A stretch of 63,495 nucleotides of DNA, the filler included, from Collodictyon triciliatum (Eukaryota): the NCBI GenBank assembly GCA_043381765.1. It is 12 parts of 12 records of this genome, joined end to end, with 100 filler letters (N's around TTAATTAATTAA, not from the genome) between each part and the next. Parts side by side here need not be neighbours in the genome. Positions count along the whole stretch, not along the records: positions 42,420 to 47,615 come from JBHJMP010005392.1; 11 more parts are not named here. One strand, given 5' to 3'. The translations under genes and the position numbers were made by a program. Below, one piece after another: positions 1 through 63,495 of this stretch (its first letter is position 1; each line of letters starts with the position of its first letter). The notes below the pieces were generated by a model. That model was not told the DNA's origin. It did not search any database and was given only the letters and a program-made list of their open reading frames with translations.

Positions 1-13977: not shown

Positions 13978-15460
13978 ATGACAACGCCTCATTCATATAG
14001 ACCGCCTCCATCCACGCATAAGACCTCTTCGGGGAAGCCTTACTGGACCTCAGATAACCCCCACGACTTTGATCCCAATGTCCGCCCCAGACGCGATCAG
14101 ATGGCCCAACGCCCCGTCAATAAAGTCGATGACATCGAGGGTGCGAAGGTAGGAAATGCCAACAAACAATCTTCTAATTAGTTCGCTTTTTCTTTACCTT
14201 ACCAGGGATGAAATCAGTAGAAACAAAGAGATATTGTTTTTTTAGATTACATGATAAAAAAGAAAGAATAGACAAGACATAAGAAAGAGAGACAAAAAAA
14301 AATTAAGAAAAAAAAAGGAGGAAGTATGATAAGAATGGAGGATTATTTTATATCAAGAAGAACTGACCAAACTTGAATGCTTTGTTTACGTGGCTTTCAT
14401 CTAATCCTTTAGAAGAGTTTCGAGAAAAAATAGGTTTAATACCAAGATGTAAGAATATTTAATCGTGATATTAATTGTATATAGGTTAAACAACTGCACC
14501 CGGTGAATACGTCTCGCCCCTCAACAAACCTTCTGGTGGATGATATTGAAGGAACAAAGCCTTGGGCATCGGGGCAATTTCACACTAAGCGCGCCACAAA
14601 TCCTTTGGCACCAGAATACAAACTTCCAACACATACTGTGAAGCCCCTTGTAAGATGTTATCAATTCATGAAATATCTTTCTGACAAGTTACCCAAATTC
14701 TTGCGTTTCCCGCATCTAACAACTTGGAAGCACTAATTATGCTGATTATAATTCTTTGTATCAACACAAATTTAGACTCCTCCTCCTCCTGGAAGACCAA
14801 TTTTGAATGTTGACGACATCGATGGAACACATTCCAAGCCTAGATACACTGGCAACTCACGAGACCATATGAATTATAATGACGTTGATGGGTCTACCCC
14901 TGGTTGGAGGAGAAATAAGTGAGTGCTTCATTTGCCCATTACTGGCGACCCGTTTTTTGTTTACCAGAAGTCCCTCCTATTGTTCTTTTCTATATTGCTA
15001 AACAAAAAAAAATGCAAAGTGTAAACAGCTTATCATGCACAGATTGAAAGGAATGATTATTATGATGACGATAATTATCATGCATCTCATCACTATTGTC
15101 AATAACATTCATATTATGTCAAAAATAAAAATAATGCTGTAGTGGGCAATCAGCGTCTTTATTTTTTAATTTTTTTTTTTTAAGGGAGATGTCGAAAAGC
15201 GGCCGGGACTATATGAATGTTGGCGACATTACGAAAAAACAACAAAAATCAAACAGGGTTACCAACCCATTAGACCCAAAATACGACCTTGTACGTCCAT
15301 ATTCTCATTAATTTGATCTTTTTCTCATCACATGGCTCATTTATTATATATTGCAGTATTCTGTATCTTTTTTTTCTTTATACAAAGGTTATTCTAATAG
15401 TACATGAATAGGGAGATGACTACAATGGAAACTCGCTACCAAACATCTTTCCGCCGTTGT
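13978..15460 (+). CDS. Repeat protein with (V/N)DDI(E/D)G and TNPLxPxY motifs
   Basis: Exons at ~13978-14148, 14485-14649, 14776-14918 and 15184-15292 encode VDDIEGAK, VDDIEGTKP, TNPLAPEYKLP, LNVDDIDGTHSKP, MNYNDVDGSTPGW, MNVGDI and TNPLDPKY. Confidence 0.7.
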
Positions 15461-15995
15461 AAGTTTAGAATCATTTTCCCCAATTGTTCATCATCAATGT
15501 ATTCTCAAATACGAATTTCTTTCTATGTTCTCATCATGATGTCACCAGGAAAAGCACAGCCACACGCAAGTGAAGCATTTAGAGGATAAGAAGCGAGAGG
15601 GGCACGGTTCCCTTTAAGTGCACGGTGAGGAATCTGCGTTACTGCGCAATCCATCAAAGAATCTTAAGCCTCATCTGTTAAGCGGATATGTACTTTACTA
15701 CCTCTTTTGTTTTATTCTCTCTGCATAATGCTTTCGAATTAGAGCGAGGAAATAATAATAATATAAAAAAAAAAAAAAACGAAAAACAAAAAGCCCTCAA
15801 AAAAAATTTTGAAAAAGGGAAAAANNNNNNNNNNNNNNNNNNNNNNNNNNNNNNNNNNNNNNNNNNNNTTAATTAATTAANNNNNNNNNNNNNNNNNNNN
15901 NNNNNNNNNNNNNNNNNNNNNNNNAATCTCTCCATCTAAAATGAATATAGTTAACGAACATATATTAATATGCATTTATTATACTACTTACCTTG

Positions 15996-18900
15996 TTAAG
16001 CTGAGGCTTTCTGTCTCCACTCAGCTGCTTTCTCGGTGTCCTTTCCAACACCCCATCCATTCTCACAGCACTCAGCCATCATTTGAGCCTGGAACTTGGT
16101 GAACTTACCCTGCTCACAATAAGCAGCAAAGTCCGCATCGAAGGAAGCAGCACCGATAGAAAGAAGGAGGGATTTGTTGTATTGACTCAATCCCGTGACA
16201 TTTCTGATTTGAATGTTTCCACCTTGCAGCTTTCTTGGGCCGATAATCTGGACTGTCTTTGCATCTTGGATTCTATTGGTGTCAATCATGTTCATCGCAT
16301 CACTTGTTCTGATGAATACTGCGATGACTTCATCTGCCTTTTCTTTCTTGACGAGGTATTTTCCTTGGATGTAATTCACTTCTGACTTTTGAAGGCTGTG
16401 TGTTTGGTTTCCTGTGGCTACATCCCAAATACGTATTGTTTTATCATGACTTCCAGAAGCCAGCCAATTTTCACCATTCGGTCCTTGAATAGAGCAAACA
16501 CTCATGACAAAATCTGTATGACCTTTTAATGTTTTGATTTGGCTTCCTGTGGCTACATCCCAGACACGTATTGTTTTATCCCAACTTCCAGAAGCCAGCC
16601 AATTTTCACCATTCAGTCCTTGAATACTGCAAACACTATGTACAGTACTTCCATGACCTTCTAATGTTTTGATTTGGTTTCCTGTGGCTACATCCCAAAT
16701 ACCAATTGTATTATCATGACTTCCAGAAGCCAGCCACTTTTCACCATTCGGTCCTTGAATACTGCAAACACTATCGACAGCATCTGTATGTGCACGTAAT
16801 GTTTTGATTTGGTTTCCTGTGGCTACATCCCAAATACGTAATGTTTTATCACGACTTACAGAAGCCAGCCACTTTTCACCATTCGGTCCTTGAATACTGC
16901 AAACACTCGTGACAGTATCTGTATGTCCACGTAATGTTTTGATTTGGTTTCCTGTGGAAACATCCCAAATACGCATTGTTTCATCACAACTTCCAGAAGC
17001 CAGCCACTTTTCACTATTCGGCCCTTGAATACTGCAAACACTCCTGACAGCGACTGTATGTCCTTCTAATGTTTTGATTTGGTTTCCTGTGGCTACATCC
17101 CAAACACGAATTGTTTTATCATCACTTCCAGAAGCCAGCCAATTTTCACCATTCGGTCCTTGAACACTGCAAACGCTATTGACAGAATCTGTATGACCTT
17201 CCAATTTATTGATTTTGTTTCCTGTGGCTATATCCCAAATGCGTATGGTGTTATCACGACTTCCAGAAGCCAACCACTTTTCACCATTCGGTCCTTGAAT
17301 ACTACAAACACTATTGACATACTTTGTATGTCCTTCTAGTTTATCATGAGGAATTCCGAATTTCACATCATTCATATTTGCATTATCAAAAATACAATCA
17401 CCAAGCATCGAATTCGTGAAATCAACACCATACAAGTTGGCACCAGTTAAGTTTGCACCATCAAGGATTGAGTTACTGAGATTTGCATGTGGAATATTGA
17501 TGTTTGATAAATCCATTCCACCAAAAGAAACATTCATGAAATTCAAAAGTGTGATTGCATCAGATGCAGCCTTTGATTTGCTCTCATCAGTCTTCGACAT
17601 GTAGACAATTCTGAATAATGATGCAATGATTTGCTCACGATTCCATTCCTCATCCAGTTTTGCATCATCATGAGTTTCAAAAATGAATTTCTTGACTTTT
17701 GTAAACTCGACAGGCTCTTTGTTGATTCCAATTTCCTTTGAATGCACGGACAAGTATTCGCACGAGTTTAATGTTCTGGGGTGAATCCATCCGAGTTTAT
17801 CAGCGAAAATGTCTCTCATCTCAGTCCAGAATGCCACTGCTTCGTTATGCTGTTTCAGTTCCTTGTAAATCTTGTCGATTTCCTCACAGCTGTTCCATAT
17901 TCCAAGATAATCCATGGAGTAAATCTTGCTGAATAAATGAATCAGCGTTCTGTAAAGCTGAATGACGGCTTCATGCTCTTTCTTGTCTTTCATGAGGCGG
18001 ATAATGTTGTCAATTTGTGGGCCATCTTTCAGTGGCATGATAGTATTTGTCTCCTTTCTGATAGCAACAGCCTTCTGGAAGTATTCAACGACTTGGTCCA
18101 ATCTAAATACATGCATATTAGTTAATATTTATTCATGTTTTTTTATAGCTATTAATAAAAATCTTTAATTACTTTTAATATAAAGAAAAATTCACCTTTG
18201 AAGCTTAAAGTTTGTTCGGCCAACATTCTCCAGGGAAGTCGCATAGTCAGCATGTTTTTCGCCCAGTGTTCTCCCGCGAATATCCAGCGTCTTTGTATAA
18301 GCCTCCAAAGCACCCTTAAAGCTAGGATAATGTAAGTAAATACATTATTGTTTTCGATTAAATATTAAAAATAATTTATAAAAAGAGATACTCCTTCAAA
18401 TCGTGGCTGATGTCTCCAATCATTTCATAGCAGGCCACAACATTCGGATGATTTTCACCCAGAGCAGACATGAAAATATCCAGCGATTGCTTTAATGAGG
18501 ATAAGGCCTTAGTTTTCCTATATAAGATAGTAATTTGATATTTATTTAATTGATTATATTATATAATAAATTTTAACCCCAAATAGAGTCCATACAATGA
18601 AATATATGAAGCCAAATATATTTTGCAAAAACTGAAAGAAATAAAATAATAATTGTTTTATGAAAATATCCGTAATTTAGAAATCCAAACTTTCCACTGG
18701 CAAGATGAACGTTTGCAATAAACTGGATTGTCGAGGCAACAGATGCATGCTTGGCTCCCAGCGATTTTTCAAGGATTGATTTTGCCTCTTCGTAGTTTTT
18801 AATAGACTCTTCATACCTTTGATTCAATCATATTAATATTTCTCAAACTATAATCATATTTAAAACCATTGAATCGAATGACTGTGCTACTTTTTCTCAG

Positions 18901-21126
18901 CCAGAGAGACATGGCCGTAGTTCTGGTACGATGTTGCGACAAGTGGATGCTCGTTTCCGACTCTCTTTTGGCGGATTTCCATGGCCTTTTTGTATTCATC
19001 TAGAGCTTGCTCATTGCTATCATAACAAATTCATCAGCATACTTATATATTTACAAAATAAAGGCAAAAAAAAGATTATAGTTGAATCAATTATTACTCT
19101 GACTGCTTCACGTAGATGTCTCCGAAGCGGTCATGTGATTGGGCCACTTGCAAGTCGTTCTCGCCCAGTTGTTTGACTCTCAGTTCCAGCGATTTTTTGA
19201 ATTCATCGAGAGCTTCATCAATCCTGTTTCATAATAAAAATCAGAATAATTCCTTTTTGAAACATTATTCATAATTTATTTTACAATTGAAAGCGAGCCT
19301 TACTTATCTTGTTGCTGGTAGATGATTCCCATCTCTTCATGAATGGTAGCGATACGCAGGAAATCATCAGCATTTTTCTCGACTAAATCGAGGCATTTCT
19401 TGTAGCAGACCATGGACTCAGACCAGCTGTTTAATTTTTATTTTATTTTAGAAAAGTTTGCATTATAAACATCATGTCATGTATTAATTAATCATCATTA
19501 ACGTTTTTTATTTTTATTTTTATTTTACTTTTGGACGTTCTTGTAGACACGACCAAGATTCAGATAATCAGAAGCCTTCGCATCTATGAATGATAGATTA
19601 TTGAATGTCTCCATATATATACACTCATATTCGTGACATACATTAATCAAAAATAATAAATTGCATACCTTCTGTCTGATGCTTTCCAAGACGCACATTC
19701 AGAACAGACAACAAGAACGAGTTCTCAAAAGACTCCAAGAAAAATCCAACAAGCAGGTCTCCCACTTTATCCAAAGACTGAAAAAAATAGAAAAAAAAAT
19801 TAATTAATAGATAAATCATGATTGATAATTTAATTCGTGAGTGGTAACCTTCAAAAAATAAAAATTATTAATAAAATTACCTTCGCCAAGCTTCCATAAG
19901 CATCTTTGTAGTTTGCCGCTCCACTTGCGTTGATTGCTCTCCAGCATGTAAAGAACTCGTAGCGATAGCGACCGCCAAGCATGATGCTGATAACCTATGA
20001 AATATATAAATAATCAGTGAATGCCGTTTCATTATGACAGTAAATACTCCAATAAAAAATAAAGAAATTACATGTTTTTGCTTCATGTATTCCACAAGCA
20101 AGTCAAACGAACTGCCCCTCAGAAGCTGGTAGCATATTTCAGCAGCAAGCTCCTCATCCGCGTCAGCAGCCTCAGAATACTGGCCAAACAACCATCTTCC
20201 GTATTTTTCGTGGGTTTTTTCCATCTCTTTCACTTCAGAGAAGTATACCTTTTCGGTGGTCTCCAACAGCAGCTGGTGGAAGTACATGTATCTATGATAA
20301 GCAATAAATGAGTTTTTATCCAAATATAATTATACCGAAAGCACCGATTAACGAACGAAAAAGGATTGAGATATAACACCAACCTTCCATTACGGACGAA
20401 AAGCGACTCGATGAGGGTAAAGAAAAAGGATTTCCTATTTGAATGGATAAAAGATAAGTTAAATAAGAAAAGAAAAGAAAATGAGAAAGGGTAAACCTAT
20501 TAATTCTATTAAATTTCAATAGTAAGTAAACCATTCAGCAAGCTCGAATCCTGTGCCAATCGCGTCATTCATGTACTTGTCCAGGTCACCTTCACTCAGG
20601 CCGATGCGGGAGACAAAGAGAACCTTCATCGAGAGGGAGACATACTCGACCTTCATTGTCTCTTTTCCATCAGACGTGGCGACTGTACAATAAAAAAAAA
20701 AGTATTCAACAAAAAATTCAATTATAATTTGCATTTTTTTTGTGAAATATGAAATCAATACTCACCTATCCTGTCAAACTTCAGTTGCCAGCGTTTGATA
20801 ATGAGAGTGTAAAGCTCAATTACACCATTGGTCAAAAGCAAAACAAACAGTTCATCATCGAGCTTCTCATAGACGCCAAAAACCCTGACTTCATCCAGAA
20901 TGATGCGGAGATAGAGCGGATGGCCTGTAAAAAATATCAGATAAGAATAACTAATCATTCCTTATAAGATTTTTGTCGTAATATATATATATATATATAT
21001 TCTTTTAAAAATGTCTCACCAGTATCCTCCAGGTCAGCCAGAATCATTCCAACTTGATTTTCGCTCAGGGTCTTGTCATAGCGAATGAGGAAGGATTCGA
21101 CACCATCCTTAATTTCGCCCTCGGTC
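15996..21126 (-). CDS. NLR-like protein, 5'-truncated: post-NACHT helical region (NPHP3/TEP1-like) + TPR array + pentapeptide repeats + 7 WD40 + Sel1-like tail
   Basis: HPLYLRIILDEVRVFGVYEKL (NPHP3/TEP1-type region after the NTPase domain); TPR exons such as YEESIKNYEEAKSILEKSLGAKHASVASTIQFIANVH; pentapeptides ANLSNSILDGANLTGANLYGVDF; seven GH...WD repeats; CENGWGVGKDTEKAAEW. Final exon 15996-18102. The NTPase P-loop itself is not in the contig. Confidence 0.85.
16395..17339 (-). repeat. Seven near-identical 135-bp (45-aa) WD40 repeat units
   Basis: Unit LEGHTxxVxSVCSIQGPNGE(K/N)WLASGSxDxTIRIWDVATGNQIKT repeated seven times with visibly high DNA identity. Confidence 0.95.
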
Positions 21127-21226
21127 NNNNNNNNNNNNNNNNNNNNNNNNNNNNNNNNNNNNNNNNNNNNTTAATTAATTAANNNNNNNNNNNNNNNNNN
21201 NNNNNNNNNNNNNNNNNNNNNNNNNN

Positions 21227-21900
21227 CAGGATGTCAGACGCGCTGAGTCGATTAGGAGCATAATCAATCTCAGAGAGCATCTTGTGGGTAGAATCTGTCA
21301 CTTTTTGAGCAAGAGAGCACTTCACAAATGTGTGTTCGATAGAGTCGTCTCCACTATGGCACATGGTGCATTCTGGAGAGGTCGTTGCTGCATGGACTAC
21401 GCGCGCACCTATCCACGGCTCTCTGTTGGAGATATTGAGAAGTAGGGCGCGGTGTTTCGGGAATAGTTGAGGTATGCGGGCTTGCTTCCAGCTTTTGACT
21501 ATTGGCGGGTCTATATTGTCTATGTTTCGGCCCAACGACTCATCTTCTCTCCGGTTTGTAGGGATTCGGGCTGATGATTTTATATCGAAACAGCTTGGGA
21601 TATGACATGGCCATCGAGAATTGCGGAGAATCAGGCGTAATTTGACCGCCTTTGGTTCTTCAGGCGAAAGAAAAATGGCGATGGCGCTCCGTATGAGATG
21701 GGGCGTTGTGAGCGCTGTTCTCCTTTGTTGTTCAGGATGGCTGTGGTTGGGGTTGCATTTGTAGGTTAGACTATCGTTGCATTTTTCGACGGTGCGAAGC
21801 TCCCATCCTTTTGGAAAGCGACTTGTTGCAGGATGAACGAGTTGTTTCCTTCTCTCGACTTGATGATACAGAAGCCTTTTGCTCTATCCCAGCACAGTTG
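21227..21900 (-). mobile_element. Non-LTR retrotransposon ORF2 fragment (C-terminal zinc finger, zf-RVT-like)
   Basis: ...SWKQARIPQLFPKHRALLLNISNREPWIG...CTMCHSGDDSIEHTFVKC: the CxxC...ExxxHxFxxC motif typical of L1/Tx1 ORF2. The upstream part is disrupted. Confidence 0.8.
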
Positions 21901-22587
21901 ACTAGTCGAACTATGAATCTTTCAAGCACGCTGTCGGATATTTTAAGAAATCCCTAGTATTTGTTTGAGGGGAGGTTCACGAAAGCTATTCACTTAAGAA
22001 TTTGAATTCAAAATAAGGACGCGTAAGAGAATTAACCAATATAACGTCTTTTCACGTCAACCTAAACTATTCTGAAGACTTCTCTACCAAAGTGCTCGCT
22101 TTTCGTATGTATATTAGCCGCTAAACTTTTGATGGTAAGTTATTAATGAAAATCCTGAATAAAATCGTGTCGGCTGTGTGCATTTGTTCAATTGCAAAGG
22201 AAATCTCGGAATTATGATTTTATCATTAAAATTGTGCCATTTCGGTGAAAAATATGACGCAGCCGATAAAAATTATCAATATACCTTGAAACTATTTCAG
22301 CCATTATAATATTTTCTGTACCTTCAACGTTATTTGCGCCGCAACACACATAAATGACAAAAAAAAAATCTTACCTCTTAATAACACCATCATATGTTGC
22401 ACTTAGTTCATACTCAACTACAAGATGCCTGTTTTTCTTCCACCGCGAATACCTTGCGCGATGAAACCTAATTCCTGCGAGCGGCGCGCCACAACCCTAG
22501 GCCACTCAACGACCCCGCTAACATACCGCAAAAGGCTATATGTCCCATTTTGGAATGTAGAAACATGTTTCCAAATCGTAACGTTTT

Positions 22588-22777
22588 TCTACAAAAGAAA
22601 CACTCATCTACGAAAGAAACGCGCGTCTACAAAAGAAATCTGTTTCTATGAAAGAAACATGCTTCTACAAAAGAAATCTGTTTCTATGAAAGAAACATGC
22701 TTCTACAAAAGAAATCTGTTTCTATGAAAGAAACATGCTTCTACAAAAGAAAGGTGCTTCTACGAAAGAAACGCGCT
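22588..22777. repeat. Minisatellite, 10 x 19 bp (TCTAYRAAAGAAA + 6 variable nt), central units forming a 38-bp dimer
   Basis: Units tctacaaaagaaatctgtt and tctatgaaagaaacatgct alternate three times, with more diverged units on each side. Confidence 0.9.
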
Positions 22778-23692
22778 TCCACTATCGAAGCACGCTTCGA
22801 GGGAAAGAAGAGCGTCAACACAGCACAGCACAAGGGATCAATCAAACTGCGTGACAGATCACTTTTCCCGACAACATCTCAAAGCCGTGCCATCTTTTCG
22901 GCAAGTTTTTTCCTTGGTGTGTGAGGAAAATAAACGCGGTTGCAAACCCCACCAGCAGACTCTCATGACAGCGGCTCCACAACAGCTTGCCGCCTTGTCA
23001 TCTCATATTTGCCCCTCGCCCGATACTTTCTCTTTGTGGTCTCTTTTTCCTTTTTCCAACTGGTAATGGCTTGCGTCACCCATCAAATCGAGCGGCGTTC
23101 TCGCTTCAAGCACGCCAAATAGTCCCCCAATTCCGTGCTGTACGTGGACGTCTTATGCACAGGAGTTCCAAGCAGGCCAAGAAAAGAGGAACCAACAAAG
23201 TTTTGTCCAACCGATCAGTGGTGATGTCTTCGTCCGCCTTTCTGCCTTGTATACTTTATCCTTAATTATTAGTGCAGTGAGCTCTTGAGCTATTCGGAGG
23301 GAATGGGCTCCACAGGATGCAAATTGAAAACTATGGCACTTGAACCCTTTTTGAAGACCAAAAAGGGCTCTGCTTCATTCTGCCCCCAATGCTGGAACCT
23401 CTCTTTCGAAAACAAGGAATAAAATATTCGCTCAGGAACTCCATACAAATTACTTCCGCCAGAGTCTGTCATATAAGTGAGTCTCATATGTACAACCTGT
23501 CAACCACATCCAAGCATGTGTAGTTCCCATAGCTCTCTTCATTCAACTATATCAACCCCTCACTGGACTCTATATTCCCCGTGACAAGCGGTGCACAATG
23601 TGCGATTGGAGCTCTTTATTTTGTAGCGTAGCGTTTGTCAATTCACATTCCGTCCAATTAACCCAAGCAATGGTGGGGCATGGTGTAGCCAC

Positions 23693-25135
23693 CTACTGCT
23701 GGTACTTGCCGATGTGGTAACTAGGGTCCTTCCTCTTACAAAGAGAAGGTATATCGCTTGTTTCATCAACAAACCCCATGGCGTCGGATAATAGGTTTGC
23801 TCTGTACTGCTCCTTCTCAGACCTCGGGAGCTCTCTCCAGGTGGCTCCAATTATTCTCATCAGCTCTTGGTTGGTGACGAAGGGATTTCTTCTTCGGATG
23901 AGCGGCCGCACAACATTGCAGTAGAGGATAAAAGGCTTACAAACTTTTTTCTTAATGCCCTCATCGTGAACCACAGATTTATCCACCTTAAAAGGCCCTC
24001 GATTTGTCGTTTCTCTTTTGATTCTTTTACTATCATCGTCTTTTTGTCGCGGGGTTGACGATGGCTTACTTGGTGTTGGCTGTTGGAATTTTAGATTCTC
24101 GTTGATGGTCCAGCACACTTCCTCTGAAGTCAGTGTTTGATTATAAGTTTCGATATCTACCGGCGAGTCTATTGCGTTGTCGGTTTTTTTGCATTTTGAA
24201 GGTGCTGGTAAGTCCTTTGTATATGACACCGATGGAAGGTATGAAACAGACATGTTTTCTGATTTTGGGCTCCCATTGGGCGAATCGCCATAAACATAGG
24301 AAAAGTCGTATGATGTATCTGCATATGGGGGGTTTGATGGTGTGGCCGTGTTAGAGCTCATTTGAGATGATTGTGTTGAACTATACCCAGGTGAACCCTC
24401 GCAGTTGGCAGCTTCCTTGGCACCTCGATAAAGACACTGGCCTTGTGTTTCTACAAAGGTTAGTTCGCGATGCTGTGAACCCCTTATCAGCAAGCTGTGG
24501 CCGCTGTCGTTTTTCGTATCATTCGCTTTCTTGCTCCATTCTGGCTCAATAAAATCTGTGTATAAGCCGTGTGGACTTTCACAGGACACATTTTGACGAA
24601 AGGCTAATGGGGAGACAGTCTCTTCTTGTCGGTGAGCCACGGAAGAAAGGTCGCTGTAGTGGTGATAGAAAGGGCGATCGTGATGGGTACAAGAATGGTC
24701 TAAGCATTCTTGACACGATTCCTGAGGAAGCGCCTCACCACTCAGACGGCTCCAAACAGAGTTTTGTGAAGGAAATGCGTGACTAGTAAGATTCCAGGGA
24801 GTAGTGTAGCGATCGTCGGAATCGTCTGATAGGAGAGGCTGGTATCCAGGAGGATTCCAGAACGATTCATCCAGAAGTAAGGTCGGCTGGAAGATGACCC
24901 GTGGAAGGTCTTCGTAGAGCAGGAACCAAGTCTCAGCCTCACTCGCGTTGGCAGATTCTATGGCTCCTGAGTTAGCTAATGCGGTTGCTGGTGCGTGGTG
25001 ACTGCTTGCTTGGTCTGTGTTGCTGGCTGCTGGATTCATCGGTGAGCTGTGCCTCTGGGTCTTGTTTTCCTCTTCAAACTTGATTCCTATGTTTGCTCCC
25101 AAGTGGTAATACCTATTTGTTTCAGAGATGTACAT
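23693..25135 (-). CDS. Intronless HMG-box transcription factor (C-terminal HMG box, long S/P/D-rich N-terminus)
   Basis: 480-aa ORF containing KKVCKPFILYCNVVRPLIRRRNPFVTNQELMRIIGATWRELPRSEKEQY, which fits the HMG-box pattern (F.L....R.....NP.....E....G..W..L...EK..Y). The true start may be an internal Met. Confidence 0.85.
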   Translation of the reverse strand: MYISETNRYYHLGANIGIKFEEENKTQRHSSPMNPAASNTDQASSHHAPATALANSGAIESANASEAETWFLLYEDLPRVIFQPTLLLDESFWNPPGYQPLLSDDSDDRYTTPWNLTSHAFPSQNSVWSRLSGEALPQESCQECLDHSCTHHDRPFYHHYSDLSSVAHRQEETVSPLAFRQNVSCESPHGLYTDFIEPEWSKKANDTKNDSGHSLLIRGSQHRELTFVETQGQCLYRGAKEAANCEGSPGYSSTQSSQMSSNTATPSNPPYADTSYDFSYVYGDSPNGSPKSENMSVSYLPSVSYTKDLPAPSKCKKTDNAIDSPVDIETYNQTLTSEEVCWTINENLKFQQPTPSKPSSTPRQKDDDSKRIKRETTNRGPFKVDKSVVHDEGIKKKVCKPFILYCNVVRPLIRRRNPFVTNQELMRIIGATWRELPRSEKEQYRANLLSDAMGFVDETSDIPSLCKRKDPSYHIGKYQQ

Positions 25136-26229
25136 GTTTAGGATTTTATATGTCGTTCAGCTTCTATACTCTTGGGCTGAGTGTTTGGTATAAGGTGGCG
25201 CTCATCCGTTTTCTAGGCGGGTGGCGAATATCTAAGCATCGCTTTGGATTTCTTGAGAATCACGGAAAAATCCCTGGAGATTTTTAACAATTTTTTTTTT
25301 AAAAATTTGAATTCTGTGGTGGCGAATGGCCTAATCGACACAGGGCAGAACGATTCAGGAGACACTTGCATGGAATGTCGGGTATCTCTTCAATTGCGCA
25401 TCTGTGCCCATCTCCAACCACACATAACATCCAAATCCCGAGTGATGATTAGATGGCCAGTCCTGAATCCCTTGTCGTATCACGAGTGCGTTTGCCCTTC
25501 TGTCTGTTGCCTTTCAACCTTCCTCCTTCTTGTGATGGCCCGACCATCACATCAACTATCACATACACCACAGCGGCGCTGCGATGCGCATCTCCCTCGT
25601 CCTTTTAACAAGCTTCCTCTGCGCTAAATTTCCCGGCGAAGCCTGGTCGCAGGTATTTATAGCCGCCACAAAATCCCGTTTTGGATGGATATTTTATGCA
25701 CTTGGACTAAAATAGGAACCGTTTTTACTAAAAATTGTATTATGATGCGGCGCAGCCCTTGAGCTTAGTTTTACGTTATTTATTAATATATATTATATAT
25801 TTTATACTTTTAATTTGTATTTATTATACAAAATAAATAATATGAGACTTTTAAAAAGTCTATATTTTTAATTTCCATATTTGTAGAATAAATTGATTTC
25901 TAAGATTAAGATGTTTATTATATATATATTATATTTCAATATTAATAATTATTAATTGAAATACAATTAATATATTTATATTTTGATATAATAAGGATAT
26001 ATTATATTTTCCGCACATAACAAAATACTTTCAAAAATGGAATTTATATAATTAAGTCATTATGAAGCTATAATCTATTTTAATTTACATTTAACATTGT
26101 AATTTTGTATGATTTACATAATGATGTAGGTATATGTAAATAGTAACGGTTTCAGTGAAGCAACTGTCCATTTTCAAGACATTTTTCGAAAATAGCCCTT
26201 TTGCTGTGAGATTCAAATCAAATCAAATC

Positions 26230-26425
26230 TGTAATTCGATTCCCAACCCACTACCCGGCCTTCCTCGGCGCTCCCCTGCGACTGAGAATAGAAATGCGGG
26301 AGCGCACAAAGTTCTTCCAGTAGCCAAACAAGGATCACAAACTGTCGAGATCTTACTATCTTACGGATCACATCCGCTTCGAAGGCACTGCCTCTCGTTC
26401 TGATCATCACTTTACTTCGCCTCCC
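26230..26425 (+). mobile_element. Possible degenerate LINE ORF2 fragment (just downstream of RT)
   Basis: HYPAFLGAPL resembles the (Y/F)LG.P motif that follows the RT domain. GC-richer than the flank and broken by stops and frameshifts. Confidence 0.35.
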
Positions 26426-29400
26426 NNNNNNNNNNNNNNNNNNNNNNNNNNNNNNNNNNNNNNNNNNNNTTAATTAATTAANNNNNNNNNNNNNNNNNNN
26501 NNNNNNNNNNNNNNNNNNNNNNNNNCAAAGATTCTGCACTTTCATAGTCTCTAACCCTTATAATTATGCACAGAACTATTGTATGAAGTGACATTCTGCC
26601 GTGTGAGAAAAATAAACTCATCCGATAAATACCAGGTTTATTTCCCTTATTTTTATGCTGCACACATTTTTTTGGAGAGGCTACTGAATTCGGTGCCTTA
26701 TGTTACCAATCACTTATTTATCTATAATTATTTTTATAAAATTACAGACATTTATCCGATTATAGGCTATGGTTTTCTACTCTACGAATTTTTGATGAAA
26801 AAAATGACACGATTGAATTGTTTTGGCGAGCCTTACACAAGTTATTAAATTCAAGTATTTCTAATAGAACGTGATAATTTCAGACGTGATACATTTTGGA
26901 ATATCATATATTCAATTTTTGAGCGTTTGTAATTTTTATATGGAAACGAATAGGCACTACGATTATGTCGTCATATGTAATTCGATATTTTCAACATAAG
27001 GTCTACTACATACTATTTAGAAACAGTATCATTCTTCATTTATCATTCCGATGTCTTATTTTTTTTTTTGTATTTTTATTCATATAGGAATGACTGCATT
27101 CATGCCTCTTGATGGGATGCTGAAGTAAACGAAAGTGAAAGAGGGGTCTTATAATGAATCTGTTTTTTTTTTGGACTTCACACATGGAAATCGATTGATA
27201 CAGGGACTATATGAATTCTGTCGACTTTGATTGTCCCTTCAGTCTATTCTTATCCAATTCTAATAATCGTTAACACCTGAAGCCACAGCGCAACCGAATT
27301 GCTTTCACTCAGAATAACATAATATTGATGTATAGAATGATTGTATTCATGATGATGCCCACATTGATGAGAAAGATAATCATTCGTTTATTCCATGCAG
27401 GAACCAGTTGAAGGCCTTTGAATACCCAATATGGCCGAAAGTAGACGAATTTTCTTGCTTTTGAAGTCGTGTGGCTCACGGTTTATTACGTTGCCTGAAA
27501 TGAACGATTATATTAAACAAATGCTTTTATTTTACATCATTTTATTTTACGTGATTAAGATAAAAGATTTATAAATTTATGTCTGTTTCATGCTCCATCG
27601 CTAATGTGGCTAATATTAGAATAGCTCAACCAGCACATTTTTAATTGTTTATTTTTTGAATCTGATTCAATCGAAAAATATTGAAGCAAAAGAGGTGTTT
27701 ATATATCAGTATCATAATAATCTCGAAATATATGTTTCATTTTATCTAGATTTCCAATACTTTTGTTAAATGATGAATCGGAAGTAACTTATTAATGAAT
27801 AATGATAGTCATACTTGGGTTTATAAGAACAAACCAGCTAATGAGAGAAAACCGATGATTTAATATCAAAATATTAGTTACTAAGCAACGATGATATATG
27901 ATTATTTTTTTGAGTTTATATTCTAATAGCCTTTGTTTAGTCATATTTTGAATCATTTCGTGTCAAACAATTATATAGAAATCATCTTTTGTACCTGATT
28001 TTCACTAAATTTATCTCACGCTCTGAATCTTGCGAAGGTCATGGTAAAAGGACAAGAGACAAAACAACCAAGGGAAAGGGAGCTGTTCGATCTGCTGCTA
28101 CTGCCGAGGGGGGAGGGGTGGTTGGATGGACGGCTCCTAGTTTTTCCGATGATATGAAGAGATGGTCTAAGGAACGATTTGTGGGGTGTGGGGATGAGTT
28201 GTTGTGTGAGAAACAGTAAGTCTCTTTGTTGTCCAAAATTTCATAAAAAATAATAATAATCATTTCTGTATATTTAATGTGTTAAATTGAACGCGACAGA
28301 ACAGGTATGTTATCACAAACCTATATTTTATATATTTGTATGAATTGCAATTTTCATGTAGTATTATACGATTAATATTTTATTCAAAGAAATCAATATG
28401 TCAATAAAGCAATACAAATACACTTGTGTTTCTTCAGTGCAATTATATTTTGCTTTTCAAACCAATCAAAGCCTGATAAAATACCAGCGATGTCCATGCC
28501 TGCAGACTTCAGAACTTATTCTTTCCATTCTATTAAAAAAATGTGTGTGAAAGATGAATTTTAATTTTGCAATTACTCTAATTTGCTAGCTGTGTCTATT
28601 TATTATGAAACGGATAGGAGTCCTTGCCGAGCTGATAGCCACGTTTCCCACGAAAGGAGTATCTTATTCTATGCATATTCCATTATTATATTATCCTTAT
28701 TACTCAAGAACAACTATCCGCTTGAAACATCCTTGCCTCAGTCCGCTGCCTGTGATAACACCACCCCTCCCCCCCGACTCGGCTGGAAATGCACACCCGA
28801 CAACAGCTCATCCTCGCCCACATAAATCGTTGCCTCGCTCCGGCTGCCTTTTTTGTTGGTGTGTGGTAAGGAGCATGAAGTGTTTTATCCAAATGAATAT
28901 AAATGCATGTGTGAGGTGCCTACTGGAGCTCATGTAACTGATTTATTTATTTTCTTTTCTCTTTTTTTGTATTTTCTTTCTTTCTTTTTCTTTTTCCTTT
29001 TTTCTTTTTCTTTTTCTTTTTCTTTTTTTTCCTGGTGTAGGTGTAGATTTAACAAACCCAAAAACCACCCCTTCCCCCCTCAAGTAAGTACAAAAAAGGA
29101 AATAGAAACTATATATAAGTTTGTAATCTATATATGGACGCTGTCACGGTATCTTTCTATAATTTTCTAATCTGGAATATTGATTTTCTGACTATTCTTT
29201 GACTCTGTATTTTTTTTTTCTTTCCAATCACAATCCCTTTTAGCGTTCTGATGTTTTGCCGTGACAGCTGTCCTTCACTCAACCATTCTTCATCCTCTGT
29301 CCTTCTCAATCTTTTCTTTTTGTCCTGAAGGACTCTCAACACTAGCCGCCGATCGACTTGCTTATGTATTTATTGGTTACTCATGGCAATCACAAGGCAT

Positions 29401-29654
29401 ATTTTCAGCCGATCACCGGTCGATGCTCTCACACGCTCGACCCAAGGTTCATTCCCTCTCTTATTCCCACAATCAACTGAGAACTTAATAAGAAAGCCTT
29501 TGATGGAACAGCCATGATGGTTGTCTGAATCAATACTCATCATTTATCTTTTTGTTTTCATATGATGAACTGCATACACATCGCCAATCAAATATATCAT
29601 AACTATATTTTTATTATTATTTTCTCTATTGTTTTTTTTCATTTTTTTCCTTCT

Positions 29655-30480
29655 TGGAATAACGGCACGGAGATCGAAAGCGCTGCTTGAAGCAAACACA
29701 CAACCGAACACAAGAACGGAGCCCTCCGCTCGACCAAAGGTTCCCAGCCACACCTAATCGCCCACACAGAGCGCCTGGAAGCAGAACCTGTACGGAACCG
29801 GCTGCCACGTCCGCCTTCGAGGTAAGCACAAATGCCCAGAACTACCACGCCCACATACATGTAAAGAAAGAATAAGCACAGTCCTGAAAGATCTTGAGTG
29901 CCATAATGAGAAGACTATGAACCAGCTATTCGATCAACTTCAAGAATACACATCATCCTTCCCAAAAAAAAATAATTGCAGAGACGAGAGTAACATAATA
30001 CTTAACTGCTTTTTTTATGTCTCCATAACGAGAGAGGCCAGCTCTTTGCTACCCATTATCTGCCGCATTTCTCTGGGCTTCATCAAGGGCGACATTGAAG
30101 GTACCTGAAAAACAACAAACAACTCATCTTCACAGTATTCTTCAAGGATTAAAACATTTTTTTGATGAATGAAGCGCTGAATAACAATCCGGCATCAGAA
30201 CTACCCAAAGTATAAAAAAAATTCTATGTTACGTTTCCCTTCTATTTCGTACTCTGTCCCAGAACACAAGGAAAAAGCCAAAAGAAAATATCATGGTAAA
30301 CTCCGTCACAAATACTAACAGAAAGACCTGTCAATCATAGGAAGACAATGTCGACCTTTTTAAACCCAATCACCCGGAGCTATGGAAGAATAAGCATCGC
30401 TCAAGCAAGAGCAACCTTCACAAGGGCTTTCCCAAAAAGAGCGGACGGGTTATTAGAGACGCACCTCACACTAAAACAAT
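29655..30480 (+). mobile_element. Degenerate copy of the LINE ORF1 found at 37755-39372
   Basis: KQNLYGTGCHVRLRGKHK...VLKDLECH...NQLFDQLQEYTSSFP...II.RISLGFIKGDIE aligns by eye to EQNLFGAGCYVRPRGKHK...VLKQLKCY...MQLYDQPQGYTVAFP...IIGDIPPGFTKEDIE. Many frameshifts; the 3' boundary is approximate. Confidence 0.85.
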
Positions 30481-31361
30481 CTGGACAATCAATTCAAGGT
30501 GCAATATTATGAAGTCAGAATTATCTATTTTATTTTCATGCAAAATGAAAGTTTACTTTTTCACTCGAATAGTATTAATATACAAGGATAATTCCTAACG
30601 AAGCTTATTTTTCGTGATTTGTCTGTTAATGCAAGGCACATATGAAAAAAACGCTTCCGTTGAATGGAAGGCAAGCACCTAAACCTGGAAAACTTAAGTG
30701 GTGGTGGTTTGGTATTTTTTTTTTTATCCCACGTAAAGCCTTCACGATGAAAATCTCAGGCTATAATTAACGGAGAGTAGTCCACGAGTATCGGTATTAC
30801 AATTTTATTTTGTTTGTGAATTTGTCATTCTGTGGGAACATACTAACCATCACATATAGTTTGAGACATTTGCACAATTTCGAATAGATTCAAAGGAATT
30901 ATATAAGTCGACCTGGAAGAATATCAATCTATCACGCAGACTTTCATACATCACATTTGTTATATTATACGAAGTATTTAGCATTAAGAGAATGTTTAGT
31001 GGCTGTATGATGCATAAGCAACTCACATCTATATTATTACAAAAAAGCAATTAAAATATAAAATTCATCTCATATTGATATATATATTTGTATTCACGAA
31101 CAGTTTATTTCATAACAAGAAAAAAATATTAAGAGTTGATAATATTGAGCTATGAGCTTTGATACAATATAACCTTGTCAGCCTATTGAAATTATCCAAA
31201 ATGCATCCAAAATAAAAATTGATAAATCGAACAATTTCTATTCATGAAAAAGTAGAATAGCTCGTTATATATTAGAGTTTTGATACTTGGCATATATTAT
31301 AACCCATGAATACGATGTTTTTTTTATGCAACACACACGAAGGAATAGGAAGATTCAAAAC

Positions 31362-31646
31362 ATGTCTGCAACCGAAACAAGCACCGAGGCCAACGTCAGC
31401 CTTATCACCATTGACGAAGTCTGCACAAATGCATACATTATCTTCAAGAAATATTTTATTTATTGGTCAGTATTGATAACTTAATCTGGCAACTGAGTAC
31501 AGGCTATCCTCGAATGGGTGAACCACCACCTGGGAAAAATCGAGCTCAAGGCGAAGAACATCTGCGATGACTTAATGGACGGATTCTTTTTGGCCATGCT
31601 GATTGAGGCGGTTACCGGAAAGTCCTTGGGAAGCTACCATTCCCGC
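31362..31646 (+). CDS. Calponin-homology (CH) domain protein, partial (cut by contig end)
   Basis: ...ITIDE|AILEWVNHHLGKIELKAKNICDDLMDGFFLAMLIEAVTGKSLGSYH: WVN and DL.DG..L..LIE motifs of actinin/filamin-type CH domains. Confidence 0.8.
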
Positions 31647-31908
31647 TTGTTTGCGTATGATTTATTTAGTATATTCACAATTTTTATTGTTTATTCCTTT
31701 CATGGATTGGTATTTAATCCCTTTNNNNNNNNNNNNNNNNNNNNNNNNNNNNNNNNNNNNNNNNNNNNTTAATTAATTAANNNNNNNNNNNNNNNNNNNN
31801 NNNNNNNNNNNNNNNNNNNNNNNNACAAACAAACAAACAAACAAACAAACAAACAAACAAACAAACAAACAAACAAACAAACAAACAAACAAACAAACAA
31901 ACAAACAA

Positions 31909-31939
<31 letters not shown>

Positions 31940-32661
31940 CATAAGGACAATAACATATTCATGCTCACTCCTCTCGCCCAATATCCCCGGCCGATGCTTT
32001 GCAGATTGCAGGCAGCTCAGTTCTTGTTGGACCCTGCAATCATGGCTGCGCTGAGCGGAGCGTACGTTTCAGCCTTTGTGAGTCTACTCGACTGGCAGCA
32101 GCCGTGGCAGGTAAACCGCCCGCCAAACATACTCCCCTGTCTTCTCTCGCAGCCGACTGAACGGACTGAGCGAGGACGAAAAACAAAACTTGATGCAGGA
32201 ATGGCCGCTTCCTTGTCTGGCCGGGCTGCTCCTCGGGCGTACAAGCTTTGGCCTTTATGCTGCGTTTGTTGGAGAGAAGACCGGCCCCCTTCGCTTGTAG
32301 AATCTATATGTTTTCATTTTCTTCTCTTTTCTTTTTTAAGTCTTCATCTGCTGGTATGTGAAACAAGATTCTTGTTTTCGTCTGCATGTGTTTAATTGAA
32401 GGAGCTGAACGGAAGCAAGAGGCCAAGGGGAGGATGGGATGAAAAAGGACGGAAATATGACCAAAGTAGCACAGTGGGATTTAGTACATGACCTAAAGAT
32501 AAAAGAAATATAAGTGAGGCTGGTGTCTGAAAGAGAATAATCCCGTGTTGTTGCGAGCGCAGAAGAGATATTCCAAGAACAAAACAAAACAAAACAAAAC
32601 AAGACAATATGAGACAAAGTTGACTGTGTAGCCATCATATGTATGTGTGAATCATCTTGAA

Positions 32662-34048
32662 TCATACTTGTTCGCGATGATGCTTCTGGTTATTGTTTTT
32701 CATGCCTACTCTGAGCGCCTCTTTGTTTTCTCTGCGGCGACCCTCGAAGGAGACTTCGTTGTAGGTTTTTCTTCTCCAACTATTGGAGATAAATAGAATA
32801 GAAAGTTCAACAATAAAATAGTGCCCCTCAATTAGTTAAAATTGCCATATATTTACTTTGCCGGACAGCTCCAGTTCTCAAGTACACAAATGATGAATTT
32901 TAACAAATGTAAAAAAAAAAAAAAAAAATTATAATTAGTAAATTAAATAGATGTTACGTTTGTGTGGCAAGTGCGCCCATCCTTTGGTACTGAGCCATCA
33001 AATCACGAATGATAGCGTCATATCTTGTATCTTTCACCTTGGGCTTTTGTTTATAATAGACCATCAGCGACCTGTGGCCAAGTCTCTTTCCATCGGCGAG
33101 AATAAGCTCTTGGGTATCTGCAACTCGAATAGATCTGAGATTTGATTGAATGTAGTGTTATTCGTCGTCTAGAAAAAAAATTCATATATTCCCAATCATT
33201 CGTTGAGAATATAATATCAAATAATAATAATAAACGCACACACAGAGATTCGTCGGTTTACATAAAAGGATGAATGGACTCATGAGACAAAATTATTTAA
33301 GACATGGTTGAAATCTGAACGAAAGCAAATAATCATATCATCATGCATTACAGACGGCTTACTCTTTCCATTTTCCGACAATTTCCTCGTAATCATCCTA
33401 GAAAAATAAATGAACCGTGATTAGTGATATTGAAGAAGTGCAGAGACGCGAGTGAAGAATATCGAAATATGATTAGTATCGGATTAAATAGGTTAATTCT
33501 AACTGATTTATTTTACATCAAAAAGTCGTAGGGGTTGGGAGTGTAAAAGTTCTTAAATAAACAAAGAAAAACAATAGTGAGATAATATTAATTTGGTATA
33601 AAAGGAAATAAATTACCTCTTCATCTGCATCATCTTCGTCTTCCACATCTTCCCACTCTTCATTGTCTCCCTCAGCAGTACCTTCGATCAAGCCGACGGG
33701 TGCCGATTCATCATCCACGGGGTAACTCGGAGAGAAGTCGTAGTAGTCAGCATACTCCTCTGCGGTGTCTTCTTCGTACAAAATCTTGCAGTGCCCTTTC
33801 TCAACCATGTGACTTCGAATGGCTTCCAAACTGTGAAACGATCTTCCTTTGCCGTTGCAGAAAAGACAAATATTTCCCACTGATACCTTCTCGCCGATGT
33901 ATCTCAGAAATCCTTCCAAGTCAACAAGATACTCGATATCCGGAATGAAGAAGCTATGAAAACGCATCATGTGGTCCAGATTGCTGTATAGGGATGGATC
34001 GATTCAGTTTATATATTAAAGGAAACGATGGTATCAGGATATCACCCC

Positions 34049-34116
<68 letters not shown>

Positions 34117-35872
34117 TATATAAAATATATAATATTCGCGGTCATGTTAACCTCTGAATATCTGGGGATTGATGTTTGCAAAAAATGCAGTCAGTCAGAG
34201 CGAGAATAACTGCGTTTCGAAGCTTTTCACGTTCATATTCACTGAACTCGTATTCCTCGCTAGTTGCTTCAGATATGTCTTTTTGGGACTCTTTAGCAGC
34301 TTCAGTATTAGGTTGGGTTGAGGGCTGGGCCTTTGGTACCTCAACTTTTTTCAAAGTGCGTTCTACTATTGATGTCAATTAGGATGAATATAGTTAGTAT
34401 AAGACTTTTCACATTTTCAAGTTGACAACTAGATACGCTCTTATCTAGTTGTTGCTGTTGTTGTTTGTATTTACTTTTTGTTTTCTCATGTATAGAAGTT
34501 GTTAGAAGCTTCAATAAAAAGAATTGTATATTTTGGAAATGAGTAGCTCGTTGAAATTGTATTTCTGAATAAAAAGAATACCTCCAGGCAATTCTCCTTT
34601 CTCTTCAAGGACAATAGCTGCCCTCTCCTTGTGTTTATTAGAAAGAATATGCTGTTCATATGCCTTTTCCGTGTTGTATGTCTTGCTATGAGTTTTACAC
34701 ATAGATTGCAAATGATAAGTTGCCGCCAACAGCCAAAATTAAAATTAATCTGGGAAAGACTCCCATCTTGCACATATTGAAAGGTTAGATTAAAGAGAAA
34801 AAGACATGATTGAAAAAATTCCTTAATTCGATTCAAAAAAAAAAAGGCATGATTAAAATTAATTATTCAAAGTTTTAAATAGTACAAGCGCATTAAAATA
34901 TCAAAGAATCATTGATAGTACAAGGGAGTTGTTTCTAACCTGCAAATGGTACATGTGGCCAAGTACTTCTCGCCAACTGTGACTTTTGAAGCGTGTTCTG
35001 GCAAATGTGAAAAAATCATTTCATTGAGAGGATAAAAAAAAAAAAAGACAATAGAATATTATGGAAAGTAATGATAGAGTATGGGCAACACAGTATATCA
35101 CGTAGAATGATAATAAATCCTCAATAGTGCAACTGCATGTTAGCACATGTAACAGGAGAACAAAATACTGTAACCGCAACTTACCGCCAAGGCGCTTGAG
35201 GAAAACTTCCTCATTTACAGGGGCAAGACCCGCAACTTTTCTTTTCAGGTTGAAGCGATGAAACTCTGTCTTATAATGATCCTGAAAAAAAGTGGTTCAA
35301 AAACGTCAGCATAATTATTTCTAAATAGTTTGCACGAGTGAATGCACTGTTTCTAAAAGTATTGGCTTTCTTTTTTTTTCGTCCTTGTATTATTAATCCA
35401 GTATTTTTTCTTAGTGTTCACTCGAACATTAAGTAATCTGTTTGTTTGTTTGTTTGTTTGTTTGTTTGTTTGTTTGTTTGTTTGTTTGTTTGTTTGTTTG
35501 TTTGTTTGTTTGTTTGTTTGTTTGTTTGTTTGTTTGTTNTTTTTGTTTGTTTGTTTGTTTGTTTGTTTGTTTGTTTGTTTGTTTGTTTGTTTGTTTGTTT
35601 GTTTGTTTGTTTGTTTGTTTGTTTGTTTGTTTGTTTGTTTGTTTGTTTGTTTGTTTGTTTGTTTAAAAAAGGGAATCATTCTCTTTTGAGCTGATATTGC
35701 GATTGCAAAATACGGTAATAAGCCTTTTTCTTTGAGTGAGCTTCGAGTGGCTGCTTCTTTGGAATAAGACCCAAACCTTCTGCGCAGCAACGGTAGTGAA
35801 CTGGAGTCTGCAAGAGATGCACGTAAGGTACAGTTGGGCTGAGTTTTCAAAGGTTGTTGTAGAGTCCGCCAT
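32662..35872 (-). CDS. REI1: Cytoplasmic pre-60S maturation factor REI1/ZNF622 (C2H2 zinc fingers)
   Basis: TCISCRLQF...DHYKTEFHRFNLKRKVAGLAPV; CIFC; HSFFIPDIEYLVDLEGFLRYIGEKVSVGNICLFCNGKGRSFHSLEAIRSHMVEKGHCKI; C-terminus ...LRVGMKNNNQKHHREQV*. Confidence 0.95.
35437..35664. repeat. (TTTG)n microsatellite in REI1 intron 1
   Basis: Direct observation. The same motif occurs at 31825-31915 (as AAAC) and 62693-62796. Confidence 0.95.
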
Positions 35873-37122
35873 GTTGTGTGATCCTTACTGGACTTTCCTT
35901 CTCTTTGTTGGTTTGTTTTGTTGTGGTTTTCTTTCGGAGGAAAGTTCACAAAAAGATGCAGATTAGTGTGTCTGTGTGTGCGTGTCGAGAATGTTGTATA
36001 CTGCCAATGCGCCGCTTCGTTGTTGCAAAGGATCGATGACTCATCCTTGAAAAGCGAGCGACTATGTGACTTTGTAGCTTTGTTCTTGGCTTGTATTTTG
36101 CCAAGGTTTGATGAGTGCGCTCTTGTTTTGTGACCGATTGTCTGTGTGGTCTCCAGGCAAGAGGAAACATTCTTGGATCGTTCCTGTACTGACTTTGCGA
36201 TTCTGCATTTCATGTAACAAATGATATTAAATATGACAAATATACTTGATTAATGCATAATTGATCAATTAAACGGAAATATTAAGGAATACATTATATA
36301 TTCCACAAATTTTTATTTATATGCGGAATATATAACTAATCTCATTATTTTCCGCATAAATATATTATTTTTAGAATTCAGAATTTATATGACGATACAG
36401 TATTAAATATGTGATCTACACAGACGGAAAACTTGTAGATGCGCCCTGCCGGTCGCCCAATCGCGATATTCCTCAACGAATCTATGCTATGCATGTCCTG
36501 AATGTACGAAGCGCTGCCCACCAACCCACACGGTCGAAAGCGGCAGTTGCCAACTCAACCAAGCGGCTGCGGCACAAACAACAAACCTGTTGCCTTCTGC
36601 CTCGTGTCCCTGCCTTTTCCCAACTTGTCCACTTTTCGATCCGGCAGACTCAGCCACCTTTTGGCCTCTGTCCCAACATCCCGATCCACACACCTCCGCA
36701 TTCTCTGAACCCACGGACAAAAGTCTCAACTATCCTTGAAACCTCTTCTTTTTCTTTTTTCTTTTTCCTTTTTTCCTTTTTCCTTTTTTCTTTTTCTTTT
36801 TTTCTTTTTCTTTTTTTCCCTTTTTTTCCTTTTCTTTTCTTTTTCTTTTTCTTTTTCTTTTTCTTTTTCTTTTTCTTTTTCTTTTTCTTTTTCTTTTTCT
36901 TTTTCTTTTTCTTTTTCTTTTTCTTTTTCTTTTTTTCTATGAAACGCTGCGCTCTCACCAACTTAAAGAGCATAATCCAAAATACCTCTTCGCTCACGCT
37001 TGCTCTTTTGCTCATCAACCAGNNNNNNNNNNNNNNNNNNNNNNNNNNNNNNNNNNNNNNNNNNNNTTAATTAATTAANNNNNNNNNNNNNNNNNNNNNN
37101 NNNNNNNNNNNNNNNNNNNNNN

Positions 37123-39480
37123 CGTCTTCTTTGAATGAGATTTCTCTGATGGTGGCCGCGTTGCCTTCGTGAACCTGTTTGATGATGCAGAAGCCTTTCT
37201 GGTTGTCCCAGCATATTTGTCCTGCTGTCAATGGCTCGTTCAAGGGTATTGTCATTTCACAGTGAGTTTACTGAATCTGCCGACGCGAGAGCAAAGGCTC
37301 TGGTGTATTTGGAAGTGGTCGTGGGATTGTTCTTTGTTGCAACTGTATTTTGAAGTTTGCACACAGTTTGGTGATGAGTTTCCACACCCAAATTTGCCAA
37401 ACCCCTTTCGGTTGCATGAACATTTAAGTCCACCACTTCATGGTCAGTGATATTCACGCTTATGGCACGGCCGGGAATAATGACTTTGCAGATGGGCTTT
37501 AGCTTAGCAATCCACCTTTTACACAGAATTGCTATGCCAGCATGTTTGTGTTGTGATGGCGATAATGATGGTGACTATAGCTGAGGGCCCTTCCACCCGA
37601 ATTCAGTAGATTGGGTCCCAGGGCTCTGCCACGTCTCTTGAAGACAGATGATATCCGCGTGGGTGAAAAGAGCTGTCTTATAAACCTCTTTCCGCCTGTG
37701 GGGGTCGTTAATTCCCCTAGCGTTCCATGACAGAACGCCGAAACGCATGGTCTGTTATAAATGGGTGGAGGGAAGACCCTCCGTGTGAACAGAATTGCTC
37801 TCGTTGTGTTCAGTTGTGTTTGCAGATATCTGTGTTGACTCGGTCGTGGTGGTTGTGAGTGTTTCTGTGGCTATGGTTGTTGTTATTTCGGAAGTTATTC
37901 TTGGTATCTCAGCATGCGTCCTTCGCAATTTTGGCGCTGATGGTTTCCTTTTGTGTTGTGCGGGTGACGCTACGGCCTCTGAGATGGAAAGTTTTGTGTT
38001 TTCTGGCGAGGCTGTTAGCTCTGTGCTCGTTCTTTTTGGGCTAGGGCTTGCGCGAGCTATACGCATGGGAGTTGCTGCATGCTGGTAGTTTGCTTTGTTA
38101 GGGGTGCCCTCGAATCTTGGGAATTTCGGTGTGAAACTGACGCTGCTCTGGGGTGTTCCTGATTCAGTCCCTGTCTCTTGGGACGCAGGTGAGAGATAGA
38201 GCGAGTCGTTACTGGAGTTTGCTTCTTTAGGGCTATTCGATTTTTGCAAGTGCTTTGCTGGAGACACATCGGGGCTCTTCTGGAGCATTAAGCTGGCTAT
38301 GTTTGTTTATTTTGTCGACTTGGATTGAGGCGCTGGTGAATGCCTTTCTGCTCTCGGTGGTTTAGATTGGTGTTTGGAGCTCTGGTTTGCTGTTGGTGTC
38401 TTTGGTGTAGTCGTCCTATTGTCAAGGGTTCTTCCAGGCGAAGAAGCCGTGCCTTGGTCCGTTTGTTCGGTTGATTTCAGGATGACGCGCATTTCCAAAT
38501 TCTCATTTGCTTTATTTGGGAGTTCCTTGCGAGAGGAGCTTCTTGGCTGGGTGGCGGTAATGGGCTGAGGTGGTTCATCATCCTCGTCTTCCATGGCTTC
38601 TGGTGATGGTGTCCAGGAGGGTTGGGCCCGTCTTTCACCCCTGGACTGCGTGGGTTGCGAGGGTTTGCGGTTGGGTTTACCGTGGTATTTGTCCTGGTGC
38701 TTGTTATGTTTGGTATCGTGCTTGGGGCTTCTCCTTCCGTTCAGGGGAGGAGTATGAAGGGGACGTGGAATCCTTGCAAGTTGATTTCTTATTTGGCACT
38801 CTGGACAGTTCTGATGCCGAGAACTTGACCAGCGCGTCATTGGTCCAGATGCCGTCCACAGCTTCGTAGTAAACTATGGCAGGTGAGAATAATGCTCTGC
38901 AGGCCTCTTCAATGTCTTCTTTGGTGAAGCCTGGGGGGATATCGCCGATGATAGCGGAGTGGAGTGGTGGCCTCTCTTGGTATGGGCGGAAAGAGCGGCC
39001 AAGCAGTTTAAACTGTCCTGCCTTGGCAAACTCTGCAGCGTTTTCATGGTGCGGGAAGGCTACTGTGTATCCTTGGGGTTGATCGTACAGTTGCATGATC
39101 ACGTTCTCCTCGTAGCACTTGAGTTGTTTAAGGACTTGGACGAGTTCTTCCTTCGCTTGGTTGCGGGCTTCGTGGTTCTGGGGCAGTTTGTGCTTACCTC
39201 GAGGGCGGACGTAGCAGCCGGCTCCGAACAGGTTCTGCTCCTGGGCTCTCTTTGATCGGCGGAAGGGTGTGGCCGTGGGGTCTTGGTCGAGTTGTGTCCT
39301 CGATTCTCGTGCGTTCGAGTGTGTTTGTCTCAAGCTTTCGCTTTCGACCTCCACACTCGAGTCGGGCTCCATGAGTTGTTCCCGACGAGATCGAGGAGCA
39401 CGTCGGTTTGTCGTGATAATATTGATCGGATCTTATTTTTCTCGTTTACTAATATTAATGACTGGCATTCGAAAGTGGTA
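37123..39480 (-). mobile_element. L1/Tx1-like non-LTR retrotransposon, 5' portion (ORF1 + ORF2 APE endonuclease), degenerate
   Basis: ORF1 runs 39372 to 37755 in three frameshifted pieces, with an RRM-like segment AIIGDIPPGFTKEDIEEACRALF and a long S/T/P-rich tail. Six nt after its stop, ORF2 starts at 37748: MRFGVLSWNARGINDPHRRKEV...ADIICLQETW (SWNxRG and LQET motifs of APE endonuclease), then a premature stop. VVDLNV (GDxN-like) occurs further on. Confidence 0.92.
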
Positions 39481-39732
39481 AGAGAATTAACCCGTCTTTT
39501 TCTTTTTATAATAAAGTGCCTTCGCTACATGGCCAACCCTTTTCTTCCAAAAGTATTTAGCTTCGCGTGACTACAAATCCTATTCGAATTGTATATTCAT
39601 ATCTTTACCTTTTCTTACGATTAAAAAAATATATTATCATAAATAGTCTATTAAAAACGCATCTGTGTGAATAAAAAAATTAGCTATATCTATACTATAA
39701 ACAAAAACTTCAACACTCTATGTAATCCTTAG

Positions 39733-42187
39733 CAAAGTGACGAAGTTATTTCAGTGTTTCCTTCAAAGCCACTGCCGGCCAATTCCTACCTTATGACGGA
39801 TTTTGTAGTCAAACCAGGGCCCAAGGCGGAAGATAATCCTTCGTAAGATTGGGAGAGCTCGTGTATATTTTATTATATGTCACCTTGTTATTATTATATT
39901 TTTCTTCATCTCATTTCCCATTATCTATTTCGTTTACAAGACGATTATAATGGAGGTAAATTCATAAGGGTATTGTGCAATATTTCTTTACATATTGGAC
40001 TGATTGACACAAAGAATTCGCATGTGTTATAACCCAATCTCAACCGTGTTTTTTCCCTTCTTTTTGCATGTATGGCTTCAGCCTCCTCAACTTTGAAGGA
40101 AAAGTTCTAAAAGTTGTTGACAACCCAGTCACATTTCACTCAAGGGTAAAGTCGTCAGGATACGGAGCTGCTTCAGTCAACTCAACAAAACCAAAGACAA
40201 CTTTAAAGAGATCAGGCTCATCAGGGTTTTGCATCTATAACTAGCACTTAATCATATATAGTAAATAACATAAAAAATTTTAAAAAAGAGTTAAACACAC
40301 ATACTTACACCTGGCTTATATACACAATAATCATCTTTTCTTTTCTTTTTTTCTTTAAATTGTTTTAAAAGGAAAGCCAACGACTGAATGGATAATAGCT
40401 GATTTTCAAATTAAAAAAATCGTATGTATTGGGGAGAAAGATGAGATTTTTGAGATATGTATTGATATTGCATTCTTTCATCTGACATTCTAGGAACTTA
40501 CTGGAAAAATAGTACCCCATAAATCGTGAACCTCCTCATGTCCCTCGACCTGGGGATATGCTATTGTGCCACACTCCGGCGCCGTTCTACGCCTGATTCA
40601 CTCATGTGAATATTTTCCAACATCACTGCCTTCTTTCTTGTTTTTTTCCCTTTCACTTGGATGTTTCTGTGTGATGATGGTTTTTAAAATAAAAGGAAGA
40701 GAAAGCGAATCTTAATACTATCGATTTGTATCAATCAAGGCAATATAAAGAGAATAACCAACTGCGGGTCTGATAAAGTCACTCGTGAAATAAAGCTCCC
40801 TTTAACAAAGTTTAAAGGAGAAGGAACAGATTATTGAGGTATTTTATAAAGTGACATTCAGCTCATCAGTTTTTGCTTGTGTATCCAACAATATATAGTG
40901 GCACTGGATTGTGGACGAAGTAAGTTACCCATTATACCACTTGTCCATAATTTACCTGTTAACTTAATGGATAGGACACAGCGCCCCGGTTCTTTTAGTT
41001 GCGTATAGTCTCAAGAATGCTATTTATTGACTTTTTCTGCATATAGAACGGTCCGGCTCTGGAGCAGTGGAAATCCTACCACATTTGTCATTTTTCGATA
41101 CGTTGCCAAAAACACAGAGGATGATGCAAGGGTATTGGATTTCTCCGTTTTTTCTTTTAAAAACATAATGCTCATGTTCATATACATAAACGGACTCTCT
41201 AAGTACGGCCATAAATATAACTATTTATATTTTTTTAATAATCAATATTTTTTTACACTTTTTAAAAAAATTAAATGAAAGAGAATCCAGAGTTTTCAGG
41301 CCCAATTTGGCAATCAAAGTTCTATTAAATGAATAAATGTGTTCTTAGTTGTGGCAATAAGTTGATTGGGTACAAATACGTGATTGAGGAAACCCCTAAA
41401 GACCACCTCCTTCGGTAATGGCGAAAGAAAGCCTTGCAATCTTAAATGGGACCTTTCAAAGGGTGTTTTTGCTCCAATATCCTTGTATGAATAACAATAC
41501 CTCAAATCGATGAAATAAATGTAATAAAAATATAAAAACAGGTTCCAGAATAACAATAAGTATATATCAGCTGTGAAATTATCATCAAAGGCCCAAAGTA
41601 TCACAGACTTTGCATGCATAAATTCCTTTTCATCGCGTAAGGAAATTTCCATTTAGGTCACTTTCGCTGAAAAAAAGAACTTATTTATTATTCCCTGCAC
41701 TTGTATTGTATGACATGATTAACTATATTAAATTAACATTCATATTTCTTTAACTAATCAATTGTTTTTTTCTACGTCAAGATATTGTCGTTTGCTCATC
41801 ATCAGATGAGAGTCTCACCGTATTCGATATGGTCATAAAATCGGTAGCACGGAAAATACCTGGTGCACATGCTCGCCCCATACATAGGTTTCCATATCAT
41901 TATATCTTTGCAAACTCGTAGAACGTCCTATATCTCGACAATCTTATAATACGCAAGATTTCTAATATTCGGCCATCACGGATTCCTTGTTTCTTTTCTG
42001 CCTTTTTATCTATCATTATTTTTGTAAAAAAAAAAAAAAAGTAATTTAATTGATTATTCCTTTAATCTCCAGTGTTAGAATGTGTGAAAGCTCTCTATAT
42101 GTATCACATCCACCGGAGTCTTATGAACTCTTTTTTAACTGCGGCCACAGATAATCATGTGAAGATATGGGACTTGAGAGCGAATCG
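39733..42187 (+). CDS. WDR27: WD repeat-containing protein 27 homolog, internal exons only
   Basis: VISVFPSKPL..., VTFHSRVKSSGYG, SSDESLTVFDMVIKSVARKIPGAHARPIH, HPPESYELFLTAATDNHVKIWDLRANR match recalled WDR27 motifs (FHSK.RSSGY; AH.RP.H; Y.LFLT.A....LWDLR). Confidence 0.8.
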
Positions 42188-42236
42188 GTAAAGCATCAAA
42201 ACAGCTTAGACTAGACTAAGTGAAGCAGCACATCTA

Positions 42237-42319
<83 letters not shown>

Positions 42320-42419
42320 NNNNNNNNNNNNNNNNNNNNNNNNNNNNNNNNNNNNNNNNNNNNTTAATTAATTAANNNNNNNNNNNNNNNNNNNNNNNNN
42401 NNNNNNNNNNNNNNNNNNN

Positions 42420-42616
42420 AACCCCTGCTACCCACGCAACCAATCAACCAGTTGGGACGCCCACCTGACCAACTCGCTATCACTGACTTCTTTCCAGTGC
42501 TACCCTCTCCACGGTAGTGTCTTCTACTAGTGTTTGCTCTCTACCATGCGCACCTATCTCACCCCTTTATATGGCATAACCTCGCAGCACTTTGAATCGA
42601 ATAAAGGGGAAAAAAC
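42420..42616 (+). mobile_element. Probable 3' end of a non-LTR element
   Basis: C-rich ORF end (...PDQLAITDFFPVLPSPR*), short UTR, AATAAA and an A-rich tail at the contig start. Confidence 0.35.
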
Positions 42617-43011
42617 ACAACCACCAGATGCCAGCACCATAATTACACGCAGTTTTTTTCAGTGATGCCATTTGAAGCGGGGATACCTTCGCACGTAGCG
42701 CACGCCTTCGTATAGCTGAAACCACGCGCTCGTTTGTGGGAAATGATTATAGCCTAATATCTAGATTACATGTTCAGAAACATATGATACGCTCAAAGAC
42801 ATAGTGCCGCTATGCTCCATTCGCAGTGAATCACCAACCAGCTTATCGCGATGGCCTCGGTATGATTCTGCACCCCAAAACACAGGGCACGCAGGTCGAT
42901 AGGCAAACAGAACAAAGCCACGAAGTCGATTGACTTTTATATTCTCTTTCATTTACTTTGAATCGAATAAAGGAAAAAAAAAATTCTCTTTCATTACAAG
43001 TTAGAACAGAA

Positions 43012-44587
43012 ATGGGGTGTGGCAGTTCTGTGGGCACTGTCCGACCAGCACCTGAGTCGGCTGCGGTTTTGTCTCCTTCTGACACAAAGAGCGCCACCCA
43101 GGGACGGGAGTGCTATGATAAAGAGAAAGAGGAAGAGAAAGCAAAGCTGCAAAACCTCGAGCGGAAAAACCAGCAGCTGGCCCAAGAAAATGCGCGGCTA
43201 CTTGAGAAACAGAAAAACATCGAGCAGGAAACAGCGAAACTGGCCCAGAAAATGGAGGAAAGTCAGCAACTGCTGGTGGAGCAAGAGATGAAGCTAAAAA
43301 TGATCCAGGCCACACCCGCACCGAGCGAGTCAACCGTCCCAATCATCGCATCACCTTACTCCGTCGAGAAAACAATATTCGAGACCCAGACTGAAGCCCC
43401 AGTCGAGCACTTGAACGACTTGAAACAGCAAGTTGAACTACTACAAAAGCAGAAGGCGGATTTGGAAGGGGTTTTGTTGGAGCTTCGACTTGATACAGAC
43501 CAAAAGCTTGAACTCAGAGAAGCCGAGTTATCGAAACTGAAATGGGAACTTCAGGAAGCCAAGAAGAAGTTGGAGAACTTTTTCCATCTCGGAAACACCC
43601 CCGCCAAAGCCAATGGTCATGTAAAAGACGATGCCAGTGGGAATTCATGCGATGATGGGAGTTCTCAGAAGAATCAGCCAAGACATCAACACATAGCAGA
43701 TGGTCCAACTCCTCCAGTAAAGTATGTTTTTACTATTACGTGGCCATGTGTGTGCCTTTTTTTCTTTCTTTCTTTCGAACATTTCGGCACAATATTTCCT
43801 CTCCAAATGATCTTGAGATTTGACTTCAACATGTGATTAGAACGATGGCCCAGTACATCCAAAAGCCCGCTCCAGATTTCTCCGCTCCTGCTGTCGTTGA
43901 CGGCGAGTTCAAGACCGTATCGCTCAAGGACCATGCAGGTAACCTTTTCGAATCCTCCCAACCAACCCATAAGATTGAAGATAAAATACCAAAATTACAG
44001 TACAGAAACAACAAATGAAAAAAACGCATGAAAAAAAAAGGTGATCGAAAAAAAGGTAGAATCATAATCTCATGAGACCCGCACCAGACAAGTATCTCGT
44101 TCTCTTCTTCTATCCGCTGGACTGGACCTTTGTCTGCCCGACAGAAATGGTCGCCTTCTCAGAGCGCGTAGAGGAATTCCGTGATATTGGCGCTGAGGTT
44201 GTTGCGGTGTCTGTGGATTCGGAGTACTCACACCTTGCATGGACAAACATGCCGCGCAAGCAGGGCGGACTGGGCCCGATAAAAATACCCATCCTTGCAG
44301 ATGTGACGAAGAAGATTTCCCGTGACTACGGGGTCCTCCTTGAGGATGCGGGTGTTGCGCTTCGCGGGCTTTTTGTCATAGACAGCAAGGGCATTCTCCG
44401 CCAGATGACAGTGAATGACCTTCCTGTTGGGCGCTCCGTGGACGAGACGCTGCGGTTGGTCAAGGCGTTCCAGTTTGTAGATGCGCGTGGTGAAGTGTGT
44501 CCCGCCAACTGGACTCCTGGAGCCGACACCATGAAGGCAGACCCCAAGGGCTCGCAAGAATACTTCTCCAAGCATGGACACGCCTGA
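43012..44587 (+). CDS. PRDX1: Typical 2-Cys peroxiredoxin (AhpC/Prx1) with predicted N-terminal acylated coiled-coil extension; exons 43012-43721, 43841-43938, 44088-44587
   Basis: Prx motifs [25 protein letters not shown] and YF are intact. Prx core Met at 43845 ([12 protein letters not shown]). The upstream MGCGSS coiled-coil exon splices in frame through GTATGT (43722) and TAG (43840). The Prx call is near certain; the fusion is less so. Confidence 0.9.
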
Positions 44588-44764
44588 CAATACCACCGTT
44601 CAGAGTGCCCATATCTTTGCTGCAGTGCAAGCGCCATCGTATAAAGAACCCTCTCTTCGTGCTTTGGATGCCTCTTTTCAATATATATATTTGTGGTCGT
44701 CGCCTCATCAGGGCGAACAAAATCGCACACATATTAAATTAGATTATGTACATACATTCAGTCA

Positions 44765-44844
44765 TACATACATACATACATACATACATACATACATACA
44801 TACATACATACATACATACATACATACATACATACATACATACA

Positions 44845-44874
<30 letters not shown>
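44765..44874. repeat. (TACA)n microsatellite between convergent genes
   Basis: Direct observation. Confidence 0.95.
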
Positions 44875-44875
<1 letters not shown>

Positions 44876-44963
44876 CAAATACACCTCTTTGCCTGAGCGA
44901 TAAAATATCTTCCACTATTGTTGATTATGCATGAACCGTAATTAAAAAAGGAATTTCAAGACT

Positions 44964-47399
44964 TTATGTCAATATGAGTTGGTTTTCGTGTGTCGTGATC
45001 CAATCCACCGTTTCCTGTAAAGTTTGTATGGGCTCGCGTGGCTGAAACCCCAAATCTCTTTTAGCGGCGCTATTATCCAAGTACCAGTAATGCTGAGACA
45101 TTTCCACCAAGACTGGATCAAGGGATGGGTCCCACTTTCCAAAGATGCTTGATTGATTGATCAATCGATTGGTATTCCATTATGAAACAAAAAAATTGGG
45201 CAAAGAGTAAATATTTAAAATGAATTCATGTTATGGACATGGATGTGAGCAAAAAATATGCTTTTAGGATGGCATAAAACATGATTTCAAATACATACCC
45301 CAAAGCCCAGGAACCGATATGAGCAACTCCACGAACAACTGCGTCTGGAGCCCACAATCGAGGGCGTCCAACGTTTGTCGCCTTTTCAAGAAGCTCAAAA
45401 TATTCACTCAGAGTCATATTTGCACTTCCAAGCAAGTATGTTCCATACGGCTAGATTGGGCATTATAAGAACACACATTCAGCGAGAGGCACTGTGATAT
45501 ATTTGTGTCATTTAATGGTGGAAGAAAAATCAACATAAAATACTATATGGGAGGCTGAAAATGAATACCCACATACAAGTTGAGGAGAGAATGGTGAGGA
45601 GATATACTCCAGTCGTGTAAGTAGTAACATGAGTTTTGAAAATATGAGTTTTAATACTTTGCCAAGAGTCACTGCAGAACGGAAAGCAGATGCTGTATCA
45701 CGAACATCCACAAAAGAGAGACCTCCACTGGGCATGATTGGAATTTTACCTTTCATGAAATCGTAAATACCGCGGCACGAACTCAATCGGAAATCGCCAG
45801 GGCCGAGCAGAAGTGATGGTCTCATACATACAAGCTTTTTATGGAGAATTTACTATCTTAGATGAGTTTTCGAAAAAAAAATACTGTTTGGATTAAAAGC
45901 AAAAATTAGCTATAGGGGATAGATAACCTCAACTCCAAGTTCCTTCGCTAGTTGAAGAGCTTCTCTTTCTGCAACTATCTTGCTATGGTAGTAGGGCTAT
46001 GCATGTATTGAGAAGGGTGATATATTTTCGAAAAAAGAAAAATAAAGAACAAATAACGAAAGATAAAGTTTCAATAACTGGAAAAACTAATATCGATACA
46101 TATTCATTCTAAAAAAAATTGTCATCAAACTATTCCTTAGATGAACTTGCACGTATAATCACAATGAGAGAGAGGAGAATATGTGCGAATATAACTGACC
46201 CAATCTTTAGCTATATTTTCAACATAAAGAGACTCCTCATTTGCTATGTAATCGGCTGTTTTGGAGCATCCGACAACGCCTGATGTTGATGCGTATATGA
46301 CTCGAGAGATTTTTTGACTGGAAGCGACCTTAGCATCAAGGAACAGTTAGAAAGGCTTTATTGTTTATATTTATGCACGAATATTTGCACTACCTTGATA
46401 ACGTTTTTTGTCCCCTCAATATGAAGATCATACATTCCATGGGGGCTTCGACGGGAATGCTCGACGATACCTTTTCATTTCAAGGAAGATGATTATCATA
46501 GACGAAAAGAATATTGTTTTTGGTTCTGGGCATAACAGTACATTAACGCTCGATAATCATTCTAATAAATAGCTATATCTGATAAAACAGGCTGTGTACA
46601 CCTATTCCATTATTTACTTTTATCATATCTTATGCTCAAATTAAAAAAAAAACATATGTTGCGTTTGTTAGTTTTTTTTTATTATACATTCATCTAAATA
46701 TGAAAACTTTAGTTATTATTAACAACCGTTCATTCAAGGATACATATGCGATGATGAAACTCAAACGTTATAATGCATATTTCCTCGAAGTGCTCTTAAG
46801 AAACTCATACTTGTTTTCTGTATGTGTAAAAACAAAGAAAAAAAAGGAAATATATTTTTAAAGAGAAAGGGTAGAGCCATTACCCGCGAGGTGGAAAATG
46901 GCTGAGATATCGGCAAATGCTCTCTTGAGTATTTCTGGATCCATTACAGACCCCTTGATGAAAACCACTCGTTCATTCTTTTGAAGGTCCTGTGTTAAGA
47001 TCACCAAAAAAATAAAAAAAAATAATAATAATAATTAAGAGTGAATCCTGTCTACACATCCAAATAATCACAAAGGACATAGCTAGATAACATATGATGA
47101 AAAAGAAAAGAAAGAGAAAAAGAAAAAGAAAAGAGAAATTGAGAAAGAGAAAGACGCAAGATGATCAATAGGACAAGCTGAGAACCTCTGGAAGAGCAGA
47201 TCGAGCGATCACAACAACTTTGCCCGTCGAATTTGTCTGGTCAGCCAAGATTTGCCGGATGAGCTCAACCCCGAGAAAACCTGTGCCTGCATCGAGTGTC
47301 CCAGGTTGGCAAAAAGGGTGTTGAAATGATTACAACTGCAAAAAAGAAATCATGCTTGCTGATCCTATACTTGCCTCCAGTAATCGCGTAGTTTGTCAT
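44964..47399 (-). CDS. Extended SDR NAD-dependent epimerase/dehydratase (DFR-like/HpnA-like)
   Basis: MTNYAITGGTGFLG (TGxxGxxG), AIFHLAG, IYASTSGVVG, PYYHSK (YxxxK), RPSLLLGPGD and SFVDVRD. Confidence 0.9.
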
Positions 47400-47511
47400 C
47401 CTTGCTTTTAACTGCAGTCGATTCATAGAGTTAATAGATTATTTGACTTTCTTAGCGTTGATCCATTTTTTTGTTTCTCTCTTTCTCTGAATAAAAGGGA
47501 AAAGATTTTTG

Positions 47512-47604
<93 letters not shown>

Positions 47605-47715
47605 TCCCTCTCTCTNNNNNNNNNNNNNNNNNNNNNNNNNNNNNNNNNNNNNNNNNNNNTTAATTAATTAANNNNNNNNNNNNNNNNNNNNNNNNNNNNN
47701 NNNNNNNNNNNNNNN

Positions 47716-50617
<2,902 letters not shown>

Positions 50618-51196
50618 ACTGCCGATGCGCGATGAACAAAAGGAAAGTCGTTGTTGCGATACAGAACGTGTAATGGTCTGAGATGCGTTGGGATATTGAT
50701 AAGTTCATAAAAGAAAAAAAAAGAGTAATCTTCAGAGACGGCGCTTCAACGACAGTTCGCATAAGCAAGTTTTCATGTTCACCACAGTGAAGGTATGTGG
50801 GATTGTACGCAAATGCTTTAAGTTTGGTTCAGTTTGAGTCATTGCCAAAAGGGGGAGTAATGGAGTCATGTCAACGAAATGACAAAAACAATTACACCCG
50901 AAGAATTAAGGAAACAAAAAGTTGTTCCTTGATTCTTACTATGTTCCCCTTAACCCTTTTGTTTTATTCTTTTAGTTTCGTTAGCTACATATTATGAAGT
51001 TAGCGATACAACATATTTTCTTTTCCTTTTTTTATTTTCATTTTTATTTTCATTTTTATTTTCATTTTTATTTTCATTTTTATTTTCATTTTTATTCGTT
51101 GTCATCGATGTCCGCAGAAGGAAAGAGAAAGGAAAGAGAGAGGAAAGAGAGAGGAAAAGAATGGCTGTTGGAAGTCAGAAGCATCCACGAGTACCT

Positions 51197-52714
51197 CTAA
51201 ACAAAGGAGTCTTCGTAGTCGTCATCACGATTCAAAGGCTCGAGTTCGTAGTCAGCAGTTCGGCGAGGACGTCTTCGCGAATGTTCCGAAGCACGCGAGC
51301 GACTCGTGTTTGACTCGAGAGATTCCGGTGCGTATTTTCTGAAGAGATAGAAGCATCCACCAAAGACACCGCCAAAGGCTACCACCGCAAGGATATAAGA
51401 CGGGGCCGAAGTCTGCTGTGTGTTCACATACCCTGGTGTGCGCGAACGCGACTGTGTCTTTAGATACGATGATGTTTGCCTGCGGGATTTTGTAACTTTT
51501 TGCCTCGATATGCTGCGGCTTTGCTTTCTGGACTGAGTCTTTGTTTTCTTGGGGGATTGGCTATGCGACATGCTTTGAGAGAAAGTGCTGATAGTGGTTT
51601 TCGACATACTTTTGCTCGGTCTCTTCGATTTGCTGCGGCTTTGAGACCTGGGCAGGGTCGTTGTTTTCTTGGGGGATTGACTATGCGACACGCTTTGGGA
51701 GAGAGTGCTGATAGTGGTTTTCGACATACTTTTGCTCGGTCCCTTCGATTTGCTGCGGCTTTGAGACCTGGACAGGGTCGTTGTTTTCTTGGGGGATTGG
51801 CTATGCGACATGCTTTGAGAGAGAGTGCTGATAGTGGTTTTCGACATACTTTTGCTCGGTCCCTTCGATATGCTGCGGCTTTGAGACCTGGGCAGGGTCG
51901 TTGTTTTCTTGGAGGATTGACTATGCGACACGCTTTGGGAGAGAGTGCTGGTTTTGGTCCGTATAGCTGCTGTTTTAGTTTCTGTAATTCTTTGAGTACC
52001 AGTCGGAGATGCTATAGAAGGCGAAGCGTAAAGAGTGCTGGAATTCGATTGAGATTGGTACAAGCGTATTTGTGATGTACTCTTTGTGAAGCTTCCAGTT
52101 TTTTTTGGGGTGTTGACTTTCGACTTTCTGCTGGATTTTGTCTCTGATTCTATGTCATCTGCATGATTTTCAGTATCGTTTCGGGGATGTTTCTGAGCGA
52201 TATTGGCATGAGCTATCAACAAATGATCTTTAGTAAAGGTATTGTTGACACTAATAAGTAAAGAGGGAGAAATACATGATCGAAGAAAGAAATTATGTGT
52301 AGTCCAGAAAGGAATTTTTTTTCGAAATAATAATACTAATTATTATAAGTATGATGATTATAATTGCAGTTTTCGCAGTTGGTAGTCTTTTCAAGGTTCT
52401 TACCTCTTTGGGCTCGATTGTGTTTTCTGGTGATGATACCTTCGAATTCTTCTGCGCCCTGAGATGTGTCCAAAAAAAGTCTTAGATTTTGCGAGGCTTT
52501 ACAAAACACACGAGCCAGCCAACTTTAGAGAATTACTTGCGCGCATGTATATGTGTACAAAAGAATGCTTCAGGAGGCAAATAGTGAGAATTGGTGAGTA
52601 GGTGAAACTTACAATCACCGGGCTGGGGCAAAGACACGCCACGAGAAAGAAAAGTGTGGCGACCATGACAATAACTCTGCATGGTGCTTGCAACCGCCGC
52701 ATTCTTGTATTCAT
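51197..52714 (-). CDS. Type I membrane protein with basic Ser/Thr/Lys-rich tandem-repeat ectodomain
   Basis: Signal-peptide-like exon (VIVMVATLFFLVACLCPSP), 40-aa repeats, a transmembrane segment YILAVVAFGGVFGGCFYLF followed by RK, and a short cytosolic tail ending ...DYELEPLNRDDDYEDSFV. Confidence 0.75.
51541..51950 (-). repeat. Coding tandem repeat, ~3.5 x 120 bp with ABAB higher-order pattern
   Basis: Sequence starting at 51541, 51661, 51781 and 51901 is nearly identical, and diagnostic SNPs alternate between units. Confidence 0.92.
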
Positions 52715-53009
52715 GCGTTACCCAAAGAACGATTTCGAAAGTGTCGTATGTTCTTTGTTTTTTTTGTTCTTTGTTTTTTTGTTCTTTGTTTTTTTTGTTT
52801 ATTTGTTTTTTTTTGTTTATTTGTTTTTTTTTGTTTATTTGTTTTTTTTGTTTATTTGTTTTTTTTTGTTTTTTTTTGTTTTTTTTGTTTTTTTTGTTTT
52901 TTTTTTTTTNNNNNNNNNNNNNNNNNNNNNNNNNNNNNNNNNNNNNNNNNNNNTTAATTAATTAANNNNNNNNNNNNNNNNNNNNNNNNNNNNNNNNNNN
53001 NNNNNNNNN

Positions 53010-53063
<54 letters not shown>

Positions 53064-53257
53064 CTTCTGCACCGAAAGAATACTCCGCATGATATATTAT
53101 TGTTGGTTCAGTTTTCCCTCTCTATTTTCTTTGCACTGTTCTATGAAACATCTTGTATTTTCATTCAGCTGTGAAGCAGTAAGAATTGCACAATATGCAT
53201 TGAATTAACAACTTCAATCAACATCGACTAGTTCATGTCTCATTTCATTCAACTTAG

Positions 53258-54134
53258 GAAATTGATGCTGTGCTGTCTCAACAGCTTGGGGGAATCTCAG
53301 ATGATGATATTCTTGGTGAATTAGAAGCTTTAGAGCAAGAGATGACTGCCGTAAGTTTCTTTCTCTCTTTCTATTTTCCCTCTGCAGTTCTTTTGCTCGA
53401 GGACATAGCAGAGCTCTCTATAAATTATTCTATTGTTCATATTTTTTGATTACAACTATAACACTGCGATTTATTTGAAAGATTTTCTCCTTATCGATAT
53501 AAAATATTCTATTATATGTCGGTATCAAATCATCACAAAAACTTAAAGAATGTTTATTTTCCTTTATGGATAGTCAGCTAAAGTTGATAAAACGAATAGA
53601 AGATACAAAGAAAAACCTTTCCTTGAGAATGAAGAATTAAATAGATCGATTATCTTCGTATTACTCATTGTTGCATTTTCTTCCTCTTCATTAAATAATA
53701 TACTATTAGCTGTTACTTCAGCATACACACATCCTAAAATAAAAATAAAAAAAATATGAAAAATAATAAAAGAAAAATTGAAACTTTTCCTAGGAAGCGG
53801 AGTTATCTATGCCTTCTGCCCCAACACACACAATTCCTACTGCCCAGAAGCAACAACCTGTCTCTGTTGATGATATTGAGGTCGAAGAAGAAGTCCCGGC
53901 TTCCTCCTCGTCTATGAAAGGTAGGAGATCCACTTACGAGTTTTTCCTTTATTATAATTATTCTTATTATCATTATCATTATCATTATTATTTTCATTTT
54001 CTCCTTTCGTCCTTGTTTGCCTTCCCCATGCAGCCGGTCGATTCCAAGTATGCCATTCTGCTCATGATTTCATTTATATTATTTTCGAACAAACACATGC
54101 AACAGCATCAAGCAAGAAAGCTGTTGCTGCCTAG
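53258..54134 (+). CDS. VPS20: ESCRT-III (Snf7 family, VPS20/CHMP6-like) C-terminal exons
   Basis: EIDAVLSQQLGGISDDDILGELEALEQEMTA|EAELSMPSAPTH...SSKKAVAA*: acidic helix plus P..P (MIM2-like) segment. The subfamily is less certain than the family. Confidence 0.65.
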
Positions 54135-54253
54135 ATGAAGAAATAAGAGTACACTTGGCCAGCCCGACAAAGAAGGCAGAGGCGTTGACAAAATCGCGCG
54201 GACTCACAACAAAACAACAGCCTAACAAAAAACAAAAAAACAAAAACAAAACA

Positions 54254-54284
<31 letters not shown>

Positions 54285-54608
54285 ACAAAACAAAAACAAA
54301 ACTAAAACAAAACAAAAACAAAACAAAAACAAAACAAAAACAAAACAAAAACAAAACAAAAACAAAACAAAAACAAAACAAAAACAAAACAAAGAAGAGA
54401 CCAAGGAGCAGACCCAGAGAGCCGCAATAAAAACCACAAAAGATGACTATGGCCCGATACCAGTGTCTATGCAGTAGCGCAAATAAAGCCCAAGGCAAGG
54501 CAAAGTAAAGCAAAGTAAAGCAAGGTAAAGCAAAGCACCCAAACATTCAGACCGAGCGCCGAAGACTTTCTAAGCAGCTGTCGACTACACCCGAAAGGCA
54601 CCGAACCC

Positions 54609-56395
54609 ATGGCCTTGTCAGTTATGGAGGCGATCTCGTCTGTCCGCCAGGTATGCGGAATCGTGGCTGGTGCATAGTCTTCGCGATTCAAGGCGCAGTT
54701 GGACTGAACGAGAGAGAGAAAGAGTCGGAAGACCAAAACAGCTCTTTCTTGTCTTTTTCTTTCTTCCTTTTCTTTCTTCCTTTTCTTTCTTTTCTTTCTT
54801 TTTCTTTCTTTTCTTTTCTTTCTTTCTTTTCTTTCTTTTCTTTCTTTTCTTTCTTTTCTTTCTTTACTATTTTTCTTATTTTCTTCTTTACTCTTTGTCT
54901 CTCTTTGTCTCTCTTTGTCTCTCTTTGTCTCTCTTTGTCTCTCTTTGTCTCTCTTTGTCTCTCTTTGTCTCTCCTTTGTCTCTCTTTGTCTCTCTTTGTC
55001 TTAACATTTGACAACTAAAATGAAGAGAGTGAGACTGAAAAGTTCCAATCATCGAGCAACACTTTGCAGGTGATCGAAACGGGAAAGTTTATAAGAGAAT
55101 TCTTGAGAGAGGACATTGAAACCCCACGCGAGGTTCTTGGCCGACTCCAAAGCCGTTTGGAAGTCCTTTCGCATCCCCTTAAATATTGCGTTCTTCGGAC
55201 AGCAAATGCAGATTCAATATTTCAAGACGTGGTTCATAAAGTTTGTGGCATATTTCTACGTCCGTAATATCTATAATTTTTTTTTTAAAAAAAAGGTGTC
55301 CTTTGTGATAGTTAATAAATAACTTACTGATGATTTGATGCTTATTCAACTTAATGCTAACTTCTTTTTTTTTATTCTTGTTTAGACCTTTTTTTTAACA
55401 GTGAACATCGCGCTTTATTATTTTTCTCTTTTGTTTTGTTTTATTATTTTCTCCTTTATCCAATTCAACGTGTTGTCGAGTATGTTTAGATTTACAAAAA
55501 ATGATGTATAAATTTAATATCTGCATGAAATTTGGATGAGTTTTTCCCTTTGTCGCTCAGGTTGAGTCATGCATGTCAAAGATTATTCAATTTCTAGGGT
55601 CTCTTCAAGGAGGGAGATTATCAGGAGAAGGTATGTGCTCATTCGAAATGGTTTCTGTTAGAAAAAACCATCCCATCCACACTATGAATATCACATCTAA
55701 ATCTTCGACAACTCGTCAATGAACTGTTTCGTTCAATGAACACCATAGAGTTTGCCCTTCGCACGCGCTTTATTTTCTCAGAGATTGACTTTATCCTTGC
55801 TTCTCTAAATACAGCCTGCATCCTATCAAAAACTGTGGTAATCACACATATATTATGACCTTAGAATTATTCAATCTCTCTTGAAAATCATTATTATTTA
55901 CATATGGCATTATATCGAACCTTTAGTGTTCCCTAAAATGTAAGCCCATCTTTATTCCTTATTCCATGAAATACTTGTATTCATAGATCAGATATTTTCT
56001 AATTTTTCAAATATGCAGACACCTCTGCTATCATCACCATCCCCTTCTATCTTGATAAAAGCTACAATCAGCTTGCAAAAATCAACCAACTATGACGCGG
56101 ATTGGGTCCAAATTGAGTCTTGTAAAGCTGTTTTCGCAAAGAAGGAGGCGGATCAATGGTTTATTGTGTAGGGATTTAACATATATATATTAAAATTGAA
56201 AGCAGATATAAAAACATAAATGTATATATATATATTGAAGAACCAAATAAATTACACTACAAACACTATAATTAATATGATCATTATCATGAATATAGTA
56301 TTATTATTATTGTTATCATTATTATCATTATTATCATTATTATCATTATCATGAATATAGTATTATTATTATTGTTATCATTATTATCATTATTA

Positions 56396-56432
<37 letters not shown>

Positions 56433-57238
56433 TATCATCATTTATTTTTCTTTTTCAAGAAAAGAATCGTAATGATAATTCCCCTGATATGTAGCGATAA
56501 ACAGGCAGAAATCCACCTGGTGAAAAGCCATGGAAAATACCTACTGCAAATATCTTCAGAAAGTAAAACATGATTTCATATCACTTCACTTTCCCACCAT
56601 TGAAAAAAAAAATCCTTCCGTTTAAATATCTTTGACATATTAATTCGTTCCGATAAACTGTAATATAAATCTACCCGAAGCATAAGGTTACCATGAGCAA
56701 TAAAAATTTCTACCCTTATAATTGAATCTTCATAGCATTAGTACCTCAGATAACACACGAGTTTGGCTCTGTTAGTGGCATGTTTAGAAGCACATCCCGA
56801 ATTAACGAATCAGGGGGCGTCCAGATTCCAGCGATAGAAAGCGCAGAACCGTCACGTAATGCGTTGGTATGGGAGTATATGGCTCTCTCAACTACTTATC
56901 CAGCACCAATCGGAATGTCCATGACGGCAGCAATGCCTCCAGAAGAAAGCAAAGAATACTGTAATTCGGCACACAATCTACCCGAGACAGAACCGTCTCG
57001 CATGGGCAATAGTCATTCTCCTGAAAGACTTGAGCCTGAACCTTCAGAGGAACTGGACCAATGGGCCGAGGTCAATCCGCCAAAGATTGAGGCGTTTGCG
57101 TGCTTTTTCGGAGATAACGCGAATTCCTTGACTTTGGAATATTGCTCCATCATGTGTTTCCTACAAGCAAAGCTGCAAGTCAACCTCCACGAACTCAAGG
57201 ACGAGGTTATCTGCCACGGACTTCAGCAGCACCTGTGA
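54609..57238 (+). CDS. YRB30: RanGTP-binding protein (Yrb30-like), multi-exon
   Basis: Exons MALSVMEAISSVRQ|VIETGK...RLQSRLEVLSHPL; EIDFILASLNTACILS; SPSPSILIKAT. In-frame splices (CAATG|C GAT; GAAA|TA CCT) join these to the 56780-57238 ORF ending NSLTLEYCSIMCFLQAKLQVNLHELKDEVI, which resembles recalled Yrb30-family motifs (SPS.L..A; SL..LE....L..LQ...Q.....DE). Confidence 0.55.
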
Positions 57239-58474
57239 ATAAAGAGTTTTGCATTTTGTGCACGAGCGAAGCAACATATAAACATGCACGATGGTCTGCA
57301 CACCCAACTCCCACCGACATTCTGTTTGAGAACCAGCATTCGTTCGAATTATATTATTTATGCAAATGGCTTTGAGTGTTTCTGTCATATCATCTTCTGC
57401 CTCGCTGGGACACGCTCTGGTTTGTTTCCCTCCTTCTTTAACCATTCTATATTTACATTCCATAAGGCGTTCTTCACACAATTGGTTCGTCTACTTGAAA
57501 AACCCCCTAGCAACCCCATCAAGATATTTTCTTTTGTGAATAAAGAAAAGAAAAAAACAGAGTAAGCCCTCTGTGACTTCAAAGTCGATTACTGAGTAGA
57601 AAAGAATCCCAGAGGCGTTTTTCCTATCTGTCGAAAATTGTGATGTGAATACAACGTTTTCATGTCGGCATGAAAGAAACATACATAGTTAAGCAAACAA
57701 AAAGCCATTTCTCTCTTCTTCCTCTTTATTCTTTAGAATCAGGCCTTCTTGGGGTTTATAGCGAGTCGTTGCTTTTGTTTGAAATTTTTTCTCAGTACCG
57801 ACTTCCTCCTGGAAAGAGCTTTGTAGATATGTTCTCTATGATTATTTAGATTATCATGATTTGCAAGAGAAAACGTGTAGCATGCTTACTATGGCTAATT
57901 AACACCCCTTTCTATATGTAAATCAAAAGTCCAACATGTTTCCGTGAATATTCTCATGATTGTTGGAATCAAAATCACACTCACAAGGATTGTGTACGAA
58001 TGAACTGCTTAGGATGTTTTACTGGTATTGAAACTGTGTTCAATTTAATCCTACAAGTAATGAATGGAAAAAAATGATAATGTAAATGACATGAAATAAA
58101 ATAGTAGAAAAGAAAAGAAAAGAAAAGAAAAGAAAAGAAAAGAAAAGAAAAGAAAAGAAAAGAAAAGAAAAGAAAAGAAAAGAAAAGAAAAGAAAAGAAA
58201 AGNNNNNNNNNNNNNNNNNNNNNNNNNNNNNNNNNNNNNNNNNNNNTTAATTAATTAANNNNNNNNNNNNNNNNNNNNNNNNNNNNNNNNNNNNNNNNNN
58301 NNTTTTTTTTATTTGATTTTTTTTTTTTTTTTTTTTTTTACGCTGGACTGGTGATTGTATAAACACCAGACCATATGCATTGAAGAGCGTAAAATAAAAT
58401 TTTACGTTATGCTTCTCTTCCCCTTCTATAGAAAAAAATACGACTCATACTTAAAGGAAGGATATTAGATGGAA

Positions 58475-60496
58475 CTAATCCACCAAATTCGAAATATCTG
58501 CATTTCGGGGTTCCCGTTTCAAGGACTCTTCGTACATCTCATCCTCGTCCAATGGAGTCAAGTGGTTTAAGAACGTCATCAAGTCTGTGATTTCTGGAAA
58601 ATCATAACCAATATTCTGGAATTGTTGTATCTCACTTATAACACTGTATGTCAGCTGCCTCTTGCGGAAGTTTATCAGGTCACCAATAAAATCTTCGTTC
58701 CCATCATCGATAAATGTCAAATCACTCAAATACATACCTATAAATGATTGTTTTACAATTATTCATGGATAAAAATATACATGTAAAATGATTGACAAGG
58801 CCATTCAGTCTCTTACTATTTAGAGGAAAATTTTAATTATAAATATGTATAATTACCCCTATTATGAAGGTACATAAGCCCCCCGACATCATGAATCGAA
58901 TATTTTCCAAATATTGAAATAGTATATGTAAGAAAAATAAGAAGAAAAAAAAGAAAGAGGAAATAGGTACAAATTTGAAAATTGTGAGTTATCAGATTTG
59001 GGGGATCTGTTATTGCCAACTGATGAAAATCATAAAGGCAACATAAGATTTCATTTTTAGTGAAATTGTAAAACTTACAAGTAAGGAATACAAGGAGGAT
59101 TTGACGTATGAACTGCCTTGCGAAGTAGCATATAAGATCGGTCGCTACTCATTAGCTGTTTTATCGAATCAACCTCATGGATAAGATGCCTATTCATTCC
59201 ATTCAGAGTGTGTTTCAGACGATGGACAGCTGAAGAACCCAAACCACAAACAATAGAAAACGCAGAGTTCCAATTGTACACTTTAACCAATGCCTATTAT
59301 TTTAGTATATGAAATGAAGAAGGCACACTATAGTTTTCAGTTTGGTTTTGAACAATAATAGCAATAAAAAATTATATAACTGATTAAGATTGCATATGCA
59401 AATGTATATAAATATAATTCTAAAGGGATCAAATAAAATTATTTAGTTTGACAAAAGAAAGAGTCTCAAAGTACCTGAATAATTTCACAATACTTATTGC
59501 AGAGTTTGACTCTATCTTTTAAATTTATAGTACATACAACTGATGTCCCGACAAATTTAGATAGAGTATTGAATCTTTCAATCATGTATAAGACATTTGG
59601 AGATAGATGTTTGTACTTTTGCTCATTCCATGACTGATTGAGAAGTTCGACATGCTACGTTTAAATATGAGCATAAAAAGCTTAATATGTAAAATCAAAT
59701 AAAAGTCTATCTTGCTATAGTTTCCTCTTCTTTTTTTTTTCCTGAACAAAGTAGCGTTTAAATATAATCTTACTTTGATCATTTAATTATTGCACGATGA
59801 AATATATAATACCTTGATTGCCCGGAATAAATTAAAGTCAATCAAAGACAACTGCCGAGCTATATCTTCTGGGCTGTAGCTCATCATAAATTGATTCGCG
59901 TCATATTTTCTTTGAAGGGGCTAGTATCGACGCAAAATAGGTATATAATCGAGATAAAGAAGTACTATTAGTCAACGTCGAGAATTTGCGAGCTATCTTT
60001 TTTTCCTTTATTATTATAATTATCACCACCACGATTAAAGAAACCAAACACCAAAGTAAAAAAATCTTACACTAATTATATCATGAATACTATCTTTTCG
60101 ATATAGCTTAGCAAATCTCTAAGTAGAATGATATTGACTAATCAGATTAATCAAATAGAGAATGCGGATAAGGTTTCATATTATTATTATTTTAAAGAAT
60201 GAACCACAATTCATCTACTCACATTTTTGGATAGTATAGAGCATAACTGCTGCGCATATTTTTGTTGTCCGTTTGACTGCATCGATTGTATAAAATCTTC
60301 CAAATTTCTTATTAAGTTTTCATTAAAATCAGAAAATGAATGTTCCATCCAGAATTTCAAAACGTTATAAACACGCATGTGTATTGGTTTAATAAATTTC
60401 TCTTGATATTCAGCCAAAGGTACAGACGGAGGGAGTTTTGATACGGGAACGTTGTATCTGCGAGGATGCATTTTAGATTTACGCAAAATTTTGAAA

Positions 60497-60542
<46 letters not shown>

Positions 60543-63400
60543 GAGCATATCCAACAAGAAATAAAACCCATTAGGTTGACGTACCTTTGTCTAATTTTTT
60601 CAAGAAACATCTCCGGGCTTGTAAAACTTCGATAAGTAATCATAAATGTTTTCATATAGGTCAAATCTGCATTTTATGAATAAACGCATGAATTAATCTA
60701 GATCATAAACCCAAATATTCTTAAAAATCCATTGTACTAGATAAACCAAATTAAATCAAAAAAATAAACCACATTAAAATAAAAGTACTTGCCTGATTTC
60801 TTTGGAGAGATTAGTCTTTCAACCAACTTATTTAGCGTTGCAGCTTTGATATATTCTCCTTCGGGAGTCAACTGTACTTGTATATTGGAGGGATTATCTG
60901 GTAATTCATCCCAAATGTTGACATCATGGATCGAATCATCTGGACATGAAACCAACTTTCCACACGATGCCAAAATAGATCTGGACGTAATCACGAGTTC
61001 TTGTATTATCTGACTTATTGATAGCGTGTGCTTACAAAGAGACAACAAAATTTCATCTCGTTGAGTACCAGAACCAAGCGCAGAAAATATTTTCAGATAC
61101 TTTACTATGGCTAAGGATAAATTGTTTGCAAATATGGCGTATTGATAGAGTAAATTTCCCTTTGTGACATAACCGAGCAGATTATGAGAAAAAATCACAA
61201 TTGATAGGGAGTTCTCTTTGAATGAACGAGCTTTGGTTAATATATCAAACTCGATCCCTTCTCTTGTTGTGTCAAGGTCAACAACTGTGTCAATTATTTG
61301 AGACATATCTGTCAAAACTCTTTTTGATTGATTCAAAAGTCCCAATAGAAATTCATCGCTCATACCATTTTCAATGATTGTATGGTCTAGAAACGTCGAT
61401 AGTTCTTGAAGAATTTTCCTGGCCTGTTTCTTTTGATAAACTGACTCCGTAATAGACACTGCTGTTCGAATACAATTGGCAAAGTCAGTACTAGCTTGGT
61501 AAATCATCTCAGTGTCATGTATTTCGTCCATGAATACACCACTGAAAAGTACAATCTTTATAGAAAAAATTAGTTTCGCGCATTCTGATCTCAAAACTTT
61601 GCATACGTGCATTAACCTATATTTCATATCGTCTGGTTCGATAAACTCTATTACTGAATCCGTATACATGAATAGCTCATGGCAGGTATTGATTGTTGTT
61701 TTTGAATTTTCAAGAAACGTATCTTCTACTGGATCCTTAATGGATGAATTGATTAGGTCCAACACCAATGCAGCTGTTTCCCTTGCAGACGATTTCAAAT
61801 CCCTTACAATTTTGTCAAAACTTTTCGACTTTATTCGAGGAGCAGGGGACCCATAGGATGAAGCCTGGCTGACGTCGGTAGTTGGCGAATATGATGTAAT
61901 CGCCATGCTTTGAGATTTCTCGATGGTTATGTATGTATGGTCCTTTTGAAGCTTCCGTACTTCCAGATGAGAAACGGGTGCTGAATGGCTTTTCTCTGGA
62001 AAGAATCTACGATTTTCTGTAAGAGAGATTTCCAAAGTGCGCAGAGTGTGTTTTTCAGTTTCCTCCAGATGCCATTCATATTGCAAAAATACACGCACAA
62101 GCTGGTTTAGTGCATTCATCAATTCACGAGAATAAAATTTTGTTAAACTTAATGATGCCGTGTGTCCAGATAATACTTGTATGACTGCGATTAATTCCTT
62201 TGCATACGTTGAAATATTGATAATGGATAAGTTTTCGCCGCCTTTAGCTGCTGATAACTTGGCTGCATTCATGAAAACAAAGCTAGCCATTGAGACACAG
62301 TATTGAATGAAAGACTGGTTACATTCATGAATGTACTTTTGTTCTACTTGGAATCCAGATAAACGAGTGCCCATATGATTGGATATCGTTAATATTTTGA
62401 ATACACTAGATATGACTAGTTTGATTTTTGATAATTGAATAAAGACTCTTTGATCAAAGACGGATTGAGAAGACGCCAAAGAGGAAAATGACCTCAAAAC
62501 TGACATCCATTCAACCAAGTTTTTTTCATCCTCTGCCTCGAATATGTAAAATTTGATCTGGGTAACTACTTTAAAACTATTGAGCCGCGTGGTGTCATCG
62601 TCTGAAGCCCGTACAATAGAAATTATGTCTTGATATAAAACCCGTCCTTGTTCTTCGTGTTCCTGTAATAGATAACTCTGTGTTCAAGAAGCTGTTTGTT
62701 TGTTTGTTTGTTTGTTTGTTTGTTTGTTTGTTTGTTTGTTTGTTTGTTTGTTTGTTTGTTTGTTTGTTTGTTTGTTTGTTTGTTTGTTTGTTTGTTCGCT
62801 AATCAATACGAGGCCGTTAATATTCCACGCAATATATATAGTAGGCACACAACATATGTAATATTATTTCTTTCAAGTTTCTATGAGCATATCATACGTC
62901 TGAAGCGCCGTAATAGACTAGGCTTGAGTCTTCCAGCACAACCCATCGCTTATGTCGCTTCTTAAGTTTCTTTCCGATTTTGTATAGATATCCCATCTTG
63001 AAACCAATCATAGCAAGAGGCTTTTGCAAAAAGTTGTTGTGAACACGAATGTACCATGTGCTTTTTTTTTCCTTTATTCGATAATAAAATAATTGCTTAT
63101 TATCAAAGTTTACCTTAAGCCTGGAAAGGTGATCGGTTCTTGGGCGTTCTGTCATCCCAATACTCCTCGCCCAACTCTTCTGCGCTCTTTACTCTCTCTC
63201 TGTTTTCGGGATTCCAAGTTATTTTTTTTTTATCATTTTTTTGTGACACTCTTTTTTATGTGGGCCTTTTTCGACTTTAACAGGCAACAGGAGACAATCT
63301 GGCTTTCTTCTGCTCTGTTTCTGCATGGCTGTTTTCAGCTTGTTTGACGGATCAGTGATCAGTTTGATTCATCTTGTGGCGTGTTGGGGGTGACTTTGAA
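58475..63400 (-). CDS. Ras guanine-nucleotide exchange factor with PH domain, helical bundle, REM and CDC25 domains (5'-truncated)
   Basis: PH: KMGYLYKIGKKLKKRHKRWVVLEDSSLVYY...FEAEDEKNLVEWMSVL. REM: IKAATLNKLVERL, FMITYRSFTSPE, RVYNVLKFWMEH. CDC25: [43 protein letters not shown]...INFRK. Confidence 0.95.
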
Positions 63401-63420
63401 TAACGAAGACGCAAAAATAT

Positions 63421-63469
<49 letters not shown>

Positions 63470-63495
63470 AACAAAAAAAAAAAAAAAAAAAAAAA

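Follow-up and report, generated by a model that had tools for sequence, protein, structure and literature searches.

Typical 2-Cys peroxiredoxins (Prx) of the Prx1/AhpC type, such as human PRDX2 and the enzyme of Diphylleia rotans, are soluble and about 195 aa long. Their FVCPTE, GGLG, VCPA and YF motifs are likewise found in a Prx of Collodictyon triciliatum, whose locus may add a spliced N-terminal extension of 238 residues. The same catalytic domain behind an N-terminal targeting extension is present in enzymes of the PRDX4 and PRDX3 types, which dominated the list of long Prx considered in this work. Their extensions are signal peptides or mitochondrial presequences and target the enzyme to the lumen or the matrix, whereas the Collodictyon candidate would carry a lipidation signal and a coiled coil and would lie at the cytosolic face of a membrane. 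A partial parallel is offered by the 'cTPxI' model of Batrachochytrium dendrobatidis (P0109, 344 aa), in which an extension of ~120 aa starting with MGSTAS (MGxxxS) precedes an internal Met located where Prx normally begin, as in Collodictyon; however, this model lacks Cys3, its extension is S/T/P-rich and unrelated in sequence, and it is a gene prediction only.

Lipid anchoring as such is described for other proteins. Arabidopsis Trx-h2, a cytosolic thiol-redox protein, is tethered to endomembranes by the myristate on its Gly2 and acts elsewhere once released (PMC8389195), but it is a thioredoxin of another lineage and has no coiled-coil spacer. In trypanosome calflagins and CAP5.5, an N-terminal myristate and palmitate lead to raft or flagellar-membrane association (PMC5617996); these proteins differ in being calcium-binding or calpain-like, and none has a peroxidase domain. 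The phrase 'membrane-anchored peroxiredoxin' was not found in the literature searched. Publications matching acylated or membrane-bound peroxiredoxin concerned, by their titles and abstract openings, red-cell, insulin-signalling or HSV contexts, and those combining peroxiredoxin with an N-terminal extension, coiled-coil and 2-Cys looked unrelated by title and abstract opening. The matches listed for peroxiredoxin together with N-myristoylation and palmitoylation were general reviews of lipidation or post-translational modification.

The Collodictyon locus lies on JBHJMP010005392.1, which supplies positions 42,420 to 47,615 of the window, i.e., of the whole 63,495-nt stretch of DNA that was analysed; all positions below are counted along this window.

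Peroxiredoxin domain and exon anatomy of the locus

Judged by its sequence, the downstream gene encodes a typical 2-Cys Prx of the hyperoxidation-sensitive type. The Pfam families AhpC-TSA (PF00578; E-value = 1.4e-32, 112.7 bits at a cut-off of 26) and 1-cysPrx_C (PF10417; E-value = 4.8e-15) were detected, and human PRDX2 (PDB 1qmv) aligned with the Prx part from end to end (E-value = 1.6e-78). In this alignment, the PxxxTxxC context of the peroxidatic Cys was present at 44129-44146, and the sequence GEVCPANW at 44495-44506 stood opposite GEVCPAGW of PRDX2. Both catalytic Cys residues and the GGLG and YF motifs were retained (Table 1). An earlier note on this DNA had described the gene as a 2-Cys Prx and had named GGLG and YF as marks of the hyperoxidation-sensitive, signalling-type enzymes.

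The frame of exon 1 opens with the ATG at 43012-43014 (MGCGSSVG). Candidate intron 1 extends from the donor aaa/GTATGT at 43722 to the acceptor GATTAG ending at 43840, and its removal would restore the reading frame, with 4 nt left ahead of the Prx ATG at 43845 and ...PPV-K-T-M-A-Q-Y-I-Q as the predicted junction peptide. The peptide across the joint of intron 2 agrees with the alignments to the D. rotans and human PRDX2 proteins. The predicted spliced length is 710 + 98 + 500 = 1308 nt, corresponding to 435 codons and a stop. A rival donor, GTAAAG at 43717, has phase 0 and is out of frame with the acceptor at 43840. On re-reading of the sequence, the coordinates, exon and intron lengths, phase and total of 1308 nt (435 aa) given in the earlier note all held, as did its dismissal of the GTAAAG donor and its remark that the ORF track splits the locus, the three ORFs being 42934-43836, 43824-44018 and 44060-44587.

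Table 1. Features of the Collodictyon triciliatum locus (window positions; introns, helices and signals as predicted)
Feature	Position	Strand	Basis or remark
TTAGAAC heptamer, 4 nt 5' of ATG 43012	43001..43007	+	second copy 1 nt 5' of Prx ATG
MGCGSSV, candidate signal for N-myristoylation at Gly2 and S-palmitoylation at Cys3	43012..43032	+	pattern judged by eye
Exon 1, MGC-start coiled-coil coding exon (aa 1-236 and two bases of codon 237)	43012..43721	+	710 nt, phase 2
Predicted helix 1, aa 22-99, leucine-zipper-like heptads	43075..43308	+	structure prediction and heptad count
Predicted helix 2, aa 130-194, heptads with register shift	43399..43593	+	structure prediction and heptad count
Disordered P/D/G/S-rich linker, aa 195-237, reaching the donor	43594..43721	+	pLDDT <50 and composition
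Candidate intron 1, 119 nt, GTATGT...TTAG, 45% T	43722..43840	+	predicted splice signals
TGA at which the exon-1 frame would end with intron 1 left in or with GAG 43817 as acceptor; 8 nt 5' of Prx ATG	43834..43836	+	
Exon 2, 98 nt, carrying the Prx start codon (43845-43847)	43841..43938	+	
Intron 2, 149 nt, cag/GTAACC...CACCAG, 48% A	43939..44087	+	protein homology fixes position
Exon 3, most of the typical 2-Cys Prx; stop TGA 44585-87	44088..44587	+	
Peroxidatic Cys codon, Cys48 of Prx, in FVCPTE	44135..44137	+	PRDX2 alignment
GGLG motif	44264..44275	+	PRDX2 alignment
Resolving Cys codon, Cys169 of Prx, in VCPA	44498..44500	+	PRDX2 alignment
YF motif, C-terminal helix	44561..44566	+	PRDX2 alignment

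Coding nature, predicted fold and candidate start of exon 1

Exon 1 is a genuine coding sequence. The length of the stop-free run of 300 codons that holds it was reached in none of 20,000 shuffles, the longest shuffled run being 214 codons, and ORFs of at least 236 codons were likewise found in 0 of 20,000 shuffles; the codon-position composition of the exon was GC1/GC2/GC3 = 0.61/0.35/0.53. Its product was predicted to form two long helices, the first with block pLDDT values of 58 (residues 21-30), 86-94 (residues 31-90) and 73 (residues 91-100). In helix 1, strong hydrophobics occupied 56-63% of the a/d positions of the heptads versus 11-13% elsewhere, with L or I at d and Asn at a; over both helices, the corresponding ranges were 53-63% and 11-24%. 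The long helices and the a/d hydrophobic periodicity predicted for the product are those of a coiled coil, which the earlier note had already placed in this exon, and the nearest clusters in a language-model atlas were generic coiled-coil proteins. No Pfam family matched exon 1 above threshold (a DUF3287 match was sub-threshold), and no relatives of its protein were detected among 1.84 billion representative proteins, in a search among proteins of 414-2000 aa or in metagenome contigs.

The PROSITE-type pattern for N-myristoylation is G-{EDRKHPFYW}-x(2)-[STAGCN]-{P}. Judged by eye, M-G-C-G-S-S-V fits it, with a permitted residue and Cys at position 3, Ser at position 6 and no Pro at position 7, which is consistent with the myristoylation and palmitoylation signal read from MGCGSS in the earlier note. 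The signal would be lost in the improbable case that MGC is not the true N-terminus and an upstream coding exon enters at AG 43000 or 43004, since Gly2 would then be internal and the protein, fused or not, would lack N-myristoylation. A pyrimidine tract and AGs at 42999-43000 and 43003-04 do lie just 5' of ATG 43012, with the reading frame open from both; a LINE-tail micro-insertion with a 12-nt target duplication is located 5' of this ATG at 42955-42984, and a WD-repeat gene is situated on the same strand upstream of exon 1. However, the WD-repeat exon closes with a stop at 42189-91, the interval 42420-42960 holds no convincing coding ORF, and the frame is interrupted by a stop at 42931-33, after which ATG 43012 is the first ATG and stands in a good context (purine -3, G +4). 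As an MGC start seldom arises by chance, ATG 43012 looks genuine. A candidate upstream mini-exon, ATGGCCTCG/GTATGA at 42851-42866, was dropped, being out of frame with both ORFs. A search of 42420-45000 against Rfam returned a sub-threshold mir-297 match on a CATA microsatellite.

Predicted splice between exon 1 and the peroxiredoxin gene

Exon 1 and the Prx gene may constitute one spliced fusion gene, a reading whose chances we consider evenly balanced. The predicted sites are canonical and frame-preserving (GTATGT 43722, TAG 43840, phase 2), and the maximum-likelihood change point of composition over 43400-43840 fell at 43722-43725, i.e., at the donor. If the frame were left unspliced, the 38 codons read beyond the donor would show GC1/2/3 values of 0.32/0.29/0.45, below those of exon 1; because coding-type composition ends exactly at the donor, exon 1 seems to need a downstream partner. 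A G at position +5 is present in the donor GTATGT and absent from the rival GTAAAG at 43717. Only two AGs are present in 43740-43845, namely GAG 43816-17 and TAG 43839-40, the latter giving the fusion; an acceptor of the GAG type was used by none of the six unambiguous introns placed locally. Local introns measured 118-354 nt with GTA- or GTG-type donors, a range into which the 119-nt candidate fits. Splice signals are loose in this genome, so that chance alone could quite plausibly place a GT..AG pair in frame; with such GT/AG signals, an in-frame join is expected by chance in roughly one case in three. The spacer is T-rich, like the stretch directly 5' of the start codon predicted for the adjacent isocitrate-dehydrogenase (Iso_dh) gene, so its composition suits an intron no better than a promoter or 5'UTR. 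The word TTTCGAAC, found again in the Iso_dh upstream region, was not significant (3 copies versus 3.4 expected).

RNA from the locus was sought in one run of a freshwater metatranscriptome (word share 0.06), which yielded an exact contig of 167 nt at 44389-44555, within exon 3. At 85% likeness, eight records of the same metatranscriptome matched, namely this exact contig and seven Prx of other organisms (at most 90%), and a joint 43915>44089 with 24 replaced letters came from a divergent contig of this metatranscriptome. No record lay on 42900-43814, which speaks neither for nor against the splice, and none spanned the junction 43721^43841. In metagenome contigs, a 36-nt stretch of exon 2 had no exact counterpart.

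The closest Prx ortholog was that of D. rotans (EP00002 P017512, from a transcriptome; P0124 in the alignment), with 88% identity. It is a stand-alone ORF of 194 aa, labelled 'complete', whose Met is equivalent to that at 43845, so the ancestral, and probably the main, product is a stand-alone Prx. None of 120 listed Prx of at least 290 aa began with MGC, exceeded 75% identity or resembled the candidate fusion. The same fusion was thus found neither in the D. rotans ortholog nor in the protein databases or among these 120 long Prx; the earlier note had called the architecture unfamiliar and had proposed such a search. As no relatives of exon 1 were found in the searches, conservation of the join could not be demonstrated.

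The ortholog lends weight to a different account of the locus, which we rate at appreciably less than an even chance. According to it, there are two products: a Prx made solely as a soluble 197-aa enzyme, whose transcription would start in the T-rich spacer of 119 nt, and a coiled-coil protein encoded by an independent, lineage-specific gene ending at the TGA of 43834-36, either unspliced, with a hydrophobic tail of 38 residues, or spliced to GAG 43817, with the tail K-FDFNM. The shared N-terminus of the complete D. rotans protein, the A at -3 and G at +4 of the Prx ATG, the resemblance of the spacer to the stretch before the Iso_dh start codon and the absence of the fused form from the databases searched are all in line with this, and the TTAGAAC before both ATGs could mark two equivalent start contexts. 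On the other hand, a stop 8 nt from the Prx ATG would leave no space in which a 3' end and a promoter could fit and would force two genes of the same strand to overlap, whereas the other gaps between neighbouring genes in the window were about 380-820 nt. Moreover, the 38 codons that would form the hydrophobic tail look non-coding, and any read-through transcript would carry a good GTATGT...TAG pair that is expected to be spliced. An artefact, i.e., an assembly chimera or an exon 1 that is a non-functional, never expressed ORF, appears very improbable. The lack of homologs of exon 1 in the searches is compatible with it, as is the lack of a contig on exon 1 in one RNA run, in which this organism is barely represented; against it stand the length of the exon 1 ORF relative to its shuffles, the coding-type codon-position composition and regular heptads of this exon, and a junction devoid of repeats, gaps or composition breaks other than the donor itself.

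Candidate products, upstream heptamers and significance

Under the spliced fusion, the locus would be a single transcription unit in which transcripts begin 5' of ATG 43012 and continue through the Prx gene. Removal of the 119-nt intron 1 would join the lineage-specific exon in frame to the 2-Cys Prx, giving a 435-aa protein of four parts: the MGCGSS signal at the N-terminus, two helices with heptad repeats (aa 22-99 and aa 130-194), then a flexible ~42-aa linker and a complete Prx of the hyperoxidation-sensitive type. We infer the splice itself, the addition of myristate to Gly2 and palmitate to Cys3 of MGCGSS, the retention of the protein at the cytosolic face of a membrane and a local role of the anchored Prx in H2O2 scavenging or relay; the localised H2O2 sensor proposed in the earlier note is likewise an inference. 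Since the Prx retains its Met with a strong context for initiation, the locus probably yields the soluble 197-aa form as well, via an internal start site or skipping of exon 1.

Prx are considered to shape H2O2 signalling in that they keep peroxide within microdomains close to the membranes where it is produced (PMC10829873, PMC6406269). In the systems studied, they are soluble and are locally recruited or inactivated. If the fusion is real, it adds a new architectural variant to a known enzyme. The Prx would then be hard-wired to the membrane by its lipid anchor together with a rigid spacer, providing a natural experiment on the microdomain idea and a simple design for targeted peroxide sensors. 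It would also represent the capture of a young lineage-specific exon by a housekeeping gene within a deep, little-studied eukaryotic branch, the relatives of Diphylleia. Should the splice not occur, the locus consists of an ordinary Prx beside an orphan coiled-coil gene.

The heptamer TTAGAAC had three matches on both strands of the window versus 11 expected, and two of the three precede the ATGs of exon 1 and the Prx; beyond TTAGAAC and GATT(T)GACTT, no wider homology between the regions upstream of the two ATGs was found. The heptamer could belong to a splice acceptor or form part of a start-site context. It also bears on a rather unlikely extension of the fusion, in which one gene would yield two Prx, a soluble and a dually acylated membrane form, through inclusion or skipping of exon 1 or through two starts. 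In that case, the acylated form would be held ~150 helical residues from the plasma or flagellar membrane, H2O2 would be cleared or relayed exactly where membrane oxidases produce it, and the shared TTAGAAC would mark the two alternative entry points.

Locus anatomy and the peroxiredoxin part

Reading of the sequence and translation of its pieces reproduced, exact to the base, the anatomy proposed in the earlier note, in which an MGC-start coiled-coil exon (exon 1) would be spliced in frame to a 2-Cys peroxiredoxin (Prx, exons 2 and 3). The MGCGSSVG peptide is encoded from ATG 43012, the first ATG past an in-frame stop at 42931-33, and the three exons (710 + 98 + 500) give the predicted 1308 nt, that is, 435 codons and a stop. 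The alternative donor GTAAAG at 43717 is in phase 0 and, as had been claimed, out of frame with the 43840 acceptor. If unspliced, the exon-1 frame runs to a TGA at 43834-36, 8 nt upstream of the Prx ATG (43845). The boundaries of intron 2 are fixed because the exon 2/3 junction matches the protein of the nearest relative.

As judged from its sequence, the Prx part is complete and unremarkable, and it belongs fully to the typical 2-Cys peroxiredoxin family. Exon 3 matched the Pfam profiles AhpC-TSA (1.4e-32) and 1-cysPrx_C (4.8e-15), and human PRDX2 (1qmv) aligned over the full length of Prx (E 1.6e-78). The stand-alone enzyme read from its own Met would comprise 197 aa.

Features of the locus and its surroundings (positions along the window)
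Feature	Position	Strand	Remark
Exon 1	43012-43721	+	236 full codons open, up to the aaa/GTATGT donor at 43722 (sequence reading)
Candidate intron 1	43722-43840	+	119 nt; acceptor GATTAG, next usable after the donor (sequence reading)
Acceptor candidate GAG	43816-17	+	would add K-FDFNM, stop at 43834
Acceptor candidate TAG	43839-40	+	would yield the fusion
Exon 2	43841-43938	+	ends cag/GTAACC
Intron 2	43939-44087	+	ends CACCAG
Exon 3	44088-44587	+	terminates in TGA
Peroxidatic Cys, FVCPTE	44129-46	+	kept
GGLG motif	44264-75	+	kept
Resolving Cys, VCPA	44495-506	+	kept
YF motif	44561-66	+	kept
TTAGAAC	43001-43007	+	4 nt before ATG 43012
TTAGAAC	43837-43843	+	1 nt before ATG 43845
(AC)TTTGAATCGAATAAAGG element	42955-42984	+	28 nt before ATG 43012
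(AC)TTTGAATCGAATAAAGG element	42589-42615	+	
(AC)TTTGAATCGAATAAAGG element	34821-34837	-	
(AC)TTTGAATCGAATAAAGG element	49046-49062	-	within predicted Iso_dh intron
WD-repeat gene	41009-42191	+	last visible exon stops at 42189-91
Masked stretch	42320-42419		
(CATA)n microsatellite	44750-44875	+	~165 nt past the Prx stop codon
(CT)n microsatellite	47510-47615		
(AAT)n microsatellite	47750-47866		

The coiled-coil exon

Exon 1 is genuinely protein-coding and falls into no known family. None of 20,000 shuffles contained a stop-free run as long as its 300 codons (longest shuffle run, 214), and its GC content by codon position (0.61/0.35/0.53) had a coding-type profile. In a single-sequence AlphaFold2 model, residues 22-99 and 130-194 each formed a long helix, with block pLDDT of ~80-94 across most of both; residues 1-21, the loop 100-129 and the 42 residues at the end were disordered. 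In the heptads of helix 1, position d holds L/I and position a holds Asn; those of helix 2 are similar but with a register shift. Exon 1 matched no Pfam family. Searches of 414-2000-aa proteins, of 1.84 billion representative proteins and of metagenome contigs gave no relatives of it, and its neighbours in a language-model atlas were generic coiled-coil proteins only.

The N-terminus M-G-C-G-S-S-V matches the pattern for N-myristoylation, with Cys3 at the position that is usually palmitoylated. Such dual acylation directs the calflagins of trypanosomes to flagellar rafts (PMC5617996). If the fusion is real, lipid at Gly2 and Cys3 would hold the protein on a membrane at its cytosolic face. The heptad helices would act as a stalk, with the 42-residue linker leaving the Prx domain free for its obligate dimer; from the GGLG/YF type, hyperoxidation-sensitive, signalling-style behaviour would be predicted. 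A soluble isoform would likely also be made from the retained Prx Met.

Possible splicing of exon 1 to the peroxiredoxin

That exon 1 is spliced to Prx to form one fusion protein is regarded as an evenly balanced proposition. In a freshwater metatranscriptome (6% of words), seven of the eight matching records were peroxiredoxins of other organisms, and the sole exact piece at the locus covered 44389-44555; an exact 36-nt exon 2 probe had no match in metagenome contigs. In a two-segment composition model of 43400-43840, the composition break fell at 43722-43725, exactly on the donor, and the 38 codons following the donor, if unspliced, were non-coding-like (GC1/2/3 of 0.32/0.29/0.45); thus, exon 1 looks in need of a downstream partner. 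Only two AGs occur from 43740 to the Prx ATG. Six introns of neighbouring genes were placed by Pfam profile continuity and frame-preserving joins, with boundaries chosen by us from the sequence alone; their acceptors were TAG (three), AAG (two) and CAG (one), with no GAG, and their lengths were 118-237 nt (a seventh, ambiguous, 354 nt). Candidate intron 1 (GTATGT...TAG) is in line with this set. The unspliced gap between the exon-1 stop and the Prx ATG is far smaller than the measurable neighbouring gaps. The WD-repeat exon upstream is at most ~820 nt away and the convergent gene downstream ~380 nt; at the divergent promoter of the isocitrate-dehydrogenase-like gene (Iso_dh), the gap is several hundred nt. 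A transcript begun before 43012 has no place to end ahead of Prx and has a good splice pair aboard.

Two independent products, a coiled-coil protein and a separate Prx, are a serious possibility, though short of an even chance. The nearest Prx among 5.8 billion clusters, from the transcriptome of Diphylleia rotans (EukProt EP00002, 88% identity), is a 194-aa ORF, annotated as complete, that starts at the Met equivalent to 43845; therefore, the ancestral product was a stand-alone enzyme, and the Prx ATG of the window retains a strong start context. Conservation of the join found no support in the proteins and metagenome contigs searched, where exon 1 was without relatives. The search for MGC-start Prx architectures advised in the earlier note gave 459 Prx-like proteins of 290-2000 aa with E values no worse than 1e-20. 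Of the 120 top-ranked ones, three had an MG start and none an MGC start, none exceeded 75% identity, and none of those inspected had a coiled-coil extension, as judged by eye and by E/K/Q/L/R/A fraction (0.29-0.56). The in-frame GT..AG pair is not striking (odds of about 1/3) because local donors are loose (GTATTA, GTACTT, GTGATA, GTACGA, GTCTGT or GTTTTG, GTAACC). The spacer 43722-43840 is T-rich, like the stretch directly before the predicted Iso_dh start codon, and composition is therefore no guide to whether it is an intron, a promoter or a 5'UTR. Smaller weight is given to a hidden upstream coding exon, with which lipidation would be lost regardless of the downstream splice, and to the juxtaposition being an artefact.

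The TTAGAAC heptamer, present in three copies in the window on both strands (vs. 11 expected), precedes both start codons, and no longer homology was found between the flanks of these two copies. The pair fits either the fusion or two genes: it could represent two alternative acceptors of a shared upstream non-coding exon, making exon 1 a cassette, or could equally represent two equivalent transcription/translation start contexts. GATTGACTT / GATTTGACTT lie 10-60 nt further upstream of the two copies. Confirmation of the splice would establish a new architecture on a known enzyme; otherwise, the locus would be an ordinary Prx adjoining an orphan coiled-coil gene.

Related proteins and neighbourhood

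No relevant literature was found on acylated, membrane-anchored or coiled-coil-extended peroxiredoxins. The N-terminal extensions of PRDX3 and PRDX4 are a presequence or signal peptide, and the closest functional analogue is Gly2-myristoylated thioredoxin h2 of Arabidopsis (PMC8389195). The 344-aa 'cTPxI' of Batrachochytrium dendrobatidis, a gene model only and unrelated in sequence, has an MGSTAS start ahead of a Prx whose usual start is occupied by an internal Met; this may hint at acylated Prx elsewhere. Another extended-peroxiredoxin family comprises annotated mosquito and Daphnia proteins of 580-745 aa (P0082, P0087, P0089, P0093-P0101), with a C-terminal PRDX4-like Prx domain and long uncharacterised N-terminal regions.

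The (AC)TTTGAATCGAATAAAGG element, followed by an A-run, occurs in four copies in the window (vs. 0.1 expected). The copy nearest the coiled-coil start codon has a 12-nt target duplication, TTCTCTTTCATT, on either side and puts a sense-strand AATAAA just upstream of that codon. The exons of the WD-repeat gene, upstream on the same strand, read YRTVRLWS, SSDESLTVFD and TDNHVKIWDLRANR (stop), and a TA-type microsatellite and the masked stretch follow it. A sub-threshold Rfam match of the (CATA)n microsatellite to mir-297 was rejected as a low-complexity artefact. Between the divergent epimerase-like gene (-) and Iso_dh (+), the region is taken up by the (CT)n and (AAT)n microsatellites, both of them long; the predicted Iso_dh start at 47977 opens a short Arg/Ser-rich leader followed by an intron.
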